Shown piece by piece: positions 1 to 64,000 of a stretch of 64,000 nucleotides of DNA. Positions within the stretch are counted from its first letter, which is position 1. Each line of letters opens with the position of its first letter. This DNA comes from Escherichia phage ECP2301: the sequence record OR880646.1; one strand, given 5' to 3'. Made by a program: the position numbers and the translations under genes. The notes below the pieces were generated by a model that searched no databases, had not been told where the DNA came from, and saw only the letters and a program-made list of their open reading frames with translations.

Positions 1-621
1 TACAAGTATCAGTATGACAAATATAATGATGTAAATCGTTGGGTTCCATTAGCAGCTGATATTGCTGGTTTATGCGCGAGAACAGATAACGTTTCTCAGA
101 CTTGGATGTCCCCAGCTGGTTATAATCGTGGCCAAATTTTGAACGTTATTAAACTTGCTATTGAAACTCGCCAGGCGCAGCGCGACCGTTTATACCAAGA
201 AGCTATCAACCCAGTAACTGGTACAGGTGGTGATGGTTACGTATTGTATGGTGATAAAACAGCTACTTCTGTTCCTTCTCCATTTGATCGTATTAACGTT
301 CGTCGTCTGTTTAATATGTTGAAAACGAATATCGGACGTAGTTCAAAATATCGTTTATTCGAATTAAACAACGCGTTTACTCGTTCATCGTTCCGCACAG
401 AAACTTCCCAGTACTTGCAGGGAATTAAAGCTCTCGGTGGAATTTATGAATATCGTGTAGTTTGCGATACAACAAATAACACTCCGTCAGTAATTGATAG
501 AAATGAGTTTGTTGCAACATTCTACATCCAACCGGCTAGAAGCATTAACTACATTACCTTAAACTTCGTAGCAACTGCTACTGGTGCAGATTTCGATGAG
601 TTAACTGGTCTTGCAGGTTAA
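1..621 (+). CDS. 18: tail sheath protein, C-terminal part (5' end lies outside window)
   Basis: Frame 1 is open from base 1 to TAA at 619-621; position directly upstream of tail tube gene 19 as in T4. Confidence 0.85.
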   Translation, partial: YKYQYDKYNDVNRWVPLAADIAGLCARTDNVSQTWMSPAGYNRGQILNVIKLAIETRQAQRDRLYQEAINPVTGTGGDGYVLYGDKTATSVPSPFDRINVRRLFNMLKTNIGRSSKYRLFELNNAFTRSSFRTETSQYLQGIKALGGIYEYRVVCDTTNNTPSVIDRNEFVATFYIQPARSINYITLNFVATATGADFDELTGLAG

Positions 622-656
622 TACGGTGCATTCTAAAGGCCTGTTTCGGCAGGCCA

Positions 657-664
657 TATAAATA
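657..664 (+). promoter_or_regulatory. late promoter TATAAATA
   Basis: exact TATAAATA after gene 18, preceded by UUCG-loop hairpin 638-655. Confidence 0.6.
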
Positions 665-715
665 CACTATATCCTTAATTCTTTAATTCTATATGCCCTA
701 GGTTAAACATAGGGA

Positions 716-723
716 TATAAATA
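716..723 (+). promoter_or_regulatory. late promoter TATAAATA for gene 19
   Basis: exact TATAAATA 15 nt upstream of gene 19 ATG. Confidence 0.7.
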
Positions 724-737
724 CTACAGAGGCTAAT

Positions 738-1229
738 ATGTTTGTAGATGATGTAACACGAGCGTTTGAATCTGGTGATTTTGCTCGACCTAACTTATTC
801 CAAGTAGAAATTTCTTATCTTGGACAAAATTTTACGTTTCAATGTAAAGCCACTGCTTTACCAGCTGGCATTGTAGAAAAAATTCCAGTCGGATTCATGA
901 ACCGTAAAATTAACGTAGCAGGCGATCGTACATTCGATGACTGGACTGTTACAGTAATGAACGATGAGGCACATGATGCTCGCCAGAAGTTTGTTGATTG
1001 GCAAAGCATTGCTGCTGGGCAAGGGAACGAAATTACTGGTGGAAAACCAGCAGAATATAAAAAGAGCGCTGTTGTTCGCCAATATGCTCGTGACGCTAAA
1101 ACTGTAACAAAAGAAGTCGAAATTAAAGGCCTGTGGCCTACTAACGTGGGTGAACTTCAATTAGATTGGGATTCAAACAATGAAATCCAAACCTTTGAAG
1201 TAACTCTTGCTCTCGATTATTGGGAATAA
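738..1229 (+). CDS. 19: tail tube protein
   Basis: 163 aa, ATG with AGAGG SD, late promoter upstream; length and position match T4 gp19. Confidence 0.9.
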   Translation: MFVDDVTRAFESGDFARPNLFQVEISYLGQNFTFQCKATALPAGIVEKIPVGFMNRKINVAGDRTFDDWTVTVMNDEAHDARQKFVDWQSIAAGQGNEITGGKPAEYKKSAVVRQYARDAKTVTKEVEIKGLWPTNVGELQLDWDSNNEIQTFEVTLALDYWE

Positions 1230-1261
1230 AATGAATGGGGAGAAATCCCCATCCTGCTTAA

Positions 1262-2886
<1,625 letters not shown>

Positions 2887-2887
<1 letters not shown>

Positions 2888-3144
2888 TGGAAGGTTTAAT
2901 TGAAGCTATTAAATCAAACGACCTCGTAGCCGCTCGTAAATTCTTTGCTGAAGCCATGGCTGCAAGAACGATTGATTTAATTAAAGAAGAAAAAATCGCT
3001 ATCGCTCGTAATTTCTTAATCGAAGGTGAAGAACCCGATGATGAGGATGATGAAGACGAGGATGATGACGAAGATAGCGATGATAAAGACGACAAAAAAG
3101 ACAAAGACTCTGACGAAGATGACGAAGACGAGGATGATGAATAA
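2887..3144 (+). CDS. 67: prohead core protein with acidic D/E-rich C-terminal tail
   Basis: 85 aa, TAATG overlap with gene 20 stop; poly-Asp/Glu tail; position between 20 and 68. Confidence 0.85.
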
Positions 3145-3569
3145 TGCTTCTGATCCCTGAAACTCATGAATTAGTTCTCGAGAATGTCGAAGCACTTATT
3201 CCTGAAGCACAGGGTCGCTTTGACGAATTGTCTTCTGCTTTAAATAAAGACGATATAAATACAATTGTCGAGAATATGCTTGATGATGAAACTGATTTAG
3301 CAATTGCATTAGCTTCTATTAATGAAGATATGCCGCTAAACGAATTCATCGTTAAACATGTTTCTGCTCGTGGTGAAATTACACGTACCAAAGACCGCAA
3401 AACGCGTGAACGTAATGCATTTCAAACCACCGGGCTGTCTAAAGCAAAACGTAGACAAATTGCTCGCAAAGCTACCAAAACGAAGATTGCCAATCCAGCA
3501 GGTCAATCTCGTGCTCAGCGTAAGCGTAAAAAAGCTCTTAAACGCCGTAAAGCATTAGGATTAAGCTAA
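3144..3569 (+). CDS. 68: prohead core protein
   Basis: 141 aa, TAATG overlap; position and length as T4 gp68. Confidence 0.8.
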
Positions 3570-4207
3570 TGAATGAACCCCAATTACTAATTGAAACTTG
3601 GGGTCAACCTGGCGAAATTATTGATGGCGTGCCAATGCTTGAATCTCATGATGGAAAAGACCTCGGTTTAAAACCTGGTTTATACATCGAAGGAATATTC
3701 ATGCAAGCGGAAGTCGTCAATAGAAATAAACGTCTTTATCCAAAACGCATATTAGAAAAAGCGGTAAAAGACTATATCAATGAGCAAGTTTTAACTAAAC
3801 AAGCTCTCGGAGAATTAAATCATCCTCCACGCGCTAATGTTGACCCAATGCAAGCCGCTATCATTATAGAAGATATGTGGTGGAAAGGAAATGACGTATA
3901 CGGACGAGCTCGTGTTATTGAAGGTGACCATGGTCCTGGAGATAAATTAGCAGCTAATATTCGTGCCGGATGGATTCCAGGAGTTTCTTCTCGTGGATTA
4001 GGTTCATTGACTGACACAAATAAAGGTTATCGTATCGTAAACGAAGGATTCAAATTAACTGTAGGTGTTGATGCAGTATGGGGTCCAAGTGCTCCAGATG
4101 CATGGGTAACTCCTAAGGAAATTACCGAATCACAGACGGCGGAAGCCGATACAAGTGCCGATGACGCCTATATGGCTCTCGCAGAGGCCATGAAAAAAGC
4201 GTTATAA
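3569..4207 (+). CDS. 21: prohead core scaffold protein and protease
   Basis: 212 aa; position and length as T4 gp21. Confidence 0.9.
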   Translation: MNEPQLLIETWGQPGEIIDGVPMLESHDGKDLGLKPGLYIEGIFMQAEVVNRNKRLYPKRILEKAVKDYINEQVLTKQALGELNHPPRANVDPMQAAIIIEDMWWKGNDVYGRARVIEGDHGPGDKLAANIRAGWIPGVSSRGLGSLTDTNKGYRIVNEGFKLTVGVDAVWGPSAPDAWVTPKEITESQTAEADTSADDAYMALAEAMKKAL

Positions 4208-4210
4208 ATA
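4203..4210 (+). promoter_or_regulatory. late promoter TATAAATA for gene 22
   Basis: exact TATAAATA overlapping gene 21 stop. Confidence 0.7.
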
Positions 4211-4237
4211 TTATTATCTAAACAACAGGACTACAAA

Positions 4238-5047
4238 ATGCTTAAAGAACAACTGATTGCTGAAGCGCAAAAAATTGATGCTTCCGTTGCTCTTGATAGT
4301 ATTTTCGAATCAGTTAATATTTCTCCGGAAGCAAAAGAAACTTTCGGCACTGTATTCGAAGCTACCGTCAAGCAGCACGCCGTTAAATTAGCTGAATCTC
4401 ATATCGCTAAAATTGCTGAAAAAGCAGAAGAAGAAGTAGAAAAAAATAAAGAAGAAGCCGAAGAAAAAGCTGAGAAGAAAATCGCTGAGCAAGCTTCTAA
4501 ATTCATCGACCATCTTGCAAAAGAATGGCTCGCTGAAAATAAATTAGCAGTTGATAAAGGCATCAAAGCCGAACTGTTTGAATCCATGCTTGGTGGATTA
4601 AAAGAGCTCTTTGTTGAACACAACGTTGTTGTTCCAGAAGAATCAGTTGATGTTGTAGCTGAAATGGAAGAAGAGCTGCAAGAACATAAAGAAGAATCAG
4701 CTCGTCTGTTCGAAGAACTCAATAAGCGTGACGCATATATCAATTATGTGCAGCGTGAAGTGGCATTGAGCGAAAGTACTAAAGATCTGACTGAGTCTCA
4801 AAAAGAAAAAGTCTCTGCTCTGGTCGAAGGTATGGATTATTCAGATGCATTCTCAAGTAAATTGAGTGCCATCGTAGAAATGGTGAAGAAGTCTAATAAA
4901 GATGAAAGCACTATTACTGAGGGTATAAATACTCCTGATACTGAAGCAGCCGGACTGAATTTCGTCACTGAAGCTGTAGAAGATAAAGCTGCACCTGGTG
5001 CAGAAGATATTGTAAGTGTATATGCGAAAGTCGCATCTCGTTTCTAA
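4238..5047 (+). CDS. 22: prohead core scaffold protein
   Basis: 269 aa, E/K-rich helical composition; late promoter at 4203-4210. Confidence 0.9.
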   Translation: MLKEQLIAEAQKIDASVALDSIFESVNISPEAKETFGTVFEATVKQHAVKLAESHIAKIAEKAEEEVEKNKEEAEEKAEKKIAEQASKFIDHLAKEWLAENKLAVDKGIKAELFESMLGGLKELFVEHNVVVPEESVDVVAEMEEELQEHKEESARLFEELNKRDAYINYVQREVALSESTKDLTESQKEKVSALVEGMDYSDAFSSKLSAIVEMVKKSNKDESTITEGINTPDTEAAGLNFVTEAVEDKAAPGAEDIVSVYAKVASRF

Positions 5048-5065
5048 TTTTAAAGGTTAACACAA

Positions 5066-6631
5066 ATGACTATCAAAACTAAAGCTGAACTTTTGAACAA
5101 ATGGAAGCCATTACTGGAAGGTGAAGGTTTACCGGAAATTGCTAATAGCAAACAAGCGATTATCGCTAAAATCTTTGAAAACCAGGAAAAAGATTTCCAG
5201 ACAGCTCCAGAATACAAAGACGAAAAAATCGCTCAGGCGTTTGGTTCTTTCTTAACAGAAGCTGAAATCGGTGGTGACCACGGTTACAACGCTACTAACA
5301 TCGCTGCTGGTCAGACTTCTGGCGCAGTAACTCAGATTGGCCCAGCTGTTATGGGTATGGTACGTCGTGCTATTCCTAACCTGATTGCTTTCGATATTTG
5401 CGGTGTTCAGCCGATGAACAGCCCGACTGGCCAGGTATTTGCACTGCGCGCAGTATATGGTAAAGACCCAATCGCTGCCGGTGCTAAAGAAGCATTCCAC
5501 CCAATGTATGGTCCAGATGCAATGTTCTCTGGTCAGGGTGCTGCTAAGAAATTCCCAGCTCTGGCTGCTAGTACACAAACCGTTGTAGGTGATATCTATA
5601 CTCACTTCTTCCAGGAAACTGGTACTGTGTATCTGCAAGCTTCCGCTGTAGTAACAATCGATGCTAGTGCTAACGATGCAACTAAATTAGATGCTGAAAT
5701 TAAGAAACAAATGGAAGCTGGTGTACTGGTAGAAATCGCTGAAGGTATGGCTACTTCTATCGCTGAACTTCAGGAAGGTTTCAACGGTTCTACCGATAAC
5801 CCATGGAATGAAATGGGCTTCCGTATCGATAAACAAGTTATCGAAGCTAAATCTCGTCAGCTGAAAGCTGCTTACTCTATCGAATTAGCACAAGACCTCC
5901 GCGCTGTTCACGGTATGGATGCTGATGCTGAACTGTCTGGTATTCTGGCTACCGAAATCATGCTGGAAATCAACCGTGAAGTTGTTGATTGGATTAACTA
6001 CTCAGCTCAGGTTGGTAAATCTGGTATGACCCTGACTCCGGGTTCTAAAGCTGGTGTATTTGACTTCCAGGATCCGATTGATATTCGTGGTGCTCGCTGG
6101 GCGGGTGAATCCTTTAAAGCTCTGTTGTTCCAGATTGACAAAGAAGCAGTTGAAATTGCTCGTCAGACCGGTCGTGGTGAAGGTAACTTCATTATCGCTT
6201 CCCGTAACGTAGTTAACGTTCTGGCTTCAGTTGATACTGGCATTTCTTATGCTGCACAGGGTCTGGCTACCGGCTTTAACACTGATACTACCAAGTCAGT
6301 ATTTGCTGGTGTTCTGGGTGGTAAATACCGTGTATATATCGACCAGTATGCTAAACAGGATTATTTCACTGTAGGTTATAAAGGTCCGAACGAAATGGAT
6401 GCTGGTATTTACTACGCTCCATATGTAGCTCTGACTCCGCTGCGTGGTTCCGATCCGAAGAACTTCCAACCAGTAATGGGATTCAAAACTCGTTACGGTA
6501 TCGGTATCAACCCATTTGCAGAATCCGCTGCTCAGGCTCCGGCTTCTCGCATCCAGAGCGGTATGCCTTCTATTCTGAATAGCCTTGGTAAAAACGCTTA
6601 CTTCCGCCGTGTATATGTTAAAGGTATCTAA
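5066..6631 (+). CDS. 23: major capsid protein
   Basis: 521 aa, N-terminus MTIKTKAELLNKWKPLLEGEG recognised as T4 gp23; strong terminator follows. Confidence 0.97.
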   Translation: MTIKTKAELLNKWKPLLEGEGLPEIANSKQAIIAKIFENQEKDFQTAPEYKDEKIAQAFGSFLTEAEIGGDHGYNATNIAAGQTSGAVTQIGPAVMGMVRRAIPNLIAFDICGVQPMNSPTGQVFALRAVYGKDPIAAGAKEAFHPMYGPDAMFSGQGAAKKFPALAASTQTVVGDIYTHFFQETGTVYLQASAVVTIDASANDATKLDAEIKKQMEAGVLVEIAEGMATSIAELQEGFNGSTDNPWNEMGFRIDKQVIEAKSRQLKAAYSIELAQDLRAVHGMDADAELSGILATEIMLEINREVVDWINYSAQVGKSGMTLTPGSKAGVFDFQDPIDIRGARWAGESFKALLFQIDKEAVEIARQTGRGEGNFIIASRNVVNVLASVDTGISYAAQGLATGFNTDTTKSVFAGVLGGKYRVYIDQYAKQDYFTVGYKGPNEMDAGIYYAPYVALTPLRGSDPKNFQPVMGFKTRYGIGINPFAESAAQAPASRIQSGMPSILNSLGKNAYFRRVYVKGI

Positions 6632-6646
6632 TCTTTGACGATTTAA

Positions 6647-6676
6647 GGGACCTTCGGGTCCCTTTAGTTGTTTTTA
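6647..6676 (+). terminator. rho-independent terminator after gene 23
   Basis: GGGACC-TTCG-GGTCCC hairpin then T-rich run. Confidence 0.8.
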
Positions 6677-6679
6677 TGG

Positions 6680-6687
6680 TATAAATA
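6680..6687 (+). promoter_or_regulatory. late promoter TATAAATA for gene 24
   Basis: exact TATAAATA between terminator and gene 24. Confidence 0.75.
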
Positions 6688-6714
6688 AATCATATAAACC
6701 AAAAGGAAAGCGCA

Positions 6715-7998
6715 ATGGCTAAAATCAACGAACTTCTGCGCGAATCAACCACAACGAATAGCAACTCAATCGGTCGCCCAAATCTCGTTGCTTTGACTCG
6801 CGCTACCACTAAATTAATATATTCTGACATTGTAGCAACGCAAAGAACTAATCAACCTGTTGCTGCTTTTTATGGTATCAAATACCTTAACCCGGATAAC
6901 GAATTTACATTTAAAACTGGTGCTACTTACGCTGGCGAAGCTGGATACGTAGACCGAGAACAAATCACAGAATTAACAGAAGAGTCTAAATTAACTCTCA
7001 ATAAAGGCGATTTATTCAAATATAATAATATCGTTTATAAAGTATTAGAAGATACACCATTTGCTGATATTGAAGAAAGCGATTTAGAATTAGCTCTTCA
7101 GATTGCAATCGTTCTTTTAAAGGTTCGTCTATTTTCTGATGCTGCAGTAACAAGCAAATTTGAAAGCTCTGATAGTGAAATTGCGGATGCTAGATTCCAG
7201 ATTAATAAATGGCAAACCGCAGTTAAATCTCGTAAACTTAAAACTGGCATCACAGTTGAATTAGCACAAGATTTAGAAGCAAATGGATTCGATGCTCCTA
7301 ATTTCTTGGAAGATTTGCTTGCAACCGAAATGGCGGATGAAATCAATAAAGATATTCTGCAGTCTTTGATTACAGTGTCAAAACGCTATAAAGTTACAGG
7401 AATTACTGATACTGGATTCATTGATTTGAGTTATGCATCTGCACCTGAAGCTGGTCGTTCATTATACCGAATGGTATGTGAAATGGTTTCACATATCCAG
7501 AAAGAATCAACTTATACAGCAACGTTCTGTGTTGCTTCAGCTCGTGCCGCTGCGATTCTTGCTGCATCAGGTTGGTTAAAACATAAACCAGAAGATGACA
7601 AATATCTTTCACAAAATGCCTACGGGTTCTTAGCTAATGGTTTACCGCTTTATTGCGATACCAACAGCCCATTAGATTATGTAATCGTTGGCGTAGTAGA
7701 AAATATCGGTGAAAAAGAAATTGTTGGGTCAATTTTCTATGCTCCGTATACAGAAGGTCTTGACTTAGATGACCCTGAACATGTAGGTGCATTTAAAGTT
7801 GTAGTTGATCCAGAAAGTTTGCAGCCATCTATCGGTTTATTAGTTAGATATGCTTTATCTGCAAATCCTTACACTGTAGCAAAAGATGAAAAAGAAGCAA
7901 GAGTAATTGATGGTGGAGACATGGATAAAATGGCGGGTCGTTCAGATTTGTCTGTTTTATTAGGTGTTAAGCTACCAAAAATTATCATTGATGAATAA
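6715..7998 (+). CDS. 24: capsid vertex protein
   Basis: 427 aa, paralogue-like relation to gp23 region; late promoter 6680-6687. Confidence 0.95.
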   Translation: MAKINELLRESTTTNSNSIGRPNLVALTRATTKLIYSDIVATQRTNQPVAAFYGIKYLNPDNEFTFKTGATYAGEAGYVDREQITELTEESKLTLNKGDLFKYNNIVYKVLEDTPFADIEESDLELALQIAIVLLKVRLFSDAAVTSKFESSDSEIADARFQINKWQTAVKSRKLKTGITVELAQDLEANGFDAPNFLEDLLATEMADEINKDILQSLITVSKRYKVTGITDTGFIDLSYASAPEAGRSLYRMVCEMVSHIQKESTYTATFCVASARAAAILAASGWLKHKPEDDKYLSQNAYGFLANGLPLYCDTNSPLDYVIVGVVENIGEKEIVGSIFYAPYTEGLDLDDPEHVGAFKVVVDPESLQPSIGLLVRYALSANPYTVAKDEKEARVIDGGDMDKMAGRSDLSVLLGVKLPKIIIDE

Positions 7999-8004
7999 AA
8001 CAAA

Positions 8005-8025
8005 GGGACCGAAAGGTCCCTTTTT
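8005..8025. terminator. bidirectional terminator between gene 24 and rnlB
   Basis: GGGACC-GAAA-GGTCCC hairpin flanked by A-run and T-run. Confidence 0.8.
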
Positions 8026-8027
8026 AT

Positions 8028-9032
8028 TTAACTTACCAATTCAATCCAAGCCGGACGAAGTACATCTTGTACCATTTTAACTAATTCCTTCTTAATCAAA
8101 GAAGGATTATCCGCTTGAGTTAGAGTAATACCTTCACGAGAAGTTTCTTCCAAAATATCTTGAACCGTTAGTCCCATCACCTTTCCAAAATCTTTTGGAC
8201 CAATTTCACCAATTTTAGAAATAACATTATTTACTCGGTTCAGTGTAACATAACAAGCTAAAATTCCCAGCAATTTATTATCAGCTTCTGACAGTTCAAC
8301 TTTAGCTTTAATAGGCTTATCAGACTTTTTCTTTTCGCTAAATTTAGAGTTCTTGCATTTGATAGCTACGCGATTGCCATTAGGCAGCCAAGAAGGATAA
8401 CAAGGTTTCAATACATATCCTTCAGCGGTAAATACTTCGCCTTTTGCTTCAGCATTCCAAACGCATTTATTTGCATCAACTAATCCAGCATGGTCTACCG
8501 TAAAATTATAATCCTGTACGACAGAATCTAAATCATTTGGCAATTTAATCAGCTCTTCAAATTTACCGCGACCTAAAAGTGGAGCCACTTTAAATTTAAA
8601 TGTATTGCAGAATGATTCCATCATATAATCATCGACATAAGTCACATCACCACTTTCTGTAGTAACAATAATGTCAAATACATAAAAATCTTTATCGCCA
8701 TAATCGACATTCTTCTGAATGCCAGGTCCAGCGAATTCGCCAAAAACTTGATAAGATACAACCGCTGAAGTTTCCATAATATCTTGTACTGCTTTAATGG
8801 AATCAGCGTAATTCTTTAAAACAATTTCATACCCAAAGAAATCTTCAGCAGGAAGAATAGGACCAGTGCGTTTAGCACAAGTTACTTTATCACGCTCAAT
8901 AATCAATGAGAAATTTGTGCCATGAATCTTTTCACGAGCTACCCATTCGCCGCCAGTCAATCCTAAACTGTAAAGTTTTTCAATAAATTTAGAGTTGTAA
9001 TGATTTTCAAGACTGCTATACTTTTTAAACAT
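8028..9032 (-). CDS. rnlB: RNA ligase 2
   Basis: 334 aa; nucleotidyltransferase lysine motif KIHGTN near N-terminus; length as T4 Rnl2. Confidence 0.9.
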
Positions 9033-9041
9033 AATTAATCC

Positions 9042-9320
9042 TCAAAATGTAATTTCTAACCAATCACCATCACGCTGATCACTATTGACTTTAAAGCTAA
9101 ATCCTTCTTTTCTCAGCCAATCACCAATTTCTTCAGTAATCAATTTATCGCGAGCAGTACAATAATAACTAAAATATGTTTTACCTTGTTCAGCTGCTTT
9201 ATTAGCAAGTTCCGAAAAATCTTTAATAAAACACTCTAGCTTAAACTGTTTACTTTTAAGTGCTTTTTCACGTAATTGATTAGCAAAAGATTCATTTTCA
9301 TAAAGATCATACTGTTCCAT
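9042..9320 (-). CDS. hypothetical protein (positional equivalent of T4 24.3)
   Basis: 92 aa ORF between rnlB and hoc. Confidence 0.6.
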   Translation of the reverse strand: MEQYDLYENESFANQLREKALKSKQFKLECFIKDFSELANKAAEQGKTYFSYYCTARDKLITEEIGDWLRKEGFSFKVNSDQRDGDWLEITF

Positions 9321-9522
9321 TTTTCACCTTTTTATTAATATGCCTTTTTCTATAGACAACTTTTTCTCGAGTTTCAAATTTATTCTTAGCAGTCATAGCT
9401 CGAGCCCATAATACAGCCACTTCCTTTGCCTGTAAGTTCAATTCACGAGCAATTTCAATGAATGACTTTCCAGACTCATGAAGAGTAAACACCACAACCT
9501 CAGTTCTCATAATCAATCTCAT
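9307..9522 (-). CDS. hypothetical small basic protein (positional equivalent of T4 24.2)
   Basis: 71 aa ORF, overlaps next ORF by 14 nt; start codon not verified. Confidence 0.5.
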   Translation of the reverse strand: MRLIMRTEVVVFTLHESGKSFIEIARELNLQAKEVAVLWARAMTAKNKFETREKVVYRKRHINKKVKNGTV

Positions 9523-9589
9523 GTTATCGAGTTGGTGCCATTATATACATCATTTTCTGAGTGTGTTTTGTGTGCTTTCAAAATGAAGA

Positions 9590-9607
9590 AAGGGGCCGAA
9601 GCCCCTT
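9590..9607 (-). terminator. hairpin downstream of hoc
   Basis: AAGGGGC-CGAA-GCCCCTT. Confidence 0.55.
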
Positions 9608-9611
9608 ATGA

Positions 9612-11030
9612 TTATGGATAGGTATAGATGATACCAGTTTCTAAAGCAGTTTTATGAATGATGTATCCATTACGTGATTCTTGAACATCAACTTCTGGAT
9701 AGTCTTTCATCATCTTCTGAAGGGTGTAACGATGCAGGTAGTATTTACTATCTGGATCTTCAGTTTTCCAATCTTTACCTTCTTCGGTCATTTTTTGGAT
9801 TTCATCCATAACCCACCAGCCGCACCAGATATAAGCCGAAGTACGATGTGGAAGAGGATGAACATAAGGCAATTCACCTTCTGGTTCTGGAGCAACTTTA
9901 TCAGTTACCTGAACTTGACCTTCTGCTGTGATAGTTTTGCTATCATAATCAGTAGCAGTAACAGTTGCAGTAACTTCAATAGTTTGACTTCCAATAGATG
10001 ATGTATCAACGGTGTATACATTAGTTGACCCTTCTACTGGAGAAGAATCTTTCTTCCATGAATATTCAATTTGAGCTTCTTCTGGAGCATCAGTGACATT
10101 AGCAGTAAATGTAGCCGAAGCATCTTGCTGAACGTTAATAGAAGGAGGAGTCAATGTAACCTGTGGATTCATTGTCTTCTTATTAACTGTTAATGATACT
10201 TCATTAGAAGTAACTTCCTTTTCATTGTAATTTTCTGCAGTTACTTGAGCTACACACTTAACTGTTTTAGCTCCAACTGTGGTAGGAGTATAGTTAAATG
10301 TAGTAGTAGTTTCTCCATCGACCAGAGAACCGTCAACATACCACTGATACGTAGCAGACGCTCCTGGTGGCTGTGAAGCCAAGGCAGCAGTAAATTGAAC
10401 TGGGGTTCCAATTACCCCGGCAGCAGGATTAGCAGGAGTTACGGCTAACGTAGTTGTCTGTGTCTTCTTATTAACTGTTAATGACACTTCATTAGAAGTA
10501 ACTTCCTTTGCATCATAATCTGCCGCAGTTACTTGAGCTACGCACTTAATTGTTTTAACTCCGCTTGTGTCAGGAGTGTAATTGAATGTAGCGTCAGTTG
10601 CTTCGCTTACAGGAGAACCGTCAACGTGCCATTGATACGTAGCAGATGCACCTGATGGCTGTGAAGCTAAGGCAGCGGTAAATTCAATTGGAGTTCCAAT
10701 CACTCCAGCATCAGGGCTACCAGGAGTTACAGCTAAAGTAGTTGTCTGTGTCTTATTTTGAACTGTGATAGTTGTACTAATTTCTGCTGTTTCAGGTTCA
10801 GATTCTGCAACTTGATTGGTTGCAACGACTTTAATAGTCTTTTGACCGGCAGGTCCTTTTAGTACATAACTAAAAGTTGCTGACGTTTCTTCCTGCGGAG
10901 CGTCGTCTACAGTCCAAGCATATGTAATAGGTCCATCTCCAGTTTGACCACTGGGTGTAGCAGTAAACTGCTGAGTCTGATCTATAACTCCAGTAGGTGT
11001 TTTAGGAGTTATATCAACTGTAAAAGTCAT
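9612..11030 (-). CDS. hoc: highly immunogenic outer capsid protein Hoc, with four Ig-like repeats
   Basis: 472 aa; internal tandem ~96 aa repeats (ATYQW[HY]VDGS...KCVAQVTA...EVTSNEVSLTVNKKT); position between rnlB cluster and inh. Confidence 0.85.
   Translation of the reverse strand: MTFTVDITPKTPTGVIDQTQQFTATPSGQTGDGPITYAWTVDDAPQEETSATFSYVLKGPAGQKTIKVVATNQVAESEPETAEISTTITVQNKTQTTTLAVTPGSPDAGVIGTPIEFTAALASQPSGASATYQWHVDGSPVSEATDATFNYTPDTSGVKTIKCVAQVTAADYDAKEVTSNEVSLTVNKKTQTTTLAVTPANPAAGVIGTPVQFTAALASQPPGASATYQWYVDGSLVDGETTTTFNYTPTTVGAKTVKCVAQVTAENYNEKEVTSNEVSLTVNKKTMNPQVTLTPPSINVQQDASATFTANVTDAPEEAQIEYSWKKDSSPVEGSTNVYTVDTSSIGSQTIEVTATVTATDYDSKTITAEGQVQVTDKVAPEPEGELPYVHPLPHRTSAYIWCGWWVMDEIQKMTEEGKDWKTEDPDSKYYLHRYTLQKMMKDYPEVDVQESRNGYIIHKTALETGIIYTYP
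10173..10748 (-). repeat. two tandem 288 bp coding repeats inside hoc (Ig-like domain duplication)
   Basis: units 10173-10460 and 10461-10748 visibly similar at nucleotide level (~80% by eye). Confidence 0.8.
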
Positions 11031-11039
11031 AAGTTATCC

Positions 11040-11720
11040 TTATTTTAATGTTACGAAAGAAGAATTGCGTGTTTCACGAATTAGAACTGATCCGTCACGA
11101 TTAATGTAGTAAATTAAGCTAAATAAAGTTTGGTGTGCCGACGCATGTTCAAAACTAGTTGGGTGAGATTTCCAATCCGGAGTTTCAGCAATCCACTGGT
11201 AAATCCACCAAGGAACAGTGCAGAATCCTGGATTTTTTCCAATCAGCTGAAGATTCGGACTAAAGTTTTCCGGAAGAGTAAATACAGACGGCTTTTCAGA
11301 TTCAATAATCTCAGCTACAGCCTGCTCGAATTTTTCTTCAACAAAAGGAGTATCTTCAATCAAAACATCGGTATTTTCAGGAATTTTATCCGTTTCTACT
11401 ACTTCAATTTTAATGTCAGATTTAACCGGAGAATCAATCAGAAGTGCTGCCTCTGGATTGACTTCTTCATCGTCATATTTTAATCCGTCTGCAGCATCAG
11501 CAGCATCAATTAAGTCTTTAATAGATAACCCATCAGTCTCTGGCATAGGTTCACTAGCGAGCTTCTGGAGGGCTTCTTCAATATCATTAACGATATTATC
11601 AAAAGATTTATTCTTTTTGACCTTTATACCAAACTGTTCAGCATATTCAGCTAATTTAGCTTTAGCTTCTTTATTATCATCAAGAGCCTTCAGCTCTGCA
11701 ATATAATCTTTATCTATCAT
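11040..11720 (-). CDS. inh: inhibitor of prohead protease
   Basis: 226 aa, position and length as T4 Inh. Confidence 0.75.
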   Translation of the reverse strand: MIDKDYIAELKALDDNKEAKAKLAEYAEQFGIKVKKNKSFDNIVNDIEEALQKLASEPMPETDGLSIKDLIDAADAADGLKYDDEEVNPEAALLIDSPVKSDIKIEVVETDKIPENTDVLIEDTPFVEEKFEQAVAEIIESEKPSVFTLPENFSPNLQLIGKNPGFCTVPWWIYQWIAETPDWKSHPTSFEHASAHQTLFSLIYYINRDGSVLIRETRNSSFVTLK

Positions 11721-11743
11721 AATATTTCCTCAGTATAAATATA

Positions 11744-11751
11744 GATATATT
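11744..11751 (+). promoter_or_regulatory. late promoter TATAAATA for uvsW
   Basis: exact TATAAATA 20 nt upstream of uvsW ATG. Confidence 0.65.
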
Positions 11752-11770
11752 TATTACATGGTATTTAGAC

Positions 11771-13282
11771 ATGACTGACATTAAAGTACATTTTTATGAT
11801 TTTAGTCACGTGAGAATTGATTGTGAAGAAAGTACATTTCATGAACTCCGTGATTTCTTTAGCTTTGAAGCTGATGGGTATCGTTTTAATCCGAAATACA
11901 AATATGGTCACTGGGATGGACGAATCCGTCTTTTAGATTATAATCGCCTTCTTCCATTCGGTTTAGTCGGGCAAATTAAAAAGTTCTGCGATAACTTTGG
12001 CTATAAAGCCTGGATTGACCCACAGATTAACGAAAAAGAAGAATTATCAAGAAAAGATTTTGATGAATGGCTTTCTAAATTAGAAATCTATTCAGGAAAT
12101 AAAAGAATTGAACCGCATTGGTATCAAAAAGATGCAGTGTTCGAAGGATTAGTTAATCGTCGTAGAATTCTTAATCTTCCAACATCCGCAGGTAAATCTT
12201 TAATTCAAGCTTTGCTTGCTCGGTATTATTTGGAAAATTATGAAGGTAAAATTCTTATCATTGTTCCAACAACTGCTCTGACAACTCAGATGGCTGATGA
12301 CTTTGTTGACTATCGTTTATTCAGTCATGCAATGATAAAGAAAATTGGCGGTGGAGCATCAAAAGATGATAAATATAAAAATGATGCACCAGTCGTTGTT
12401 GGTACATGGCAAACTGTAGTAAAACAACCGAAAGAATGGTTCTCACAGTTTGGAATGATGATGAATGATGAATGCCATCTTGCTACAGGAAAAAGTATTT
12501 CATCTATCATATCAGGTTTAAATAACTGTATGTTTAAATTTGGTTTGTCTGGTTCATTACGTGATGGCAAAGCTAATATCATGCAGTATGTTGGAATGTT
12601 TGGCGAAATATTTAAGCCAGTAACGACTTCTAAATTAATGGAAGATGGACAAGTAACTGAGCTAAAAATTAATAGTATTTTTCTTCGCTATCCCGATGAG
12701 TTCACTACTAAATTAAAGGGAAAAACTTACCAAGAAGAAATAAAAATTATCACTGGACTCAGTAAAAGAAATAAATGGATTGCTAAATTAGCTATTAAGC
12801 TTGCACAAAAAGATGAAAACGCTTTTGTCATGTTTAAACACGTATCGCACGGTAAAGCTATTTTCGATTTAATTAAAAATGAATACGATAAAGTTTATTA
12901 CGTATCAGGGGAAGTTGATACCGAAACACGCAACGTAATGAAAACCTTAGCTGAAAACGGTAAAGGAATAATTATAGTAGCTAGTTATGGTGTATTTTCT
13001 ACCGGTATTTCAGTTAAAAATCTGCATCACGTTGTTTTAGCGCACGGTGTTAAATCTAAAATTATTGTATTGCAAACAATAGGTCGCGTATTACGTAAGC
13101 ATGGTTCTAAAACAATCGCAACAGTCTGGGACCTCATAGATGATTGCGGTGTTAAGCCAAAATCTGCTAATACGAAAAAGAAATACGTTCATTTGAACTA
13201 TCTTTTAAAACACGGCATTGATCGTATTCAGCGCTATGCAGATGAAAAATTTAATTACGTAATGAAAACAGTTAATTTATAA
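11771..13282 (+). CDS. uvsW: UvsW DNA/RNA helicase
   Basis: 503 aa; helicase-like motifs (NLPTSAGKS Walker A-type, DECH box in MMNDECHLA); late promoter upstream. Confidence 0.9.
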   Translation: MTDIKVHFYDFSHVRIDCEESTFHELRDFFSFEADGYRFNPKYKYGHWDGRIRLLDYNRLLPFGLVGQIKKFCDNFGYKAWIDPQINEKEELSRKDFDEWLSKLEIYSGNKRIEPHWYQKDAVFEGLVNRRRILNLPTSAGKSLIQALLARYYLENYEGKILIIVPTTALTTQMADDFVDYRLFSHAMIKKIGGGASKDDKYKNDAPVVVGTWQTVVKQPKEWFSQFGMMMNDECHLATGKSISSIISGLNNCMFKFGLSGSLRDGKANIMQYVGMFGEIFKPVTTSKLMEDGQVTELKINSIFLRYPDEFTTKLKGKTYQEEIKIITGLSKRNKWIAKLAIKLAQKDENAFVMFKHVSHGKAIFDLIKNEYDKVYYVSGEVDTETRNVMKTLAENGKGIIIVASYGVFSTGISVKNLHHVVLAHGVKSKIIVLQTIGRVLRKHGSKTIATVWDLIDDCGVKPKSANTKKKYVHLNYLLKHGIDRIQRYADEKFNYVMKTVNL

Positions 13283-13307
13283 GGGCTTCGGCCCTTTGGA
13301 GAAAAAG

Positions 13308-13538
13308 ATGTTACTAGAATTTAAACAATTTCTTTATGAAGCTTCTATTGATGAATTTATGGGTAAAATTGCCTCTTGTCAAACAATAGAAGGTCTAGAA
13401 GAACTTGAAGCTTATTATAAGAAAAGAGTTAAAGAAACTGAATTAAAAGATACTGATGACATCTCTGTGAGAGATGCTTTGGCAGGAAAAAGAGCTGAAT
13501 TAGAAGATTCAGACGATGAAGTAGAAGAAAGCTTTTAA
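13308..13538 (+). CDS. uvsW.1: UvsW.1 small acidic protein
   Basis: 76 aa from ATG 13308 with GGAG SD 6 nt upstream; ORF-track start 13296 is TTG. Confidence 0.75.
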   Translation: MLLEFKQFLYEASIDEFMGKIASCQTIEGLEELEAYYKKRVKETELKDTDDISVRDALAGKRAELEDSDDEVEESF

Positions 13539-13548
13539 ATTAAAAAAA

Positions 13549-13571
13549 GGCCCAACCGAAAAGGAAGGGCC
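13549..13571. terminator. hairpin between convergent uvsW.1 and uvsY.-2
   Basis: GGCCC...GGGCC stem flanked by A-runs. Confidence 0.45.
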
Positions 13572-13594
13572 AAAACTATAGACTAAAGGTCACA

Positions 13595-13762
13595 CTATAG
13601 CAAAAGTTGTGTTTCATTTAATTGTTCTTCCGAACTTTCTGAAACTGGTAGTTCTTTAATGTAATTATAACAAGGCCCAGGATGTACAGGACCTTTGTCT
13701 GTTTCAACAACCAATGCAGAATCGATTGGAGTTTTACAGACAACGCAAATCTTATCTGACAT
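13595..13762 (-). CDS. uvsY.-2: small Cys-containing protein (55 aa), not in ORF track
   Basis: ATG at 13762 preceded by GGAGA; translates MSDKICVVCKTPIDS...; position downstream of uvsY.-1. Confidence 0.55.
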   Translation of the reverse strand: MSDKICVVCKTPIDSALVVETDKGPVHPGPCYNYIKELPVSESSEEQLNETQLLL

Positions 13763-13790
13763 GATTGTCTCCTCTAAATTATATATCTAT

Positions 13791-14015
13791 TTATATAACT
13801 CTCATATGCATATCAATGCCCATATCTTTAGAATAAAAATATTCATCAAGATATCCAGCAAATTTTCCTTTAACATAAAGTACATCTTCACCGCATGGGT
13901 GGTCGGCCAGGATACGAATATCCTGACGCTTAAGATTATACTTTTTCATTAAGAATTGAATTTCCGTTTCGAATTCTTCTTCATAATTAAAAGCATCATC
14001 AATGCTATATCTCAT
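13791..14015 (-). CDS. uvsY.-1: hypothetical protein
   Basis: 74 aa ORF immediately downstream of uvsY with overlapping stop/start. Confidence 0.65.
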   Translation of the reverse strand: MRYSIDDAFNYEEEFETEIQFLMKKYNLKRQDIRILADHPCGEDVLYVKGKFAGYLDEYFYSKDMGIDMHMRVI

Positions 14016-14428
14016 TATTTTCCAGCCTCAAATGCTCGCATGTCTTGAATATGCTTAATAGCAAATCCGCGTGATTTAATAGCATCAAGAGCTCCGCTAC
14101 AGAAATCCAATAAAATTCCCCAATATTGCAATGAAGTATCAACTTTTAAAACATCCTTATCAGCTGATAGAACTGTCTTCATTTCTGATTTCTCATAACG
14201 ATCCATACTAAATTCATCACCATCTCCTCGTCCCGAGTAGTAGTCTAATCTAGCTTTAAGAGCAACTTTTTTCTGTGCGTCAATTCTAAGCATTTCCTTT
14301 TTAATACTTGAATGCTTATTGAGCCATTTACTATATAACATCACATTATTAGCTGCTTCATACTGTAATTTAGTCGAATCTATAAACACATCTTTCTTCA
14401 ATTCTTCTTGAAGATCTTCTAATTTCAT
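14015..14428 (-). CDS. uvsY: recombination mediator UvsY
   Basis: 137 aa, N-terminus MKLEDLQEELKKDVFIDSTKLQYEAANN; MotA-type middle promoter upstream. Confidence 0.9.
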   Translation of the reverse strand: MKLEDLQEELKKDVFIDSTKLQYEAANNVMLYSKWLNKHSSIKKEMLRIDAQKKVALKARLDYYSGRGDGDEFSMDRYEKSEMKTVLSADKDVLKVDTSLQYWGILLDFCSGALDAIKSRGFAIKHIQDMRAFEAGK

Positions 14429-14468
14429 ATTGTTCTCTATTCAATTGTTATTGGATGGACTTAGATTC

Positions 14469-14497
14469 ATTATACCACGTTTATACGTGAAGCATTA
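14469..14497 (-). promoter_or_regulatory. MotA-dependent middle promoter for uvsY (MotA box TAATGCTTCA + TATAAT)
   Basis: MotA box 13 nt upstream of TATAAT; overlaps gene 25 stop. Confidence 0.7.
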
Positions 14498-14893
14498 TAC
14501 TCTGTTACTGGAAGCAAGTTGTAGTTTTATCTGCTCAATATCATCAGGGTTATCGATGACCGAAAAGCGTATTTCTACTATTAGAGTATAATCATCATAA
14601 ACCGGTATTACATTAACTGCTAATTTATCAATACGCGGCTCGTAGTTTCTTACTGCGCTTTCAATGTTACGCTCAACCGTGTCAGCAGTAAGAGGAGTCA
14701 TATTCTCAAAAAGCTGATCAGATAAATCACATCCAAATTCTGGGTCAAATGGCCTTGACCCTTTCCTGGTTGTAATAATTCCTAAAAGGCTATTTTTAAT
14801 TGACCTTAATCCAAGAGATCTTGAAACATCTTTGTCCCAATCCATTTTCATTTCTGGGTCAATGTCAGAATAAAGCTTATTAATATTTGCCAT
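14495..14893 (-). CDS. 25: baseplate wedge subunit
   Basis: 132 aa, N-terminus [19 protein letters not shown] recognised as T4 gp25. Confidence 0.9.
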   Translation of the reverse strand: MANINKLYSDIDPEMKMDWDKDVSRSLGLRSIKNSLLGIITTRKGSRPFDPEFGCDLSDQLFENMTPLTADTVERNIESAVRNYEPRIDKLAVNVIPVYDDYTLIVEIRFSVIDNPDDIEQIKLQLASSNRV

Positions 14894-15519
14894 TACAATA
14901 GCTCAAAGAATTCTTTGAGTCCTCTTATTACATGAGCGTGAGTTTTTCCACACTCTGGACACTTAATTGGAATAGCCAAATAAACAGTAGGCTTTAAAAG
15001 CATATCTTTTATAGCTACAATATCTGACTCTGTGATGATAGAGTATAAATCTTCCAGTTCTTTTTCATTTAAATCTTCAACTGGAATGCTTTCCCCGTTA
15101 GCATGAATCGTTTCTATACATGATACTATCATGTGGGCTATATTTTTATCATCAAAAATTTTAGGGTAATGGAACTTAATTTTAATGTCACCCAGTGTAT
15201 ACCAGAGGTCTTCTGGTGCATCTATTTGTGTATGTAATAGATTTATATGGGTTGGTATTTCAGTTCCACAGGTGCACTTCCAGGAGTTTTCGTGATTAAC
15301 TTCTCCAAGAGAATGCGCCCATAAATGAATCAGCAGTAGTTCTGATTCTTGACGGTTTAAATCTTTTGCATTTGTACAGTCTTTAATTAGCTTTTTAACG
15401 ATCTCTTCTACTGAACCGTTCTTTTTAGCAGTAATAAGTTCTAGATATTCTTTAAGAGTAAATGCGCGACAGTTGATTATTTTAGAACCAACTCTCACAT
15501 CAAATTTGTATTCATACAT
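14893..15519 (-). CDS. 26: baseplate hub subunit
   Basis: 208 aa, position upstream of 25, late promoter on - strand at 15541-15548. Confidence 0.85.
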
Positions 15520-15540
15520 ATTTAGCTCCTTTATTTATCA

Positions 15541-15548
15541 TATTTATA
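15541..15548 (-). promoter_or_regulatory. late promoter TATAAATA for genes 26-25
   Basis: reverse-complement TATAAATA 22 nt upstream of gene 26 ATG. Confidence 0.7.
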
Positions 15549-15552
15549 AATA
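15545..15552 (+). promoter_or_regulatory. late promoter TATAAATA for gene 51
   Basis: exact TATAAATA; shares palindromic TATTTATAAATA with the - strand promoter. Confidence 0.7.
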
Positions 15553-15569
15553 GAATAAAAGGAGCATCT

Positions 15570-16319
15570 ATGGCAAACATTATTCGTTGTAAATTACCAG
15601 ATGGTGTTCATCGTTTTAAACCATTTACGGTAGAAGATTATCGAGATTTTTTGTTAGTTCGAAACGATATAGAACATCGGTCACCACAAGAACAAAAAGA
15701 AATAATTGCTGATTTAATTGCTGATTATTTTGGAGACTATCCGAAGACTTGGCAACCATTTATATTTTTGCAGGTATTTGTAGGGTCAATAGGTAAAACT
15801 AAAGTACCAGTCACATTTGTGTGTCCAAAATGTAAAAAAGAAAAGACAGTTCCATTTGAAATATATCAAAAAGAATTAAAGGAACCTGTTTTTGATGTAG
15901 CTAATGTTAAAATTAAATTAAAGTTTCCTTCTGAGTTTTATGAAAATAAAGCAAAGATGATTACTGAAAATATTCATTCTGTTCAAGTAGATGAAATATG
16001 GTATGATTGGAAGGAAATTAGTGAATCGAGCCAAATAGAACTTGTTGATGCCATCGAGATAGAAACATTAGAAAAAATTCTTGATGCAATGAATCCTATT
16101 AATTTAACATTGCATATGTCATGTTGTAATAAGTATGTAAAAAAATACACTGATATAGTAGATGTGTTTAAGCTATTAGTTAACCCAGATGAAATATTTA
16201 CTTTTTATCAAATCAATCACACACTCGTAAAAAGTAATTATAGCTTAAATTCAATAATGAAAATGATTCCTGCTGAGCGCGGATTCGTATTAAAACTGAT
16301 TGAGAAGGATAAACAATAA
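15570..16319 (+). CDS. 51: baseplate hub assembly catalyst
   Basis: 249 aa, divergent from 26, late promoter 15545-15552. Confidence 0.85.
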
Positions 16320-17494
16320 TGAGTATGTTGCAACGCCCTGGATATCCAAATCTCAGCGTTAAATTATTTGATAGCTACGACGCTTGGAGTAATAATAGAT
16401 TTGTTGAATTAGCTGCTACTATTACCACATTAACTATGCGGGATTCTCTTTATGGCCGAAATGAAGGAATGTTGCAGTTTTATGATTCTAAAAATATCCA
16501 TACAAAAATGGATGGAAATGAAATAATTCAGATTTCTGTAGCTAATGCAAACGATATTAATAATGTTAAAACACGAATTTATGGATGTAAGCATTTTTCC
16601 GTGTCAGTAGATTCAAAGGGTGATAACATCATTGCTATTGAATTGGGAACTATTCATTCTATAGAAAATCTTAAATTTGGCAGACCGTTTTTCTCTGATG
16701 CAGGTGAATCTATAAAGGAAATGCTTGGTGTCATTTATCAGGATCGCACGTTATTAACTCCAGCAATAAATGCTATAAATGCTTATGTTCCTGATATTCC
16801 ATGGACTAGCACATTTGAAAACTATTTGTCGTATGTCAGAGAAGTTGCTCTAGCTGTAGGAAGTGACAAATTTGTATTTGTGTGGCAAGACATCATGGGA
16901 GTTAACATGATGGACTATGATATGATGATAAATCAAGAACCGTATCCAATGATTGTCGGTGAGCCATCTTTAATAGGTCAATTCATCCAAGAATTAAAAT
17001 ATCCATTAGCATATGATTTCGTTTGGTTGACTAAATCGAATCCTCATAAACGCGACCCAATGAAAAATGCTACTATTTATGCTCATTCATTTTTAGATTC
17101 TTCATTGCCAATGATTACTACAGGAAAGGGCGAAAACTCTATTGTAGTATCAAGGTCAGGTGCTTATTCTGAAATGACTTATAGGAATGGCTATGAAGAA
17201 GCTATTCGTCTTCAAACTATGGCGCAATATGACGGCTATGCTAAATGTTCTACTGTCGGTAATTTTAACTTGACTCCTGGCGTTAAAATTATTTTTAATG
17301 ATAGTAAAAACCAATTTAAAACAGAATTTTACGTTGATGAAGTTATCCATGAATTATCCAATAATAATTCAGTAACTCATCTATATATGTTCACTAATGC
17401 AACGAAACTGGAAACAATAGACCCAGTTAAGGTTAAAAATGAATTTAAATCTGATACTACCACTGAAGAAAGTAGTTCTTCCAATAAGCAATAA
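16319..17494 (+). CDS. 27: baseplate hub subunit
   Basis: 391 aa, position and length as T4 gp27. Confidence 0.9.
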
Positions 17495-17972
17495 AGAAGT
17501 TTCTATTCCTAAAATGGGTCTTAAACACTATAACATTTTAAAAGATGTTAAAGGTCCTGATGAAAATTTAAAACTTCTTATTGATTCTATTTGTCCGAAT
17601 TTATCACCAGCAGAAGTTGATTTCGTTTCTATTCATTTATTGGAATTTAATGGAAAGATTAAATCTTGTAAAGAAATAGATGGTTATACTTATGACATTA
17701 ATGATGTTTATGTGTGCCAAAGATTAGAATTTCAATACCAAGGAAATACATTTTATTTTAGACCTCCTGGAAAATTTGAACAGTTTTTAACAGTGAGCGA
17801 TATGTTATCCAAATGCTTGCTTAAGGTCAATGATGAAGTTAAAGAAATTAATTTTCTTGAGATGCCAGCATTCGTTTTAAAATGGGCAAATGATATTTTT
17901 ACAACTTTAGCAATTCCTGGCCCTAATGGTCCAATAACTGGAATTGGTAATATTATTGGATTATTTGAATGA
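17439..17972 (+). CDS. 28: baseplate hub distal subunit
   Basis: 177 aa, starts 56 nt inside gene 27 in another frame. Confidence 0.8.
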
Positions 17973-19741
17973 AAAAGCCACAAGAAATGCAAACGATGCG
18001 TAGAAAAGTTATTTCAGATAATAAACCAACACAGGAAGCGGCTAAATCCGCTTCCAACACTTTATCTGGGCTTAACGATATATCTACGAAATTGGATGAT
18101 GCTCAAGCTGCTTCTGAATTAATTGCTCAAACTGTCGAAGAAAAATCGAATGAAATAATTGGAGCAATTGACAATGTAGAAAGCGCAGTGAGTGATACTA
18201 CTGCTGGTTCTGAGTTAATTGCTGAAACTGTCGAAATTGGCAACAATATTAATAAAGAAATCGGTGAATCACTCGGAAGTAAATTAGATAAATTAACGAG
18301 TTTACTAGAGCAAAAAATCCAGACATCCGGAATTCAACAAACAGGAACTAGTTTAGCTACGGTTGAAAGCGCTATTCCTGTTAAAGTCGTTGAGGATGAT
18401 ACAGCTGAATCTGTTGGTCCTTTATTACCAGCTCCTGAAGCAGTTAATAATGATCCTGATGCTGATTTTTTCCCTACCCCTCAGCCAGTTGAACCCAAAC
18501 AAGAATCGCCAGAAGAAAAACAGAAAAAAGACGCATTTAACTTAAAATTATCTCAAGCTTTAGATAAATTAACAAAGACTGTTGATTTCGGATTTAAGAA
18601 ATCTATTTCAATTACTGATAAAATATCAAGCATGCTATTTAAGTATACTGTCAGTGCTGCTATTGAAGCTGCTAAAATGACTGCAATGATATTGGCTGTT
18701 GTTGTTGGAATAGATCTGCTGATGGTTCACTTTAAATATTGGTCAGATAAATTTTCGCAGGTTTGGGATTTGTTTAGTTCAAACTTTACTAAATTCTCTA
18801 GCGAAACCGGAACATGGGGTCCTTTATTACAGAGCATCTTTAGTTCTATTGATGAAATTAAAAAATTCTGGGAAGAGGGAGATTGGGGCGGTTTGACAGT
18901 AGCTATTGTAGAAGGGCTTGGAAAGGTTCTTTATAATTTAGGAGAACTTATTCAGCTTGGAATGGCTAAATTATCAGCAGCAATTCTTCGAGTCATTCCT
19001 GGCATGAAGGATACTGCTGATGAAGTAGAAGGAAGAGCACTAGAAAATTTCCAAAATTCTACTGGAGCATCTCTCAATAAAGAAGACCAGGAAAAAGTAG
19101 CAAATTATCAAGATAAACGAATGAACGGAGACCTTGGTCCGATAGCAAAAGGATTAGATAAAATTGCTAATTGGAAAACTCGTGCATCTAACTGGATTCG
19201 TGGCGTTGATAATAAAGAAGCACTAACTACCGACGAAGAACGTGCAGCAGAAGAAGAAAAATTAAAGCAACTTTCACCAGAAGAAAGAAAAAATGCTTTA
19301 ATGAAGGCTAATGAAGCTCGGGCCGCGATGATTCGTTTTGAAAAATACGCTGATTCGGCTGATATGAGTAAAGACTCAACGGTTAAATCAGTTGAAGCTG
19401 CCTATGAAGACCTTAAAAAACGAATGGATGACCCGGATTTAAATAATTCACCGGCAGTTAAAAAAGAACTTGCTGCTAGATTTTCTAAAATTGATGCTAC
19501 TTATCAAGAGCTCAAGAAAAATCAGCCTAATGCCAAACCTGAAACTTCTGCTAAATCGCCAGAAGCAAAACAAGTCCAGGTAATAGAAAAGAACAAAGCA
19601 CAGCAAGCTCCTGTTCAACAAGCATCTCCTTCGATCAATAATACTAATAATGTTGTTAAGAAAAATACTGTCGTTCATAATATGACACCCGTAACGAGCA
19701 CGACTGCTCCTGGTGTATTTGATGCGACTGGAGTTAATTAA
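17969..19741 (+). CDS. 29: baseplate hub / tail length determinator
   Basis: 590 aa, ATGA overlap with 28. Confidence 0.9.
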   Translation: MKKPQEMQTMRRKVISDNKPTQEAAKSASNTLSGLNDISTKLDDAQAASELIAQTVEEKSNEIIGAIDNVESAVSDTTAGSELIAETVEIGNNINKEIGESLGSKLDKLTSLLEQKIQTSGIQQTGTSLATVESAIPVKVVEDDTAESVGPLLPAPEAVNNDPDADFFPTPQPVEPKQESPEEKQKKDAFNLKLSQALDKLTKTVDFGFKKSISITDKISSMLFKYTVSAAIEAAKMTAMILAVVVGIDLLMVHFKYWSDKFSQVWDLFSSNFTKFSSETGTWGPLLQSIFSSIDEIKKFWEEGDWGGLTVAIVEGLGKVLYNLGELIQLGMAKLSAAILRVIPGMKDTADEVEGRALENFQNSTGASLNKEDQEKVANYQDKRMNGDLGPIAKGLDKIANWKTRASNWIRGVDNKEALTTDEERAAEEEKLKQLSPEERKNALMKANEARAAMIRFEKYADSADMSKDSTVKSVEAAYEDLKKRMDDPDLNNSPAVKKELAARFSKIDATYQELKKNQPNAKPETSAKSPEAKQVQVIEKNKAQQAPVQQASPSINNTNNVVKKNTVVHNMTPVTSTTAPGVFDATGVN

Positions 19742-19749
19742 GGAATAAT

Positions 19750-20844
19750 ATGGCAATTGTTAAAGAAATAACTGCTGATTTAATTAAAAAGTCCGGTGAG
19801 AAAATTTCAGCCGGACAGAGTACTAAATCAGAAGTAGCAACTAAAACATACACTGCCCAGTTTCCAACTGGGCGTGCTAGTGGTAATGACACTACAGGGG
19901 ACTTCCAGGTAACAGATCTATATAAGAATGGATTATTATTTACTGCATACAATATGTCATCTAGGGATTCTGGAAGTCTTAGATCGATGAGATCTAACTA
20001 CTCTTCTTCATCTTCGAGTATTTTAAGTACAGCTAGAAACACTATTAGTAGTACAGTATCAAAACTATCAAATGGATTAATATCAAACAATAATTCAGGA
20101 ACAATAAGTAAAGCTCCTGTTGCAAACATTCTTTTACCGAGATCTAAATCTGATGTTGATACGTCATCACATAGATTTAACGATGTTCAAGAAAGTCTTA
20201 TCAGCAGAGGCGGAGGTACTGCTACTGGTGTGTTAAGTAATATTGCTTCAACTGCAGTATTTGGGGCACTGGAAAGTATAACACAAGGCATAATGGCTGA
20301 TAATAATGAACAGATTTATACTACAGCCAGAAGTATGTATGGTGGTGCTGAGAATAGAACTAAAGTGTTTACATGGGATTTGACTCCACGTTCAACAGAA
20401 GATTTGATGGCTATTATTAATATCTATCAATATTTTAACTATTTTTCTTATGGTGAAACGGGCAAATCTCAATATGCTGCTGAAATAAAGGGGTATTTAG
20501 ATGATTGGTATCGTTCTACATTAATTGAACCTTTATCTCCGGAAGACGCAGCTAAAAATAAAACACTATTTGAGAAAATGACATCGAGTTTAACTAACGT
20601 TCTAGTAGTTTCAAACCCGACAATTTGGATGGTGAAAAACTTTGGTGCAACGTCTAAGTTTGATGGAAAAACGGAAATATTTGGCCCATGCCAAATACAG
20701 AGCATCAGATTTGATAAAACGCCTAATGGTAACTTTAACGGATTAGCTATTGCTCCAAACCTCCCTAGTACATTTACTCTTGAGATTACTATGAGAGAAA
20801 TTATCACGTTAAACCGTGCTTCTTTATATGCGGGGACTTTTTAA
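19750..20844 (+). CDS. 48: baseplate tail tube cap
   Basis: 364 aa, AAGGA SD. Confidence 0.85.
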   Translation: MAIVKEITADLIKKSGEKISAGQSTKSEVATKTYTAQFPTGRASGNDTTGDFQVTDLYKNGLLFTAYNMSSRDSGSLRSMRSNYSSSSSSILSTARNTISSTVSKLSNGLISNNNSGTISKAPVANILLPRSKSDVDTSSHRFNDVQESLISRGGGTATGVLSNIASTAVFGALESITQGIMADNNEQIYTTARSMYGGAENRTKVFTWDLTPRSTEDLMAIINIYQYFNYFSYGETGKSQYAAEIKGYLDDWYRSTLIEPLSPEDAAKNKTLFEKMTSSLTNVLVVSNPTIWMVKNFGATSKFDGKTEIFGPCQIQSIRFDKTPNGNFNGLAIAPNLPSTFTLEITMREIITLNRASLYAGTF

Positions 20845-21809
20845 TGTATTCTTTAGAGGAATTTAATAATCAAGCAATAAACGCAGATTTCCAGCGTAAT
20901 AATATGTTTAGCTGCGTTTTTGCGACAACTCCATCAACTAAAAGCTCTTCGTTGATAAGTTCAATTAGCAACTTTTCTTATAATAACTTGGGTCTAAATT
21001 CAGACTGGTTAGGATTGACTCAAGGTGATATTAATCAGGGAATTACCACGCTAATTACTGCTGGCACACAAAAACTGATAAGAAAATCAGGGGTTAGTAA
21101 ATATCTTATTGGTGCCATGAGTCAACGTACAGTTCAAAGTTTATTGGGCTCATTTACAGTTGGTACATATTTAATTGACTTCTTTAATATGGCATATAAC
21201 TCATCTGGGTTGATGATATACTCTGTAAAAATGCCAGAGAATAGATTATCCTATGAAACTGACTGGAACTATAACTCTCCTAATATTCGTATAACTGGGA
21301 GAGAATTAGACCCTTTGGTTATTTCATTTAGAATGGATTCAGAAGCTTGTAACTATCGTGCAATGCAAGACTGGGTTAACGCTGTTCAAGACCCAGTAAC
21401 TGGATTGCGTGCTTTGCCACAAGATGTCGAGGCAGATATTCAGGTTAATCTTCATGCTCGTAATGGATTACCTCATACTGCAGTGATGTTCACCGGATGC
21501 ATTCCAGTGTCAGTGAGCGCTCCTGAGTTATCATATGATGGAGATAACCAAATAACTACATTTGATGTTACTTTTGCGTATAGAGTCATGCAGGCTGGGT
21601 CTGTTGATAGACAAGCTGCGCTTGAGTGGCTTGAATCTGCTGCTATAAATGGCATTCAAAGCGTTCTCGGAAATAGTGGAGGTGTTACTGGATTATCTAA
21701 TTCGCTTTCACGACTTAGTAGATTAGGGGGAACTGCTGGAAGCATTTCAAACATTAATACTATGACAGGAATTGTCAATTCGCAAAGTAAAATATTAGGA
21801 GCAATATAA
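20844..21809 (+). CDS. 54: baseplate tail tube initiator
   Basis: 321 aa, TAATG overlap with 48; terminator follows. Confidence 0.85.
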   Translation: MYSLEEFNNQAINADFQRNNMFSCVFATTPSTKSSSLISSISNFSYNNLGLNSDWLGLTQGDINQGITTLITAGTQKLIRKSGVSKYLIGAMSQRTVQSLLGSFTVGTYLIDFFNMAYNSSGLMIYSVKMPENRLSYETDWNYNSPNIRITGRELDPLVISFRMDSEACNYRAMQDWVNAVQDPVTGLRALPQDVEADIQVNLHARNGLPHTAVMFTGCIPVSVSAPELSYDGDNQITTFDVTFAYRVMQAGSVDRQAALEWLESAAINGIQSVLGNSGGVTGLSNSLSRLSRLGGTAGSISNINTMTGIVNSQSKILGAI

Positions 21810-21813
21810 CAAT

Positions 21814-21844
21814 GGGGACCGAAAGGTCCCCATATTTTTATTTA
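21814..21844. terminator. bidirectional terminator after gene 54
   Basis: GGGGACC-GAAA-GGTCCCC hairpin then T-rich run. Confidence 0.8.
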
Positions 21845-22128
21845 CGGAATGAAATGAAAGCAGCAACTGAAGCAACTAAACTGTCTTCAATATAAACTTC
21901 AATTTTTACCGGAGCTTCTGACTCAAATTTGCCTGTTACTACACCTTGGAAAATGCTTTCAGTCTGTTCTGGCTTTGAAAAATTTTCAGAAGGAAAAATT
22001 CCGAACTTTTTATCTGTTCCAAAAATTTTGATAAATTCATCATAAACTGCTTCATTAAAAGCGTTATCAGCAGGAATAACGCCTTCAACTACAAGTTCTT
22101 GACCTAAAAAGCGTAAAGAAGATTTCAT
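21838..22128 (-). CDS. hypothetical protein downstream of alt genes
   Basis: 96 aa ORF with GAGGA SD, preceded by early-promoter cassette. Confidence 0.6.
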   Translation of the reverse strand: MKSSLRFLGQELVVEGVIPADNAFNEAVYDEFIKIFGTDKKFGIFPSENFSKPEQTESIFQGVVTGKFESEAPVKIEVYIEDSLVASVAAFISFRK

Positions 22129-22135
22129 TTTGTGT

Positions 22136-22189
22136 TCCTCATGTTATGTCAGTAAGATTACTATAACACAACACGAGGGACTTGTAAAC
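22136..22189 (-). repeat. 54 bp exact repeat, copy A (early promoter + leader + SD)
   Basis: identical to 38114-38167. Confidence 0.9.
22160..22189 (-). promoter_or_regulatory. early promoter (GTTTAC -35, TGtTATAGT extended -10)
   Basis: inside 54 bp repeat copy A, upstream of 96 aa ORF. Confidence 0.6.
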
Positions 22190-24246
22190 TACATCTTGAA
22201 CTTTTTAGACATTCCGTTGATGTTAACCAAAGAAGCCAAGATTTGAGAAACTTCGTTTTCCTCTTCTTTTGATTCTTCTACAAGGAATTGATTAAACCCA
22301 GCCATTGGACGAACTTCGCCAGTTTCCATTAGATGATCGCCATCATATACCGATTCTTCTAATTGTTCAGAAGGAGGAACGATTGTGCCTTCGATTAGAT
22401 ACTTGTTATAAGCAGTTTCTTTCATCATGTACGTGCTCACTTTATTAATCTTCAGCAAAATTCCACGCGGTAGAATAACTTCAGCTTCTGATGGAAATCC
22501 CGATAAATGACCTGGAACGATAACTTTGATTCGCTCAGCCCCTTTAATTACCATACCTACGCTAGTTTCAGCATCTTCATTCGCATAAGCAGAATGACTG
22601 CCCATATGCATTAAATCTTCAGCATCAACAGAACCTTCTCCTTCACCAGAAAATACTGCGCCGGAATCATCTAGAGCCATATAGTTTTTACCATGCTCAC
22701 CGAAGATATTTGGTTTAAGCGATGTTGATACGAAGTTCTTGAAATAGAACATTTTATTTTCAATATTATGGCGTAAAGTTTTAAAAGTAACTTCTTGTCC
22801 ACGATAAAGCGTAGTTCCTGGAGGAAGAACTGAACCTTTGGCAAAGGCAGAATCCAGCGTCTCGATGTGTTTAATAGCTCGTTCCATATATTCTTCACGG
22901 GTAGAATCTGGTTTACCCAAGAGGAACGAGTTCATTTCAACATATGAATCTGCACAATAATCTTCAATTACATCAGACTCAGCCTGAGTCAGTCCTTTTG
23001 GAGTTACTTCGGTGCTTGAGTATTCATATGCCTGAGCAGCAGATTCATTAATCAATTTATAAATGCCATTCATGACAAATTGAATAATAGCTACCTTTTC
23101 GTCTGGCGTAGCTTTAGAACCTTTAACTAAATCATTGATAATTTTCTTAATAACATCAAAGCTATTAGAAATATTAATGTCAGCGAGATCGCTCAAAATT
23201 TTATCGGTTTTATAATCAAAAAATTCTTTATTCTTTAAATATTCTTGAGAACCTTGATGTGTTATATCGCTCTGCAGTCTGATAGACGGATCACGTAAAC
23301 GCGCATGGGCCAATGCAATATGATTTCGGAAGCTTTCTAGTTCATAATCGTTAGATTTAAAACGAGAAGCACTTCTCATACCACCGATAGCTCCTTTGCC
23401 GAAGTTTGAACCAATCTGAATAACACCAGAGTTCATTGGTCCTTCTGCTTTATATACCGGAACTTTAGATTCAAACTCTTGATATTTCTTGGCAGCGAAG
23501 CTATCACCCTGTAGCGAAGCATCGACAGTAGAATATTGAGCTTGTGCTGCTAATCGACGACTAATTTTAGTTTTCTGAATAACAGCTTGATCCGTGCGCT
23601 TATCATTTTCTAAAGCAATAGAAGCAGCAACAGCAACAGCTTTAGGAACAGCATTACCTGTTTTAACATCTACATAAACATCACCAACCTTTGATTCAAC
23701 TTTTGTGAATAACTCAGTTGAAATAGGAGGTACACCTGGAATGTCTTCTAAATTGGCATTTTTACGGTAAACCATAATATATGCATACTTTTTATCATAA
23801 TCCCAGATTTCCTTTAAAAGAACATATCGACCTGCTCCTTTAGTACGTACTAAACGGTCAGCAATAACTTGCATTTGACGAGCTGCGCCATTTGTTTTAC
23901 TTTTTAGTACGCGGAATAAGCATGCATCAATTTTATACTGTTTCATTGTTTGAAGAGCAGTATCAAAAACGGCATTAATGACACCAATTGGATTTCCACC
24001 CAAGTTTTTAAGTTTAACTAATGATAGTTTCTCATTAACACCTATCATTACGATATGCATCATTTTATCGCCTGGCTTAACGTTTTTATTTGTATCACCG
24101 CCAGAGGTGTATGTACAAAATCTAAATCCAGGAAGCACGCTTTCTTCACCGGCTTGAATAGCAAAAATTTGAGGTATTTTATGCTTAGGATTTAAGTTAA
24201 CAACCGGCGCCGAAGCGCCGTCAAATAATTCTGTAATAAGTTCCAT
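22189..24246 (-). CDS. Alt-family ADP-ribosyltransferase paralogue (copy 1)
   Basis: 685 aa; N-terminus MELITELFDGAS...; C-terminal R (LYRGQ), STS (FVSTSL), ExE (EAEVILPRG) motifs. Confidence 0.8.
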   Translation of the reverse strand: MELITELFDGASAPVVNLNPKHKIPQIFAIQAGEESVLPGFRFCTYTSGGDTNKNVKPGDKMMHIVMIGVNEKLSLVKLKNLGGNPIGVINAVFDTALQTMKQYKIDACLFRVLKSKTNGAARQMQVIADRLVRTKGAGRYVLLKEIWDYDKKYAYIMVYRKNANLEDIPGVPPISTELFTKVESKVGDVYVDVKTGNAVPKAVAVAASIALENDKRTDQAVIQKTKISRRLAAQAQYSTVDASLQGDSFAAKKYQEFESKVPVYKAEGPMNSGVIQIGSNFGKGAIGGMRSASRFKSNDYELESFRNHIALAHARLRDPSIRLQSDITHQGSQEYLKNKEFFDYKTDKILSDLADINISNSFDVIKKIINDLVKGSKATPDEKVAIIQFVMNGIYKLINESAAQAYEYSSTEVTPKGLTQAESDVIEDYCADSYVEMNSFLLGKPDSTREEYMERAIKHIETLDSAFAKGSVLPPGTTLYRGQEVTFKTLRHNIENKMFYFKNFVSTSLKPNIFGEHGKNYMALDDSGAVFSGEGEGSVDAEDLMHMGSHSAYANEDAETSVGMVIKGAERIKVIVPGHLSGFPSEAEVILPRGILLKINKVSTYMMKETAYNKYLIEGTIVPPSEQLEESVYDGDHLMETGEVRPMAGFNQFLVEESKEEENEVSQILASLVNINGMSKKFKM

Positions 24247-24249
24247 GAT

Positions 24250-26346
24250 TTATCCTTGAACGAACTTGTAAGGCATGTTTGTAATATCTATGCAAGACGC
24301 AATAATTCTAAGAGATGATTCTACTTTTTGTTTAACATTTGATGAAACAAATGATGCAAAATCAACTCTGTCTTCTATTTCAATATCACCTGTCATTGCA
24401 ACTACTTCACCAGTTTCCATTAGACGGTCACCGTCATAAATTACTGATTCGGTGAGTTCTTCCGTAGTCATAACTTCAGCTTGAATGAGTTTTGTATTAT
24501 TAGATGTTGTTCCATCATTATTAGAAGCATCAGTTATTTTATTAACTTTGACCATCAATCCGCGTGGTAGAATAACTTCAGCTTCTGTTGCTATTCCGAG
24601 ACTTCCTGGATATACAACATTAACTTTATGAGCTCCATCAATTGCCCATCCTATTTGAACTTTAACGTATTCAGGATTTTCTTTATACGCTCTTATTTCG
24701 TTTGGATTAATAGTTATTCCTTCTTCATTTTTATCAACTGTCAATTCATTACGAGCTTCTGGTTCTAAAAGACCAATACCAGCATGTGTAATTCCAAAAC
24801 GTCCAAAAATGATAGGAGTTAAAGAAGTAGATACAAAATTTCTGAAATAGAACACTTTATTTTTAACTAGTGCTTCGTATATAGGAGCAGTCATACTTTG
24901 AGCACGATAAACTGTAATGCCTTCTGGTATACGGTCACCATTTTCAAAAGCTGAATCTAAGTTATTTATAGCAGATTCAATTTCTTTTTCACTCATTACA
25001 TCATATCGTTCTGGATTGTAGCGTCCTAAAAGAAGATTATTGATGTCAGTATATCCTGAACCACAATACTCTCTAATGCCGCGCTTTTGTGATGGAGTAT
25101 ATTTAGAACCATCGCGAGCAATAGTAATATCAATCATTGGACCTGCACCAATTCCAGAAAAACTATAAATCATTCGTTTGAGGAATTTAGTTTTTGCTGC
25201 GTTCCAGGAATTTTTAGTTATTTCTTCCCAGACTTCATCTGGCTGTCCTTTACGTGTTTTATTATGTTTATCAAGCCAATTATCTTTATATTCTTCAAAG
25301 AGTTGATTAACGGCTGCTGCGTATTTCTCTAAACATTTTATTGAAGTAGTTGGTTCATTTTTAATCGCATTAAGAATTACATCTTTTATCTTTTCAGAAA
25401 CTTCATTAACCTCACTTTTTGAAAAGAATTTATAATCATAGTGAAGTTCATCTGCAGTTCCTTCGGCAATGATTTTTGCTGCCTTAGTTTTAGAAGCTAT
25501 TGAATTAATTCCAAGTTTCATTTCTTCTGCTTCGGGAATTAAAGGAGCGGTAGCAGGTTTATTGAAATTAGCTGCGGTAGATTCATACTTCTGGAATAAT
25601 TCACTTTCAAATCTAGAAGATTCTAATGATTGACTTTGTGCAATTGCTCTACGGGAAATTTTAACTTTAACGATTACAGCTTGATCAGAACGTTTATCGT
25701 TTTCTTGCGCAATAGATGCAGCAATTGCCTCATTTTTAGTTACTTGAGCTCCGGTATCTTTATTGATATAAACATCACCGACCTTCGATTCAACTTTAGT
25801 AAAGAGCTCGGTACTAATTTCAGGAACTCCTGGAATGTCTTCTAATGATACATTTTTGCGATGTATAAGAATATATGCGTACTTTTTATCGTAATCCCAG
25901 AGTTCCTTAAGAAGGACGTATCTGCCACCTGAACGACTACGGATAAGTCTATCAGCAATAAGTTGAATTTGTCGAGCTTGACCAGCAGTTTTAGACTTAA
26001 GAATACGGAGCATACAGGCATCAATTTTATACTGACGCATTGTTTGCATCGCAACAGTAAAAACTGAATTGATGTAATTAATTGGGCTTGGACCGAGACC
26101 TTTTAATTTAGCGATTGAACCTTTAGCAGTTAATGTAAAAGGAACAATATGCATCATTTTATCGCCCATCTTTAAATCGCGATTAGTATCACCTCCAGAT
26201 GTATAGGTACATAAACGAAAGCCTGGTTGTTCAATTGCGTCATCAACATGAACTGAAAAAATTTGCGGTATTTTCTTCTTTGGATTTAAGTTTGTAATCG
26301 GAAGAGTAGTATCTTCGTCAAATAATTCTGTAATGAGTTCCATCAT
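24250..26346 (-). CDS. alt: Alt ADP-ribosyltransferase (copy 2, closer to my recollection of T4 Alt)
   Basis: 698 aa; N-terminus MMELITELFDEDTTLPITNL...; R (VYRAQ), STS (FVSTSL), ExE (EAEVILPRG); late promoter upstream. Confidence 0.85.
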   Translation of the reverse strand: MMELITELFDEDTTLPITNLNPKKKIPQIFSVHVDDAIEQPGFRLCTYTSGGDTNRDLKMGDKMMHIVPFTLTAKGSIAKLKGLGPSPINYINSVFTVAMQTMRQYKIDACMLRILKSKTAGQARQIQLIADRLIRSRSGGRYVLLKELWDYDKKYAYILIHRKNVSLEDIPGVPEISTELFTKVESKVGDVYINKDTGAQVTKNEAIAASIAQENDKRSDQAVIVKVKISRRAIAQSQSLESSRFESELFQKYESTAANFNKPATAPLIPEAEEMKLGINSIASKTKAAKIIAEGTADELHYDYKFFSKSEVNEVSEKIKDVILNAIKNEPTTSIKCLEKYAAAVNQLFEEYKDNWLDKHNKTRKGQPDEVWEEITKNSWNAAKTKFLKRMIYSFSGIGAGPMIDITIARDGSKYTPSQKRGIREYCGSGYTDINNLLLGRYNPERYDVMSEKEIESAINNLDSAFENGDRIPEGITVYRAQSMTAPIYEALVKNKVFYFRNFVSTSLTPIIFGRFGITHAGIGLLEPEARNELTVDKNEEGITINPNEIRAYKENPEYVKVQIGWAIDGAHKVNVVYPGSLGIATEAEVILPRGLMVKVNKITDASNNDGTTSNNTKLIQAEVMTTEELTESVIYDGDRLMETGEVVAMTGDIEIEDRVDFASFVSSNVKQKVESSLRIIASCIDITNMPYKFVQG

Positions 26347-26366
26347 ATCCTCTCTAGTGTTTATTC

Positions 26367-26374
26367 TATTTATA
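26367..26374 (-). promoter_or_regulatory. late promoter TATAAATA upstream of alt pair
   Basis: reverse-complement TATAAATA 21 nt upstream of alt copy 2 ATG. Confidence 0.65.
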
Positions 26375-26379
26375 AAATT

Positions 26380-26397
26380 AAAGGCCCGAAGGCCTTT
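26380..26397 (-). terminator. hairpin downstream of 62 aa ORF
   Basis: AAAGGCC-CGAA-GGCCTTT. Confidence 0.5.
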
Positions 26398-26584
26398 AAT
26401 AATCTATTGGTAAGAGAGTACGGTATATTTCAAACTTTGGACCTTTTTCATAGGCATCAAATGTTTCTGTGAATTTATTATAAGCATATGCATCTATAAA
26501 TTCAATCATAATTTGTGATACAGAAGTAGAAACATCTCCACCTTCTTTTTGAGCCACGACAATTGTTTCTAAGTAAGCTTTCAT
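26396..26584 (-). CDS. hypothetical protein
   Basis: 62 aa ORF, ATGA overlap with ligase stop. Confidence 0.5.
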   Translation of the reverse strand: MKAYLETIVVAQKEGGDVSTSVSQIMIEFIDAYAYNKFTETFDAYEKGPKFEIYRTLLPIDY

Positions 26585-28044
26585 AGACCAGTTACCTCAT
26601 GAAAATCACCAAATACATCCTCGAATGTATTAGCTTTAGTTTTATCTTCACGTAAACGAATCGCAATCGGAAGAAATAATTTAACGTAATCAGTGCGGCC
26701 ATCAGATTTTAACCAACCATTGCATTCACATTCTAGAATTTTTCCAATATAATAATTTTGGTTTTCCATAATGCGAGTACGGTCAAGTTCATGCGATTTT
26801 ACACCGGCTTTATCTTTTAAGCCTGAACCAGCATTTACTTTAATTTTTCCACACTCTGATTCAAGAATAAATCCACCTGCTTTAGTAGGGTCTTTACGGT
26901 GAGGATAAATTCCTACAATTTTTAAATCAACATCAATTACTTCTTTAAATTTATAAAGATTTTTTGAACGAGCATTTTCCCACAATCCATCGGTATTTTT
27001 GAGAATAATACCTTCAAGACCTTGGTCAATATATTTTTTATAAATTACCTTAGCTTCATCTAGGTTATTTACTACCTGGTTTTCAATTAAAATTACTTTA
27101 TCATATCCTGATGTCATTTGTTCTAGTTTAGAAAAACGTACATCATACTTCAAACGAAACGCCGGAAGACCGTATATTTCTACCAACGGGACATAATCCC
27201 AGACCTGAAACTTCATGCATTGAGCTTCTTTTTCAGAAATGGTTCCTTTTAAGGATTTATTGGCGATTCCATTAGAAGTAGTACGAGATTCCGCTACTTC
27301 GGCGAATTCTTTAGCTTTACTAATTTCAGGATAAGCATCAAAAAGAAAATCTAGGCCTTCTGGTTCCTTTTTAACTTGCTCATGGTATACCAATTCGCCA
27401 TCGATTAACACACCTTCTGGATGAATCTGGCGGGCTTCAGCAGTCATTTTGATTAACTCTTCCTTAAGAAGATCTAATCCTAGATATTCATTACCAGCTC
27501 GTGATAAAAGACGAACATCATCTAATTCATCACCTCGGACTTCAGCAAAACACCGAGCTCCATCTGCTTTTAACTGTGCAAAGGCTGGAAACTTGATATT
27601 CTTATTAATGCCCTTTTCATCATAAGAACTTGCCAGCATTTGAGGTTGTTCAGGAATTAAACCTGGCCAAACTTTATTTGCAATAGATACTGAAGCACCG
27701 CATTCAAGATCTCGCATCATAACTCGACGCAAAACTTCAACATCATCCTTTTTACCATCGGTGATATATCCAGTTAATTCCTCAATTGCCGCATTTCCAG
27801 TCAATTTCCGAGTAGCTAACGTGAATTCAATGAAGTCAAGCATATCAGTAATGGTCAGCATTCCAAAACTCTGGGTAGCAATACCAGGCTTAGGCCATTT
27901 CTTGATATAATACTGTAACCCACGAGAATAAGTCAGACGATATACTCGTTTAAGCAATTCATTATCTTTATTCTTTTCAAGAATTGCTTGCTTCTGCTTA
28001 GTTGATCCAATAGATGCTATTTCATTCAGAATTTTAAGAATCAT
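26581..28044 (-). CDS. 30: ATP-dependent DNA ligase
   Basis: 487 aa; adenylation motif KADGAR (AQLKADGARCFAEV). Confidence 0.95.
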   Translation of the reverse strand: MILKILNEIASIGSTKQKQAILEKNKDNELLKRVYRLTYSRGLQYYIKKWPKPGIATQSFGMLTITDMLDFIEFTLATRKLTGNAAIEELTGYITDGKKDDVEVLRRVMMRDLECGASVSIANKVWPGLIPEQPQMLASSYDEKGINKNIKFPAFAQLKADGARCFAEVRGDELDDVRLLSRAGNEYLGLDLLKEELIKMTAEARQIHPEGVLIDGELVYHEQVKKEPEGLDFLFDAYPEISKAKEFAEVAESRTTSNGIANKSLKGTISEKEAQCMKFQVWDYVPLVEIYGLPAFRLKYDVRFSKLEQMTSGYDKVILIENQVVNNLDEAKVIYKKYIDQGLEGIILKNTDGLWENARSKNLYKFKEVIDVDLKIVGIYPHRKDPTKAGGFILESECGKIKVNAGSGLKDKAGVKSHELDRTRIMENQNYYIGKILECECNGWLKSDGRTDYVKLFLPIAIRLREDKTKANTFEDVFGDFHEVTGL

Positions 28045-28310
28045 TGTTCATCCTTCAGAGTTTGATTTACAGCTCTATTATAAATCAATTCATCATTAAG
28101 CTCAGTTAAAGACCTATGATATGTAGTTCTAACTTTATTTCCTTGCATCCAGTGCTTGATATAAATGAAACCTTGCTCTACACATTTTTTAAAAATTCGT
28201 TCGTCTTTTTGAGCTCGGAATTCTGGATTGCATCTAAAGAATTGATTTACGTGACCGTAATCACGTGTAGTATTACCTTCATTTTCATAAATAGTGTGAA
28301 CGACAAACAT
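28041..28310 (-). CDS. 30.1: hypothetical protein
   Basis: 89 aa ORF, ATGA overlap with ligase start. Confidence 0.6.
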   Translation of the reverse strand: MFVVHTIYENEGNTTRDYGHVNQFFRCNPEFRAQKDERIFKKCVEQGFIYIKHWMQGNKVRTTYHRSLTELNDELIYNRAVNQTLKDEQ

Positions 28311-29149
28311 TAGAATGCTCCTTGGAAAATATTATCACCACAAGTAGGTCTATTATACAAATACTCTATGCCACCAGGTTTAATATAGTTCCATGTCTGA
28401 AACGGATGTGTCTGATATGGATGATATAGATGATTATAAGGATTAAATCCAGGCGTTCTCCAGGTAGTGTTCCAACGAAAAGAATCATTTTTAATCATCT
28501 TTTCAATTATATCTTTTATAGCTTTTTCACTATCAAAACTTTCTTTATTTTCCTTTGGTGAAAAAAGCTTATTTTCTACATCATTCCATGTATAAACTCG
28601 CTGCGCAGTTTTTGGAATATTGTCACGCTCTCCTCGAGCCATCCAATAAACAGGAACATTTAATATTTCACTCGCATGATCGCAATGGTGCGCTAGATCG
28701 TCAATATAACAAATCACGTTATATTTCTCTTTTGCCTTTTTGAATAACTCTTCTTTTGAAGAATCATGACCACACATCATTACTTCTGAGAAGGCACCAG
28801 GAAAAAGAGCATTCAAATTAAATTGACGATTCAACAGAGCGTCAATAGAATCACCCAATGCTGTAACAGCTACAAAATTATAATCTTCTTTTAGTTTGTT
28901 AATTACGCACAGGGCATCTTTATATGGAGACAGGTAACGAATAAAATCTGATCGATTGTATTTTTCAATTAGCTTGACACCAAGTTCTTCATCACAATTA
29001 AAGAGTTTACCTGGAGAAATAAATTTCTCATCTTGGATCATTTTTAAAATATGTTCTAACGGAAGATTATATTTCTGAGCAAAATAAGGAAGACCTGATT
29101 GCCAGCTTAAACATACTCCATCAATATCAGTCAAAATAGTAGGCTTCAT
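28310..29149 (-). CDS. 30.2: hypothetical protein with HAD-like N-terminal motif
   Basis: 279 aa; N-terminal ILTDIDGV (DxDG motif I) and later YIDD. Confidence 0.65.
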   Translation of the reverse strand: MKPTILTDIDGVCLSWQSGLPYFAQKYNLPLEHILKMIQDEKFISPGKLFNCDEELGVKLIEKYNRSDFIRYLSPYKDALCVINKLKEDYNFVAVTALGDSIDALLNRQFNLNALFPGAFSEVMMCGHDSSKEELFKKAKEKYNVICYIDDLAHHCDHASEILNVPVYWMARGERDNIPKTAQRVYTWNDVENKLFSPKENKESFDSEKAIKDIIEKMIKNDSFRWNTTWRTPGFNPYNHLYHPYQTHPFQTWNYIKPGGIEYLYNRPTCGDNIFQGAF

Positions 29150-29610
29150 AGAGAGTCTCTTAGTAGGTTTAACACATCAATAAATTCAGCTTCGGTTAGT
29201 ATTGTATCATCTTTTGTTAGACCACTAGCCATGCTGTGCTTCAAAACTTTTCCTTTCGAGGCTTGTAATGCATCACGAAAGCCCCTGTTTTGGATCGCTG
29301 CTTCAAAATATGCATTTGTGTATAATTCTTTCCACGCCGGGGAGTATCTTGAAAACGGAACTCCAAGCCAGAAGAGGGTCCCACGGTCCTGAGCTCTAGC
29401 ATAAGCTCGTCCAGCTTGTTGGGCGGCAAGCCCGGATAACCCAAATATACGACGTTGCTGTTCAATATTTTTCACCTTACACCCTTGGAGGAATCCTTCG
29501 AGACCTCCAAATTGGATACCATCCATAACAAAAGGCCATTGGGCGAAATTACTTAATGCGCATGATGGCCATTTAAAATTGCTTCTTATCTCTAGCTCAG
29601 ACATTTTCAA
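29146..29610 (-). CDS. 30.3: NADAR (YbiA/DUF1768)-like protein
   Basis: 154 aa; LSNFAQWPFVMDGIQF resembles the FSNF..WP..VDG core of YbiA-family proteins. Confidence 0.6.
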   Translation of the reverse strand: MKMSELEIRSNFKWPSCALSNFAQWPFVMDGIQFGGLEGFLQGCKVKNIEQQRRIFGLSGLAAQQAGRAYARAQDRGTLFWLGVPFSRYSPAWKELYTNAYFEAAIQNRGFRDALQASKGKVLKHSMASGLTKDDTILTEAEFIDVLNLLRDSL

Positions 29611-29803
29611 TACTTATAATTTCAACATCAGCCCAATGACCATAGCAAGGAAGACGAAATTCAACTGGCCAGTTAGGGTCCTTTTCTAATATAATAGACT
29701 CAACTTTCGGTTCTTCATGTTCATCAGTATATGGATTTTTATCTGTTACTTTATATGTGACCTTAATGTACTGAATTCCAAAAATCTTATTAATTATATT
29801 CAT
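29597..29803 (-). CDS. hypothetical protein
   Basis: 68 aa ORF in 30.x cluster. Confidence 0.5.
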   Translation of the reverse strand: MNIINKIFGIQYIKVTYKVTDKNPYTDEHEEPKVESIILEKDPNWPVEFRLPCYGHWADVEIISIENV

Positions 29804-29997
29804 ACTAATTCCTTTAATCCGTAAATAGGAGATAATTCATCACCCATACGAAGGTCTTCATTTCCATCTACCCAGGAAACAATATAAGCCTCTTTTATTT
29901 GAATACCACTCCATTTAAATGGAGGTAGAACCTTAGAAATTAATCCAGGTATACCAACTCCCTTTAATTCAACAGTTTGACCTAAAAAGAATTTCAT
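29800..29997 (-). CDS. hypothetical protein
   Basis: 65 aa ORF in 30.x cluster. Confidence 0.5.
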   Translation of the reverse strand: MKFFLGQTVELKGVGIPGLISKVLPPFKWSGIQIKEAYIVSWVDGNEDLRMGDELSPIYGLKELV

Positions 29998-30284
29998 TAG
30001 AACCTCATCTGAAAACCGTGCGATTTAACATTACCGCCGCCAATATCAGAAATATTAATTTCACGCGCAATTGAAGGGTCAATGTCAATTTCACGATTGA
30101 GTTTAGTGATAGCTAAAGTATCGCGGCCATTTACAGTACGGAACTCTAAAGGGCAGACTACATTAACATAGTTTTTAATCGATTCACTGGTAGGTTGCAA
30201 ATGAGCAGGAAGGTCTTTAGGCGCCTTAGAGAAAACCACTTCACAGAAATTTTTGCGGGTGTCAAAATAAGTAGTCATAAACAT
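29997..30284 (-). CDS. hypothetical protein
   Basis: 95 aa ORF in 30.x cluster, ATG confirmed. Confidence 0.55.
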   Translation of the reverse strand: MFMTTYFDTRKNFCEVVFSKAPKDLPAHLQPTSESIKNYVNVVCPLEFRTVNGRDTLAITKLNREIDIDPSIAREINISDIGGGNVKSHGFQMRF

Positions 30285-30300
30285 AGTATTTTCCTCAGTA

Positions 30301-30316
30301 AGGGGCCGAAGCCCCT
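30301..30316. terminator. GC hairpin in 30.x cluster
   Basis: AGGGGC-CGAA-GCCCCT followed by T-rich run on + strand. Confidence 0.4.
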
Positions 30317-30325
30317 CATTTTATT

Positions 30326-30691
30326 TTAAATATCAAATTCGTTAAGAACTACATCAAAGATTGCTTCAAGATGCTCAGGTTTAGCTCTGTTACTCAGAAT
30401 ATGACGGATCCAAGTTTTAACCAGAAGCTTGCGATTAACGCCATTCCAGCAAGGATGAGTCCCTAAATCGCGTTGACGAAAATCATCATCCAGGGCGATT
30501 TTGAAGTTGGAACCTTCCATTGTGATTGAAACCGTGATGCCATTTTCAAATCGCATATAAACGTAGTTAGGAGTCATATACTGTTCAATTTCGCATACTG
30601 ATCCATTTTGATGTTTCCAAAGGCAAATAGTATCAATAGAACCTGCAATACCATTAGAAACATATTTACGTTCAAAGTTGATGTAGTTCAT
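30326..30691 (-). CDS. hypothetical protein
   Basis: 121 aa ORF with its own early promoter. Confidence 0.6.
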   Translation of the reverse strand: MNYINFERKYVSNGIAGSIDTICLWKHQNGSVCEIEQYMTPNYVYMRFENGITVSITMEGSNFKIALDDDFRQRDLGTHPCWNGVNRKLLVKTWIRHILSNRAKPEHLEAIFDVVLNEFDI

Positions 30692-30728
30692 TTTTATTCT
30701 CCGAGATGTTTAATTGCGGTACATGTAT

Positions 30729-30757
30729 ATAATATCATATCCTGTACCAAAGTAAAC
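30729..30757 (-). promoter_or_regulatory. early promoter (GTTTAC, 17 nt, TATTAT)
   Basis: upstream of 121 aa ORF. Confidence 0.5.
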
Positions 30758-30759
30758 AA

Positions 30760-31092
30760 TTATTTTACTACTTTCCAGTGCTGCATGTCAAGTTTACCAA
30801 CTTTTTTCATCTTCTCAATTAAGCGTTCTGCGCGTTGGCGAGCTGTAACATAATGCCATTCACCTAATTCATTTTGTTCAATTTTTCCAACGATTACTGT
30901 ATTCAATTCATAAATCCAACCAGTAAAGAAATTATGAACTTGAATTGTAAAGGTGAAATCTGTTCCCATACCTTCTGTTGTTTCTACTTCAATAATATCA
31001 CCTTCAACTGCCATTAAGAACCACATAGTTTCATCATATTTACCATTGAAGCATTTAGTTTTAACTGCAGCGTTCAGATTAATCGTTTTCAT
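30760..31092 (-). CDS. hypothetical protein
   Basis: 110 aa ORF with its own early promoter and AAGGAGAA SD. Confidence 0.6.
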   Translation of the reverse strand: MKTINLNAAVKTKCFNGKYDETMWFLMAVEGDIIEVETTEGMGTDFTFTIQVHNFFTGWIYELNTVIVGKIEQNELGEWHYVTARQRAERLIEKMKKVGKLDMQHWKVVK

Positions 31093-31119
31093 TTTATTCT
31101 CCTTTGTTTGTGTAAGATA

Positions 31120-31149
31120 ATACTATCACAAAGGAACCATACTGTAAAC
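31120..31149 (-). promoter_or_regulatory. early promoter (GTTTAC, 18 nt, TAGTAT)
   Basis: upstream of 110 aa ORF, just downstream of a terminator. Confidence 0.5.
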
Positions 31150-31179
31150 AACTTTGTGCAATCTTTGGAAAATAAAAAA

Positions 31180-31197
31180 GGACTCCCGAAGGAGTCC
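31180..31197 (-). terminator. rho-independent terminator downstream of 72 aa ORF
   Basis: GGACTCC-TTCG-GGAGTCC on - strand followed by T6. Confidence 0.7.
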
Positions 31198-31202
31198 TCA
31201 AC

Positions 31203-31421
31203 TTATGCTTTCTGCTTACCAAAACGAGAAGCATCATCTCGAAGAACCGCACGTGCTCGGCGCATGATCTTCTCAACAGTTTGATTGATACGAGAGTTCG
31301 ACCCACGCTTGTAGCCAGCGCGTTTAGAATCACCAACTTTCTTTTCAACTGCTTTCTTTGCTTTAGCTTGTTTTGCCATTATAAATTCTCTTTTAAATGA
31401 AAATGCAGGACTTATTGGCAT
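31203..31421 (-). CDS. hypothetical small basic protein
   Basis: 72 aa from ATG 31421 (no SD) or 58 aa from ATG 31379; Lys/Arg-rich; terminator downstream. Confidence 0.5.
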   Translation of the reverse strand: MPISPAFSFKREFIMAKQAKAKKAVEKKVGDSKRAGYKRGSNSRINQTVEKIMRRARAVLRDDASRFGKQKA

Positions 31422-31777
31422 TGCCTGCGCAAGCCCTCAAGGGGAACATAGGTTTTTGAATATTTAACGACCAGGATAACCATAAACCCGTCATCATACC
31501 TTATAGCTCTTATCTGTTGCACACCGTTAGCTTAAAGGTTCCGGGTTCGATTTCTCGAGGATAAGATATATACTGATGGATATATAGGCCTTGAGGCGTA
31601 CTCCCGATTGGCCATCACCTCGGGGTAGCATGCACTTGCCGCTATAAGAATAACATTCAAGAGGTACACCGTAAAACTGCCGGGGTCTTAAAACTATAAT
31701 GATTCGCAAATCATTAATCAGACAGTTCGACGGCTCCTCGTTTTAACTTCACACTAAGGCAGTGACTCTCCAATAAA
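31422..31777. other. 356 bp non-coding, GC-elevated, inverted-repeat-rich island between 30.9-position ORF and rIII
   Basis: no credible ORF; several GC stems (GCAGG...CCTGC, repeated CGGGGT, AATGATT-CGCA-AATCATT); tRNA-like fragments TAGCTC and GGTTCGATT. Confidence 0.5.
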
Positions 31778-32026
31778 TTACTTCAGTGTTACCACAAAGT
31801 GACGAACTGCTTTTCGTGCAGCAGAAGCCAGAGGCTTAGCATATTTAAGTTCATCTTTTTCCTGAAGCTCAGCAGCTAATGCAGTTTGAGCAGGATTCAG
31901 ATGTTTGAAATAACGCAGGATTTCAAGAGCTTCGGCTTCAACATCAATAGATGCGCCATAGTTTTCGTGACCATTATTCCATGCGTTTCGTTGCAGTTCA
32001 AGAGCGTGTTGTAATTGTTTAATCAT
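31778..32026 (-). CDS. rIII: lysis inhibition accessory protein rIII
   Basis: 82 aa, position between 31 and the 30.x cluster. Confidence 0.8.
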   Translation of the reverse strand: MIKQLQHALELQRNAWNNGHENYGASIDVEAEALEILRYFKHLNPAQTALAAELQEKDELKYAKPLASAARKAVRHFVVTLK

Positions 32027-32165
32027 TTAAAAATTCTCGTTAGAGATTAAAACTCGGTAGTCACGTTCTTCTGAATTTCATCTTCTTTCGACAGATCTCT
32101 CAGTTGTAGACTACCACATAGAATTGTTCGGTTAACTTATTATTCCGACACCCAATTCATATTAT

Positions 32166-32173
32166 TATTTATA
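32166..32173 (-). promoter_or_regulatory. candidate late promoter upstream of rIII
   Basis: reverse-complement TATAAATA abutting gene 31 stop, ~140 nt upstream of rIII. Confidence 0.4.
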
Positions 32174-32509
32174 TCACTTATAAAGACACGGAATAGCTTT
32201 ATAGTGACAGGTAACGAATTTTTGTTTAATTTCTTTTGGCTGCTTAAGACCCAGAGCTACAAAAGGATGCGGAACGTTTCGAATTTGACCAACTGGAAGA
32301 GAAGTCAAATCACCAACTTCACAGAAACCTTCAGGAACATCAGGACCAACAGAGTGAACTACACACAGTTCAGGAACTTCACCTTGAACACGTTTACCGA
32401 TAATAAGTCCTGATTCTGTAACTTCTTCATCACCGGCTTGTGCAGGTTCAGAAACTAAAATAACATATTCACCGACAGCACGAATTGGTAGCTGTTGTAC
32501 TTCAGACAT
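32174..32509 (-). CDS. 31: GroES-like co-chaperonin for capsid protein folding
   Basis: 111 aa, position and length as T4 gp31. Confidence 0.9.
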
Positions 32510-32565
32510 CGTTTTTCCTTTTTGTTAACAGATGAATTAATAATAACAAATAATTCTTAAAGCAT

Positions 32566-32874
32566 TTATTTACCAATAAATTGGAGCAAATGCTCAACTT
32601 TCATACCATTAACGGAAATCAATTTGTCAATAGAAAAACCTCGCCATGCACCGAGTTCAACATCAAATACTGGAATCATATCAGTAGATTCTTTCCGAGC
32701 AGATTCAGTCAATTTACCAGTTTGCATGGTTGGCATAAAGTCCGCATCGCGAGTACCTTTCATAGTACGAATAGTGCCATCAGACTTTTCAAAAACTACG
32801 TTTGAAATACCCATGGACAATTTAGTTTTCAAAATTTCACGAATTGCTACTTTCTGTTCAGTTGTCAGTTTCAT
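32566..32874 (-). CDS. 31.1: hypothetical protein
   Basis: 102 aa ORF. Confidence 0.6.
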   Translation of the reverse strand: MKLTTEQKVAIREILKTKLSMGISNVVFEKSDGTIRTMKGTRDADFMPTMQTGKLTESARKESTDMIPVFDVELGAWRGFSIDKLISVNGMKVEHLLQFIGK

Positions 32875-33111
32875 TTATTTACCTATCACAGTTTTAATAT
32901 GAGTTGTTCCACGTTCTTTAAGAGTGGAAAGCAATTTTTGGCATTTTTCTAAATCAGATTTCCAACTATACGGTCTATCAATACAAACCCATTCTGACTT
33001 ATAATACTGCTTCCATTTAGAGAAAAAATATTTCTTATACTCTACAGCAAATGAAATGTTCTCGTTAGAATAAGAACTAATTGCTGTGAGCTGTACCAAA
33101 CGAAATTTCAT
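32875..33111 (-). CDS. 31.2: hypothetical protein
   Basis: 78 aa ORF. Confidence 0.55.
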   Translation of the reverse strand: MKFRLVQLTAISSYSNENISFAVEYKKYFFSKWKQYYKSEWVCIDRPYSWKSDLEKCQKLLSTLKERGTTHIKTVIGK

Positions 33112-33692
33112 TATTCACCACAGAATTCGTTGATATTTTCCCAGTTTAACTTATTCAAGTTTTTCTTAGGAACATTAAACACTTCAATACCCGCATTTCG
33201 CAGAATATCATCCCAGCCAGGTTTATTTTTATCATATGTTTCGCAATAAACCAGCTTTTTAATACCAGATTGAGCTATCGCTTTTGCACAATCTGGACAA
33301 GGAGAAAGTGTTACATACATAGTAGCACCTTCAATTGAAGAACCATTTCGTGCAGCAAACAAAATTGCATTTAGTTCAGCATGAATTTCATTTTTAGACG
33401 ACCATTCGGAGTGAGCGCTACGGTGTTCTTTCGCTAAGACAAAACGATCAGTTGAACCAAACGATACGCATTCAGGCTTATGACCTTGAATGATAGTATG
33501 TTTAGGCTTATTCAGCAACCAACCTTGCTCAGCAGCATAATCACAACAGTTCACACCACCTGCAGGTGAACCATTATATCCAGTAGAAATAATACGTCCA
33601 TTCTTTTCAATTACTGCTCCTACTTTCCAGGAGCAACATTTTGATTCTTGTGATACTAAATATGCAATTTGAAGTACTGTACTCGCTTTCAT
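33111..33692 (-). CDS. cd: dCMP deaminase
   Basis: 193 aa; zinc-binding HAE...PCxxC deaminase motifs (HAELNAIL, SPCPDCAKAI). Confidence 0.9.
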   Translation of the reverse strand: MKASTVLQIAYLVSQESKCCSWKVGAVIEKNGRIISTGYNGSPAGGVNCCDYAAEQGWLLNKPKHTIIQGHKPECVSFGSTDRFVLAKEHRSAHSEWSSKNEIHAELNAILFAARNGSSIEGATMYVTLSPCPDCAKAIAQSGIKKLVYCETYDKNKPGWDDILRNAGIEVFNVPKKNLNKLNWENINEFCGE

Positions 33693-34027
33693 TTCATAAT
33701 CACCAGATAAGCAGATTTAGCAGTTTCAACACGATAAATTTCGTGACGAAGTTTAGTTATACTTTTAATAACAGAACTAATTATATTCTGCCCATCTTTA
33801 AAGCGGTTTTTCTTATCAATAAAAATTGCGCCAACCATCTTTTTGTGAAGCTCAACTGGATACTTCGTCACAATAATAGCATCATACACAGAAGGATGAA
33901 TACTATTCACTAGAGTGTCATTCATTAAAGTTATTCTAATGAACTGTGCTGTTTCAGAGTCAAGCGCTCTATGATCGCCAGTATCATTTTCAAGACAATT
34001 ATCAATTATATCAGTTAAATTCATCAT
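33689..34027 (-). CDS. hypothetical protein (cd-pseT cluster)
   Basis: 112 aa ORF. Confidence 0.55.
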   Translation of the reverse strand: MMNLTDIIDNCLENDTGDHRALDSETAQFIRITLMNDTLVNSIHPSVYDAIIVTKYPVELHKKMVGAIFIDKKNRFKDGQNIISSVIKSITKLRHEIYRVETAKSAYLVIMK

Positions 34028-34260
34028 AGTACGCCATACACCCTTTGTGCTTCAACTAATCCATCAAAATCCAATTTAAGATGTGTTATTTGGTCACCAT
34101 CGCCTGGATTCACAATTACTAATACTGAACGAGGAGTTTCGGTAATAACACAAACCGATGTTTCAGGAAATCGTTCAGAAACCTTATTTACCAATTCCTG
34201 AGCAAATAGTTTAACTTTTTCTTGGAATTCTTTAACAGTAATTGGTTTTTCACTTAGCAT
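34024..34260 (-). CDS. hypothetical protein (cd-pseT cluster)
   Basis: 78 aa ORF. Confidence 0.55.
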   Translation of the reverse strand: MLSEKPITVKEFQEKVKLFAQELVNKVSERFPETSVCVITETPRSVLVIVNPGDGDQITHLKLDFDGLVEAQRVYGVL

Positions 34261-34781
34261 GTTGATCCCAGCTCCTTACTTTCAACGTTTTTAACTAATT
34301 TGACAGAAACTAATTCGGCATCTTGTGTAATCATTACCGGGCCTTCTTTATACTCTTCAAGATATTCTAGAGCTTTCTTTTTAGCTTCTTCCTTCGTATC
34401 AGTTTGAGCATAGATATAAAACATGCAACCAGTAATACCTACTACTTTCCACTTAATTTCTTTATCAGTTTTAATTTCAAATTTACTGACAGAATCATCT
34501 TTTTGAACTTCTTCGAAAAAAGAATATTCTAGCATATAAGCAATTGAAAATAACGGGCTAACTTTATAGGATTCGCCCATTACATCAACAGCTTTATACC
34601 AACAGTCATCAATTTCGCGTTTAATGCTAATAACATTTTTCGCAGGATCTATTTTTACTTTAAATGAATTTTCCCCAATAAATTGAGCAATTCGTTTATT
34701 AGCCCCACAAGTTTCATTAAAAATATCTTTATATCCAGCTTTAAAGCGATAAACCTTATCTTCTTCAAACCATTCGCTCAT
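34254..34781 (-). CDS. hypothetical protein (cd-pseT cluster)
   Basis: 175 aa ORF. Confidence 0.6.
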   Translation of the reverse strand: MSEWFEEDKVYRFKAGYKDIFNETCGANKRIAQFIGENSFKVKIDPAKNVISIKREIDDCWYKAVDVMGESYKVSPLFSIAYMLEYSFFEEVQKDDSVSKFEIKTDKEIKWKVVGITGCMFYIYAQTDTKEEAKKKALEYLEEYKEGPVMITQDAELVSVKLVKNVESKELGSTC

Positions 34782-34812
34782 TTCAATTTCCTCATTTGTT
34801 TTTGGTAGAGCT

Positions 34813-34842
34813 ATAATATCACAACTCTACCGTAAAGTAAAC
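34813..34842 (-). promoter_or_regulatory. early promoter (GTTTAC, 18 nt, TATTAT)
   Basis: between cd-cluster ORFs; flanked by inverted repeat GGTAGAG...CTCTACC. Confidence 0.5.
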
Positions 34843-34844
34843 TA

Positions 34845-35120
34845 TTAAATTGCTTTGAATTCTGATGTCTGCGATTCAAAACGAATATCGCCTTTGATGA
34901 CTAGCTCAGCATCAAGACCGAATACGACAATGATATGCGCGGAACCTGGATACAGCGTAATGGCAATAGAATCCACCTGGTCTGGAAGCAAAGTGTTCAA
35001 TACATGAGTCACTTGAGCATGAATTCGAAGCTCAGCTGCGTTATCAAGCTTTTCAAACATATTATTAGCGATAATTTGGCTAAACACTACTTCTACGATT
35101 TTAGAATAAGTCGGAAACAT
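34845..35120 (-). CDS. hypothetical protein (cd-pseT cluster)
   Basis: 91 aa ORF with early promoter upstream. Confidence 0.55.
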   Translation of the reverse strand: MFPTYSKIVEVVFSQIIANNMFEKLDNAAELRIHAQVTHVLNTLLPDQVDSIAITLYPGSAHIIVVFGLDAELVIKGDIRFESQTSEFKAI

Positions 35121-35122
35121 AT

Positions 35123-35323
35123 TTACCTCACATAATTTTCTTCAAGCCAATCAATAACATCCAACGCATTATCAAAAGTTGAACCATCTACTTTGTCTTC
35201 TGTTTCATAATCAAGAACATCTAAGCCTACTCTTCCATCAACAATAGGCCATAAACAAAATAGATATTTCTTTTCTTTTTCAATTTTATCACAAAGTCGA
35301 TAAATCTTTTCTATGTTATTCAT
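35123..35323 (-). CDS. hypothetical protein (cd-pseT cluster)
   Basis: 66 aa ORF. Confidence 0.5.
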   Translation of the reverse strand: MNNIEKIYRLCDKIEKEKKYLFCLWPIVDGRVGLDVLDYETEDKVDGSTFDNALDVIDWLEENYVR

Positions 35324-35512
35324 AAGTTTTCCATGGTAAAGGCAGTTTAGTTTTCTTTACTGTTAGTTCAACATCAGGATTCTTTTCTCTTAATTTAAGG
35401 CATTCCTCCCAAGCTCTGATTTCACTAGTGAATACACAAAATTGCCCATTACTAGTACCAACTAAACCACTATTTACAATAACAATAGACCAAGTTTCAT
35501 GATGCCACGCCA

Positions 35513-35513
<1 letters not shown>
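35316..35513 (-). CDS. hypothetical protein
   Basis: 65 aa from ATG 35513, which overlaps pseT stop; ORF-track start 35543 would overlap pseT by 31 nt. Confidence 0.45.
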
Positions 35514-36738
<1,225 letters not shown>

Positions 36739-36972
36739 TTATTTTTCCTCAACCAATGATTGAATATAATCATGCAGGTCTTTAGATGCTTTACCCCACT
36801 TATTTTGGTATTCATTTTTAAGATTAGCACGTGATTGAGCTAATAAAACATCATTAGTTGGAGGTAAAGATTCTAATCGTTGAATCTGGCGTCCGTAAAT
36901 CATTGCAGCCATCTCGGATTCATAAATCAATCCTTTGAGATGTTCAAATTGATGCCATGAAATCATTTGCAT
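36739..36972 (-). CDS. hypothetical protein
   Basis: 77 aa ORF. Confidence 0.5.
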   Translation of the reverse strand: MQMISWHQFEHLKGLIYESEMAAMIYGRQIQRLESLPPTNDVLLAQSRANLKNEYQNKWGKASKDLHDYIQSLVEEK

Positions 36973-37262
36973 TTATCCTCTTTTAACTCTTGGCGATAAT
37001 AACATATCATAGTTTTCTGATCATGTACATATCGTTTTACATCATTAAGCCAAATACGAAATTCCTGGGAATCTTCGAATGGCATACCGACCCAAGCTTT
37101 ACCATCAATACCTTTAACTTGCCAGGATAGTTTAGCTTCATCATATGACTTTATTTGTACTGGCCAATTAGGATGAACTGTTTCTTTCTTTACTTCTAGA
37201 GGCTTTGTCGAACAACCAACTAGAAGACCAATAGATAATATTACTGCTGATAGTTTAATCAT
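36963..37262 (-). CDS. pseT.2: outer-membrane spanin (o-spanin) lipoprotein
   Basis: 99 aa; signal peptide with lipobox LLVGC; 4-nt overlap with upstream i-spanin. Confidence 0.7.
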   Translation of the reverse strand: MIKLSAVILSIGLLVGCSTKPLEVKKETVHPNWPVQIKSYDEAKLSWQVKGIDGKAWVGMPFEDSQEFRIWLNDVKRYVHDQKTMICYYRQELKEDKCK

Positions 37263-37612
37263 TTAGAAAGGTCCTGGATGTCTTCTGCGAACTTGTTGAA
37301 GGAGTTGTTGATTTGTTTTTCAACCAATCCTGGCTTATGAGCCACCACATCCGCCTTCTTTGCGTCTTTGCGCAGTTTTTCATTTTCACGCTCAATAGCA
37401 GCAATTGCCTCACGATTTTTATTATTCATCGCATCAATATAATTATACTGAATTCGCAAATTATTTAATGCTAAAGCGTTTTCATTGGCCGTTTTTGTAA
37501 TTTCTACAACAGACGTTTCTAATCTTTCAATTTTATTTTTTAAAATTAAAGAAGTTCCGCCCAATGCAATTACAATTAATAGCAAACCTGTTGTCGTATT
37601 ACTTAATTGCAT
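37259..37612 (-). CDS. pseT.3: inner-membrane spanin (i-spanin)
   Basis: 117 aa; N-terminal TM helix (GLLLIVIALGGTSLIL) followed by coiled-coil-like periplasmic domain. Confidence 0.7.
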   Translation of the reverse strand: MQLSNTTTGLLLIVIALGGTSLILKNKIERLETSVVEITKTANENALALNNLRIQYNYIDAMNNKNREAIAAIERENEKLRKDAKKADVVAHKPGLVEKQINNSFNKFAEDIQDLSK

Positions 37613-38109
37613 AAAGTTTTAATAACCTCTATAATATCGTCTTGAGAAAGACCGTTAATTAAAATATGATGTTCAGCCGGAGATTTAGAAATTTTAAAGC
37701 ATGCCTCAACATCTTCTGCCATATCCGATGCGCTACGATTTGGATTACTAATTCCAAGACGATGTTTTCCCGTCAAAGGATTAACGATGATATAGCATTT
37801 ACAGTTATTAATATGAACATTAGGTTGAGTCTGATTAATGAATACATCACAATCATATTTCGCAAGCTGATTTTCTAAAAAGACTTTCATCTCCTCAACT
37901 GCATCAGGAAGCATATCACGGGCTTGCTCAAGACGACGATTTCGATATTCTTTAATGGTCGTTTTCCGCTTGACTTGTTTAGCTAAATCTTTCTTAAGAT
38001 CGGTGATATATCCAACTCGACGATTTCCTTTAAATACAGAAATCCCATCTGTAGTATCACCGTATGCTTCAACGACCATCTCAGTAGTAATAAGCTGCAA
38101 ATCCATCAT
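37603..38109 (-). CDS. alc: Alc, inhibitor of host transcription (positional assignment)
   Basis: 168 aa ORF between rnlA and the spanins, with early promoter and GAGGA SD. Confidence 0.7.
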   Translation of the reverse strand: MMDLQLITTEMVVEAYGDTTDGISVFKGNRRVGYITDLKKDLAKQVKRKTTIKEYRNRRLEQARDMLPDAVEEMKVFLENQLAKYDCDVFINQTQPNVHINNCKCYIIVNPLTGKHRLGISNPNRSASDMAEDVEACFKISKSPAEHHILINGLSQDDIIEVIKTLCN

Positions 38110-38113
38110 AAAG

Positions 38114-38167
38114 TCCTCATGTTATGTCAGTAAGATTACTATAACACAACACGAGGGACTTGTAAAC
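38114..38167 (-). repeat. 54 bp exact repeat, copy B (early promoter + leader + SD)
   Basis: identical to 22136-22189. Confidence 0.9.
38138..38167 (-). promoter_or_regulatory. early promoter (GTTTAC -35, TGtTATAGT extended -10) for alc
   Basis: inside 54 bp repeat copy B. Confidence 0.6.
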
Positions 38168-38170
38168 AGC

Positions 38171-39757
<1,587 letters not shown>

Positions 39758-39758
<1 letters not shown>

Positions 39759-39790
39759 AATAAAATGGGCCTTGCGGCCCACTCCTTAAA
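39758..39790 (-). promoter_or_regulatory. denA ribosome-binding region with hairpin between SD and AUG
   Basis: mRNA sense TAAGGAGT-GGGCCGCAAGGCCC-ATTTTATT-ATG: GGAG SD, 14 nt hairpin, then start codon. Confidence 0.45.
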
Positions 39791-40955
39791 AATATTTTTT
39801 AAAACTCATCATAACTTTATCATCAACATCATTATCAATCTGTGCTACAAGGTAAGATGACAGTTCTACTTCTTGTGGCGCGGATTGAACATTATCAGAA
39901 TTAAGATATTCACGAATCCAAGGATACGGATGTTTAACCGGAGCATCGGTAATTGGGCATGGAAGACCACACTGTTTCATACGAGATACAGTTAAGTAAT
40001 CAATAAAGCTCCACATGCTATTTGTATTTAATCCAGGAACATCGCCATCTTTAAATAAATGAACTGCCCAGTCTTTTTCTTGACGGTTAACTTCCATGAA
40101 AATATCAACTGCTTCTTGTTCACACTCTTGGGCAATTTTAACCCACTCATCACCATCAGTGCCAAGTTGAAGTTGACGAATAATATATTGGGTGCCTTTA
40201 AGGTGAAGCTGCTCATCACGTGCAATGAACTTCATAATCTTGGCATTACCTTCCATGATTTCCATGTTTTTATGGAAGTTAAAGGTACATGCGAAAGATA
40301 CATAAAAACGAATAGCTTCCAATGCGTTGATTACATGAAGGCAAAGATAAAGAGATTTCATTAGTGCTCGTTTAGTACATTCAACAACTTTGCCTAACTC
40401 TTCTTTACGAAATCCTTCTGATAAAATTCCTTCATAATCTTCAACAGCATTCTGATATTCACGAGTTTTAACTAGAACATCATCGTAGTAGCGACCAATG
40501 GACTCGGCACGTTTCATAATATCTTCATCTAATACAATCTCATCAAATACCTTTGACGGATCAGTATAAAGATTTCGCATAATATGAGTGTATGAACGGC
40601 TGTGAATAGTTTCACTAAAAGTCCATGTAGCAACCCATGTATCAAGGCTTGGGTCTGAAATTAATGACATAAGTACAGCAGACGGTGCACGACCCTGAAT
40701 GCTATCTAGAAGTGATTGATACTTCAAGTTATTAGTAAAAATATCTTGCTGATACTGGGGAAGCTTGTTAAATTGTGCAGCATCCATCATCAAGTTTACT
40801 TCTTCAGGACGCCAGAAAAATGATAATTGCTTTTCGGTTAAATCTTCAAAAACTTTATGGCGTTGAATATCATAACGCGCAATACCAAGACCTGAACCGA
40901 AGAACATAGGTTCTTTTAAAACATCAACTGGATTTGTATTAAAAACTGTGCTCAT
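39786..40955 (-). CDS. nrdB: ribonucleotide reductase small subunit, uninterrupted
   Basis: 389 aa continuous ORF. Confidence 0.95.
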   Translation of the reverse strand: MSTVFNTNPVDVLKEPMFFGSGLGIARYDIQRHKVFEDLTEKQLSFFWRPEEVNLMMDAAQFNKLPQYQQDIFTNNLKYQSLLDSIQGRAPSAVLMSLISDPSLDTWVATWTFSETIHSRSYTHIMRNLYTDPSKVFDEIVLDEDIMKRAESIGRYYDDVLVKTREYQNAVEDYEGILSEGFRKEELGKVVECTKRALMKSLYLCLHVINALEAIRFYVSFACTFNFHKNMEIMEGNAKIMKFIARDEQLHLKGTQYIIRQLQLGTDGDEWVKIAQECEQEAVDIFMEVNRQEKDWAVHLFKDGDVPGLNTNSMWSFIDYLTVSRMKQCGLPCPITDAPVKHPYPWIREYLNSDNVQSAPQEVELSSYLVAQIDNDVDDKVMMSFKKYF

Positions 40956-41006
40956 AAATTTTCCGCTTAGTTAATAGATAGTGACTCGTCCGTGAGTCAA
41001 ATTATA

Positions 41007-43271
41007 TCATAATTTACAGGATGAACAATCTTCAGCTTTTGGAGTTTCTATTTCATAATCATCAGTACCAGAACCGTCACGGGTATTATGATAATAGAAA
41101 TTTTTTCCGCCAAAATACCAAAAATACAAAAGGTCATCAATCATTATTGACATTGGAACCTTTCCTTTTGGAAAAATCTGCGGGTCATAATATGTATTCG
41201 CTGAAGCTGATTGACATACCCATTTAAGCATAATAGCTACTTGCGTAAGATAAGGTTTATTACCTTTCTTAGCTAATTTCCACGTATAATCATAGAGGTC
41301 TATGTTATGCTCAATATTGGGCACGACTTGATTAAAGGAACCCTCTTTTGATTCTTTAACAGAGACTGGTCCACGTGGAGGCTCGATACCGTTTGTACTG
41401 TTAGAAACTTGGGAAGATGACTCACATGGCATAAGTGCTGATAATGTGCTATTACGGATGCCAAAGAGCTTAAGGTCTTCCCGCAGCGACGACCAGTCAC
41501 AAACGTATTTTGGAGCTGCGATTTGGTCAATCTTTTTATTGTACCAGTCGATAGGTAATTCGCCTCGAGACCAACGAGTGTCTGAATAATATTCGCAAGG
41601 TCCTTTTTCTTTGGCGAGCTTAATGGATGCTTTAATGAGTCCATACTGTAATCTCTCAAATAGTTCATGTGTTAAATCGTTAGCATCTTCATAAGAAGCA
41701 AAATTACTTGCCAGCCAAGCTGCATAGTTAGTAACACCTACACCAAGGTTTCGACGCTTTTTAGCTTTTTCTGCTTCAGGAACTGGATATCCTTGGTAGT
41801 CCAAAAGATTATCAAGAGCACGAACTTGGACTTCTGCCAATTCATTAATTTTATCTTGGTCTTGCCAGTCAAAGTTATCTAACACAAATGCAGATAATGT
41901 ACACAATCCAATTTCAGCATCAGGACTATTCACATCATTTGTTGGAATAGCAATTTCACAGCACAAGTTGCTCTGACGAATAGGTGCCTTTTCACGAATA
42001 AACGGAGTATAGTTATTCGTATTATCTATGAACTGTACATAAATCCTTGCTGTTCCTGAGCGTTCAGTCATGAGTAATTCAAACAGTTCACGGGCTTTAA
42101 TACGCTTTTTACGAATATTAGGGTCTTTTTCTGCGGCTTCGTATAATTCACGGAAACGGTCTTGGTCTTTAAAATAAGAATAATAAAGCTCGCCACCCAT
42201 TTCATGCGGACTGAACAAAGTAATGTAATCGTTCTTTCCGAATCGTTCCATCATTAGGTCATTCAGTTGAACGCCATAATCCATATGACGGATACGGTTT
42301 TCTTCTACGCCTTTGTTATTTTTCAAAACGAGAAGATTTTCAACTTCCAAATGCCAAATAGGATAATAAGCAGTAGCAGCGCCGCCACGAATTCCGCCCT
42401 GTGAGCATGATTTAACTGCAGTCTGAAAATGTTTCCAAAAAGGAATAACACCAGTATGGCGTACTTCACCTGTGCCAATCTTAGAACCTTCGGCACGAAT
42501 CATACCAACGTTAATACCAATTCCAGCGCGTTTGGAGATATATTCAACAATTGAAGCAGAAGCCTTATTGATAGACTTTAATGAATCACCTGCTTCAATA
42601 ACAACGCATGAACTAAACTGCCGAGTTGGAGTACGGCAACCAGCCATAATAGGAGTTGGTAATGAAATCTGTCGAGTAGATACTGCTTCATAAAAACGAA
42701 TAACGTGTTTTAATCTATCAACAGGTTCATCTTGATGCAATGCCATTCCAATAGTCATAAATGCAAACTGTGGAGTTTCATAAATTTGACCAGTGGTTTT
42801 ATCTTTAACTAGATATTTTTCTTTTAATTGCATCGCCCCGGAATAAGTAAATTCCATATCCCGCTCGTGCTTAATTTTTGATTCTAAAAATGTAATTTCT
42901 TCGGCAGAATATTTTGACAACAATTCAGGGTCGTATTTACCTTCATTTACACAGTAAGAAATATGGTCAATAAATGAACGTGGTTCATACTGCCCGTAAA
43001 CATGCTTACGAAGAGCGAACATTAAACAGCGTGCAGCTACATATTGATAATCAGGCTCTTCAACTGAAATAGAATTCGCAGCAGCCTTAATTACAATGGT
43101 TTGAATGTCATCAGTTGTCATTCCATCACGGAGATATGATTTAATATTTTCATATAATTCATAAGGATCTACAGATGTTCCTTCAGCTGCCCAAGATAAA
43201 ACTTTAATAATTTTTTGCGGGTCAAAGCTCTGAGAAACACCACTACTTTTGATAACATTAATTAATTGCAT
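41007..43271 (-). CDS. nrdA: ribonucleotide reductase large subunit
   Basis: 754 aa ORF. Confidence 0.95.
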   Translation of the reverse strand: MQLINVIKSSGVSQSFDPQKIIKVLSWAAEGTSVDPYELYENIKSYLRDGMTTDDIQTIVIKAAANSISVEEPDYQYVAARCLMFALRKHVYGQYEPRSFIDHISYCVNEGKYDPELLSKYSAEEITFLESKIKHERDMEFTYSGAMQLKEKYLVKDKTTGQIYETPQFAFMTIGMALHQDEPVDRLKHVIRFYEAVSTRQISLPTPIMAGCRTPTRQFSSCVVIEAGDSLKSINKASASIVEYISKRAGIGINVGMIRAEGSKIGTGEVRHTGVIPFWKHFQTAVKSCSQGGIRGGAATAYYPIWHLEVENLLVLKNNKGVEENRIRHMDYGVQLNDLMMERFGKNDYITLFSPHEMGGELYYSYFKDQDRFRELYEAAEKDPNIRKKRIKARELFELLMTERSGTARIYVQFIDNTNNYTPFIREKAPIRQSNLCCEIAIPTNDVNSPDAEIGLCTLSAFVLDNFDWQDQDKINELAEVQVRALDNLLDYQGYPVPEAEKAKKRRNLGVGVTNYAAWLASNFASYEDANDLTHELFERLQYGLIKASIKLAKEKGPCEYYSDTRWSRGELPIDWYNKKIDQIAAPKYVCDWSSLREDLKLFGIRNSTLSALMPCESSSQVSNSTNGIEPPRGPVSVKESKEGSFNQVVPNIEHNIDLYDYTWKLAKKGNKPYLTQVAIMLKWVCQSASANTYYDPQIFPKGKVPMSIMIDDLLYFWYFGGKNFYYHNTRDGSGTDDYEIETPKAEDCSSCKL

Positions 43272-43588
43272 AAGTCCTCAACTTGAAAATCGTCTTTAAA
43301 CAATCGGTTAACTATATGAGCTATTATATCACCATGACACGGCTTTGGTTTACATGTGCATCCTAGCCTCATTCCACGTAAAGGCTCTAAATGTGCTTTA
43401 GTTATTTCTCCGGATTTAATTCGACGTATAAAATCTTTTTTGAATAATTCAATGGCAGCCTCCCGGCTGCCAGCATCTTTACCGACGTAATTTCCCCAAA
43501 ATGTACCACGGTGAATATTAACATCAAAGTCGGATTTATATTTATTCACTACCTGGCATAGACGGCCCGCGCGGTAATAATTCTTCAT
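43262..43588 (-). CDS. DUF4326-like small protein
   Basis: 108 aa; TFWGNYVG and [15 protein letters not shown] motifs. Confidence 0.6.
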
Positions 43589-43817
43589 ATTGTTGTTCCG
43601 TTAAAACAGTAATATCATAGTAGCAATCAGAAGAAGTTTTAACTGTGGAAATTTTATTATCAAAATACTCACGAGTCATTTTATGAGTATAATACTTTTT
43701 ACCATAAATGATAATAGGTTGTTCTGGTCCTGGAACTTCTAACTCGCTTGGATTAGGAAGTGTAAAAAGAACGACACCAGAAGTATCCTTAAATCGTAAA
43801 ATCATATATCCTCTCAA
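43542..43817 (-). CDS. hypothetical protein
   Basis: 91 aa ORF; start uncertain (overlaps previous ORF by 47 nt). Confidence 0.45.
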
Positions 43818-43828
43818 TTAAATTAAAA

Positions 43829-44688
43829 TTACACCGCCATCTTTCCTTTAATTGGCGGGTGAGATACGTAGTTGTTAAGAACAAAATTATGTGGCTTTGC
43901 GAATTGACTCAACCAAAATACCTGTGATTCTGTGTCCCATTCATCAAATTCATCTGGAAATTTTAATTGTAATTCGCATAAATCCATAGGTTCACGACGC
44001 AAAAGTTCTTTACATTGTTCTACGTGATTCATATAGATATGAGTATTACCACCAGAAAATATCAAATCTCCTGGAATAAGATTACACATCTTAGCTACAA
44101 TATGAACTAACGTAGCATATGATGCAATATTAAATGGAAGACCGAGGAAAACATCTACCGAACGTTGATACCACTGCAAATCCAAATAGCCATTACGTAC
44201 GTTAAATTGATAGAACATATGACAAGGCGGTAATGCCATATATTTAAGTTCAGCTGGATTCCATGCAGAAACAATTTGACGTCTATCATTTGGCAATTTT
44301 TTAATACGATCAACAACTTCTATAATTTGGTCTACACCGCCAAAATCACGCCATTGTTTTCCATAAATTGGACCAAGTTCACCGCTATGGTATCCTAAAT
44401 CTTTTGCTTGATTTTCGTAATTTTCATCCCAGACTGTTTTGCCTTGAATTAATGAATCGTGTTGAATTAATCGCAAATCATTGACATTTGTGCTTCCCGA
44501 TAAAAACCATATTAGCTCAGCAATGCAAGCTTTCCAGGCGAGCTTCTTAGTCGTTACTGCAGGAAAACCTTTAGTTAAATCCCAGCGTAATTTAGTACCG
44601 AACAAAGCAATTGTTCCTGTGCCTGTTCGGTCATCGGTTTCATAACCGTTTTCCAGGATATCTTTAATTAAAAATTGGTATTGTTTCA

Positions 44689-44689
<1 letters not shown>
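43829..44689 (-). CDS. td: thymidylate synthase, uninterrupted
   Basis: 286 aa from ATG 44689 (ATGA overlap with upstream ORF stop); N-terminus MKQYQ...; catalytic region PPCHMFYQF; no intron. Confidence 0.93.
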
Positions 44690-45717
<1,028 letters not shown>

Positions 45718-45733
<16 letters not shown>

Positions 45734-46077
45734 TGAAAAGGGTCATGAGCATATCCGCTAGCGTCAATCATTTTAACTAAAGTTACCATTCCTCTGTTAA
45801 CTGCTTGTGCGATTTCATCAAAAACTTCGTCACTATCGTCGTAAAGGTCATTAAAAAGTTCTAATACGTTCTTCTGAACTTTTAATTTACGGCCGACAAT
45901 TTCGCCTACAGTAAATTCGTTTCCGCCAAATCCAGCGTAAAATGTAATTACACCCATTAACTGGCTTTCACGGGAATCTATGTCGTGTGATAAATTAATA
46001 AAAGCCGTCCCAGGCGCGGTTTTAAGTTGGCAACGAATTTTTACTTGGGTAATTCCAGTTATATGAATGTTAGACAT
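45718..46077 (-). CDS. hypothetical protein
   Basis: 119 aa ORF. Confidence 0.5.
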
Positions 46078-46087
46078 AATATTTTTC

Positions 46088-46330
46088 TCAAACAGACTTT
46101 TTCACAATTTTCCAATCAGCTTTAAACTGTTCAACATCAGAATGGTAAATCCAAAACCCTGCGCTTTCTCCATCCTCATAAAGAGGGCATCCATCGCATT
46201 CATCTTCCCATCCCATATCACGCAAAAGACGTTCAGCTTTTTCAACAAGTTCAGAATTTTTACCGATGATATTAAAATACCATTTACCTCTAACTTCTGA
46301 ATCTTTAATGCTCTGACGTTGTAATCTCAT
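46088..46330 (-). CDS. hypothetical protein
   Basis: 80 aa ORF with early promoter and AAGGAGAA SD. Confidence 0.55.
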   Translation of the reverse strand: MRLQRQSIKDSEVRGKWYFNIIGKNSELVEKAERLLRDMGWEDECDGCPLYEDGESAGFWIYHSDVEQFKADWKIVKKSV

Positions 46331-46355
46331 TTTATTCTCCTTAGTTGATAGGGTA

Positions 46356-46385
46356 ATAGTATCACACTACTACCCTTCTGTAAAC
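46356..46385 (-). promoter_or_regulatory. early promoter (GTTTAC, 18 nt, TACTAT)
   Basis: upstream of 80 aa ORF. Confidence 0.5.
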
Positions 46386-46765
46386 TACTTTTTAAAAGTT
46401 TTTCGCAAAAGTTCAATGATTTCATCTACATTGTTTTCGTCAACAATGCAGTGAATTTTTGTTACGCCAGAAACCTTGTCTTCAATTTCATCTTCTTCAG
46501 AAGTCGGTTCTTTATACTCGCGAAAACAATGAAATTCGTCTTCGCAAATTTCTGAAAGTCTATCACAAAGGTAAAAATGCTTTCCATTAGCGCATTCAAT
46601 GTGTTTTACCGCTTTAAATCCATTAGCAAAGAAAACTTCTTTAACTTCAAACCATCCGCCATTTTCTCGAATAATTTTAACTATTGACGCATTGGATCGT
46701 GGGCTATAATTAATAAATGTATCAATAAGTCTTGGAACAAGTTCATACTTTTTGCCAATATACAT
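46385..46765 (-). CDS. hypothetical Cys-rich protein
   Basis: 126 aa ORF, GAGGA SD. Confidence 0.5.
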   Translation of the reverse strand: MYIGKKYELVPRLIDTFINYSPRSNASIVKIIRENGGWFEVKEVFFANGFKAVKHIECANGKHFYLCDRLSEICEDEFHCFREYKEPTSEEDEIEDKVSGVTKIHCIVDENNVDEIIELLRKTFKK

Positions 46766-46809
46766 TATGTTTTCCTCATTTTAATAGGGGCTTTATAGCC
46801 CCTTGATAA

Positions 46810-47037
46810 TTATTGTTCAATCAGTCCCATGTAAAATTCTGCGTCTTCAGAATCCATACCATCACAATATTCATTAGCCATAAAACGAGTGAGGTCTTCA
46901 AGAGGACCTTCAATAACGATTTGAATACTCCAAAACTTAGAATCTTGTACGCTTGTGATACTAAGTTCAGGATAACGATTACGAATAATTTCTTCAATAT
47001 ATTCAAAATCAACGATGTCAATATCAACTTTAGCCAT
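46810..47037 (-). CDS. hypothetical acidic protein
   Basis: 75 aa from ATG 47037 (GAGGA SD 7 nt upstream); ORF-track start 47073 is TTG; early promoter upstream. Confidence 0.5.
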
Positions 47038-47080
47038 ATTATTTTCCTCTTTAATCATCAGCAGTATTGCCAATAGTTGT

Positions 47081-47110
47081 ATAGTACCACAGTCCTTGTG
47101 GTATGTAAAC
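47081..47110 (-). promoter_or_regulatory. early promoter (GTTTAC, 18 nt, TGgTACTAT)
   Basis: downstream of gene 32 terminator, upstream of 75 aa ORF. Confidence 0.5.
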
Positions 47111-47130
47111 TGTTTTGTGAAAAAATTTTT

Positions 47131-47160
47131 GAAATAAAAAAGGGGACCTCTAGGGTCCCC
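47131..47160 (-). terminator. rho-independent terminator downstream of gene 32
   Basis: GGGGACC stem with 5 nt loop, followed on - strand by TTTTTTATTTC. Confidence 0.8.
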
Positions 47161-47182
47161 AATTAATTAGTAATATAATCTA

Positions 47183-48091
47183 TTAAAGGTCATTCAAAAG
47201 GTCATCCAGGTCCGTGTCATCAGCACTAGATGAACTGCCAGAGCTTGAGCTCATAAAATCATCTTCAGTTTTTGTATTGAAGTCATCAACATTGAATGCA
47301 TCCAAATCATCAGCAACTTTATCAGCTTTCTTAGCGGCAGTCGCTGCGGCACCACCCATAGCAGCAGTTCCCATAACTTGACTGAACTTAGTGCTCAGTT
47401 CTTCAAACGATTTGAATTTATCTTTAGAAGTCATTTCAGAAAGGTCAACCATTTGTTCGAACAGTTCTTTCTGGAAAGATTCATCATCAATGTTTGGAAT
47501 CGCAGATTGATTCAGGAATTTAGATTCGTCGTAGTTACTAAAACCAGAAACTTGTTTAACTTTCAGTACAAAGTTAGCACCTTCCCACGGACAAGTTACA
47601 TCAACTGGAGTTTCACCCATTTCAACATCAACTGCAATCATTGCATTGATTTTATCCCAGATTTTCTTACCGAAGCGGTATTTAAATACTTTACCTTCAT
47701 TTTCTGGAGCAGCTGGGTCTTTTACTACAAGAATGTTAGCCCAGTAAGAAGTTTTACGTTTAACAAGACCGTACTCTTTATTGTCAGTATTGTACAAATC
47801 ATTTTTACTGATGTACTGACATACTGGACAAGAATCGTAATCACCGTGGGTAGATGAACAGTTTTCAATATACCATTTACCATTTTTCTTGAAACCGTGA
47901 TTTACAAGAATTGCGAATGGTGCTTGTTCATCATTTTTAGACGGAAGAAAACGAATTACTGCTTGACCGTTACCCGCATTATCGAGTTTCAGTTTCCACT
48001 CGCCTTTATCTTCAGAAGAAAAACCACCTTTATTTCCAGCCAGTTTAGCCATTTGTGCAGCGAGTTCAGCAGTAGATTTACGTTTAAACAT
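47183..48091 (-). CDS. 32: single-stranded DNA-binding protein
   Basis: 302 aa; N-terminus [17 protein letters not shown]; acidic Ser/Asp-rich C-terminus; autoregulatory pseudoknot in leader. Confidence 0.95.
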
Positions 48092-48157
48092 TTTTATTTC
48101 CTTTTTAATTTAATTAACAGTTGGTGCTATGACGATGTATGACCTCATAGCTGGTCA
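48092..48157 (-). promoter_or_regulatory. gene 32 translational operator: H-type pseudoknot plus A/U-rich gp32-binding tract
   Basis: mRNA sense TGACCAGCTATGAGGTCATACATCGTCATAGCAC (48125-48157) gives two interleaved stems GACC/GGTC and GCTATGA/TCATAGC; A/U-rich tract with TTAAA repeats follows to the ATG. Confidence 0.8.
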
Positions 48158-48174
48158 GTGAGATAATTATAATA

Positions 48175-48182
48175 TATTTATA
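48175..48182 (-). promoter_or_regulatory. late promoter TATAAATA for gene 32
   Basis: reverse-complement TATAAATA upstream of gene 32 leader. Confidence 0.6.
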
Positions 48183-48190
48183 ATAAGCAA

Positions 48191-48844
48191 TTAATACTTG
48201 CAAGATTTCACAGTTTCAATAAAAACACTTTTAGCTTTCTGCGAATCAATATTTAAAATTTTTCTATAAGCCTTTAACTTTATAGAATAATTATTCCAGA
48301 CTAAATTATCAGTCTGTTCATCATGTTTATCGATTATATTTAAAAACGAATCAAGCAAGATAAACGTCTCAAACGAAATTATATTCGATTGAAGTAGTTT
48401 AAAAATATAACTTGATTGAACTTTTGGATTATACTCAAAGATTTCTTTAAAAGCAGAAACTTCAACTTTTTTACTAAAATAATAAATGTTGCGAATATCT
48501 TCTTCAAACTTAAATTTAATTTGCTTTAAGCGTCCGATATATTCACGATAAAACACAAGTGCATCAGCGTCAGAGATGTCACCAATCCAAGCATCTTGGT
48601 TAGCAACAAGATTGCTTATAAAGATTAAAGCAAGTTCCTTTAATTTATATTTTTCTGATAACTTCTGGAAAAAATACTTATCCCTTCGCTTTTGATAAGC
48701 GGCATCAGACACCCGCATGCACCAATTATACTTAATTACATCATACTTTCCATTCATATGTTGTTTTATCATTAAGTATAATTTATAAACTGATTTACCA
48801 TCAATATATCTTTCACCACCAGCAGGCATGCGGAGTTTAATCAT
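48191..48844 (-). CDS. 59: helicase loader
   Basis: 217 aa ORF directly upstream of gene 32. Confidence 0.9.
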   Translation of the reverse strand: MIKLRMPAGGERYIDGKSVYKLYLMIKQHMNGKYDVIKYNWCMRVSDAAYQKRRDKYFFQKLSEKYKLKELALIFISNLVANQDAWIGDISDADALVFYREYIGRLKQIKFKFEEDIRNIYYFSKKVEVSAFKEIFEYNPKVQSSYIFKLLQSNIISFETFILLDSFLNIIDKHDEQTDNLVWNNYSIKLKAYRKILNIDSQKAKSVFIETVKSCKY

Positions 48845-49179
48845 AATAGAAAATCTAATGTATTAGTTTTTTCACAACGAACAACAGAAGGACGTAAAAG
48901 ATTTTCGTCAATAGCTTCTGACTGAATTTTTTCAATTATACCCGAAGGAATAAATTTAGCAAATTGAGTTTCAGGAATAGAATTTTCTTCTAAGAACGCT
49001 GTTGTAGCTTCAAGATAACTCATTCCAAACTCTTCTACCATTTTTTCAATAATAAATCCATTTTCTTGGCGGTCAAGAAGCTTTGCTATTTCATCCTTTT
49101 CTTTCTTAATTGAAAGTTCTTTTTCTGAAAGACCGGTCTCATCGACCGGACGAATATCATTTAGAGAAAACTGTGTCAT
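48841..49179 (-). CDS. 33: late promoter transcription accessory protein
   Basis: 112 aa from internal ATG (MTQFSL...); position between dsbA and 59. Confidence 0.75.
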   Translation of the reverse strand: MTQFSLNDIRPVDETGLSEKELSIKKEKDEIAKLLDRQENGFIIEKMVEEFGMSYLEATTAFLEENSIPETQFAKFIPSGIIEKIQSEAIDENLLRPSVVRCEKTNTLDFLL

Positions 49180-49426
49180 AAAGTTCAACTACCTCTTCAG
49201 TTTCAGCTTCAAACACATCACGGTTATCTTTATGATACAAAGCTAACAGACGATTAAACATCTTACCATCAACGCCAAGTTCATCTTTGGCACGAATTCG
49301 AATATCTTTAATCAATTCATTATAACCAGAAATTTTCAGTTTATGATCAGATGCTTCTTTAATAAATTTAGCCAAGTCTTCGCCATGGATAGCTTCATCA
49401 AATTCAACCATTTCTTTTTTAGCCAT
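49157..49426 (-). CDS. dsbA: dsDNA-binding protein
   Basis: 89 aa, N-terminus MAKKEMVEFDEAIHG. Confidence 0.8.
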   Translation of the reverse strand: MAKKEMVEFDEAIHGEDLAKFIKEASDHKLKISGYNELIKDIRIRAKDELGVDGKMFNRLLALYHKDNRDVFEAETEEVVELYDTVFSK

Positions 49427-49434
49427 TATTCACC

Positions 49435-50352
49435 TCAAAATTCATTAATGCTATTAGTTAATTTAGAAAGACCCGCTTTTACAAAATATGAATAAATTTT
49501 GCCACGCGGTGGTAATTTATATGAATTATAGTAATTCACAATGTTTGAAGCAATATTATCAGGAATATAATCAAAATCAATTAGAACTAAATTTTCTTTA
49601 TAACGATTATATTCAGATTCTGTGAGAAGCACCTTAGCTTGCTCGCGGTCATTAGCAATAGCTTCAACAATAGAGGTTTTCATTGAAGGAGTTCGTTCAC
49701 CTTCAACTCTGGTAAACCAAAAGTCAGATCGTACTTTAACTGAAGCAACGTTATCCTTTTTGTCGCCTTTAAGGATTTTAGTCATACAGTCAATTTCAGC
49801 AGAACCGCTTTTAATTTTAACCCATTTCTTGTGCATCGGTGACCATTGCTTAACATTTGGGTATTTATGGAGTTGAGTAAAGTCACCATCAGATGAAATG
49901 ATTAAAATCTTGTGTCCTTCTAAAGAGAACTTTTTAACAAGAACAGCAATATGGTCATCCGCTTCATACTTATCAATATCCATAACAATGTATGGCATAT
50001 AAGCTTTCAATTCATCTATAACTTTATGACTGGATTCAAAATAACCTTCCCAGTCCCAAGTAGATTCTTCTCGTGCTTTTCCACGGTTTTTCTTATAATA
50101 ATAAGCGAAATCGCGACGCCAATATCCAGATTTCGCGTTATCAATACACAATACAATTTTAGTGTATCCAAGAGTTTTTGCTTTTTTGACATTAAACTTA
50201 ATTGAGTTCAGTATCAAATGACGAACCATTGATAAATTAATTTTTTCTTTATCTGGGAAGTTTACCAAAGCAGTTGAAAGCGCAATTTGACTAAAGTCAA
50301 TTAAGCAGATTCCTTCTTTGTAATCTTCATCCAGCATCATTTCTAAATCCAT
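49435..50352 (-). CDS. rnh: RNase H (5'-3' exonuclease / flap endonuclease)
   Basis: 305 aa from ATG 50352 (GAGG SD); ORF-track start 50367 is TTG. Confidence 0.9.
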   Translation of the reverse strand: MDLEMMLDEDYKEGICLIDFSQIALSTALVNFPDKEKINLSMVRHLILNSIKFNVKKAKTLGYTKIVLCIDNAKSGYWRRDFAYYYKKNRGKAREESTWDWEGYFESSHKVIDELKAYMPYIVMDIDKYEADDHIAVLVKKFSLEGHKILIISSDGDFTQLHKYPNVKQWSPMHKKWVKIKSGSAEIDCMTKILKGDKKDNVASVKVRSDFWFTRVEGERTPSMKTSIVEAIANDREQAKVLLTESEYNRYKENLVLIDFDYIPDNIASNIVNYYNSYKLPPRGKIYSYFVKAGLSKLTNSINEF

Positions 50353-50381
50353 ATGAACCTCGTTCAATTAGTGAGATTTCT

Positions 50382-50411
50382 ATTATATACCATCCGAATC
50401 TTAAAGTAAAC
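50382..50411 (-). promoter_or_regulatory. early promoter (GTTTAC, 18 nt, TATAAT) for rnh
   Basis: in the divergent rnh / gene 34 intergenic region. Confidence 0.55.
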
Positions 50412-50414
50412 AAG

Positions 50415-50422
50415 TATAAATA
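50415..50422 (+). promoter_or_regulatory. late promoter TATAAATA for gene 34
   Basis: exact TATAAATA 35 nt upstream of gene 34 ATG. Confidence 0.75.
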
Positions 50423-50456
50423 CTTATTATTGAAAACACAATAGGAGCCCGGGAGA

Positions 50457-53400
50457 ATGGCCGAGATTAAAAGAAAGTTCAGAGCAGAAGATGGTCTGGA
50501 CGCAGGTGGCGATAAAATAATCAACGTAGCTTTAGCTGATCGTGCCGTAGGAACTGACGGTGTTAACGTTGATTACCTAATTCAAGAAAACACAGTTCAA
50601 CAATACGATCCAACTCGTGGATATTTAAAAGATTTTGTAATCATTTATGATAACCGCTTTTGGGCTGCTATAAATGATATTCCAAAACCGGCAGGAGCTT
50701 TTAATAGCGGACGCTGGAGAGCATTACGTACCGATGCTAACTGGATTACAGTCTCATCTGGTTCATATCAATTAAAATCTGGTGAAGCTATTTCGGTTAA
50801 CACTGCAGCTGGTAATGATATTACATTTACTTTACCATCTACTCCAATTGACGGTGATACTATCGTTCTCCAAGACATTGGAGGAAAACCTGGAGTTAAC
50901 CAAGTTTTAATTGTAGCTCCAGTGCAAAGTATTGTAAACTTCAGAGGCGAGCAAGTACGTTCAGTACTAATGACTCATCCAAAGTCACAGTTAGTTTTAA
51001 TTTTTAGTAATCGTCTGTGGCAAATGTATGTAGCTGATTATAGTAGAGAAGCTGTAGTTGTAACACCAGCGAATACTTATCAAGCACAATCCAACGACTT
51101 TATCGTACGTAGATTTACTTCTGCTGCACCGATAAATATTAAACTTCCGAGATTTGCTAATCACGGCGATATTATTAATTTCGTCGATTTGGATAAATTA
51201 AACCCTCTTTATCATACAATTGTTACGACATATGATGAAACGACATCAGTACAAGAAGATGGAACTCATTCCATTGAAGGCCGTACATCTATTGACGGTT
51301 TCTTGATGTTTGATGATAATGAGAAATTATGGAGATTGTTTGACGGGGACAGTAAAGCACGTTTACGCATCATAACGACTAATTCAAATATTCGTCCAAA
51401 CGAAGAAGTTATGGTATTTGGTGCGAATAATGGAACAACTCAAACGATTGAGCTTCAGCTTCCAACTAATATTTCTGTTGGTGATACTGTTAAAATTTCC
51501 ATGAATTACATGAGAAAAGGACAAACAGTTAAAATCAAAGCTGCCGGTGAAGATAAAATTGCTTCTTCAGTTCAATTGCTGCAATTCCCAAAACGTTCAG
51601 AATATCCACCTGAAGCTGAATGGGTGACTGTCCAAGAATTAGTTTTTAACGGTGAAACTAATTATGTTCCAGTTTTACAACTTGCTTATATAGAAGATTC
51701 TGATGGAAAATACTGGGTTGTACAACAAAACGTTCCAACTGTAGAAAGAGTTGATTCTTTAAATGATTCTACTAGAGCAAGATTAGGCGTGATTGCTTTA
51801 GCTACACAAGCGCAAGCTAATGTCGATTTAGAAAATTCTCCACAAAAAGAATTAGCAATTACTCCAGAAACATTAGCTAACCGTACTGCTACAGAAACTC
51901 GTAGAGGTATCGCAAGAATAGCAACTACTGCTCAAGTGAATCAGAACACCACATTCTCTTTTGCTGATGATATTATCATCACTCCTAAAAAGCTGAATGA
52001 AAGAACTGCTACAGAAACTCGTAGAGGTGTTGCTGAAATTGCTACGCAACAGGAAACTAATGCAGGTACTGATGATACTACAATCATCACTCCTAAAAAG
52101 CTTCAAGCTCGTCAGGGTTCTGAATCATTATCTGGTATTGTAACCTTTGTATCTACCGCAGGAGCTACTCCAGCTTCTAGTCGTGAATTAAATGGTACAA
52201 ACGTTTATAATAAAAACACTAATAATTTAGTTGTTTCGCCTAAAGCTCTGGATCAGTATAAAGCTACTCCAACGCAACAAGGCGCAGTAATTTTAGCAGT
52301 TGAAAGTGAAGTAATTGCTGGACAGAGTCAAGAAGGATGGGCAAATGCGGTTGTAACGCCAGAAACGTTACATAAAAAGACATCAACTGATGGAAGAATT
52401 GGTTTAATTGAAATTGCTACGCAAAGTGAAGTTAATACAGGAACTGATTATACTCGTGCAGTCACTCCTAAAACTTTAAATGACCGTAAAGCAACTGAAA
52501 GTTTAAGTGGTATAGCTGAAATTGCTACGCAAGTTGAATTCGACGCAGGCGTCGACGATACTCGTATCTCTACACCATTAAAAATTAAAACTAGATTTAA
52601 TAGTACTGATCGTACTTCTGTTGTTGCTCTATCTGGATTAGTTGAATCAGGAACTCTCTGGGACCATTATACCCTTAATATTCTTGAAGCAAATGAGACA
52701 CAGCGTGGTACACTTCGTGTGGCTACACAAGTTGAAGCTGCTGCAGGAACATTAGATAATGTTTTAATAACTCCTAAAAAGCTTTTAGGTACTAAATCTA
52801 CCGAATCGCAAGAAGGTGTTATTAAAGTTGCAACGCAGTCTGAAACTGTGGCTGGAACGTCAGCAAATACTGCTGTATCTCCAAAAAATTTAAAATGGAT
52901 TGTGCAGAGTGAACCTACTTGGGCAGCTACTACTGCGATAAGAGGCTTTGTTAAAACTTCATCTGGTTCAATTACATTCGTTGGTAATGATACAGCTGGT
53001 TCTACGCAGGACTTAGAGCTATACGAGAAAAATAGCTATGCAGTATCGCCATATGAATTAAACCGTGTATTAGCAAATTATTTGCCATTAAAAGCAAAAG
53101 CTGCTGATACAAATTTATTGGATGGTCTAGATTCATCTCAATTCATTCGTAGGGATATTGCACAGACGGTTAATGGTTCACTAACCTTAACCCAACAAAC
53201 GAATCTGAGTGCCCCTCTTGTATCATCTAGTACTGCTACGTTTGGCGGATCAGTTTCGGCAAACAGCACATTAACTATTTCTAATACTGGAACGGCAACT
53301 CGTCTGATTTTTGAGAAAGGACCTCAAACTGGAACTAACCCAGTACAGACGATGACTATCAGAGTTTGGGGAAATCAGTTTGGTGGCGGTTCAGATACAA

Positions 53401-54326
53401 CACGTTCTACTGTATTTGAAGTTGGTGATGAAACGTCTAATCACTTTTATTCTCAACGCAATAAAGCTGGGAATATAACGTTTAGTATCAATGGTACTGT
53501 AATGCCAATAAATGTTAATGCTTCGGGTTCTTTGAATGCGAACGGCGTTGCAACATTTGGTAGTTCAGTTACAGCCAATGGCGAATTCATCAGCAAGTCT
53601 GCAAATGCTTTCAGAGCAATAAACGGTGATTATGGATTCTTTATTCGTAATGATGCTGCTAACACCTATTTTATGCTTACTGCATCGGGTGATCAGACTG
53701 GTGGATTTAATGGATTACGTCCTTTAGCTATTAATAATGCATCTGGTCAAGTAACGATTGGTGAAAGCTTAATCATTGCCAAAGGTGCTACTATAAATTC
53801 AGGTGGTTTAACTGTTAACTCGAGAATTCGTTCTCAGGGCACTAAAACATCTGACTTATATACCCGTGCGCCAACATCTGATACTGTAGGATTCTGGTCA
53901 ATCGATATTAATGATTCAGCTACTTATAACCAGTTCCCAGGTTATTTTAAAATGGTTGAAAAAACTAATGAAGTGACTGGACTTCCGTACTTAGAACGTG
54001 GCGAAGAAGTTAAATCTCCTGGCACATTGACTCAGTTTGGTAACACACTTGATTCGCTTTACCAAGATTGGATTACTTATCCAACGACTCCAGAAGCACG
54101 TACCACTCGCTGGACACGTACCTGGCAGAAAACCAAAAACTCTTGGTCAAGTTTTGTTCAGGTATTTGATGGAGGTAACCCTCCTCAACCATCTGATATC
54201 GGTGCTTTACCATCTGATAATGCTACAATGGGGAATCTTACTATTCGTGATTTCTTACGAATTGGTAATGTTCGCATTATTCCTGACCCAGTGAATAAAA
54301 CGGTTAAATTTGAATGGGTTGAATAA
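50457..54326 (+). CDS. 34: long tail fibre proximal subunit
   Basis: 1289 aa; late promoter 50415-50422. Confidence 0.95.
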   Translation: MAEIKRKFRAEDGLDAGGDKIINVALADRAVGTDGVNVDYLIQENTVQQYDPTRGYLKDFVIIYDNRFWAAINDIPKPAGAFNSGRWRALRTDANWITVSSGSYQLKSGEAISVNTAAGNDITFTLPSTPIDGDTIVLQDIGGKPGVNQVLIVAPVQSIVNFRGEQVRSVLMTHPKSQLVLIFSNRLWQMYVADYSREAVVVTPANTYQAQSNDFIVRRFTSAAPINIKLPRFANHGDIINFVDLDKLNPLYHTIVTTYDETTSVQEDGTHSIEGRTSIDGFLMFDDNEKLWRLFDGDSKARLRIITTNSNIRPNEEVMVFGANNGTTQTIELQLPTNISVGDTVKISMNYMRKGQTVKIKAAGEDKIASSVQLLQFPKRSEYPPEAEWVTVQELVFNGETNYVPVLQLAYIEDSDGKYWVVQQNVPTVERVDSLNDSTRARLGVIALATQAQANVDLENSPQKELAITPETLANRTATETRRGIARIATTAQVNQNTTFSFADDIIITPKKLNERTATETRRGVAEIATQQETNAGTDDTTIITPKKLQARQGSESLSGIVTFVSTAGATPASSRELNGTNVYNKNTNNLVVSPKALDQYKATPTQQGAVILAVESEVIAGQSQEGWANAVVTPETLHKKTSTDGRIGLIEIATQSEVNTGTDYTRAVTPKTLNDRKATESLSGIAEIATQVEFDAGVDDTRISTPLKIKTRFNSTDRTSVVALSGLVESGTLWDHYTLNILEANETQRGTLRVATQVEAAAGTLDNVLITPKKLLGTKSTESQEGVIKVATQSETVAGTSANTAVSPKNLKWIVQSEPTWAATTAIRGFVKTSSGSITFVGNDTAGSTQDLELYEKNSYAVSPYELNRVLANYLPLKAKAADTNLLDGLDSSQFIRRDIAQTVNGSLTLTQQTNLSAPLVSSSTATFGGSVSANSTLTISNTGTATRLIFEKGPQTGTNPVQTMTIRVWGNQFGGGSDTTRSTVFEVGDETSNHFYSQRNKAGNITFSINGTVMPINVNASGSLNANGVATFGSSVTANGEFISKSANAFRAINGDYGFFIRNDAANTYFMLTASGDQTGGFNGLRPLAINNASGQVTIGESLIIAKGATINSGGLTVNSRIRSQGTKTSDLYTRAPTSDTVGFWSIDINDSATYNQFPGYFKMVEKTNEVTGLPYLERGEEVKSPGTLTQFGNTLDSLYQDWITYPTTPEARTTRWTRTWQKTKNSWSSFVQVFDGGNPPQPSDIGALPSDNATMGNLTIRDFLRIGNVRIIPDPVNKTVKFEWVE

Positions 54327-54334
54327 GAGGTATT

Positions 54335-55450
54335 ATGGAAAAATTTATGGCAGAGTTTGGACAAGGATATGTCCAAACGCCATTTTTATCGGAAAGTAAT
54401 TCAGTAAGATATAAAATAAGTATAGCGGGTTCTTGCCCGCTTTCTACGGCAGGACCATACGTTAAATTTCAAGATAATCCTGTTGGAAGTCAAACATTTA
54501 GCGCAGGTCTTCATCTAAGAGTTTTTGACCCTTCCACCGGAGCATTAGTTGATAGTAAGTCATATGCTTTTTCTACTTCAAATGATACTACATCGGCTGC
54601 TTTTGTTAGTTTCATGAATTCTTTGACGAATAACAGACTTGTTGCTATATTAACTAGCGGAAAGGTTAATTTTCCTCCTGAAGTAGTATCTTGGCTAAGA
54701 GCTGCAGGAACGTCTGCTTTTCCATCTGATTCTTTATTGTCAAGATTTGACGTATCATATGCTGCTTTTTACACTTCTTCTAAAAGAGCTATTGCACTGG
54801 AGCATGTTAAACTAAGTAATAGAAAAAGCACAGATGATTATCAAACTATTTTAGATGTTGTATTTGACAGTTTAGAAGACGTTGGAGCTACCGGGTTTCC
54901 AAGAAGAACGTATGAAAGCGTTGAGCAATTTATGTCGGCAGTTGGTGGAACTAATAACGAAATTGCACGTCTACCAACTTCAGCTGCTATAAGTAAATTA
55001 TCTGACTATAATTTAATCCCTGGTGATGTTCTTTATCTTAAAGCACAGTTATATGCCGATGCCGATTTACTTGCGCTTGGAACTACAAATATATCTATCC
55101 GTTTTTATAATGCATCGAATGGATATATTTCCTCGACACAAGCTGAGTTTACCGGGCAAGCTGGGTCTTGGGAATTAAAGGAAGATTATGTGGTTGTTCC
55201 AGAAAACGCTGTCGGATTTACGATATATGCACAAAGAACAGCACAAGCTGGTCAAGGTGGCATGAGAAATTTAAGCTTTTCTGAAGTGTCAAGAAATGGA
55301 GGTATTTCGAAACCTGCTGAATTTGGCGTCAACGGCATTCGTGTTAATTATATCTGTGAATCTGCTTCACCTCCGGATATAATGGTACTTCCTACACAAG
55401 CATCGTCTAAAACTGGTAAAGTGTTTGGGCAAGAATTTAGAGAAGTATAA
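54335..55450 (+). CDS. 35: long tail fibre hinge connector
   Basis: 371 aa. Confidence 0.9.
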   Translation: MEKFMAEFGQGYVQTPFLSESNSVRYKISIAGSCPLSTAGPYVKFQDNPVGSQTFSAGLHLRVFDPSTGALVDSKSYAFSTSNDTTSAAFVSFMNSLTNNRLVAILTSGKVNFPPEVVSWLRAAGTSAFPSDSLLSRFDVSYAAFYTSSKRAIALEHVKLSNRKSTDDYQTILDVVFDSLEDVGATGFPRRTYESVEQFMSAVGGTNNEIARLPTSAAISKLSDYNLIPGDVLYLKAQLYADADLLALGTTNISIRFYNASNGYISSTQAEFTGQAGSWELKEDYVVVPENAVGFTIYAQRTAQAGQGGMRNLSFSEVSRNGGISKPAEFGVNGIRVNYICESASPPDIMVLPTQASSKTGKVFGQEFREV

Positions 55451-55455
55451 ATTGA

Positions 55456-55480
55456 GGGAGCCTTCGGGTTCCCTTTTTCT
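55456..55480 (+). terminator. terminator after gene 35
   Basis: 7 bp stem with UUCG tetraloop then TTTTTC. Confidence 0.7.
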
Positions 55481-55481
55481 T

Positions 55482-55489
55482 TATAAATA
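55482..55489 (+). promoter_or_regulatory. late promoter TATAAATA for gene 36
   Basis: exact TATAAATA between terminator and gene 36. Confidence 0.75.
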
Positions 55490-55512
55490 CTATTAAAATA
55501 AAGGGGCATACA

Positions 55513-56172
55513 ATGGCTGATTTAAAAGTAGGTTCAACAACTGGAGGCTCTGTCATTTGGCATCAAGGAAATTTTCCATTGAATCCAGCCGGTGACGATG
55601 TACTCTATAAATCATTTAAAATATATTCAGAATATAATAAACCACAAGCTGTTGATAACGATTTCGTTTCTAAAGCTAATGGTGGTACATATTTAAATAA
55701 AGTAATTTTTAATAAAGGAATGACTGTTCCTGGCGCAGGATCAGGTGACAATGGTATTTTTGCTGGTCCTGGCGATAATGCCACGTATGATACTACAAAT
55801 ATGGATATTGTTTCGTGGTATGGTATTGGTTTTAAATCATCGCAAGGTTCAGCAGCCAGAACTGTGGTAATTAATACACGTAATGGTGATATTAGTACAA
55901 AAGGTGTTGTGTCGGCAGCAGGTCAAGTAAGAAGTGATGCAGCTGCTCCTATAGCAGCGAATGACCTTACTAGAAAGGACTATGTTGATGGAGCAATAAA
56001 TACTGTTACGGCAAATGCGGATTCTAGAGTTTTCCGTAAAGGCGACACTATGACTGGAAACTTAACCGCACCAAATTTTTTCTCGCAGAATCCTGCGTCT
56101 CAACCTTCACATGTTCCACGATTTGACCAAATCGTAATTAAGGATTCTGTTCAAGATTTCGGCTATTATTAA
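55513..56172 (+). CDS. 36: long tail fibre distal connector
   Basis: 219 aa; terminator and late promoter upstream. Confidence 0.9.
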   Translation: MADLKVGSTTGGSVIWHQGNFPLNPAGDDVLYKSFKIYSEYNKPQAVDNDFVSKANGGTYLNKVIFNKGMTVPGAGSGDNGIFAGPGDNATYDTTNMDIVSWYGIGFKSSQGSAARTVVINTRNGDISTKGVVSAAGQVRSDAAAPIAANDLTRKDYVDGAINTVTANADSRVFRKGDTMTGNLTAPNFFSQNPASQPSHVPRFDQIVIKDSVQDFGYY

Positions 56173-56180
56173 GAGGACTT

Positions 56181-59100
56181 ATGGCTACTTTAAAACAAAT
56201 ACAATTTAAAAGAAGCAAAACCGCAGGTGCACGTCCTGCTGCTTCAGTATTAGCCGAAGGTGAATTGGCTATAAACTTAAAAGATAGAACAATTTTTACT
56301 AAAGATGATTCAGGAAATATCATTGATTTAAGCATTTCCGCTGGCGGTAATATCAGTGGAAATATCACACAAACTGGAGATTATTTACAGAACGGTACAT
56401 ATAATCTCAATGGAAATCAGTTTGTTTATGCAGGAAAATATATTGAATTTTTACCTAAAACAGCTGGTAATGGTGCATGGGCAAATCAACACCTAAATAA
56501 AGCTCCTATCTTTACAGATTTGAGCTCAACTACTTCCGTTTCAGAATATCATCCGCTGATTAAACAACGCTATAAAGATGGAACTTTTTCTGTTGGTACG
56601 TTAGTAAACGAAGGAAGTTTTAAAATTCATTATATCAATGAATCGGGAACTTCAAAATACTGGACATTTCGTAGAGATGGTGGATTTGTTGTTGATACAG
56701 GAAGTTTGACAGTAACAGATGGAAATATTTCTGCTTCTGGTAATATTAATTCGGCTACTGGGGTAGTTTCTGCTCCGCAAATCAATACAAAGACTATAGT
56801 ATTTGACACAAAAGCATTTGGACAATACGATTCACAATCATTAGTTCAATATGTTTATCCTGGAACAGGTGAAACAAACGGAATCAATTACCTTCGCAAA
56901 TTCCGTGCTAAATCTGGCGGTACAATTTATCATGAATTGGCTTCTGCACAAACCGGAAAAAGTGATGAACTTTCTTGGTGGACTGGTAATACAGCGGTTA
57001 ATAAACAAATGGGCCTTCGCAATGATGGTTCTTTAGTATTACGACGTTCACTTGCAATTGGTACAATTACAACAGATGAAAACATCAATAACTACGGTTC
57101 TACTGGAGCAATGGGTGAATGTTATATAGTTATTGGTGATGCATCAACAGGTTTATCATACAAAAAAACTGGGGTATATGACTTAGTTGCTAGTGGTCTT
57201 TCTGTAGCATCTATTACTCCTGATAGTTTCCGTAGTACGCGCAAAGCGATTTTTGGACGATCAGAAGACCAAGGTGGTACGTGGCTTCTTCCTGGCCAGA
57301 ACGCAGCTCTTCTTTCAGTTCGTACTGAAGTTGACCAAAATAATAACGGAGATGGTCAGACACATATTGGCTATAATAGTAATGGTAAATTTTATCATTA
57401 TTTTAGAGGCAGAGGAAGAATGGCCATTGGAATGGCCGAAGGACTTATTGTTGAACCAGGAATTTTAGATATTAAAACTAGTTCAAATACATTAAGTCTG
57501 CGTGCTGATGGTACCGTCGCTTCTGTTCAAACATTAAAGCTTAATAACGGATTATATTTTAATAGTGATGGAACTAATGCTTCTCTAATTTTTAAAGCAG
57601 CTTCAGGTATTGATGGTACTAAACAAATACTTTGGGAAGGTGGTACTCGTGCTGGACAGAATAAGAGTTATGTAACTGCTAAAGCTTGGGGAAATTCATT
57701 TAATTCATCTGGCGATCGTAATCGTGAGACGGTTTTTGAAGTATCAGATGGACAAGGATATTATTTTTATGCTCAACGTGTAGCTCCTGCACCAGGTTCA
57801 ACAACTGGCGCAGTTCAATTTAGAGTTGCTGGAGCATTATTAACTTCTGGCGGTATTACATCATCTGGTTCTATTGTTACTGAATCTAGTTTAGTTGCTA
57901 ATAATGGATTATCTGTAAACGGACAAGCTAAATTTGGCGGAACTGCTGATGCATTAAGAATTTGGAATGCTGAATATGGTGCCATTTTCCGTCGCTCAGA
58001 AGCAGCATTACATATTATCCCGACTCCTAAAGATGCTGGTGAAAGTGGTGGAATAAGTAATCTCCGCCCGCTAAGTATTAGTCTTAATAATGGTATGGTA
58101 CAAATGCGCCATTCTGTTACGTTAGGAGATGATGGCGCTGGCGGTAATATGATTACTGTGGACAATGACAGTAAGCGTGTTGTATTAGCAAGTCATAGTC
58201 GTATTGCTCCTAATTTCAGAATGCAATTAGGACAAAATGCTTATATAGATATTGAGGCTTCTGATGGAGTTCGCCCAGCAGGTTGTGGTTCATTTGCATC
58301 TCAGAATGACGTAAATGTCAGAGCTCCAATTTATATGAATATAGAGCGTACTGCTGCTTCTGAATATATTCCCATTGTTAAACAACGGTATGTAAATGGT
58401 GATAGTACTTATTCTATTGGCACATTAATTTCTCAAGGAGACTTCCGCGTTCATTATCACCAGGGCACGAGTACTACCGGTACTGATTTAAGCTGGGAAT
58501 TCCGTCGCAATGGTGATTTCCGCGCGGCAGGTAAAATTATTGCCGGTGCTGCTACTTTTGGCACTGATGGTAATATTACCGGTGGTTCCGGTAATTTTGC
58601 TAACCTAAATACGACTTTAAACCGTAAAGTTAATTCTGGATTTATTACCTACGGTTCAACCGAAGGATGGTATAAGTTTGCAACAGTAACAATGCCACAG
58701 AGCGCAGCTACAGCAACATTTACATTGACTGGTGGTAGTGGGTTTAATGATGGATTAAATACCCAATGTTCTATAAATGAAATTGTTCTTCGTACCGGTA
58801 ATAACAATCCTCCCGGATTAAATGCTGTATTATATAATCGTTCATTAAACGGATTTCGTAATATAGCTTATATTAATACACATGGGGATACATACGACAT
58901 TTATATAAATGTCGGTCCTTACGCAAACCAAATGACTTGTTCTTGGAATGCGTCGGAGCAAGTTACCGTTGAAGTCGTTGGCATTAATGGAACAACTCAA
59001 TCTCCTGTAGAAGAATTACCTTCTGGTTATGCTACTGGACAAGTTGCTAATGTTCTTAATAACTTAGTTGATCGCGGTAAAGTTAAGCGTTACGAAGCTT

Positions 59101-60062
59101 ATTCTGAAATAGCTATTAATAATCAAACTGGCATTCGTATTAGAAGCAACGGCGATAAAACTGGTTCTGTTGCTACAATGCTACGAAATGATGGCGGTAG
59201 TTTTTATATTCTGTTTACAGATAAAAATGCCACCGATGGCGCAGCAACTGTTAACGGTGATTGGAATAGTAAACGTCCTTTCGCAATTAACTTAACAACC
59301 GGCGAAGTGTTAATGAATAATGGCATAGCTGTTCGCAGCGCTGCTTTATTCTACAACAGCATAAACGTCAAAGATAATGGTTCTATTAACTTTGATAAAT
59401 CGGGTGCGAACCCGAGAAACATGCGTATATTCCATGCTGGTGATGGAACTCGTGGTAACCGTATTGAAATTGCTGATGAAACTAACTATATTGCTTACTT
59501 TGAAAAAACTCCAGGTGGAGCTAACCGCTTTGTAGTAAATAATGCTACTGTAGCTGGTGTTAACCAAATGAATTCATTTGGTATTAATATCAATAACGCA
59601 CTTGGTGGAAATAGTATAGCGTTTGGTGATAATGACACCGGTATTAAGCAAAATGGCGATGGATTATTAGACATATATGCGAATGGCGTACAGACTTTCC
59701 GTTTCCAAAACGGTGATTTGTACTCATACAAAAATATAAATGCTCCAAACGTTTATATTCGTTCTGATATTCGTTTAAAATCCAACTTTAAACCTATCGA
59801 AAATGCACTCGATAAAGTTGAAAAACTTAACGGTGTCATTTACGATAAAGCTGAATACATCGGTGGAGAGGCAATTGAAACTGAAGCGGGTATTGTGGCT
59901 CAAACACTGCAAGACGTTTTACCAGAAGCTGTCCGTGAAACAGAAGACAGTAAGGGTAATAAAATACTCACTGTTTCTTCTCAGGCCCAGATTGCTCTTC
60001 TGGTTGAAGCTGTGAAAACACTTTCTTCTCGTGTAAAAGAACTTGAATCTAAACTTATGTAA
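56181..60062 (+). CDS. 37: long tail fibre distal subunit with C-terminal intramolecular chaperone domain
   Basis: 1293 aa; C-terminal ~99 aa beginning SDIRLK (59763-60059) resembles autoproteolytic chaperone domains. Confidence 0.9.
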   Translation: MATLKQIQFKRSKTAGARPAASVLAEGELAINLKDRTIFTKDDSGNIIDLSISAGGNISGNITQTGDYLQNGTYNLNGNQFVYAGKYIEFLPKTAGNGAWANQHLNKAPIFTDLSSTTSVSEYHPLIKQRYKDGTFSVGTLVNEGSFKIHYINESGTSKYWTFRRDGGFVVDTGSLTVTDGNISASGNINSATGVVSAPQINTKTIVFDTKAFGQYDSQSLVQYVYPGTGETNGINYLRKFRAKSGGTIYHELASAQTGKSDELSWWTGNTAVNKQMGLRNDGSLVLRRSLAIGTITTDENINNYGSTGAMGECYIVIGDASTGLSYKKTGVYDLVASGLSVASITPDSFRSTRKAIFGRSEDQGGTWLLPGQNAALLSVRTEVDQNNNGDGQTHIGYNSNGKFYHYFRGRGRMAIGMAEGLIVEPGILDIKTSSNTLSLRADGTVASVQTLKLNNGLYFNSDGTNASLIFKAASGIDGTKQILWEGGTRAGQNKSYVTAKAWGNSFNSSGDRNRETVFEVSDGQGYYFYAQRVAPAPGSTTGAVQFRVAGALLTSGGITSSGSIVTESSLVANNGLSVNGQAKFGGTADALRIWNAEYGAIFRRSEAALHIIPTPKDAGESGGISNLRPLSISLNNGMVQMRHSVTLGDDGAGGNMITVDNDSKRVVLASHSRIAPNFRMQLGQNAYIDIEASDGVRPAGCGSFASQNDVNVRAPIYMNIERTAASEYIPIVKQRYVNGDSTYSIGTLISQGDFRVHYHQGTSTTGTDLSWEFRRNGDFRAAGKIIAGAATFGTDGNITGGSGNFANLNTTLNRKVNSGFITYGSTEGWYKFATVTMPQSAATATFTLTGGSGFNDGLNTQCSINEIVLRTGNNNPPGLNAVLYNRSLNGFRNIAYINTHGDTYDIYINVGPYANQMTCSWNASEQVTVEVVGINGTTQSPVEELPSGYATGQVANVLNNLVDRGKVKRYEAYSEIAINNQTGIRIRSNGDKTGSVATMLRNDGGSFYILFTDKNATDGAATVNGDWNSKRPFAINLTTGEVLMNNGIAVRSAALFYNSINVKDNGSINFDKSGANPRNMRIFHAGDGTRGNRIEIADETNYIAYFEKTPGGANRFVVNNATVAGVNQMNSFGININNALGGNSIAFGDNDTGIKQNGDGLLDIYANGVQTFRFQNGDLYSYKNINAPNVYIRSDIRLKSNFKPIENALDKVEKLNGVIYDKAEYIGGEAIETEAGIVAQTLQDVLPEAVRETEDSKGNKILTVSSQAQIALLVEAVKTLSSRVKELESKLM

Positions 60063-60064
60063 AA

Positions 60065-60080
60065 GAGGGCTTCGGCCCTC
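60065..60080 (+). terminator. hairpin between genes 37 and 38
   Basis: GAGGGC-TTCG-GCCCTC immediately before gene 38 SD. Confidence 0.5.
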
Positions 60081-60092
60081 TAAGGATTTTTA

Positions 60093-60887
60093 ATGGCAAT
60101 TGTAGGTGTTCCTGGCTGGATTGGTGAATCTGCCGTGAATGAAACTGGACAACGTTGGATGGATGCTGCAATGAAAGCAGTTCGTGTTTCAGTTCCTGGT
60201 TGGATGAGCTCAATGGCCGGACAATCTAAAGAAGTATATTACAGCATTGGTGCTAGCAATTCTTATAATAAAGACACACTAATAAATTATCTCAAATCTC
60301 AAGGTAGTACTCCTGTTGTTGTTACTATTACTGGTAACTTAGTTTCTTCATCTGCCGGGCAACCTTGCTTAGATTTTCCTAGTTCATTAACTAATGCTTA
60401 TGTAACGCTTATTATAAATGGCGGTGTAACAGTATATGGTCGCGGAGGACGCGGCGCGCAAGCGGGAAACCAGGCGGGTGAAGCTGGTGGTACTGCAATT
60501 AACAATGGTATAGGTACTCGTCTACGAATCACTAACAATGGAGCAATCGCTGGCGGCGGCGGTGGTGGTGGCGCCCAATCAACTGATAATGGATGGGGAG
60601 GTAAATATGTTTCTGGCGGTGGCGGCGGACGTCCTTTCGGAGCTGGTGGTAATAATGGAGCAAAAGCTCCGGGTGCATCAGCATCTTTAACATCTCCAGG
60701 CGCTGGCGGAAAAATGTATTCCGGCGTTGGATACTACGGTGGTGACGGTGGTAATGTTGGTGAACGAGGTAAGGATGCGGTTAGATTGAACGGCTATTCG
60801 AACTCACCTGGCGCAGCAGGTAAAGCTGTTACTGGTAATGCTCCAACTTGGACTAAAGTTGGTACAATATATGGTGCAAGAGTATAA
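60093..60887 (+). CDS. 38: tail fibre adhesin with glycine-rich motifs (T2-type gp38)
   Basis: 264 aa; repeated GGGGG / GxGG motifs separated by variable segments. Confidence 0.85.
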   Translation: MAIVGVPGWIGESAVNETGQRWMDAAMKAVRVSVPGWMSSMAGQSKEVYYSIGASNSYNKDTLINYLKSQGSTPVVVTITGNLVSSSAGQPCLDFPSSLTNAYVTLIINGGVTVYGRGGRGAQAGNQAGEAGGTAINNGIGTRLRITNNGAIAGGGGGGGAQSTDNGWGGKYVSGGGGGRPFGAGGNNGAKAPGASASLTSPGAGGKMYSGVGYYGGDGGNVGERGKDAVRLNGYSNSPGAAGKAVTGNAPTWTKVGTIYGARV

Positions 60888-60918
60888 TTTTGAATAAATA
60901 TCCTTAAAAGGAGGGTCT

Positions 60919-61575
60919 ATGGCAGCACCTAGAATATCATTTTCGCCCTCTGATATTCTGTTTGGTGTTCTAGATCGCTTGTTCAAAGATAACGCTACCG
61001 GGAAAGTTCTTGCTTCCCGGGTAGCTGTCGTAATTCTTTTGTTTATAATGGCGATTGTTTGGTATAGGGGAGATAGTTTCTTTGAGTACTATAAGCAATC
61101 AAAGTATGAAACATACAGTGAAATTATTGAAAAGGAAAGAAATGCACGCTTTGAATCTGTCGCCCTGGAACAACTCCAGATAGTTCATATATCATCTGAG
61201 GCAGACTTTAGTGCGGTGTATTCTTTCCGCCCTAAAAACTTAAACTATTTTGTTGATATTATAGCATATGAAGGAAAATTACCTTCAACAATAAGTGAAA
61301 AATCACTTGGAGGATATCCTGTTGATAAAACTATGGATGAATATGCAGTTCATTTAAATGGACGTCATTATTATTCCAACTCAAAATTTGCTTTTTTACC
61401 AACCAAAAAGCCTACTCCCGAAATAAATTACATGTACAGTTGTCCATATTTCAATTTGGATAATATCTATGCTGGAACAATAACCATGTACTGGTATAGA
61501 AATGATCATATAAGTAATGACCGCCTTGAATCAATATGTGCTCAGGCGGCCAGAATATTAGGAAGGGCTAAATAA
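60919..61575 (+). CDS. t: holin T
   Basis: 218 aa, single N-terminal TM segment (VAVVILLFIMAIVW) and large periplasmic domain. Confidence 0.9.
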   Translation: MAAPRISFSPSDILFGVLDRLFKDNATGKVLASRVAVVILLFIMAIVWYRGDSFFEYYKQSKYETYSEIIEKERNARFESVALEQLQIVHISSEADFSAVYSFRPKNLNYFVDIIAYEGKLPSTISEKSLGGYPVDKTMDEYAVHLNGRHYYSNSKFAFLPTKKPTPEINYMYSCPYFNLDNIYAGTITMYWYRNDHISNDRLESICAQAARILGRAK

Positions 61576-61848
61576 TTATTTGTTCGTATACATCTCTAGA
61601 TATCGATATACACCCTCAAAACCCTCGTTGAATTCGTCGATGAGGGTTTTCTTATCTTCTTGAGTTAATTCAGAAACAATTTTACGGAATGAATTCTGAT
61701 TCAACTTTCTACCTTCATGCGTTACTCCAATCTCATTCAGAAATGCAATAAAATTAGCACGATTCTCAACAATATCTTCTCGTGAAAATTTAATCAAAAT
61801 AGACGCAACAGTAATAATTTCACGAACTGTATCAATATTTTTATTCAT
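61576..61848 (-). CDS. asiA: anti-sigma-70 factor AsiA
   Basis: 90 aa; N-terminus MNKNIDTVREIITVASILIKF. Confidence 0.9.
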   Translation of the reverse strand: MNKNIDTVREIITVASILIKFSREDIVENRANFIAFLNEIGVTHEGRKLNQNSFRKIVSELTQEDKKTLIDEFNEGFEGVYRYLEMYTNK

Positions 61849-61860
61849 TAACTATACCAC

Positions 61861-62013
61861 TCAATTAGTTGACTTTACTATAATATCATCAGATGTTTGA
61901 TTTGTAAACTGGTCTGTGTTATTTTCTTCAAAAATTTTTTCTACGAATTCCTTGAACGACTTACGTTCCTGAGCTACATTATGCTCGATTACCTTTTCAA
62001 GATTATGACTCAT
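61861..62013 (-). CDS. candidate 50 aa ORF, not in ORF track
   Basis: ATG overlaps arn stop (ATGA); translates MSHNLEKVIEHNVAQERKSFKEF...; its 3' end contains the asiA early promoter. Confidence 0.35.
   Translation of the reverse strand: MSHNLEKVIEHNVAQERKSFKEFVEKIFEENNTDQFTNQTSDDIIVKSTN
61880..61909 (-). promoter_or_regulatory. early promoter (GTTTAC, 18 nt, TATTAT) for asiA
   Basis: ~30 nt upstream of asiA ATG. Confidence 0.5.
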
Positions 62014-62288
62014 TCGAAATAATCTTCAATTTCATAATCATGGACATAAATCATTATAGTTTTTAATACATCATCAATACTTTTTCCTGGAGCTGGAATT
62101 ACGTAAAAATATCCAGCCTTTGAGGTATCTTTATAAGTTCCAACCAAGAAATCATTATTCTCGAGATGTAGTTCTTCAACTAATTCATTAACAATTGAGT
62201 GGTATAAATTTGGTAGAAACTTATATAGCTTTTCTAGAATATCAATTTTGATTGTGTATTGAACCACAGATTGAGAATCAATAATCAT
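62010..62288 (-). CDS. arn: anti-restriction nuclease Arn (positional and length assignment)
   Basis: 92 aa acidic protein between motA-side small ORFs and asiA. Confidence 0.7.
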   Translation of the reverse strand: MIIDSQSVVQYTIKIDILEKLYKFLPNLYHSIVNELVEELHLENNDFLVGTYKDTSKAGYFYVIPAPGKSIDDVLKTIMIYVHDYEIEDYFE

Positions 62289-62371
62289 AGACCTTCCCCT
62301 TATGTTTCTGTTTGCGATTAGATTCTTTAAACGCTTTCTTCTTATCCTTATGAACAGAAGCTTTATTAAAA

Positions 62372-62590
62372 TTATGTTTTGCGACTAAATTGTTCATAGT
62401 GTTGAATTACCTCTCTCAAACATTTGCATGTGAATGAAAACTTTTTAGCTACACCACATTCAAATATATGTTCTCTTAAATCACGTGTATCAGTATATCC
62501 CATCTCAACGATAAAATGCCGTATTAGATTTTTATCTTTATCATTGAGAGAATTAAAATAATCGGATTTTGAATTAATTTCCCTGGCCAA
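62372..62590 (-). CDS. hypothetical protein
   Basis: 72 aa ORF. Confidence 0.5.
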   Translation of the reverse strand: MAREINSKSDYFNSLNDKDKNLIRHFIVEMGYTDTRDLREHIFECGVAKKFSFTCKCLREVIQHYEQFSRKT

Positions 62591-62870
62591 ATTGAATCAC
62601 CTTCAGTTGACGTTTTAGTTCTTTTATCATTTCTTCGTTCATCGCAATATAAAGATCGCGTAAAGCAGGTTTTAGCATTCCATTTATTGGGGAACTAAAT
62701 GGACATACATAATCTTTTCCTACGAGCTTTTTGGTGAATTCCATATTACAGAATTGAAATGCCGGTTCATTGGCATAAATTCCCCAATTAGTTGACATCA
62801 TTTTATTGGCATATTCCAGTGCCTGGATTTGATTCTTAATTCCATCAATTTGAAACTTTTTAATATTCAT
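62574..62870 (-). CDS. hypothetical protein
   Basis: 98 aa ORF. Confidence 0.5.
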   Translation of the reverse strand: MNIKKFQIDGIKNQIQALEYANKMMSTNWGIYANEPAFQFCNMEFTKKLVGKDYVCPFSSPINGMLKPALRDLYIAMNEEMIKELKRQLKVIQFGQGN

Positions 62871-63331
62871 TAGTAAAGGTCCTCAGAGTAAAGTTCTTTT
62901 TCACTACCACCACGTTCAATACGTACTTGTCCAGCGTAAGTTGCAATAATCATTGCTTCTTCACGGGTCCAATAATTACTATATTGGTCAATAAACCCTT
63001 GGTCATCATCACAAACTTGTTGAGTAACTAATTGAGGTTTAACTACATCTAAAACTTCTGCCATATCTTTAGAATAATGACGAGCACCTGGAATAACAAG
63101 AGTTCGTCCATCTTTTAATTTAAAACGGTTGGCTGCGCAAACAATTCGTCGTTGATATTTTTGATTTTCGTCCCAATATGCAGACTGCCAACAGATTTCA
63201 GGAACTTCTGCAAGAATATCTTCTTCTGTGCATTTATAACCATGTGCTTTAAATTTTTCAACAAGACTTTCTGGAGTTTCACGAGATAAAGGAACATTCA
63301 GCATTTTTAAACGATTAATAAATGGGTTCAT
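62870..63331 (-). CDS. hypothetical protein
   Basis: 153 aa ORF. Confidence 0.5.
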
Positions 63332-63657
63332 TTAAACCATCCTTTAATACGTTGCCACAAAGTTTTCTGTTGAGCTTTGTTAACACCAATTGAGCGAATA
63401 ACTGGTTGAGATTCCTGGAATTCTTTATAATCAGCAAGGTAAATTTCGTAAGCTGCATCTGTAAATGAACTTATCGCCGCCATAAAATTATTGCGAATAC
63501 CTACTGGAGCATCTTTACTTTCACGAATAATCATGTATTTACCAGTCTTAATCTTTACGATAGTTCCAAGATAAGCTCCATGGTACCAGATGTCCCACCC
63601 CTCTTGAGTGGGTTCTGCACAACGACGAAGTTCATTAACAATTTCTAACTTGTTCAT
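63328..63657 (-). CDS. hypothetical protein
   Basis: 109 aa ORF. Confidence 0.5.
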
Positions 63658-63667
63658 TATTTATTCC

Positions 63668-64000
63668 TCACAGTTCAGATGCTACGGTGATTACTGCTTC
63701 AATGTTTTCTGCCGAGCGTTTAATGTCAAGATACACATTACCGTTTTTAGCGATTTTACATGACATTCCGATATCAGTAAATTTCTGAATATGGTGTTCC
63801 ATCATTTTGTATCCAAAAATTCGCATATTTCCGTTGTTGTTAATTTCAAAATTGCGAATTCCGTGAGTGCGTTTTTCTAAAATAGCAAGATAGTTACTGC
63901 GGTAAGTTTCAACCTTTTTAAGAACAAATCCATTTTCATCTAAAAGTTTTAACATGAAGTCTTTATCTTCTTCCATATCGGAAGTAATCTCACGAGCTTT
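63668..64000 (-). CDS. motA: middle transcription activator MotA, C-terminal DNA-binding part (5' end outside window)
   Basis: Frame stays open to window edge upstream of the ORF-track Met; C-terminus ...NGNVYLDIKRSAENIEAVITVASEL. Confidence 0.85.
   Translation of the reverse strand, partial: KAREITSDMEEDKDFMLKLLDENGFVLKKVETYRSNYLAILEKRTHGIRNFEINNNGNMRIFGYKMMEHHIQKFTDIGMSCKIAKNGNVYLDIKRSAENIEAVITVASEL

Follow-up and report, generated by a model that had tools for sequence, protein, structure and literature searches.

The hoc gene of Escherichia phage ECP2301 (sequence record OR880646.1) is very probably an intact and common allele whose product is organized as D1 - D2 (copy 1) - D2 (copy 2) - D3 - capsid-binding domain, the two D2 modules being old paralogues whose copy number shifts by unequal recombination. 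The 64,000-nucleotide stretch of this genome that we analysed (hereafter the window) carries hoc on the minus strand at 9612..11030, a coding sequence of 472 codons plus stop recognized from the list of open reading frames, from matches to the Hoc proteins of ime09 and T4 and from synteny. An earlier note made from the sequence of this DNA had observed that the ORF encodes 472 aa against 376 in T4 and that the excess of about 96 aa amounts to one of two tandem copies of a 288-bp unit, at 10173-10748. Both points hold: Tandem Repeats Finder reports a repeat in hoc at 10173-10766 (period 288, 2.1 copies, 83% matches, 0% indels, score 822), and a repeat search of the window pairs 10173-10460 with 10461-10748 as 288-nt copies of 83% identity.

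The repeat unit corresponds to 96 codons, in frame. Copy 1 (u1, aa 95-190) occupies 10461..10748 on the minus strand and scores 185.9 bits against an HMM built from D2 units, while copy 2 (u2, aa 191-286) occupies 10173..10460, also on the minus strand, and scores 178.5 bits. The copies align without gaps and are identical at 238 of 288 nucleotides (82.6%) and at 75 of 96 residues (78%). Chance could not plausibly produce 288 nt matching at 83% without a gap, and the paralogy of u1 and u2 is beyond doubt. To call the two modules near-identical, as was done initially, was nevertheless an overstatement: the 50 nucleotide differences are distributed along the whole unit and the modules are the same at the protein level only over their last ~22 residues (...KEVTSNEVSLTVNKKT). 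Every D2 unit opens with the linker-plus-strand motif KTQTTTLAVTP, and the domain that comes after the units opens with KKTMNPQVTLTP.

The repeated modules are embedded in a protein that otherwise follows T4 Hoc closely. The first Ig-like domain (D1, aa 1-94; 10749..11030, minus strand) aligns to T4 Hoc 1-94 and contains AlphaFold2 strands between residues 4 and 91 with a pLDDT of about 90. Ig-like domain 3 (D3, aa 287-380; 9891..10172, minus strand) aligns to T4 Hoc 191-284, with predicted strands between residues 290 and 376, and the capsid-binding domain at the C-terminus (aa 381-472; 9615..9890, minus strand) is almost identical to T4 Hoc 285-376 and mostly invariant among 43 homologues. 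The protein thus combines the N-terminal string of Ig-like (PKD / I-set-like) beta-sandwiches of a Hoc with its capsid-binding domain (query 189-472 matches T4 Hoc 93-376 with 545 bits, the last ~90 residues being almost identical).

That this Hoc contains one Ig-like domain more than its T4 counterpart, as the earlier note proposed, is borne out by domain prediction, which returned a count different from that of T4 Hoc: (i), the D2 HMM finds four matches in the window protein and three in T4 Hoc, with two in EH2, two in RPN187 and five in ESh36; (ii), Pfam PKD stretches number two in the window protein against one in T4, the counts for EH2, RPN187 and ESh36 being zero, one and three; and (iii), an AlphaFold2 model built on a 43-sequence alignment (mean pLDDT 83.5) contains four beta-sandwich modules, with a pLDDT of about 85-95 across aa 1-378 and the same strand pattern in u1 and u2. 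Pfam Ig_3 and I-set were in addition matched at aa 289-373. D1 scores weakly against the D2 HMM (36.9 bits, aa 2-93) and shares 38-39 identical residues with D2. The model is poor for the C-terminal alpha/beta domain (pLDDT 28-70), though in sequence this domain hardly differs from the T4 domain of solved structure. The best Foldseek matches of the model in the PDB are themselves strings of four Ig domains, namely Dscam1 Ig1-4, Sidekick-2 Ig1-4 and ICAM-5 D1-D4, with E-values of about 1e-13 to 1e-12.

Alignment with T4 Hoc (highly immunogenic outer capsid protein; UniProt P18056; PDB 5VF3 chain Z and 8T1X; 376 aa) locates the added module. The window protein matches 5vf3_Z at E 1e-244 in two overlapping stretches, query 1-181 on T4 1-181 and query 189-472 on T4 93-376, and what is in excess is therefore T4 domain 2, present a second time. 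The two proteins can be aligned position by position through D1, D3 and the capsid-binding domain, and they differ in architecture by one added 96-aa D2 module. The single D2 of T4 is the counterpart of the second copy, u2; it differs from u1 by 57 nucleotide mismatches, and at the three central diagnostic residues it reads '222' where u1 of the window reads '111'. Since T4 D2 matches u2, the module that is extra relative to T4 is u1 (10461-10748). Both proteins are acidic (pI 4.45 for the window Hoc, 4.74 for that of T4); at pH 7 their net charges are calculated to be about -28 and -14, respectively. The window Hoc is in this respect markedly more acidic than T4 Hoc, beyond what the added length alone explains.

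The closest relatives of this gene place it in an established class. The whole window, 98.4% identical over 25 kb to Tequatrovirus ime09 and close relatives, is that of an ime09-like Tequatrovirus. The ime09 Hoc (AEK12435.1) has the same length (472 aa) and the same architecture as the window Hoc, with 98.5% amino acid and 97.6% nucleotide identity, and further 472-aa entries of this architecture come from HP3.2, KRT47, slur04, vB_EcoM_G4507 and others. Only point differences separate the window and ime09 genes, and they are concentrated in u1 (93.8% nucleotide identity, vs 97.6-99% in the rest of the gene). The u2 sequence is 97.6% identical to ime09 u2 and 98.6% identical to the third unit of ESh36. 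As in ime09, the diagnostic residues of u1 and u2 read '111' and '-22', and the window gene has the feature of the ime09-type four-Ig class, two tandem 96-aa D2 units, a first one belonging to the u1 clade and a second one belonging to the u2 clade.

The position of hoc between inh and 24.3 is common to the window, T4 and ime09. Upstream lies inh, the prohead protease inhibitor gene (226-aa ORF; 11040..11720, minus strand), placed as in T4 and ime09, and downstream a gene 24.3 homologue (71-aa ORF; 9307..9522, minus strand), placed as ime09 gp24.3; the order of the window ORFs, compared with the T4 and ime09 annotations, follows the Tevenvirinae order inh - hoc - 24.3 - 24.2 - rnlB - gene 24. 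The gap between inh and uvsW is only about 50 nt long in the window (11721-11770); it contains the homing endonuclease gene segE in T4, whereas ime09 and the window are without segE. Beyond it (11771-13538), the window has a 503-aa uvsW ORF and then a separate 80-aa ORF (13296-13538), as do ime09 uvsW plus uvsW.1, whereas the T4 RefSeq has a single uvsW CDS of 1764 nt, a difference that may be real or a matter of annotation or sequence.

How old is the tandem pair? The implicit model of the earlier note, a tandem duplication that took place recently and in this phage lineage only, starting from the three-Ig form of T4, would account for an excess over T4 of exactly one 288-nt tandem unit, and it could draw on the last ~66 nt of the window's two copies, which are nearly identical. 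Several results tell against it. With 50 of 288 nucleotides different, u1 and u2 are separated by a dS of 0.459 (dN 0.126, dN/dS 0.275), far above the dS of 0.03-0.1 between the window and ime09 in hoc, and the dN/dS of 0.275 indicates that both copies are under purifying selection. When the units of nine two-unit alleles were compared (the window, ime09, HP3.2, KRT47, slur04, OES_C-2, ECML-363, AR1 and one IMG/VR contig), each copy proved nearer to the same-position copy in the eight other phages (87-88%) than to its own neighbour (78%). Mean nucleotide identity across phages was 87.8% for u1 vs u1 and 87.1% for u2 vs u2; for u1 vs u2, it was 77.9% inside one phage and 78.0% across phages. 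First and second units are likewise separated in a neighbour-joining tree (unrooted and computed without bootstraps), in which the window u1 groups with the first units of other four-Ig phages and u2 with the second units, in a clade that also contains T4, RB51 and others. This clustering by position and the identity matrix together show that the tandem arrangement is older than the diversification of these alleles. Adding that the architecture is shared with an estimated 250 or more GenBank phage records, we hold a recent duplication to be very improbable; an event restricted to this lineage is rejected on the dS and on the orthologous clustering of the units.

The same nine alleles speak to two further processes. 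Concerted evolution or gene conversion homogenizing the copies is not seen overall, u1-u2 identity being equal within and between phages. The copies of the window do share an identical 3' end, and the D2 units are visibly mosaic. Only three residues are cleanly diagnostic for u1 versus u2, and units were therefore classified by nucleotide distances and a breakpoint scan.

Misassembly is a well-known hazard of tandem repeats, and the earlier note had raised the possibility of an artefact, here a repeat wrongly expanded by the assembler. However, 50 distinguishing substitutions along the unit allow ordinary reads to place the copies, the 472-aa reading frame is intact, and an orthologous two-unit gene is present in independent genomes from different laboratories and countries (ime09, HP3.2, KRT47, slur04, OES_C-2, ECML-363, AR1 and one IMG/VR contig). 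The number of differing sites and the recurrence of the same structure in so many independent genomes lead us to reject an artefact, which is the most improbable of all the explanations considered here. The original proposal therefore stands in one half and falls in the other: the extra Ig domain does derive from a tandem 288-nt D2 repeat and is no artefact, but the implied notable duplication in this particular phage is contradicted by a dS of 0.46, by the orthology of the copies and by their presence in hundreds of genomes.

The long allele is indeed widespread. A megablast search with hoc matched 655 phage records. In an evenly spaced sample of these, the four-Ig form accounts for 24 of 52 full-coverage rows, each a single piece of 1419-1425 nt, and the T4-like form for the remaining 28, each made of two overlapping pieces that cover about 1131 nt. 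In an evenly spaced tblastn sample of 1367 records, four- or five-Ig forms make up the first 11 of 60 rows. Extrapolated from these evenly spaced samples of the match lists, which agree with each other, an estimated 250-260 or so of the 655 related GenBank phage records would carry the four- or five-Ig form. At the protein level, the best 120 clusters comprise 30 of 468-472 aa, 8 of 568-570 aa and 82 of 376-379 aa, some of the 468-472-aa clusters holding 58-167 member sequences. The proteins go by several names in the sources, among them 'Hoc-like head decoration', 'PKD domain protein' and 'capsid and scaffold protein'.

Comparison of Hoc lengths across Tequatrovirus gives a 2/3/4/5-Ig series of about 281/376/472/568 aa. 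Within the panel of Tequatrovirus-type Hoc proteins that we retrieved, the classes are 281 aa (D1/D2 chimera - D3 - C; EH2), 283 aa (D1 - D2 - C; RPN187), 376 aa (D1 - D2 - D3 - C; T4, RB51, teqhad and JE01), 472 aa (two D2 units; the window, ime09 and others) and 568 aa (three D2 units; ESh36), so that across Tequatrovirus the 288-nt D2 cassette is present zero to three times. Five-Ig proteins are found in Shigella phage ESh36 (568 aa) and in Escherichia phages UGKSEcP1 and UGKSEcP2 (568-570 aa); their cassette, linker and flanking domains are the same as in the window protein, with three D2 units instead of two. At the other end of the series, the first domain of the 281-aa EH2 Hoc scores 125 bits against the D2 HMM (a normal D1 scores about 36) and ends in ...KKT ahead of D3; a deletion across the D1-D2 boundary seems to have left a D1/D2 chimera there.

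Several of these alleles carry traces of how the number may change. Among the alleles with a single unit, those of T4, RB51 and two IMG/VR sequences are u2-type and those of teqhad, RPN187 and IMGVR_2938479101 are u1-type, while the JE01 unit is mixed, being placed with the u2-type by the tree and having u1 residues at the three diagnostic positions. The teqhad gene matches ime09 hoc at 280 of 282 nt in D1 and at 548 of 558 nt in D3 plus the C-terminal domain, and its D2 is best fitted by an ime09 u1 that gives way to u2 at nt 201-226 (6 mismatches, vs 18 for pure u1 and 52 for pure u2). Such a chimera looks like the footprint expected of unequal crossing-over in the conserved KCVAQVTA-coding stretch, although gene conversion between alleles could have produced it instead of a single deletion. 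In the opposite direction, the five-Ig allele of ESh36 reads u1 + KRT47-like u2 + ime09-like u2, a composition suggesting that two different four-Ig alleles recombined unequally and so gave a longer one.

The ESh36 allele also invites another origin for the pair itself. Rather than a duplication, the tandem could be a head-to-tail fusion, by unequal recombination in co-infecting phages, of divergent single-D2 alleles, one u1-type and one u2-type. Both types of single-unit allele are extant (T4 and RB51; teqhad, RPN187 and IMGVR_2938479101), ESh36 looks like exactly such a fusion of two four-Ig alleles, and the linker KTQTTTLAVTP, identical in all units, is a possible crossover site. These data fit an old duplication followed by repeated losses equally well, however; the single unit of teqhad is more easily understood as what a deletion in a two-unit allele left behind, and the D2-like pair of phage DalCa (see below), which is more diverged, hints at a still older two-module state. 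We thus consider a fusion origin unlikely, if a good deal less so than a recent duplication, and favour old paralogues with a shifting copy number. According to this preferred reading, two 96-aa D2 modules were arranged in tandem long before the sequenced alleles diverged, purifying selection keeps both of them, and their number changes when the repeats undergo unequal homologous recombination, be it inside a single genome or among co-infecting phages. The tree bears on the direction of these changes: the single-D2 alleles, that of T4 included, fall inside both unit clades and not outside them. Taken with the deletion-like appearance of teqhad, this position suggests that a description of the long gene as T4 plus a duplication may have the direction of change reversed.

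Variation of this kind extends beyond the ime09-like alleles. JS98-like phages have a separate 2/3/4-Ig series of Hoc lengths (472, 471 and 377 aa, and 282 aa in JS98), in which the repeated module is D3-like (KKT[IM]xGVSVxLTPASI...); in the 471-aa protein, a shift of 94 aa, starting at aa 186, aligns 90 residues of which 72 are identical. Gain and loss of Hoc modules therefore recurs in another lineage with a different domain. The hoc gene of vB_EcoM_DalCa is a mosaic: its last ~276 nt, encoding the capsid-binding domain, are 96% identical to the window, while the protein identity of its Ig part is no more than about 50-59%, which suggests that a recombination boundary lies where the capsid-binding domain begins. 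The DalCa Hoc (471 aa) has two D2-like modules, far more diverged from each other than u1 and u2. Finally, hoc is a non-essential gene, and it appears to be disrupted in T6 (MH550421; the 1132-nt match lacks an annotated CDS and has an ORF of just 186 aa), in SHFML-11 (a 1420-nt match whose CDS starts late) and in FriedrichZschokke/Bas41 (a CDS truncated to 278 aa, without the capsid-binding domain); these may be either homopolymer sequencing errors or real Hoc-null variants.

What may an additional D2 module do? T4 Hoc is a fibre of 180 Å with three Ig-like domains, whose C-terminal domain, the structure of which was solved in the same study, attaches to gp23* hexamers at their centre (Fokine et al. 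2023, PMC10385173). Given its near-T4-identical C-terminal domain, the window Hoc would bind the capsid at the same place, with one monomer on each hexamer, and its fibre is predicted to be one Ig domain longer than that of T4, roughly 4-4.5 nm more if the 180 Å are apportioned over four domains. Fokine et al. (PMC10385173) also proposed a role of Hoc in electrostatic dispersion, on which the more acidic character of the window protein could bear. In phage PNJ-9, D2 of Hoc binds the fucose of MUC2 via S183, L184 and T185 of a NEVSLT motif (Fu et al., J Virol 2024, PMC11853027), a motif that the window Hoc carries twice, at aa 180 and aa 276. The two-Ig Hoc of PNJ-9 (PMC11853027) and the 283-aa Hoc of RPN187, which have the same length, share the D2 module including NEVSLT with the window protein; they are without D3 and have one D2, whereas the window Hoc has D3 and two D2 modules. 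The predicted fibre would thus bear two copies of a module that, in relatives, binds MUC2 fucose and E. coli surfaces, and domain number may act as a tuner of reach or avidity.

As a discovery, the extra domain carries little weight, and its value is modest and practical. A variable number of Ig domains in Hoc, including one more than in T4, is already published: 650 Hoc homologues were described in which a conserved capsid-binding domain carries a string of one to ten Ig-like domains (Fokine et al. 2023, PMC10385173), and Hoc proteins were reported to vary widely in domain number among T4-like phages (Microbiol Spectr 2026, PMC13435897), a study that also covers the Hoc-like protein of Klebsiella phage PMBT63, 46% identical to T4 Hoc and from a different genus. 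The four-Ig allele is old, common and ordinary, deposited and annotated as Hoc in hundreds of genomes. Our search of the literature on four, extra or five Ig-like domains in Hoc turned up no article dealing specifically with the 472-aa form of Tequatrovirus, and none setting out the Tequatrovirus D2 cassette series (0-3 copies) or chimeras of the teqhad type. The allele is relevant to Hoc display and vaccine work with ime09-like phages and to comparisons of mucus adherence among therapeutic T4-like phages, as the fibre is longer and more acidic, and has two or three D2 modules, in about 40% of the sampled Tequatrovirus records. The natural 2/3/4/5-Ig alleles constitute a ready-made set for testing fibre length or valency against adherence.

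A broader picture may be drawn, which we consider possible while leaning slightly against it as a whole: D2 would be a recombination-driven cassette present in 0-3 copies in Tequatrovirus, D3-like modules would have been gained and lost independently in JS98-like phages, the four-Ig form would be ancestral and the three-Ig Hoc of T4 would be a deletion derivative. If this is true, fibre length and adhesin valency would be a standing polymorphism in phage populations, possibly kept by niche-dependent selection.

Follow-up and report, generated by a model that had tools for sequence, protein, structure and literature searches.

The tandem alt paralogues of Escherichia phage ECP2301: a usual T-even arrangement that probably encodes two packaged ADP-ribosyltransferases

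The closest described system is Alt of phage T4 (gpAlt, NP_049811), a packaged NAD+--arginine ADP-ribosyltransferase that is present in about 40 copies per mature head and enters the cell with the DNA. To our knowledge, NAD-dependent ADP-ribosylation of host proteins, including RNA polymerase alpha, is known for T4 Alt only, which represents the allele called A2 below. T4 Alt is also the only family member in which the cleavage sites of the prohead protease gp21 have been mapped (ITE-6 and LTE-619; PMC5694885). T4 further carries two small ORFs, alt.-1 and alt.-2 (NP_049810 and NP_049809), which its record describes as duplicating the initial portion of alt. Duplications of alt were noted by Nolan et al. 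2006, and the duplicated genes ORF187c/188c of phage 44RR can be likened to the pair described here. The pair itself is already known: many GenBank and RefSeq records list 'Alt-like RNA polymerase ADP-ribosyltransferase (x2)', and a 2026 paper on the paralogues, which reported 43.3% identity and proposed diversification of their targets, interpreted them as we do (PMC13600099).

Here we analysed the alt locus within a 64,000-nucleotide stretch of Escherichia phage ECP2301 (OR880646.1; hereafter the window). Two adjacent minus-strand ORFs of 685 and 698 aa lie 3 nt apart, exactly where an earlier note made from the letters of the DNA had placed them (Table 1). The three nucleotides, ATC, separate the stop codon of the upstream gene (copy A) from the ATG of the downstream gene (copy B). 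Copy A almost certainly starts at its second ATG, at 26343 (697 aa, MELITE...), because the gene is annotated so in T2, T6 and RB14 and the T4 'ITE-6' cleavage numbering implies it. The gene order in the window and its relatives is gp54, alt.-3, the alt genes, alt.1 and DNA ligase gp30; T4 Alt occupies the same locus (alt.1/gp30 to alt.-3/gp54) and likewise has the late-promoter consensus, the R/STS/ExE residues and the gp21 motifs. The Alt-like pairs of T2, T6, RB14, AR1, SHFML-11/6phi13, IME339 and others show the same order and 3-nt spacing, with 94-99% DNA identity to the window. Nothing material distinguishes the window from the annotated T-even pairs, except for the allele that accompanies copy B, which is of the T4-type A2 in AR1 and of a type termed A1 in the window. 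Tandem pairs at this locus also occur in JS10 and KM16, where ligase and alt.-3/gp54 flank two PF26846 + PF03496 genes. No tRNA genes or Rfam matches were found in the window.

Table 1 Coordinates of features at the alt locus, numbered from the first letter of the window.
Feature	Position	Strand	Remarks
alt.-3	21838..22128	-	96 aa, DUF5498 / PHROG 1739; neighbour outside the pair
alt.-3 own sigma70-like promoter, TTTACA-N17-TATAGT	22160-22188		Overlaps copy B stop codon; equivalent place annotated in Lutter
Copy B ORF	22189..24246	-	685 aa; second full-length Alt-family ADP-ribosyltransferase
9-bp direct repeat CTAAAAAGT, downstream copy	22200..22208	-	Near copy B 3' end; right breakpoint of T4-type deletion
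Copy B L-E-E motif, aa 629-631, then S	22354..22362	-	Aligned with T4 Alt C-terminal gp21 site LTE-619
Copy B catalytic residues	22480..22803	-	Arg482 22801-22803; Ser507-Thr508-Ser509 22720-22728; Glu587-x-Glu589 22480-22488
Copy B N-terminal block, aa 1-236	23539..24246	-	PF26846; 68% identical to copy A block
9-bp direct repeat CTAAAAAGT, upstream copy	23899..23907	-	Inside copy B; left breakpoint of T4-type deletion
Copy B I-T-E motif, aa 4-6	24229..24237	-	Identical to T4 Alt N-terminal gp21 site ITE-6
Copy A ORF	24250..26346	-	698 aa from first ATG; alt orthologue by position, adjoins alt.1 and DNA ligase gp30
Copy A LTE motif	24448-24456	-	Counterpart of T4 Alt C-terminal gp21 site
Copy A catalytic residues (698-aa numbering)	24577..24906	-	Arg481 24904-24906; Ser506-Thr507-Ser508 24823-24831; Glu588-x-Glu590 24577-24585
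Copy A N-terminal block, ~aa 1-236	25636..26343	-	PF26846 (Tevenvirinae_ADPRT); 99% identical to T4 Alt block
Copy A I-T-E motif	26326-26334	-	Same as T4 Alt ITE-6
T4-type late-promoter consensus TATAAATA	26367..26374	-	~20 nt upstream of copy A start
GC-rich hairpin, AAAGGCC-TTCG-GGCCTTT	26380..26397	-	Just past alt.1 stop codon, precedes late promoter

The late promoter claimed upstream of the pair is present as the consensus TATAAATA, which occupies the same place in 11 of 11 loci compared (the window, T4, T2, T6, RB14, AR1, PST, KAW1E185, Lutter, pSe01 and NIC06P2). The hairpin that precedes it sets the late alt genes apart from the early/middle unit upstream, and at the corresponding position the records of KAW1E185 and Lutter mark a terminator. 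Since a search between copies A and B found no promoter or terminator, the predicted late promoter upstream of A presumably drives both genes; copy B is apparently translationally coupled to copy A. A second occurrence of TATAAATA, at 24963-24970 inside the A-I-N-N codons of A1, was considered as a separate late promoter for B and is treated as coincidence, because it is missing in Lutter and in A2 alleles.

A full-length BLASTP alignment of copies A and B gives 41% identity (E = 8e-163). PHROG 802 'Alt-like' covers both from end to end (1.6e-272 for copy A), and both exceed the gathering score of Pfam PF03496 (ADPrib_exo_Tox; 1.4e-37 for A and 3.5e-20 for B). Each gene consists of four parts, namely a ~235-aa N-terminal domain, a divergent helical middle, a C3/VIP2-type R-S-ExE mono-ADP-ribosyltransferase (ART) domain and a C-terminal tail. 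The description of the pair as Alt-family enzymes that both retain R, S-T-S and E-x-E stands, with every quoted motif in place: YRAQ (aa 480-483), FVSTSL (504-509) and EAEVILPRG (588-596) in A, and YRGQ (481-484), FVSTSL (505-510) and EAEVILPRG (587-595) in B. In a 21-sequence family alignment, R482, S507-T508-S509 and E587/E589 of copy B are invariant columns, and HMMER alignments bring YR and ExE onto the YR and (E/Q)xE of C3, CDTa and CPILE-a. The best structural match of copy B is Vis, an arginine-specific ART; model confidence is low in the STS-to-ExE region. A PDB sequence search with B as sole query and an NCBIfam search with four proteins each returned 0 matches.

Vis, C3bot, VIP2, iota Ia / CDTa, CPILE-a and Certhrax have the catalytic fold and R-S-ExE residues (QxE in C3) in common with the Alt pair. 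However, these C3-like and binary toxins are secreted, use other delivery domains, are 14-25% identical to the Alt pair, and lack PF26846, head packaging and gp21 processing. Binary clostridial-type toxins (VIP2 / iota Ia / CDTa) additionally possess a duplicated ART fold, with an inactive N-terminal adaptor, and a separate pore-forming B component, an arrangement absent from the window proteins. ModA and ModB of T4 are set apart as well, being early proteins of ~200 aa without a head-associated domain, whereas the window proteins have ~690 aa, PF26846 and a late-promoter consensus.

The earlier note was right about the conservation of an N-terminal block between the copies, but the block measures about 232-236 aa rather than ~250. 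Its assignment to PF26846 relies on precomputed calls, made for cluster P0001 (99% identical) and for every full-length relative. In copy B it is a predicted compact alpha/beta domain (pLDDT 86.8), for which no convincing relative was found among solved structures. Beyond the block, the middle regions have diverged as described, to 13-25% identity, and the stretch from STS to ExE is 16% identical. Recent gene conversion was rejected as the cause of the conserved block, because A and B are saturated at synonymous sites within it as well (dS ~1.1). Older homogenisation is indicated solely by tree conflict, strong in JS10 (100%) and weak in Tequatrovirus (53%); the two N-terminal blocks of JS10 pair together (100% bootstrap) and not with their positional orthologues. 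The shared block appears to have a history unlike that of the rest of the gene. We also considered the N-terminal domain as a general carrier of other effectors and rejected this, as a phmmer search of 1.84 billion representatives yielded only 69 clusters. Eight of ten distant representatives scanned carry PF03496, and the other two have no Pfam match.

The earlier note correctly gave T4 a single alt gene, the second copy there being the remnant alt.-1/alt.-2, and implied that an intact second paralogue is unusual. This does not hold: a full-length copy B is carried at this locus by T2, T6, RB3, RB14, RB33 and AR1, and in all by 401 of 499 matching phage records. The note would itself have called the pair ordinary had the reference T-even genomes carried it, and essentially they do, with T4 as a deletion remnant. 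The T4 ORFs are what a 1,699-bp deletion between two 9-bp direct repeats left of copy B, together with a frameshift that splits this remainder into two small ORFs; the 1,699 bp between the CTAAAAAGT repeats are missing from T4, Lutter and pSe01, and the junction is found in 91 of 498 records (T4 and 90 others). The DNA of alt.-1/alt.-2 aligns at 96-97% identity with the opening 348 nt of copy B and with a few nt at its end, and the PHROG families based on these ORFs match B better than A. Their sequences indicate descent from a full-length gene, not a partial duplication. The tandem pair, with copy B intact as in the window, is the normal, ancestral and already annotated T-even state, and laboratory T4 is the exception, because most of its second copy has been deleted.

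T4 also differs in its remaining copy. The window copy A is the A1 allele, common to T2, T6, RB14 and Lutter, whereas T4 Alt is A2. Compared in 40-column blocks, the two proteins are 12-35% identical in the middle and 48-78% identical in the ART domain. Between A1 and A2, synonymous sites are saturated in both of these parts (dS 1.4 and 1.07, respectively), against a dS of 0.14 for the N-terminal block. Copy A of the window is an allele of ancient origin, separate from that of T4. With the N-terminal block left out, copy B and T4 Alt share only 33% identity; given this low identity and the divergence of A2 from A1, the biochemistry of T4 Alt need not transfer to the window proteins. The allele combinations seen are A1+B, A2+B, A1+remnant, A2+remnant and A::B chimeras, the last including single-gene forms, of which the PST-type carry the B body only. 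The second gene can be lost, as seen in T4, in the 90 further records with the T4 junction and in the single-gene chimeras.

Strong purifying selection acts on both copies, with dN/dS of 0.04-0.05 for B and 0.05-0.09 for A1 orthologues. In the body phylogeny the downstream copies group together (99% bootstrap), as do the upstream copies (94%), and the downstream body of JS10 shares 53% identity with B; the downstream copies are orthologous in three or more lineages of the Tevenvirinae. A copy B that is decaying or catalytically dead, and persists only as a structural part of the core or through hitch-hiking, is a most improbable and already disfavoured explanation, to which its weaker Pfam score and its deletion or fusion in some lineages would lend themselves. 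It is also unlikely that B merely duplicates the job of A, altering RNA polymerase alpha and whatever else A modifies, with more enzyme injected. Such redundancy would suit the likeness of the copies in architecture, promoter, catalytic residues and processing motifs, the tolerated loss of B in T4 and the PST-type chimeras with the B body alone. A pure dosage duplicate, however, would be expected to remain similar or decay, whereas the bodies are only ~30% identical with saturated synonymous sites, the A and B lineages are each conserved separately across genera (dN/dS ~0.05), and conservation is lowest in the helical middle and the STS-to-ExE stretch.

We therefore regard it as probable that A and B are ancient tandem T-even Alt paralogues, both of them packaged and injected ARTs with distinct targets. 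Both proteins would be synthesised late and incorporated into the prohead core, where gp21 would cut them at I-T-E (residue 6) and after the E of L-x-E-S (~residue 631); they would then be injected together with the DNA, and each would ADP-ribosylate arginines on its own set of host proteins. Both gp21 motifs are invariant, or nearly so, across the Alt family alignment, and the predicted mature copy B would span aa 7-631 (69.1 kDa), leaving a 54-aa C-terminal propeptide. Since purifying selection acts on both copies and both prohead-protease motifs are kept, copy B most likely acts as a second arginine ADP-ribosyltransferase that is packaged in the capsid, injected and directed at targets of its own. 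Separate target sets are suggested by the divergence of the middle region and STS-ExE loops, the one basis for this part of the model, and the substrate diversification put forward in the earlier note is a reasonable inference. In the literature library searched for copy B experiments or virion proteomics, nothing specific to the second paralogue was found.

T4 survives without copy B, so the gene is not needed in the laboratory; its retention in ~80% of relatives suggests that it most likely brings a benefit on certain hosts or against certain defences. Strong conservation of a gene that is dispensable in the laboratory host would also fit a copy B that modifies something other than protein arginine (nucleic acid, or attachment of NAD-capped RNA as by ModB), or that acts mainly as a counter-defence effector and not as a transcription modifier. 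Some R-S-E ARTs do use non-canonical substrates, and T4 ModB RNAylates proteins (bioRxiv 10.1101/2021.06.04.446905; review PMC9503650). We consider this quite unlikely, as the E-x-E motif and the structural match to Vis point to protein arginine and no positive sign of another substrate was seen.

Beyond the reading of A and B as two packaged ARTs with distinct targets, it is conceivable, though doubtful, that the alt locus works as a two-slot 'effector cassette'. The conserved N-terminal head-delivery domain and C-terminal propeptide would serve as recombination handles, between which the ancient, highly divergent A1, A2 and B 'warheads' (middle and ART domain) would be exchanged, fused or dropped, in the manner of polymorphic toxin loci. 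This possibility draws on the occurrence of all combinations, the jump in A1-A2 dS from 0.14 to 1.4 on crossing the block boundary, and the conflict between N-terminal and body trees. Low-identity Foldseek matches alone place the N-terminal fold before zeta toxin, deaminase and ParB/Srx in unrelated large phages, weakly suggesting that it may front other effector types and so extend the cassette reading.

As a discovery, the tandem pair carries little weight. Its significance lies in showing that the reference phage T4 is atypical at the alt locus, where it lacks copy B and has another copy A allele than T2, T6 and the window phage; because of this allelic difference, knowledge of Alt targets from T4 is not simply transferable. 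Copy B, present in ~80% of Tequatrovirus records and across genera, offers an easy and well-defined target for studies of host takeover or counter-defence.

The tandem Alt-family pair in the window is real and was correctly identified by the earlier note, yet it is ordinary and already known. The observation is confirmed by two adjacent minus-strand ORFs, with the positions and spacing that the note had reported, by their identity as Alt-family ADP-ribosyltransferases, by the quoted motifs, all of which were found, and by domain matches and a late-promoter consensus upstream of the pair. Copy A, the upstream gene beside alt.1 and DNA ligase gp30, is the alt orthologue by position, and copy B is the full-length downstream paralogue next to alt.-3. 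The two are 41% identical end to end (BLASTP, E = 8e-163); 3 nt (ATC) separate the copy A stop from the copy B start, and AAGGA lies 7 nt 5' of the copy B ATG. The true start of copy A is most likely the second ATG at 26343, giving 697 aa. Both copies exceed the gathering score of Pfam ADPrib_exo_Tox (1.4e-37 for copy A, 3.5e-20 for copy B), and PHROG 802 'Alt-like RNA polymerase ADP-ribosyltransferase' covers both over their full length. The N-terminal block that they share is conserved as claimed, although it extends over about 232-236 aa rather than ~250 aa.

What did not stand is the suggestion that such a pair is out of the ordinary, since the same pair occurs in every reference T-even genome checked, T4 alone excepted. 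Of the 499 phage records that match copy B, 401 have it at full length (megablast coverage of at least 80%), among them T2, RB3, RB14, RB33 and AR1; T6 carries it too. For copy A of the window type, 316/538 records have the full length. The order gp54, alt.-3, B, A, alt.1, gp30 is identical in T2, T6, RB14 and AR1, JS10 (EU863409) and Salmonella phage KM16 carry tandem Alt pairs at the same locus, and many records already bear the annotation 'Alt-like RNA polymerase ADP-ribosyltransferase (x2)'. Duplications of alt were noted by Nolan et al. 2006, among them the T4 ORFs alt.-1/alt.-2 and, in 44RR, a duplicate of full length (PMC1524935).

After alt, T4 has the small ORFs alt.-1 and alt.-2, explained in its record as an early part of alt that was duplicated long ago. 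The alignment identifies them as what is left of copy B. T4 and the window are 96-97% identical as far as position 23899, the match resumes at 22208, and the two matching segments overlap by a 9-bp repeat, CTAAAAAGT, that is present at both breakpoints in the window, so that T4 lacks 1,699 bp; a frameshift near codon 55 divides the rest of its copy B. The deletion junction is common to Lutter and pSe_SNUABM_01, 91/498 records cover the whole of a query that spans it, and PHROG families built from alt.-1 and alt.-2 match copy B better than copy A. The full-length pair thus represents the majority, ancestral state, and T4 is a deletion derivative at the alt locus.

Copy A of the window and T4 Alt are 99% identical over the N-terminal 236 aa (dS 0.14) and close in the C-terminal tail (dS 0.25), whereas dS rises to 1.4 in the middle region and 1.07 in the ART domain, with 12-78% identity by block across these two regions. 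On these sequence comparisons, copy A of the window is not the T4 Alt allele, and we refer to the window type as A1 and the T4 type as A2. A1 accompanies copy B in the window, T2, T6 and RB14 and the alt.-1/alt.-2 remnant in Lutter, while A2 accompanies copy B in AR1 and the remnant in T4 and pSe01. The body of the JS10 upstream copy (the protein beyond the N-terminal block) shares 78% identity with A1 and joins it at 100% bootstrap. Three comparison phages carry a single, chimeric A::B alt gene (see table), and the early crossover in Yersinia phage PST makes it a natural 'B-only' phage with a B-type catalytic body alone. Database clusters P0003-P0007 show several crossover points within the N-terminal block. 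The allele combinations, chimeras and cluster crossovers indicate that the alt locus is recombinationally active, via its conserved ends.

Both copies are under strong purifying selection, with dN/dS between orthologues of 0.04-0.05 for copy B and 0.05-0.09 for A1. Synonymous divergence between A and B has reached saturation throughout, N-terminal block included (dS at least 1.07), and dN is 0.28 in that block versus 0.65-1.08 elsewhere. In the neighbour-joining body tree, downstream copies join B (99% bootstrap) and upstream copies join A (94%), a grouping by position that places the duplication before the Tequatrovirus, JS10 and KM16 lineages. The N-terminal block tree disagrees, pairing the two JS10 blocks at 100% bootstrap; in this block within-genome paralogues share 66-68% identity and positional orthologues only 45%. 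The JS10 blocks (L012 2913-7124) are 66% identical to each other and 45% to their window positional orthologues, and for the JS10 bodies the relation is reversed (78% and 53% to the window orthologues, 31% to each other). These sequence patterns point to past homogenisation, or to exchange confined to the N-terminal block; the same pattern inside Tequatrovirus is weak (bootstrap 53%).

As a segment of a Tequatrovirus (T4-like) genome, the window runs colinear with T4 from gene 18 to motA (blastn), and its 4.9-kb alt locus is closest to Shigella phage ESh26 (99%). The late promoter position is kept in 11 of 11 loci compared. A second exact TATAAATA inside copy A, ~720 nt upstream of the copy B start, encodes A-I-N-N of the A1 allele; it recurs in T2, T6, RB14, KAW1E185 and NIC06P2, and is probably coincidental, since it is missing from Lutter and the A2 alleles. 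Directly downstream of copy B lies alt.-3 (96 aa, DUF5498); T4 escapes the CmdTAC defence system with C-terminal extension mutants of Alt.-3 (PMC11618068). Elsewhere, the window is without every T4 homing-endonuclease or intron insertion of the span (segD, segE, the nrdB intron with I-TevIII, mobE, the td intron with I-TevI, and segG; blastn against T4 99000-168903 and T4 annotation). The distal long-tail-fibre region (gene 37/38 equivalents) is 67-69% identical to T4 or unalignable, and this low or absent alignment suggests a receptor-binding tip or adhesin type different from that of T4.

Coordinates of features in the window and in the comparison loci
Feature	Sequence	Position	Strand	Remark
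Copy A	window	24250..26346	-	ORF, 698 aa counted from first ATG
Copy B	window	22189..24246	-	ORF, 685 aa
Late-promoter consensus TATAAATA	window	26367-26374	-	immediately after hairpin that follows alt.1
Internal TATAAATA	window	24963-24970	-	probably coincidental
alt.-3	window	21838-22188 region	-
alt.-3 promoter, sigma70-like	window	22160-22188	-	TTTACA-N17-(TG)TATAGT; overlaps copy B stop codon
Bidirectional terminator hairpin	window	21812-21833		near alt.-3
T4 insertion sites, empty	window	~6642-6703, ~11757-11777, ~40288-40291, ~40955-41011, ~44140-44141, ~48154-48190
519 bp without T4 counterpart	window	34259-34779		cd.2/cd.3 region; blastn vs T4
313 bp without T4 counterpart	window	36418-36732		pseT/pseT.1 region; blastn vs T4
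523 bp without T4 counterpart	window	45496-46020		frd.1 region; blastn vs T4
Distal long-tail-fibre region	window	~56300-60900
A::B chimera	Yersinia phage PST, L005	3501-5561		crossover ~aa 100
A::B chimera	KAW1E185, L006	3501-5558		crossover ~aa 600
A::B chimera	NIC06P2, L009	6001-8064		crossover ~aa 680

The N-terminal block corresponds to Pfam PF26846 'Tevenvirinae_ADPRT' and, among 1.84 billion representatives searched with phmmer, occurs in only 69 clusters, always in N-terminal position; of ten distant representatives scanned, eight carry PF03496 and two have no Pfam hit. A Foldseek search of viral models (BFVD) with model m63ddc3cf5c00 (copy B aa 1-236, window 23539-24246) gave low-identity matches (10-16%, TM about 0.4-0.58) to large, uncharacterised proteins encoded by Dickeya, Erwinia and Vibrio phages and by Agrobacterium phage Atu_ph07. 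Putative zeta-toxin, ParB/Srx or deaminase domains are annotated in some of the proteins matched by this model; fusions of the N-terminal fold to other effectors were unconfirmed by sequence searches (the phmmer clusters and the 10 representatives scanned).

About 40 copies of T4 Alt reside inside the head and are ejected into the host (PMC9026906), and the protein is cut by the gp21 prohead protease after ITE-6 and LTE-619 (PMC5694885). The copy B N-terminus, MELITELFD, is identical to that of T4 Alt, and its L-E-E|S aligns with the C-terminal gp21 site, where E631 does not vary within the family; copy A is predicted to mature to 70.1 kDa and copy B to 69.1 kDa. By analogy with Alt, copy B would be co-expressed with copy A, packaged, processed and injected, as suggested by the cleavage motifs, common late promoter and conserved N-terminal domain. 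Its R482, S507-T508-S509 and E587/E589 are invariant in a family alignment of 21 sequences, and the YR and ExE motifs align with the catalytic YR and E/QxE of CDTa, CPILE-a and C3 (HMMER, solved structures). Within the ART domain, A and B are least conserved in the STS-to-ExE stretch (~78 aa, 16% identity), where structure prediction has low confidence. Through divergence of this stretch and the middle region, copy B may act on a different set of targets.

Experimental work on copy B was not found in the literature searched. A 2026 paper describes two paralogous Alt-like proteins, 43.3% identical, in 6phi13 and SHFML-11, and suggests a wider target range for them (PMC13600099); SHFML-11 copy B has 95.9% DNA identity to the window. 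The finding is of modest interest: T4 is atypical at the alt locus, and the window carries two uncharacterised genes there, copy B and the A1 allele.

Follow-up and report, generated by a model that had tools for sequence, protein, structure and literature searches.

A near-identical pair of early promoter cassettes with a predicted Shine-Dalgarno-sequestering hairpin upstream of alc and alt.-3 in T4-like phages

Introduction

Two loci about 16 kb apart in Escherichia phage ECP2301 carry the same 54 bp, which precede alc at one locus and alt.-3 at the other. Such a repeat raises two questions, namely what function could be served by identical sequences upstream of two unrelated genes, and by what means the copies have been kept alike. 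Alc aborts transcription of cytosine DNA. Alt.-3 is a small protein of unknown function; in T4, alt.-3 is nonessential, and its C-terminal extension mutants escape CmdTAC (PMC11618068). We analyzed the repeat in a stretch of 64,000 nucleotides from this phage (sequence record OR880646.1), the whole of which is hereafter called the window, and in the genomes of related phages.

Results

Extent of the repeat and neighbouring genes

Exactly two exact copies of the 54-mer TCCTCATGTTATGTCAGTAAGATTACTATAACACAACACGAGGGACTTGTAAAC (+ strand) were found in the 64-kb window, at 22136-22189 and 38114-38167, in agreement with a previous sequence-only reading of this DNA. A third copy was not detected in the window at up to 3 mismatches, and none of 100 dinucleotide-preserving shuffles contained a match. 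On the - strand, which is the sense strand of the genes, either copy reads GTTTACAAGTCCCTCGTGTTGTGTTATAGTAATCTTACTGACATAACATGAGGA. The identity ends abruptly, and the flanks diverge at once on both sides of both copies, as had also been described. The 5' limit of the repeat on the - strand is the G of GTTTAC and the 3' limit is the last A of GAGGA, and the repeated unit (the cassette) spans exactly the -35 element through the Shine-Dalgarno sequence. The features of the two loci are as follows.

22136..22189, - strand: cassette copy A, before alt.-3; exact repeat, with the orthologous T4 copy between alt.-2 and alt.-3
22183..22189, - strand: copy A -35 element, G-TTTACA; the initial G also ends the TAG stop codon of the alt paralog upstream
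22160..22168, - strand: copy A extended -10 element, TGT-TATAGT, from the promoter scan
22153, - strand: copy A predicted start A37, from the sigma-70 position rule, 7 nt past the -10 element
22137..22178, - strand: copy A predicted RNA hairpin, cassette positions 12-53, 18 base pairs, loop AUCU
22136..22140, - strand: copy A Shine-Dalgarno GAGGA, 7 nt ahead of the alt.-3 ATG
21838..22128, - strand: alt.-3, 96 aa, DUF5498 (E = 1e-64) / phrog_1739, served by copy A
22189..24246, - strand: proximal Alt paralog, 685 aa, upstream of copy A; read-through would carry the complete copy A hairpin
38114..38167, - strand: cassette copy B, before alc; exact repeat, with the orthologous T4 copy between rnlA and alc
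38161..38167, - strand: copy B -35 element, G-TTTACA, 3 nt past the rnlA stop codon
38138..38146, - strand: copy B extended -10 element, TGT-TATAGT, from the promoter scan
38131, - strand: copy B predicted start A37, from the position rule
38115..38156, - strand: copy B predicted RNA hairpin, with a longer stem in native context (AAGUCC...GGACUU)
38114..38118, - strand: copy B Shine-Dalgarno GAGGA, 4 nt from the first alc ATG and 7 nt from the second
37603..38109, - strand: alc, 168 aa, PF17527 (E = 4e-91), inhibitor of host transcription, served by copy B
38171..39295, - strand: rnlA (RNA ligase 1, gene 63), upstream of copy B; read-through would carry the complete copy B hairpin

The match to PF17527 bears out the previous assignment of alc, and the 96-aa ORF, located by the earlier reading downstream of the alt pair, is alt.-3; upstream of copy A lie two large ORFs, both Alt ADP-ribosyltransferase paralogs. 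The 5' limit of rnlA was set from the length of T4 rnlA (1125 nt). The content of the alt region differs between phages, with two alt paralogs in the window, the proximal one reduced to alt.-1/alt.-2 in T4, and a single alt in PST. Matches at 95-99% were obtained for either locus with about 500 genomes of Tequatrovirus (T4-like phages), and judged by this similarity the window is from a Tequatrovirus.

Early promoters and expression classes

The promoter scan identified TTTACA, a 17-nt spacer, and TATAGT with an extended -10 TG at both copies. Each copy thus carries the elements of a T4-type early sigma-70 promoter (-35, spacing of 16-18 nt, TAnnnT, and TGn), and the consensus scan calls the same promoter at both, as expected for the promoter/leader/Shine-Dalgarno unit that had been proposed before alc and the 96-aa ORF. 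Among promoter-like sequences elsewhere in the window, the best match, at 34789-34842, is only 61% identical. Comparison of the regions from -35 to ATG gave 0.90 for this pair versus 0.72-0.75 for the next best early-type pairs, consistent with the earlier statement that other early promoters share only the core motifs. The repeat does not behave as a generic conserved promoter either, since it is a specific pair found genus-wide without comparable identity at other early promoters.

Time-resolved transcriptome and proteome data for T4 (PMC9697503, supplements) assign alc and alt.-3 to the early class at both the RNA and the protein level. The same data place alt in the middle RNA and late protein classes, alt.-1 and alt.-2 in the middle RNA class, rnlA in the early RNA and late protein classes, and denA in the middle RNA and late protein classes. 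The expression class therefore switches at each cassette, because alc and alt.-3 are early and their upstream neighbours belong to later classes. These T4 classes fit an early promoter at each site; for the phage studied here, we infer promoter activity and the start site from the sequence. A genome-wide map of T4 5' ends was not found in the literature searched. The 54-mer itself occurs in no paper of that literature, the scope of which stopped short of the older T4 promoter work, and a 14-mer match was obtained in one unrelated plant paper; an earlier mention of the repeat may exist in the literature of the heavily studied T4.

A hairpin overlapping the promoter and the Shine-Dalgarno sequence

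In folding calculations, the sense RNA of the cassette forms an 18-bp hairpin, overlooked in the earlier reading, in which positions 12-25 pair with 40-53 and positions 28-31 pair with 36-39 around the loop AUCU. The minimum free energy of the cassette hairpin is -22.0 kcal/mol (z = -5.8), and 0 of 200 shuffles were as stable. In native context, the values are -25.3 and -27.3 kcal/mol for the two copies, the latter obtained for copy B in an 81-nt context with z = -5.0. The fold of the antisense cassette is far weaker (-12.8 kcal/mol, z = -2.3). The stability is strand-specific because three of the pairs are G.U, and the predicted asymmetry points to a structure of the sense RNA rather than a DNA palindrome.

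The 5' arm of the hairpin consists of the promoter spacer and the -10 region, and the 3' arm is formed by the leader together with GAGG from the Shine-Dalgarno sequence. The -10 element occupies cassette positions 25-30, and the predicted A37 start is located just beyond the apical loop. In read-through RNA, the predicted cost of freeing UGAGGA is 13.0 kcal/mol for alt.-3 and 7.5 kcal/mol for alc, compared with 1.7 and 1.6 kcal/mol, respectively, in RNA starting at A37. Some weak pairing of the Shine-Dalgarno sequence is predicted in the short alt.-3 transcript, yet the 1.7 kcal/mol is sufficient to open it.

All 20 distinct haplotypes, from 28-31 genomes, are predicted to keep the hairpin, at energies of -16.1 to -23.9 kcal/mol, and in each of them the Shine-Dalgarno sequence is paired. 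One compensatory pair was observed among them (C15-G50 to U-A), which is the sole pair changed on both sides. Wobble-preserving changes were found at 16-49 (G.U to A-U), 23-42 (G-C to G.U), and 25-40 (U.G to U-A); an extra 11-54 pair has been acquired by two different routes; and a few rare singletons are disruptive. A formal covariation test on 14 haplotypes of this shallow genus was not significant, with 98% of cells paired and 83 of 500 shuffles scoring as high. The case for the hairpin rests on its stability, its strand asymmetry, and its retention in all variants, and not on covariation.

Two known types of RNA element were considered and rejected. The hairpin does not represent a known RNA family, as Rfam covariance models gave no match at either copy at E <= 1. 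It is also not an intrinsic terminator, given that the terminator scan called none at either copy and that a U-run after the hairpin is absent. No terminator-like site was called between the proximal alt paralog and alt.-3 or between rnlA and alc.

Distribution of the cassette pair

A blastn search with the 54-mer returned 997 places in 499 Tequatrovirus records, T4 included, with at least 92.6% identity to this copy. The records contain two places each, the lone single-copy record being a 113-kb partial genome. T4 carries the pair with a single mismatch; its equivalent of copy B is flanked by rnlA (gene 63) and alc, and that of copy A is found upstream of alt.-3. Because the pair is found across 499 Tequatrovirus records including T4, it evidently predates the radiation of this genus as sampled. 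The recent copying suggested by the sequence-only reading is not borne out by this distribution, and a recent duplication in this phage was rejected on the grounds that both copies are genus-wide.

Outside the genus, VR7, VR25, and VR26 (Gaprivervirus) have a related alt.-3 promoter and another arrangement at alc. The two upstream regions of RB69 (Mosigvirus) have TTTACAAnCAC and ATCAACAACAyGAGGA in common and a similarity of 71%, which slightly exceeds the 63-67% obtained when other early-type promoters of this phage are compared with one another. The Shine-Dalgarno sequence is not sequestered at the equivalent promoters of RB69 and the VR7-like phages. Judged from these comparisons, both the near-identity and the predicted hairpin gate are specific to Tequatrovirus. 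The switch is not required for expression of alc or alt.-3, since the equivalents in RB69 and the VR7-like phages leave the Shine-Dalgarno sequence free.

Evolution of the two copies

Both copies were collected from 28 genomes, comprising this window, T4, 19 GenBank phages, four IMG/VR contigs, and three metagenome contigs, and three single alt.-3 copies were added beyond this set. Pattern scans of IMG/VR and JGI metagenomes provided merely a few extra genomes.

Within the 28 genomes, the two copies differ at 0-5 of the 54 positions (mean 2.11), and the 100% identity in the window is one end of this range. Identical copies are present in five genomes representing four haplotype backgrounds: this window; Sf22 together with one IMG/VR contig; ELT1; and RB68. 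There are no fixed differences between the loci in the 28 genomes, and paralog divergence (2.1-2.4) is level with ortholog diversity (1.5 at alc and 2.5 at alt.-3). Polymorphic sites number 8 at alc and 13 at alt.-3; 7 are polymorphic at both loci, six of them with the same two alleles. The probability of this overlap by chance depends on the number of sites that can vary freely and is 7e-5 for all 54, 0.02 for 25, and 0.11 for 20. Copies from one genome resemble each other slightly more than permuted pairs do (2.11 vs 2.36, P = 0.027), in a sample of related and mosaic genomes that are not independent. Site-by-site allele association between the copies within genomes was not significant.

Several haplotypes are shared between the loci. 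The combination A16/G32 is found at alt.-3 only in RB68, and the alc copy of RB68 has the same haplotype. T42 on an A32 background is present at alc in KFS-EC3 and at alt.-3 in the metagenome phage OIWM01000017. The A32 allele itself is carried by the alt.-3 copy of twelve genomes, and by the alc copy only in this window and in its closest relative KFS-EC3. The perfect identity in the window can reasonably be explained by conversion of one base at alc in this lineage, with alt.-3 as the donor. Haplotype blocks in the flanks reveal heavy mosaicism among the phages, and inter-locus conversion and inter-phage recombination look alike there.

Taken at the level of the genus, these patterns suggest that the near-identity results from shared constraint together with occasional gene conversion over short tracts. 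The gene conversion proposed by the earlier reading fits the genus-level data (0 fixed differences, 7 shared sites, P = 0.027). Constraint combined with parallel mutation at the few tolerated sites could take the place of conversion. Under that explanation, an ancient duplication would have been kept near-identical purely by identical purifying selection, and the shared variants would be parallel mutations. Most of the shared variable sites are indeed structurally neutral or pair-preserving (27 in the bulge, 32 and 33 in the loop, and 16 G>A, which changes G.U to A-U); the overlap of sites loses significance if about 20 are free, and the lack of significant per-site associations between copies is also in its favor. 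However, ortholog diversity of the cassette (0.03-0.05 per site) is not below that of flanking coding DNA (0.006-0.04), i.e. the variable sites are not frozen, and no difference has become fixed although the loci have been separate since before the genus radiation. The recurrence of rare multi-site haplotypes at the other locus (RB68; KFS-EC3 and OIWM01000017) and the excess similarity of same-genome copies also speak against selection acting by itself, which we regard as unlikely, though it is the strongest of the alternatives to constraint with conversion.

Crossovers between the copies

The copies are direct repeats bounding an interval of about 16 kb, and it had been pointed out that recombination between them would delete or duplicate this block. 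This is correct in principle, but products of such crossovers were absent from the genomes searched. Two junction queries were used, the first consisting of the end of rnlA, the cassette, and the start of alt.-3, and the second of the end of alt, the cassette, and the start of alc; no single place in 499 genomes covers at least 80% of either query. By collinearity with T4, the interval contains gene 30 (DNA ligase, 26581-28044) and gene 31 (co-chaperonin, 32174-32509). Both genes are essential in T4, and a duplication of 16 kb would be larger than the terminal redundancy that headful packaging allows. The alc locus is collinear, with no cassette indels, in all genomes examined. The alt paralog content beside copy A is variable, and the cassette is not an endpoint of this variation.

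These observations bear on the PeSL cassettes of T4-type phages, which are repeated early promoter/stem-loop units that recombine and give rise to indels and mini-circles (PMC2839356, PMC4122927). If the repeat were a PeSL, its stem-loop would terminate upstream transcription and its main role would be that of a recombination site for shuffling, mini-circle excision, and gene exchange. Like a PeSL, the repeat is a recurring motif in which an early sigma-70-like promoter is associated with a stem-loop, a Shine-Dalgarno sequence, and a start codon. TTTACA-N17-TATAGT is a loose fit to the consensus of T4/PST PeSL promoters, TTTACW-N17-TAYWAT (PMC4122927), and the genes present in the alt region immediately upstream of copy A differ from phage to phage. 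On the other hand, the upstream coding sequence reaches the -35 element (or ends 3 nt short of it) and there is no stem-loop ahead of the promoter, no U-run or called terminator accompanies the hairpin, and crossover products in 0 of 499 genomes and an alc locus free of indels at the cassette do not fit a recombination site. We therefore consider a PeSL identity of the pair improbable.

Discussion

On balance, we favor a model in which the repeat is an expression cassette with its promoter embedded in a hairpin and with a translational gate, and in which near-identity is kept by constraint and gene conversion. The cassette would start with a strong early promoter of the sigma-70 type (GTTTACA and TG-n-TATAGT with a spacer of 17 nt), followed by a ~17-nt leader and the ribosome-binding site GAGGA, and its two paralogous copies would drive alc and alt.-3, respectively, throughout the genus. 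In read-through RNA from rnlA or alt, the spacer and -10 region would pair with the leader and Shine-Dalgarno sequence, blocking ribosome loading; the transcript from the embedded promoter, starting at ~A37, would hold the 3' arm only and leave the ribosome site open. Alc and Alt.-3 would thus be made essentially only from their own immediate-early transcripts. The two copies would stay nearly identical through identical functional constraint and occasional non-crossover exchange (gene conversion), and crossovers, which would delete or duplicate about 16 kb including genes 30 and 31, would not be recovered.

We infer the translational block on read-through RNA from the folding models. Early-only translation, if the analogy with T4 holds, would fit the early-protein class of alc and alt.-3 beside late-protein neighbours. 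The untranslated read-through message of alc or alt.-3 could in addition be subject to Rho-dependent polarity.

The hairpin might instead serve the upstream genes, as a 3' stability element or decay barrier for the alt and rnlA mRNAs, or act as a DNA operator that shuts both promoters. It begins 11-14 nt past the alt and rnlA stop codons, both upstream proteins accumulate late and could profit from a protected 3' end, and similar hairpins straddle the -10 element of at least 4 other early-type promoters in the window with the Shine-Dalgarno sequence uncovered, which is in line with a more general role. However, a stability element could do without the Shine-Dalgarno sequence of the following gene, and its sequence would not have to be the same at both loci. 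An operator should be palindromic on both strands, which is at odds with the difference between sense (-22.0 kcal/mol) and antisense (-12.8 kcal/mol) folds, and we know of no candidate binding protein. We give little credence to either role. Finally, a recent copying event specific to this phage, as the source of the perfect identity over 54 bp, has next to no chance of being correct, because, despite the presence in both copies of the less common A32 (at alc only here and in the close relative KFS-EC3) and a possible one-base conversion from alt.-3 to alc in this lineage, the pair is genus-wide in 499 genomes at no less than 92.6% identity to this copy, its copies lie 0-5 nt apart in other genomes, T4 carries it with one mismatch, and de novo duplication is already refuted by this distribution.

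The embedded-promoter gate, if true, would explain the immediate-early restriction of Alc and Alt.-3 although their genes lie downstream of later-transcribed units, and it would extend a classic post-transcriptional mechanism of T4 from late to early promoters. A wider and only tentative proposal, for which we see a lower probability, is that an early promoter within a hairpin is a general device of T4-type phages for silencing read-through translation, of which the alc/alt.-3 pair would be the extreme, duplicated and conversion-kept case, serving to co-regulate two genes of host takeover. Expression of each gene so equipped would be confined to the brief period in which its own early promoter is active. 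Such a device would be the mirror image of the e/soc late-gene mechanism, would hint that Alt.-3 acts with Alc in the first minute of infection, and would perhaps involve polarity as well, insulating the downstream gene.

The pair also provides a clean natural case for gauging gene conversion in a phage that is highly recombinogenic, with repeats of 54 bp separated by 16 kb, as only non-crossover exchange would be heritable there because crossovers between the copies would be lethal. In practical terms, the cassette may offer a compact, strong, and self-insulating expression unit, and its two copies are a potential rearrangement site to watch in engineered or therapeutic T4-like phages. Major views of phage biology are unchanged by the cassette pair. 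The addition made here is the prediction of a hairpin that sequesters the Shine-Dalgarno sequence and has an early promoter embedded in it, which makes it a variant of a known T4 mechanism.

Comparison with known systems

T4 early promoters have been described as a UP/-35/TGn/-10 class (Hinton 2010, PMC2988021). The cassette resembles the T4 Pe promoters in its GTTTAC-type -35 element, TG-extended -10 element, A-rich upstream region, and early-class downstream genes. In contrast to ordinary Pe promoters, which share the consensus only (61-75% here), the two cassettes are the same at each position from the -35 element through the Shine-Dalgarno sequence.

That short dispersed repeats can evolve in concert through gene conversion is a general concept of population genetics, and the cassette pair agrees with it in the lack of fixed paralog differences, in the shared polymorphisms, and in the identical pairs on different haplotype backgrounds. 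It is unlike the general case in that the tract is just 54 bp, a length near the reported lower limit of homology for T4 recombination, and in that the evidence here is statistical only.

PeSLs provide short homologies for recombination between distant sites of T4-type genomes. The PeSL stem-loop is located upstream of the promoter and is a terminator, whereas the cassette stem lies over the spacer, -10 element, leader, and Shine-Dalgarno sequence and has no U-run. PeSLs cluster in hyperplastic regions beside ORFans and indels; the cassette pair shows neither an association with indels or ORFans nor crossover products. Moreover, the cassette has two copies only, with an identity of 93-100% over 54 bp that is far beyond the level of a motif family.

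The closest parallel is the gate of the T4 genes e, soc, 49, and I-TevI, in which the ribosome site is sequestered on upstream transcripts and a promoter within the DNA of the 5' strand yields translatable RNA (Uzan & Miller 2010, PMC3014915). As in these genes, the Shine-Dalgarno sequence of the cassette is placed in a predicted stable helix on upstream transcripts (G50-G53 of GAGGA), the promoter lies within the 5' arm, and the predicted transcripts miss that arm. In e, soc, 49, and I-TevI, the embedded promoter is the late promoter TATAAATA and the hairpin prevents early expression. This late promoter is absent from the cassette, the promoter of which is of the sigma-70 early type, and the predicted effect is reversed, with expression only from the immediate-early transcript. 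The cassette further differs in having two near-identical copies at unrelated genes. Because the embedded promoter is early and not late, we regard the cassette as a variant, rather than a member, of the e/soc/49/I-TevI gate.

Hairpins at other early-type promoters

Predicted folding placed hairpins not only at the alc and alt.-3 cassettes, the two identical early promoter/leader/Shine-Dalgarno units, but also at the following T4 early-type promoters:

34779-34841 (-), early-type promoter with a predicted hairpin
46328-46384 (-), early-type promoter with a predicted hairpin
31090-31148 (-), early-type promoter with a predicted hairpin
47035-47109 (-), early-type promoter with a predicted hairpin
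30689-30756 (-), early-type promoter with a predicted hairpin

The hairpin was significant at four of the seven other early-type promoters tested in the window (z = -2.5 to -4.2). In these predicted structures the 5' arm falls in the -35/-10 spacer and the 3' arm within or just past the -10 element; at 31090-31148(-) the AAGGAG Shine-Dalgarno sequence is paired as well. The folds suggest that a promoter enclosed in a hairpin may be a general trait of T4 early-type promoters, extending beyond the alc/alt.-3 pair. At 31164-31247(-), Rfam gives a weak match to the Rhizobiales sRNA Atu_C8, scoring 31.4 bits where the gathering score is 50 (E = 0.006). This match takes in a terminator-like hairpin at 31178-31199; chance similarity to a stem-loop is its likeliest explanation.

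Surroundings and copy number of the cassette

Two types of feature flank the alt.-3 gene and its cassette copy:

21812-21833, G/C-rich stem of 9 bp without mismatch, ATGGGGACCGAAAGGTCCCCAT, in the interval where alt.-3 and gene 54 converge
22189-24246 (-), Alt ADP-ribosyltransferase paralog (685 aa)
24250-26346 (-), tandem Alt ADP-ribosyltransferase paralog (698 aa)

The stem looks like a bidirectional terminator, and a related copy, GGGACCGAAAGGTCCC, is found at 8005-8020. The DNA segments of the alt paralogs are 72-94% alike at a spacing of ~2094 nt. T4 keeps alt.-1 and alt.-2 as the reduced form of the proximal paralog, and PST has one alt compared with two in the window; thus, the gene content directly upstream of this cassette copy differs among close relatives.

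The only Tequatrovirus record with one cassette copy was PQ799574.1 (Escherichia phage vB_EcoM_Maryam); its length, 113,330 bp, points to a partial genome and not to a deletion. Searches with the predicted deletion and duplication junctions revealed no chimeric junction between cassette copies in this record.

The largest repeat family of the window lies elsewhere, at 10173-10748, and comprises two 288-nt direct repeats in tandem (83% identical). Several dispersed direct repeats (33-68 nt, 66-85% identity) lie together in 51858-52783 and look like recurring peptide motifs of a structural, tail-fibre-like gene.

An Alc-like short ORF in Gaprivervirus

In VR26/VR7-like Gaprivervirus contigs the full alc gene is closely preceded by an additional short ORF, at 263-427 in contig L007 and 350-514 in L008, that resembles the first ~55 residues of Alc (51% identity). 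A separate promoter-like sequence serves this ORF, with the G/C-rich stem AAGGGGTGTACAAGCCCCTT ahead of it, an arrangement that looks more like the classical PeSL (promoter-early stem-loop) element of T4-type phages.

Follow-up and report, generated by a model that had tools for sequence, protein, structure and literature searches.

The DNA of Escherichia phage ECP2301 contains an intact orthologue of phage T4 gene 30.3, now named adfN. Its product very probably functions as a minimal, single-domain NADAR enzyme that reverses the DarT1-dependent ADP-ribosylation of guanine N2 on phage DNA in the manner of an orphan antitoxin. The analysed stretch of OR880646.1 comprises 64,000 nucleotides and is referred to as the window. 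Our analysis provides the orthology, the intact length, the fold and three conserved residues, while the enzymatic activity, the anti-DarTG1 phenotype, the guanine specificity and the lack of DarT1 binding are carried over from the T4 protein. By analogy to this protein (97% identity), the ECP2301 allele is expected to act as a guanine-ADPr glycohydrolase and to protect against DarTG1. The feature is already known, because a nearly identical orthologue has been characterised by experiment, and the proposal of a NADAR with anti-DarT function is not new. Fold, chemistry and biological role of gene 30.3 were published between 2012 and 2026, so that the finding carries little weight as a discovery. 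For annotation purposes, the gene can safely be labelled adfN or NADAR guanine-ADP-ribosylglycohydrolase; most GenBank records for gene 30.3 still carry the label "hypothetical protein".

Gene 30.3 in the ECP2301 genome

The window represents a Tequatrovirus (T4-like) genome. The 3-kb surroundings of the gene are 97-98% identical to those in many Tequatrovirus phages, with Shigella phage Sf24 as best match (97.9%), and the gene order 30.4-30.3-30.2-30.1-30 equals that of T4. Between the ECP2301 protein and T4 gp30.3 (NP_049816; AdfN-T4, PF08010) 147 of 152 residues are identical without any gap. The sole differences are the five substitutions K11R, I47V, A67S, R107K and M125I (window to T4), all of them conservative and positioned away from E36, K43 and H123, which both proteins share together with an identical C-terminus and an intact last helix. 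The overlaps with genes 30.4 and 30.2 are also the same in both phages. On sequence grounds, the ECP2301 gene is the orthologue of T4 gene 30.3.

The initial annotation had correctly located the open reading frame at 29146-29610 but had not given its strand. It lies on the minus strand and spans 465 bases, with 154 codons counted from a TTG and a TGA stop at 29146-29148. An ATG at 29604 follows two codons downstream of the TTG, and the T4 record begins the orthologue at this position, resulting in a protein of 152 aa. Residues are numbered here from the ATG; with no other start do E36 and K43 carry their published numbers. The peptide quoted in the initial annotation, LSNFAQWPFVMDGIQFGG, is present and corresponds to residues 17-34. 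The gene and its borders are as follows:

29146..29604, minus strand: adfN (T4 gene 30.3 orthologue), predicted 152-aa single-domain NADAR ADP-ribosylglycohydrolase; ATG 29604-29602, TGA 29148-29146
29605..29610, minus strand: two extra codons, TTG AAA, translated if the upstream TTG is used (154 aa); unused in the T4 annotation
29597..29604, minus strand: overlap of 8 bases (ATGTCTGA) between the end of gene 30.4 and the adfN ATG, from sequence reading
29146..29149, minus strand: overlap ATGA between the adfN stop and the gene 30.2 start, from direct sequence reading; identical 4-base overlap in T4 coordinates

The ATGA junction is compatible with translational coupling of adfN and 30.2. Both genes belong to a closely packed string on a single strand, 30.7-30.6-30.5-30.4-30.3-30.2-30.1-30, which ends with the DNA ligase gene 30 at 26581-28044; the location within a ligase cluster, as proposed initially, is therefore confirmed, and the order is T4-like. 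A match to a sigma-70-like promoter lies just upstream of this string:

30762..30791, minus strand: TTGACA-18-TAAAAT, 11/12 positions, just upstream of 30.7, from a consensus scan

This site weakly suggests a candidate early promoter for the string from 30.7 to 30 including adfN. The same consensus scan yielded a G+C-rich palindromic hairpin (AGGGGCCGAAGCCCCT) at 30301-30316 in the intergenic gap between 30.7 and 30.6. For promoters and terminators, the number of sites in the region was no higher than in shuffled sequence, so that early transcription of adfN, which we infer by analogy, is based on the knowledge about T4 and not on the scan.

The G+C content of adfN is 43%, compared to 36% for the whole window and 31-36% for the neighbouring genes. 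By codon position it amounts to 52% (position 1), 43% (position 2) and 35% (position 3). Recent transfer was considered as source of the raised G+C content and rejected, since the value at position 3 resembles that of the genome; the excess rather reflects the amino-acid composition. Inside adfN, frame +1 at 29241-29465 on the minus strand is the counterpart of the internal ORF 30.3' annotated in T4. In the window, T4 and RB27 no stop codon interrupts this frame over 76 codons. In RB69, despite the 94% identity of its gp30.3, the frame is broken into open stretches of at most 40 codons, and distant homologues do not conserve it. A second gene is thus unsupported, and 30.3' is probably not a gene.

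A tblastn survey retrieved gene 30.3 from 1,510 phage records; almost all of these belong to T4-like phages with enterobacteria, Aeromonas, Acinetobacter or Vibrio as hosts. A NADAR of the gp30.3 family is also present in Caulobacter phage CcrColossus (3001-3462), a jumbo phage outside the Straboviridae, where a putative RNA ligase gene (3748-4956) follows about 300 bases downstream of it and there is no cluster with a DNA ligase gene and 30.2. This occurrence fits an independent spread of the NADAR gene and may point to a context connected with RNA.

Family assignment and fold

The single ECP2301 sequence matches PF08010 (Phage_30_3) over all profile positions (1-138 of 138) with an E value of 3.7e-69 and 231 bits against a cutoff of 36, and it belongs to PHROG 652. 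The match to the NADAR/DUF1768 profile, whose absence the initial annotation had named as a refutation, is not found at this level: PF08719 gave no match at E values up to 10, NCBIfam gave no match, and a comparison to PDB sequences returned no NADAR but a chance match alone (3rjz, E 0.85). At the level of the family, the assignment holds. For this purpose 100 homologues were gathered, of which 58 full-length sequences were aligned with the query (59 sequences) to give a family profile. Among PDB sequences, E. coli YbiA was the sole match of this profile (E 0.0026), and hhalign aligned the profile to YbiA over residues 15-122 with a probability of 94.9% and an E value of 4.8e-8. Within this alignment FSNFAAWPIKVDG of YbiA is paired with LSNFAQWPFVMDG of ECP2301, so that the similarity to the NADAR motif noticed initially is real. 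Individually, 25 of the 58 homologues match PF08719 (best E 1.5e-7).

The AlphaFold2 model calculated from the alignment is confident (pLDDT 93.3, pTM 0.88) and displays the alpha+beta fold of NADAR proteins, a helical core flanked by small beta-hairpins; no macrodomain is among the structure matches. The ECP2301 protein is accordingly a member of the NADAR superfamily, a relationship that, as judged from profile comparison and the predicted model, becomes visible only at the profile and structure level.

Active site

Three codons of adfN specify the residues expected to form the active site:

29497..29499, minus strand: Glu36, catalytic or ribose-contacting; equivalent to E48 of YbiA, E43 of PnNADAR and E88 of E. 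coli C7 NADAR
29476..29478, minus strand: Lys43, phosphate-coordinating; equivalent to K55 of YbiA, K50 of PnNADAR and K95 of E. coli C7 NADAR
29236..29238, minus strand: His123, last beta-strand; phage-subfamily replacement for Glu (YbiA family) or Asp (DarG1/BC4488 family)

All three are among the invariant residues in the 59 aligned sequences. The profile search as well as hhalign pair E36 with E48 and K43 with K55 of YbiA, and for PnNADAR (E43/K50) and E. coli C7 NADAR (E88/K95) structures and mutagenesis have demonstrated that the corresponding residues bind the distal ribose and the phosphates (PMC11543638). H123 is located in the last strand of the model (residues 120-123) and is paired with YbiA E125 if the hhalign alignment is prolonged by one position without a gap. 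At this position YbiA proteins have Glu, DarT1-associated NADARs Asp, and phage gp30.3 proteins His (PMC11543638, PMC11125620, PMC12945103). The conservation of catalytic residues, which the initial annotation had left to an alignment, hence holds for E36 and K43 but not for the last-strand glutamate. Since His is a family-wide feature of phage NADARs, the "missing" glutamate is a signature of the subfamily and not a loss or defect.

Function of the T4 protein

DarTG1 resistance of T-even phages was mapped to gene 30.3, which was renamed adfN, its product AdfN standing for "anti-DarT factor NADAR" (Johannesman et al. 2025, PMC11825919). In that study AdfN was necessary and sufficient for the resistance: T4 and T2 with deleted adfN lost plaquing on DarTG1 cells, while ectopic AdfN-T4 provided in trans fully rescued RB69. 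Purified AdfN-T4 stripped ADP-ribose from DarT1-modified DNA, and the variants E36A and K43A as well as an RB69-like C-terminal truncation were impaired or reduced in activity, with partial in vivo activity retained by E36A and K43A (PMC11825919). AdfN-T4 did not bind DarT1 in a two-hybrid assay, did not counter DarTG2 and rescued T5 and Bas25 only weakly; its full function was limited to infection by T-even phages, regardless of cytosine modification, implying a phage helper (PMC11825919). Independently of that study, T4 gp30.3 was shown in vitro to cleave ADP-ribose off guanine, though not thymine, in DNA (Cihlova et al. 2024, PMC11125620), and in vitro hydrolysis of guanine-ADPr by this NADAR is also described in PMC12945103. 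E. coli expressing DarT1 without phage was not rescued by T4 gp30.3 (PMC11125620). Guanine-ADPr on RNA is likewise hydrolysed by the T4 NADAR in vitro, with a lower efficiency than by E. coli C7 NADAR (PMC11833690). Removal of cytidine-ADPr is credited in the summary table of PMC12945103 to the NADAR and YbiA-type families only and not to phage NADAR. These studies bear out, for a protein 97% identical to that of ECP2301, the initial suggestion of a NADAR that clears DNA guanines of ADP-ribose and counteracts DarT (PMC11825919, PMC11125620).

An intact allele in ECP2301

In RB69, insertion of a T at nucleotide 411 truncates gp30.3 after residue 137 and renders the phage sensitive to DarTG1 (PMC11825919). 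This natural loss-of-function allele is 94% identical to the ECP2301 protein over residues 1-137 but lacks the last helix, whereas ECP2301 has no such insertion, as judged from DNA and protein alignments with T4, RB27 and RB69. The helix concerned is encoded here:

29149..29193, minus strand: C-terminal helix, codons 138-152 (helix 138-151 in the model); lost in the RB69 frameshift allele, intact in ECP2301

By sequence, the ECP2301 gene is intact, with the full length of 152 aa and the C-terminus as in T4. ECP2301 is therefore predicted to be resistant to DarTG1, unlike RB69. Many tblastn matches of high identity cover residues 1-144 only. A second class of truncated alleles was considered for these records and rejected, since the RB27 gene, although its record is among them, specifies all 152 residues and an identical C-terminal sequence; that the matches end at residue 144 is an effect of the search, not a property of the genes.

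Proposed mode of action

AdfN would be produced early in infection. In a DarTG1 host, infection frees the DarT1 toxin, which adds ADP-ribose to N2 amino groups of guanine in the phage DNA and in this way blocks replication. AdfN would then cut the N-glycosidic bond, so that ADP-ribose is released, normal guanine restored and replication continued. It would thus act as an "orphan antitoxin" on the modified DNA without binding the toxin. The putative active site consists of Glu36, Lys43 and, where other NADARs have Glu or Asp, His123, and full activity is expected to require the C-terminal helix. Since uninfected E. coli is not rescued and the rescue of T5 and Bas25 is weak, the simple picture of a free-standing hydrolase is incomplete, and a T-even factor may be required for full AdfN activity. 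The in vitro hydrolysis of guanine-ADPr on RNA (PMC11833690) furthermore implies that DNA may not be the sole substrate.

A different view holds that the main substrates in the cell are soluble ADPr derivatives that serve as immune signals or arise from RNA repair, or else guanine-ADP-ribosylated RNA, with the anti-DarT1 function as only one facet. A role on soluble ADPr or RNA adducts was proposed on genomic grounds (PMC9503650), the T4 NADAR does take guanine-ADPr off RNA in vitro (PMC11833690), and the neighbourhood of the CcrColossus homologue to an RNA ligase gene points in the same direction. Nevertheless, adfN is necessary and sufficient against the DNA-modifying DarTG1, and the enzyme de-modifies DarT1-treated DNA (PMC11825919), while a soluble or RNA substrate lacks genetic support and no soluble substrate has been demonstrated; we consider such a main role unlikely, an additional one conceivable. 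There is next to no chance that the ECP2301 protein is a housekeeping N-glycosidase of the YbiA type, which destroys reactive intermediates of the riboflavin pathway. YbiA is indeed among the top matches in sequence and structure, and some homologues are labelled "YbiA (DUF1768 family)" by JGI, but the last-strand Glu that defines YbiA is His in every family member, in the published tree the closest relatives of the gp30.3 group are the DarT1-associated NADARs, and the phenotype that has been demonstrated is anti-DarTG1 (PMC11825919). The presence of two Alt-type ADP-ribosyltransferases 3-7 kb away in the same early region, together with a homologous layout in an Acinetobacter phage with an ART beside the ligase cluster, could also indicate that AdfN reverses or limits the modifications set by the phage's own Alt paralogues and has no role in anti-defence. 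The closeness of these genes is ordinary Straboviridae synteny, and no experiment speaks in favour of such a role, which we regard as very improbable.

Comparison to other NADAR and DarG proteins

DarG1 proteins (E. coli C7 NADAR; G. lovleyi NADAR, PDB 8bat) are encoded beside the DarT1 gene, whereas adfN of ECP2301 is an orphan: no ART adjoins it, and its neighbours 30.4 (PHROG 2042) and 30.2 (PHROG 420) are both without assigned function and without Pfam match. The DarG1 fold has an N-terminal extension (219 aa in 8bat), while the ECP2301 protein consists of the core only (152 aa). DarG1 also has a catalytic Asp in the last strand instead of His, and T4 AdfN differs from it by not protecting uninfected cells from DarT1 (PMC11125620, PMC11825919). 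E. coli YbiA (PDB 2b3w; PF08719) shares about 21% identity with the ECP2301 protein. It is a housekeeping N-glycosidase for which no protection from DarT1 in vivo was reported (PMC11125620), and the last-strand glutamate characteristic for its family is replaced by the invariant His123. The initial term "YbiA-like" is therefore misleading with respect to function, since the gp30.3 group is closest to DarG1 NADARs and not to YbiA (PMC11825919).

The macrodomain antitoxin DarG2 and DarG2-like mimics of phages follow the same strategy as AdfN, the enzymatic removal of ADP-ribose from DNA bases, but have an unrelated fold and act specifically on thymine adducts; against DarTG2, AdfN is without effect (PMC11825919). 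The target of AdfN is DarT1 (guanine) and not DarT2 or the macrodomain DarG (PMC11825919).

Neighbouring genes

Gene 30.2 directly follows adfN:

28310-29149, minus strand: gene 30.2, 279 aa; start overlaps the adfN stop (ATGA); PHROG 420, function unassigned

Direct reading of its product revealed motifs similar to HAD phosphatases, DIDGV (residues 8-12) and a later YIDD, and a C-terminal extension of 80-90 residues that many homologues do not have. The Pfam search with the 30.2 product gave no match; sub-threshold matches to NT5C/HAD were obtained only for an Acinetobacter-phage homologue, and PHROG matches to polynucleotide-kinase phosphatase were weak. Some GenBank records name 30.2 HAD-like hydrolase or 5' nucleotidase. 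The gene adjoins 30.3 or lies within two genes of it in Acinetobacter, Slopekvirus and Angelvirus phages, and is next to or near 30.3 also in Tequatrovirus and Mosigvirus. In a Krischvirus and in CcrColossus, 30.3 has no 30.2 beside it, so that the adjacency is not universal. Gene 30.2 was found in 1,452 records, and its counts by host genus run parallel to those of 30.3, which is expected from common descent and does not establish a functional link. The 30.2 product could conceivably be the T-even helper that recruits AdfN to replicating DNA or processes the freed ADP-ribose, but we regard this as a lead and not as a finding, with only a slim chance of being correct. A functional partnership is unsupported, given the missing Pfam match, the adjacency that is not universal and a co-distribution explained by shared ancestry alone.

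The two Alt transferases and the DUF4326 protein to which the initial annotation had drawn attention are present as described, both transferases being full-length:

22189-24246, minus strand: Alt-type ADP-ribosyltransferase, 685 aa; PF03496; 42% identical to T4 Alt
24250-26346, minus strand: Alt-type ADP-ribosyltransferase, 698 aa; PF03496; 70% identical to T4 Alt
43262-43588, minus strand: DUF4326 protein, 108 aa; PF14216, E 1.3e-21; PHROG 464

The 698-aa Alt is a mosaic, with the first ~240 residues near-identical to T4 Alt and a diverged central region. The 685-aa Alt occupies the place where T4 has just the decayed duplicate fragments alt.-1 and alt.-2. The ECP2301 pair stands in tandem. 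DUF4326 was proposed by Aravind's group to be a rhodanese-phosphatase-like domain or ADPr-phosphate-processing enzyme that acts on breakdown products of ADP-ribose (PMC9503650). In ECP2301 its ORF lies just upstream of an ORF of 754 aa (41007-43271) and overlaps the start of the latter by 10 bases.

Follow-up and report, generated by a model that had tools for sequence, protein, structure and literature searches.

The closest relatives in kind of the RNA described here are rnaC (species 1) and rnaD (species 2) of T4, which are likewise phage-encoded structured non-coding RNAs without a known function, co-transcribed with other genes. Their locus is a tRNA cluster and not the gap between genes rIII and 30.9 that is studied here, and no homology of either RNA to any part of this gap was found (blastn with a word size of 7 returned only chance matches of 7-10 nt). 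The main element of the gap, here named core C, differs from both in its far more elaborate fold, in the heavier support of this fold by covariation, and in being missing from T4 itself. A second group for comparison consists of GOLLD, ROOL, HEARO, and similar orphan RNAs with complex folds, which are frequent in phages and prophages and are all included in Rfam. These RNAs resemble core C in their complex covarying folds, their association with phages, and their functions, which are unknown or recently found. They differ from it in being several hundred nucleotides long and in belonging to other host groups, and no Rfam match links them to core C. Judged from its sequence, core C would be a new family of an already known kind, the phage-encoded structured non-coding RNAs.

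In architecture, core C recalls the purine and lysine riboswitches, where a junction closed by P1 is combined with the kissing of two loops. It has the same kind of variable closing P1, covarying hairpins with mutually pairing loops, and invariant junction nucleotides. Unlike riboswitches, it is blank in Rfam, has neither a recognisable expression platform nor a single downstream gene family, and, in Citrobacter phage Citrof4, occupies the 3' end of its transcription unit. Another known structure, the pseudoknot in the leader of T4 gene 32, acts as a translational operator. Its only counterpart here is the neighbouring module M2, and not core C: in M2, the leader of a T4-like gene contains what is probably an H-type pseudoknot, which is conserved in T-even relatives and is likened to the gene 32 operator by its fold.

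The modular shuffling of short elements in T4-type genomes has been described for the PeSL cassettes, which consist of an early promoter and a terminator-like stem-loop, and the modules of the rIII-30.9 gap are similarly short, intergenic, and shuffled, gained, or lost between T4-like genomes (PMC2839356, PMC4122927). The difference is that no consensus of a sigma-70-type promoter or of a late-promoter box was found within the gap, TATAAATA being absent even when up to one mismatch is allowed, and that core C is a 149-nt multi-helix RNA under selection at the RNA level.

Locus and modular make-up of the gap

The window, that is, the whole stretch of DNA analysed, is a 64,000-nt segment of a Tequatrovirus (T4-like) genome. 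The gene order on its minus strand is cd, 31.2, 31.1, 31, rIII, 30.9, 30.8 and onward, and the surroundings of the gap are as follows:

31778-32026, minus strand: rIII, 82 aa, an ORF call that is annotated in the near-identical phage Ge15 and in T4; upstream neighbour of the gap in the same sense
31203-31379, minus strand: gene 30.9 from its T4-annotated start (MAKQ...), 58 aa, very basic, PHROG 1427, function unknown
31203-31421, minus strand: ORF of 30.9 from an alternative upstream ATG at 31421
31178-31199, minus strand: intrinsic terminator after 30.9, GAGGACUCC-UUCG-GGAGUCCUU followed by a U-run; an annotated terminator in Ge15

The gap at 31422-31777 is real, measuring 356 bp when the upstream ATG of 30.9 is used and 398 bp with the T4-annotated start. 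Its GC content is elevated, as originally predicted (0.438 against 0.363 for the whole window), which corresponds to the 96th percentile of 356-bp windows and is not unique. The prediction that gaps in this genome usually span 0-60 nt was loose, the neighbouring gaps of this operon measuring 40-150 nt. No intrinsic terminator lies inside the gap, the sole one being that after 30.9, and the borders of core C in the window show no identifiable promoter, terminator, or processing site. Given a gap with neither promoter nor terminator, its modules would most simply be part of the rIII-30.9 transcript, and the terminator at 31178-31199 would close a transcription unit composed of rIII, the RNA modules, and 30.9.

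The gap itself is a tandem of predicted RNA structure modules on the minus strand, in the order M3, core C, M2, and M1. The four modules were resolved by aligning the 30.9-rIII spacers of eleven phages, are named in the RNA (minus-strand) sense, and differ in their phage distribution, as seen by BLAST against 50,697 phage records. The following arrangements were found:

Window and about a quarter of the Tequatroviruses: M3-C-M2-M1
T4: M3-M2-M1, in a 244-bp gap from which core C is absent
RB32: M2-M1
Moon and KMB17: C-M2-M1
Klebsiella and Kanagawavirus phages: M2-(X)-C-M1

Phage G2540, like T4 and RB32, is without core C, and other Tequatroviruses hold a different hairpin cassette of about 53 nt at the same junction of M3 and M2. 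A group I intron splitting an M3-M2 "exon" was considered and rejected in view of its size, the blank Rfam search, and the fact that the modules are independent and occur in other orders. The modules that flank core C contain the following features:

31752-31764, minus strand: small hairpin CACU-GCCUU-AGUG just past the rIII stop, tentatively assigned as the 5' part of M3
31661-31739, minus strand: M3, an irregular long hairpin with a UNCG-type loop (UGCG or UACG)
31450-31492, minus strand: M2, a probable H-type pseudoknot
31487-31492 with 31469-31475, minus strand: stem S1 of M2, GACGGG with CCUGGUC
31478-31482 with 31450-31454, minus strand: stem S2 of M2, UGGUU with AACCU
31380-31448, minus strand: M1, hairpins and the ribosome-binding region of 30.9
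31434-31444, minus strand: GC hairpin of M1, CCCC-UUGA-GGG
31405-31428, minus strand: second hairpin of M1, GCAGG...CCUGC

The small hairpin is conserved in Pseudomonas phage PsgM04F, and a related piece is found 3' of core C in phage PKM.Lu.22.1. The helices of M3 (GAGG/CCUC, GCCGU/ACGGU, CUGUC/GGCAG, and AAUGAUU-UGCG-AAUCAUU) amount, in an RNAalifold analysis of 13 distinct sequences, to 25 pairs with 5 compensatory ones and 39 G.U cells. Only the minus strand fits this hairpin, because 99.1% of it is paired in the sense orientation against 88.0% in antisense. Homologues of M3 occur sporadically in two unrelated phages, A7_1 (Vequintavirinae) and PsgM04F, where they lie inside tRNA clusters beside sequences similar to T4 rnaD; this adjacency is the link of the gap to rnaD. 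M3 as a general feature of the Vequintavirinae was discarded, A7_1 alone having it, which points to sporadic transfer. The tRNA-cluster setting is not mirrored in the window, where ARAGORN gives no tRNA or tmRNA genes in the entire 64 kb. By analogy, the copies in tRNA clusters give the best indication so far that the modules may be stable RNAs, with a processing like that of tRNAs.

T4, RB32, and most of the enteric T4-like phages have module M2. Its stem S1 is 95% paired and has two variable pairs (UA/AU/GC and CG/GC/UA), and its outer pairs vary as GAC/GUC, GUC/GAC, GGC/GCC, GUG/CAC, and GUU/AAC. Stem S2 is a duplex of 4-9 bp in 16/16 sequences, as scored by duplex folding only, and its sequence differs in each genus. 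Both stems are interleaved, and loop 3 is A-rich and contains the invariant CGUUAAAUA, so that M2 is modelled as a probable H-type pseudoknot. In M1, the motif of the GC hairpin, GUACCCCUUGAGGGC, is found again adjacent to core C in Citrof4 and in several genera. The idea that M2 and M1 represent promoters or PeSL cassettes was rejected; the consensus is absent and the stems covary, for which an RNA structure is the better explanation.

All sequence strings on which the original prediction was based could be located in the window. The two inverted repeats it singled out, GCAGG...CCTGC at 31405-31428 and AATGATTCGCAAATCATT at 31698-31715, do form hairpins; their place is in the flanking modules M1 and M3, however, and not in the main element. 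The direct repeat CGGGGT lies at 31620 and 31682, and the pieces regarded as tRNA-like are TAGCTC at 31505 and GGTTCGATT at 31545. The latter is found on the plus strand, the wrong one for a tRNA, and is the complement of hairpin P5 of core C (UCGA-GAAA-UCGA). Homologues have TCCGA, TCTGA, or TCAGA in its place, each matched by a compensatory change in the partner, and the transcribed strand does not hold the T-loop consensus GTTCRANY.

The absence of a credible ORF, also part of the original prediction, was borne out. The only frame of 60 aa, which starts at a TTG, spans 31527-31709 on the minus strand. Across core C there are stops in all six frames in every homologue examined, the homologues are separated by indels of 1-2 nt, and the variable sites are distributed over the codon phases as 18/18/19, that is, with no periodicity. 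A PHROG search with the ORFs of the gap gave zero family matches, and the homologues did not reveal a conserved small coding gene with substitutions following the codon phase. No tRNA or other family of Rfam 15 was matched at E<=10 in 31422-31777, either within 1.2 kb or as an isolated stretch of 181 nt, and the same holds for the T4 version of the gap. The permissive Rfam searches (1.2 kb, isolated core, and T4 gap) returned chance matches only, to a C-box-like UGAUGA in M2 and to the terminator after 30.9. Core C is also absent from 5,426 complete E. coli genomes, from 72,556 plasmids, and, according to two gapped-pattern scans, from 185,579 species-representative bacterial genomes. A decayed tRNA or an imported host fragment, which had been among the candidate explanations, is refuted by these empty searches. 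Of the candidates, a small structured RNA was the right one, and its elaborate fold is backed by covariation with evidence much stronger than could be seen from this one sequence.

Fold and covariation of core C

Core C, the main finding of this analysis, is predicted to fold into a closing stem, P1, and five further helices arranged around a multi-helix junction, with an intramolecular kissing helix of 6 bp between loops L2 and L3. Its parts are:

31500-31648, minus strand: core C, a 149-nt RNA with a complex fold, from the 5' strand to the 3' strand of P1
31641-31648, minus strand: 5' strand of P1, CUUAUAGC, pairing with 31500-31507 (GCUAUAAG)
31630-31640, minus strand: 5' junction GGC-AAGnGCAU, invariant in 25/25 sequences
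31596-31629, minus strand: hairpin P2 (GCUACCCCGA / UCGGG-A-GUA-C-GC), in which 8/10 pairs covary
31612-31617, minus strand: UGAUGG in loop L2 of P2
31567-31586, minus strand: hairpin P3 (UAUAUAU/GUAUAUA), whose whole 6-nt loop CCAUCA (31574-31579) kisses L2
31508-31566, minus strand: 3' domain with P4, P5, P6, and the invariant GAACC...GCUAACGGUGUGCAACA
31547-31558, minus strand: hairpin P5 (UCGA-GAAA-UCGA), in which 4/4 pairs covary

The sequence of P1 is unrelated between lineages and yet remains complementary, with all seven pairs counted in the alignment A6 changing on both sides, and it is this retained complementarity that defines the boundaries of core C. The kissing helix occurs in six versions (UGAUGG/CCAUCA, CGAUGG/CCAUCG, CUAUGG/CCAUAG, CAAUGA/UCAUUG, UGUAUU/AAUACA, and UGCAUU/AAUGCA) and is 94.6% paired, although it is absent from the model. 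A pseudoknot between the GGCC of L2 and the GGCC of J2/3 had also been considered, and was dropped in favour of the kissing helix, which covaries. In the 3' domain, P4 (UCUUAUC/GAUAAGA) covaries in 6/7 pairs and P6 (ACCCG/CGG-U-GU) in 2/5, the changes in the latter being from A-U to U-A in Erwinia phage Cronus and from C-G to U-A in Citrof4. The loop of P5 is GAAA or GUAA (GNRA) in most members and UAAA in a few, and is longer and U-rich in the two most divergent ones. About 40 unpaired nucleotides, located in junctions and loops, are invariant, and the segments GGCAAGnGCAUG, GGCC, CCnGGAaCC, and GCUAAC(G/A)GUG(U/A)GCAAC stay constant through all the divergence of the family. Core C thereby combines the two features expected of an aptamer-type RNA, covarying helices and invariant junction nucleotides.

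Several analyses of increasing breadth support this fold. RNAalifold, applied to 18 distinct sequences, returned 43 pairs, 16 of them compensatory. When a hand-written structure was scored on 29-31 sequences, 95.8% of the pair cells were standard, against 26-41% in controls where the partners had been slid by 1-3 columns, and 20 pairs changed on both sides, against 3-7 in the slid controls; the observed values were reached by none of 500 column shuffles. In the alignment A6, which includes divergent members (25 distinct homologues) and is model-guided, that is, fitted to the covariance model, 96.6% of the cells are paired and 35/49 pairs are compensatory, against 8-11 when slid, counts which overstate the number of independent events given that the family is shallow, most copies being more than 90% identical, and many compensatory cells are inherited from few events. 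Every helix covaries in A6 except for a possible one of 3 bp, in which the GGC of the 5' junction may pair with the GCC at 31587-31589; this helix is invariant, so that covariation speaks neither for nor against it. As far as can be judged from the sequences, the strongest independent support for the fold is that of the few divergent members, L024, Cronus, JC221, Citrof4, and PKM.Lu.22.1. The thermodynamic stability of core C alone is unremarkable (z = -0.5), z-scores being uninformative here. The assignment to the minus strand follows from 49 G.U cells, from the GNRA loop of P5, which reads as such only on this strand, and from the flanking genes, which have the same sense.

Distribution and mobility of core C

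According to BLAST, core C is carried by 403 phage records, and the hosts of its T4-like carriers include Escherichia, Shigella, Yersinia, Klebsiella, Enterobacter, Citrobacter, Serratia, Erwinia, Edwardsiella, and others. The central 135-150 nt are 91-96% identical across genera whose flanking genes cannot be aligned by blastn and between which the rIII proteins share no more than about 70-76% identity, a degree of conservation that, on this comparison, is far beyond chance. The covariance model R1 finds a single copy in the 64-kb window, with 188 bits, and a copy at 15/40 rIII loci from IMG/VR. All of these matches are strong and there is nothing weaker up to E=1, meaning that a locus has either the complete element or none of it. 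The model was run on fetched loci, and more distant relatives may exist. Matches in metagenomes were the same element in 13/13 cases, with the spacing typical of T4-like copies. Additional IMG/VR matches from a loose gapped-pattern scan were rejected as chance, being high-GC coding sequence.

Besides the divergent copy at the rIII locus of Cronus (155 bits), core C is found at other places. In the Straboviridae, Yersinia phage JC221 (89 bits) and the Pseudotevenvirus Citrof4 (84 bits) hold it after small ORFs beside uvsY, converging on uvsW, and in Citrof4 there is no same-strand gene downstream of it. In the Grimontviridae, the 76-kb phage PKM.Lu.22.1 has a 143-bit copy between unrelated genes, followed at about 40 nt by an intrinsic terminator. 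The proteins neighbouring core C in its different contexts have no family in common. Taken together, these comparisons indicate that core C acts as an autonomous RNA cassette that is shuffled horizontally, being gained, lost, and reordered with respect to its neighbours. It is a genuine RNA family with a complex fold and is restricted to phages.

Core C was not found described in the literature, whether the search went by gene names, topic, or literal sequence. The records examined give it no RNA annotation, GenBank leaving it unannotated or overlaying a spurious ORF.

Possible roles of core C

The reading that we prefer, and to which we would give somewhat better than even chances, is that core C is released or accumulates as a stable RNA that acts in trans. 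In this mechanism, core C would be transcribed within the rIII-30.9 unit and would then be processed into, or accumulate as, a stable RNA. P1 would insulate it from the surrounding sequence, and the rigid scaffold of helices would hold the invariant nucleotides in place to form a surface or pocket for specific binding, with a host or phage macromolecule or a small ligand as the candidate partner. This reading is preferred because core C brings its own insulating P1, is found in at least three unrelated gene contexts, has no same-strand downstream gene in Citrof4, and has M3 as a neighbour, homologues of which lie inside tRNA clusters in two phages. Within the window, the only complementarity to the invariant 16-mer is that of core C itself.

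As a separate observation, core C stands upstream of 30.9 in most genomes, which counts against an action in trans and is also compatible with a role in cis. Core C could accordingly be a cis-acting element of the mRNA, either a riboswitch-like aptamer or a protein-binding operator, controlling the translation, termination, or stability of what lies downstream, that is, 30.9 in T4-like phages. We regard this as possible but rather unlikely. An aptamer-like architecture, with a variable closing P1, covarying helices, invariant junctions, and kissing loops, would suit such an element, which in the Tevenvirinae is always 5' of 30.9 and in the same sense. The terminator of PKM.Lu.22.1, about 40 nt 3' of core C and ahead of the next gene, could be read in the same manner, as could M2, which occupies the interval between core C and 30.9 and is probably a pseudoknot of the type that T4 uses as a translational operator. 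However, the distance and the sequence between core C and the start of 30.9 are wholly different between genera, consisting of M1 only or of M2 plus M1, and T4 and RB32 have 30.9 without core C. The downstream genes are unrelated across the three contexts, the Citrof4 copy ends a convergent unit with no same-strand gene beyond it, and a conserved alternative pairing with the 3' strand of P1 was not seen. Core C therefore lacks the context of a riboswitch, namely a constant position in a 5' leader, a coherent set of genes, and an expression platform overlapping P1.

Less probable still is that core C represents a new self-cleaving ribozyme or a processing element that cuts the polycistronic transcript, for instance so that rIII is detached from the RNAs that follow or that defined ends arise. 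Its size, its compact fold with a kissing-loop pseudoknot, and its invariant unpaired block are typical of small ribozymes, and small self-cleaving ribozymes are common in phage genomes. Its position is moreover intercistronic, and two of its contexts place it 3'-terminal in a transcription unit. Against such an activity, no ribozyme family of Rfam 15 is similar to it even at E<=10, and a candidate cleavage site could not be assigned.

The presence or absence of core C at a precise junction among close relatives, where other phages have the 53-nt hairpin cassette, together with its near-identity across genera and the Grimontviridae copy, would also fit a mobile insertion, selfish or neutral, that recombination or homing carries from one co-infecting phage to another and whose high identity reflects recent transfer and not function. 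This is very unlikely, as the substitutions are overwhelmingly compensatory, which argues for long-term selection on the RNA fold, and the copies of JC221 and Citrof4 have changed in almost every helix while keeping the unpaired nucleotides. Terminal repeats are absent beyond P1, no endonuclease or transposase is associated with the element, and mobility and function are in any case not mutually exclusive. Finally, the idea of a small protein-coding gene, a tRNA gene in decay, or a fragment imported from the host, for which only the isolated strings TAGCTC and GGTTCGATT, ORFs of 34-60 codons, and the hypothetical proteins annotated here in several GenBank records could be cited, has next to no probability in view of the empty ARAGORN, Rfam, PHROG, bacterial, and plasmid searches, the antisense nature of the "T-loop" string, which opposes a covarying hairpin, and the stops in all frames, frame-breaking indels, and missing codon periodicity described above.

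Returning to the trans-acting stable RNA, a stronger version of it would see in core C the first of a new functional class, a free-standing phage RNA of aptamer or ribozyme grade that is deployed in trans during infection. This is a speculative proposal with perhaps one chance in its favour for several against. If true, core C might sequester a host factor or a small-molecule signal, or catalyse a step of RNA processing, and an RNA of a new class would have spread as a cassette among virulent phages of the Enterobacterales, overlooked for decades because T4 is without it.

T4-like phages are the best-studied virulent phages, and core C has nevertheless no RNA annotation in their records examined here. 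It is better conserved than the surrounding proteins, has a predicted kissing-loop fold of riboswitch or ribozyme grade, is confined to phages, and moves between loci and between phage families; by analogy, RNAs that combine such features usually have a particular biochemical task. Because a single genus contains both natural carriers (Ge15, JS98, and PYPS2T) and non-carriers (T4 and RB32), gain- and loss-of-function experiments are straightforward. The old question of what role the stable RNAs of T-even phages, rnaC and rnaD, may have is widened by these results, with the rIII-30.9 gap as a second site that appears to accumulate such modules.

Modules between rIII and gene 30.9

Two GGAG motifs lie on the minus strand, one directly after the rIII stop codon (31768-31771) and the other at the base of the RNA module M3 (31734-31737). 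GGAG is the recognition sequence of the RegB endoribonuclease, and on this sequence match both motifs are candidate RegB sites. RIII itself has been linked to the control of RegB in a recent paper (PMC9409239).

The module preceding gene 30.9, M2, looks like an H-type pseudoknot, with helix S1 formed by GACGGG/CCUGGUC, helix S2 by UGGUU/AACCU, and an invariant CGUUAAAUA in the loop.

31450-31492, minus strand: M2, H-type pseudoknot-like, with two helices (S1, S2) and an A-rich loop

Nearly all T4-like phages of the enteric group, T4 and RB32 among them, keep M2 upstream of 30.9, and it may act as a translational operator for this gene. The start of 30.9 is ambiguous (31379 versus 31421): a 58-aa form beginning MAKQ is annotated in T4 and most genera, and a 72-aa form in RB32 and others. 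The 14-codon extension overlaps the hairpins of module M1 and is not conserved outside Tequatrovirus. An Rfam match to the Rhizobiales sRNA Atu_C8 (31164-31247, minus strand; 31.4 bits, below the gathering score of 50) is just the GC-rich UUCG terminator hairpin that follows 30.9, with its U-run.

Surroundings and annotation of core C

Core C, the complex-folded RNA of about 150 nt, is repeatedly and directly adjoined by a short GC hairpin motif in several genera and at several loci; this hairpin may mark a boundary, serve in processing or protect a 3' end.

Window 31434-31444; locus L146, about 1398-1413; spacers of L002, L003, L006 and L024: GC hairpin, GUACCCCUUGAGGGC or variants

Spurious CDS annotations overlie core C in many GenBank records, including OL362041.1, PP496997.1 and MN508817.1, with labels such as "hypothetical protein" and, in two records, "glycogen branching enzyme". 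In JC221 (MN508817.1) the spurious CDS, JC221_170, is an antisense 58-aa ORF.

RNA cassettes and their mobility

The M3|M2 junction is an RNA-cassette hotspot. In the window it holds core C, and in other Tequatroviruses a hairpin of about 53 nt, unrelated to core C and with its own closing stem.

L097, 1874-1926; L103, 1844-1896; L010 (AndreasVesalius) spacer: hairpin of about 53 nt

Sequences similar to rnaD, a stable small RNA of T4, occur near M3-like elements within the tRNA clusters of A7_1 (Vequintavirinae) and Pseudomonas phage PsgM04F.

L007, 900-991; L008, 2237-2272: rnaD-like sequences in the tRNA clusters of A7_1 and PsgM04F

The T-even "stable RNA" modules appear to move among unrelated large phages.
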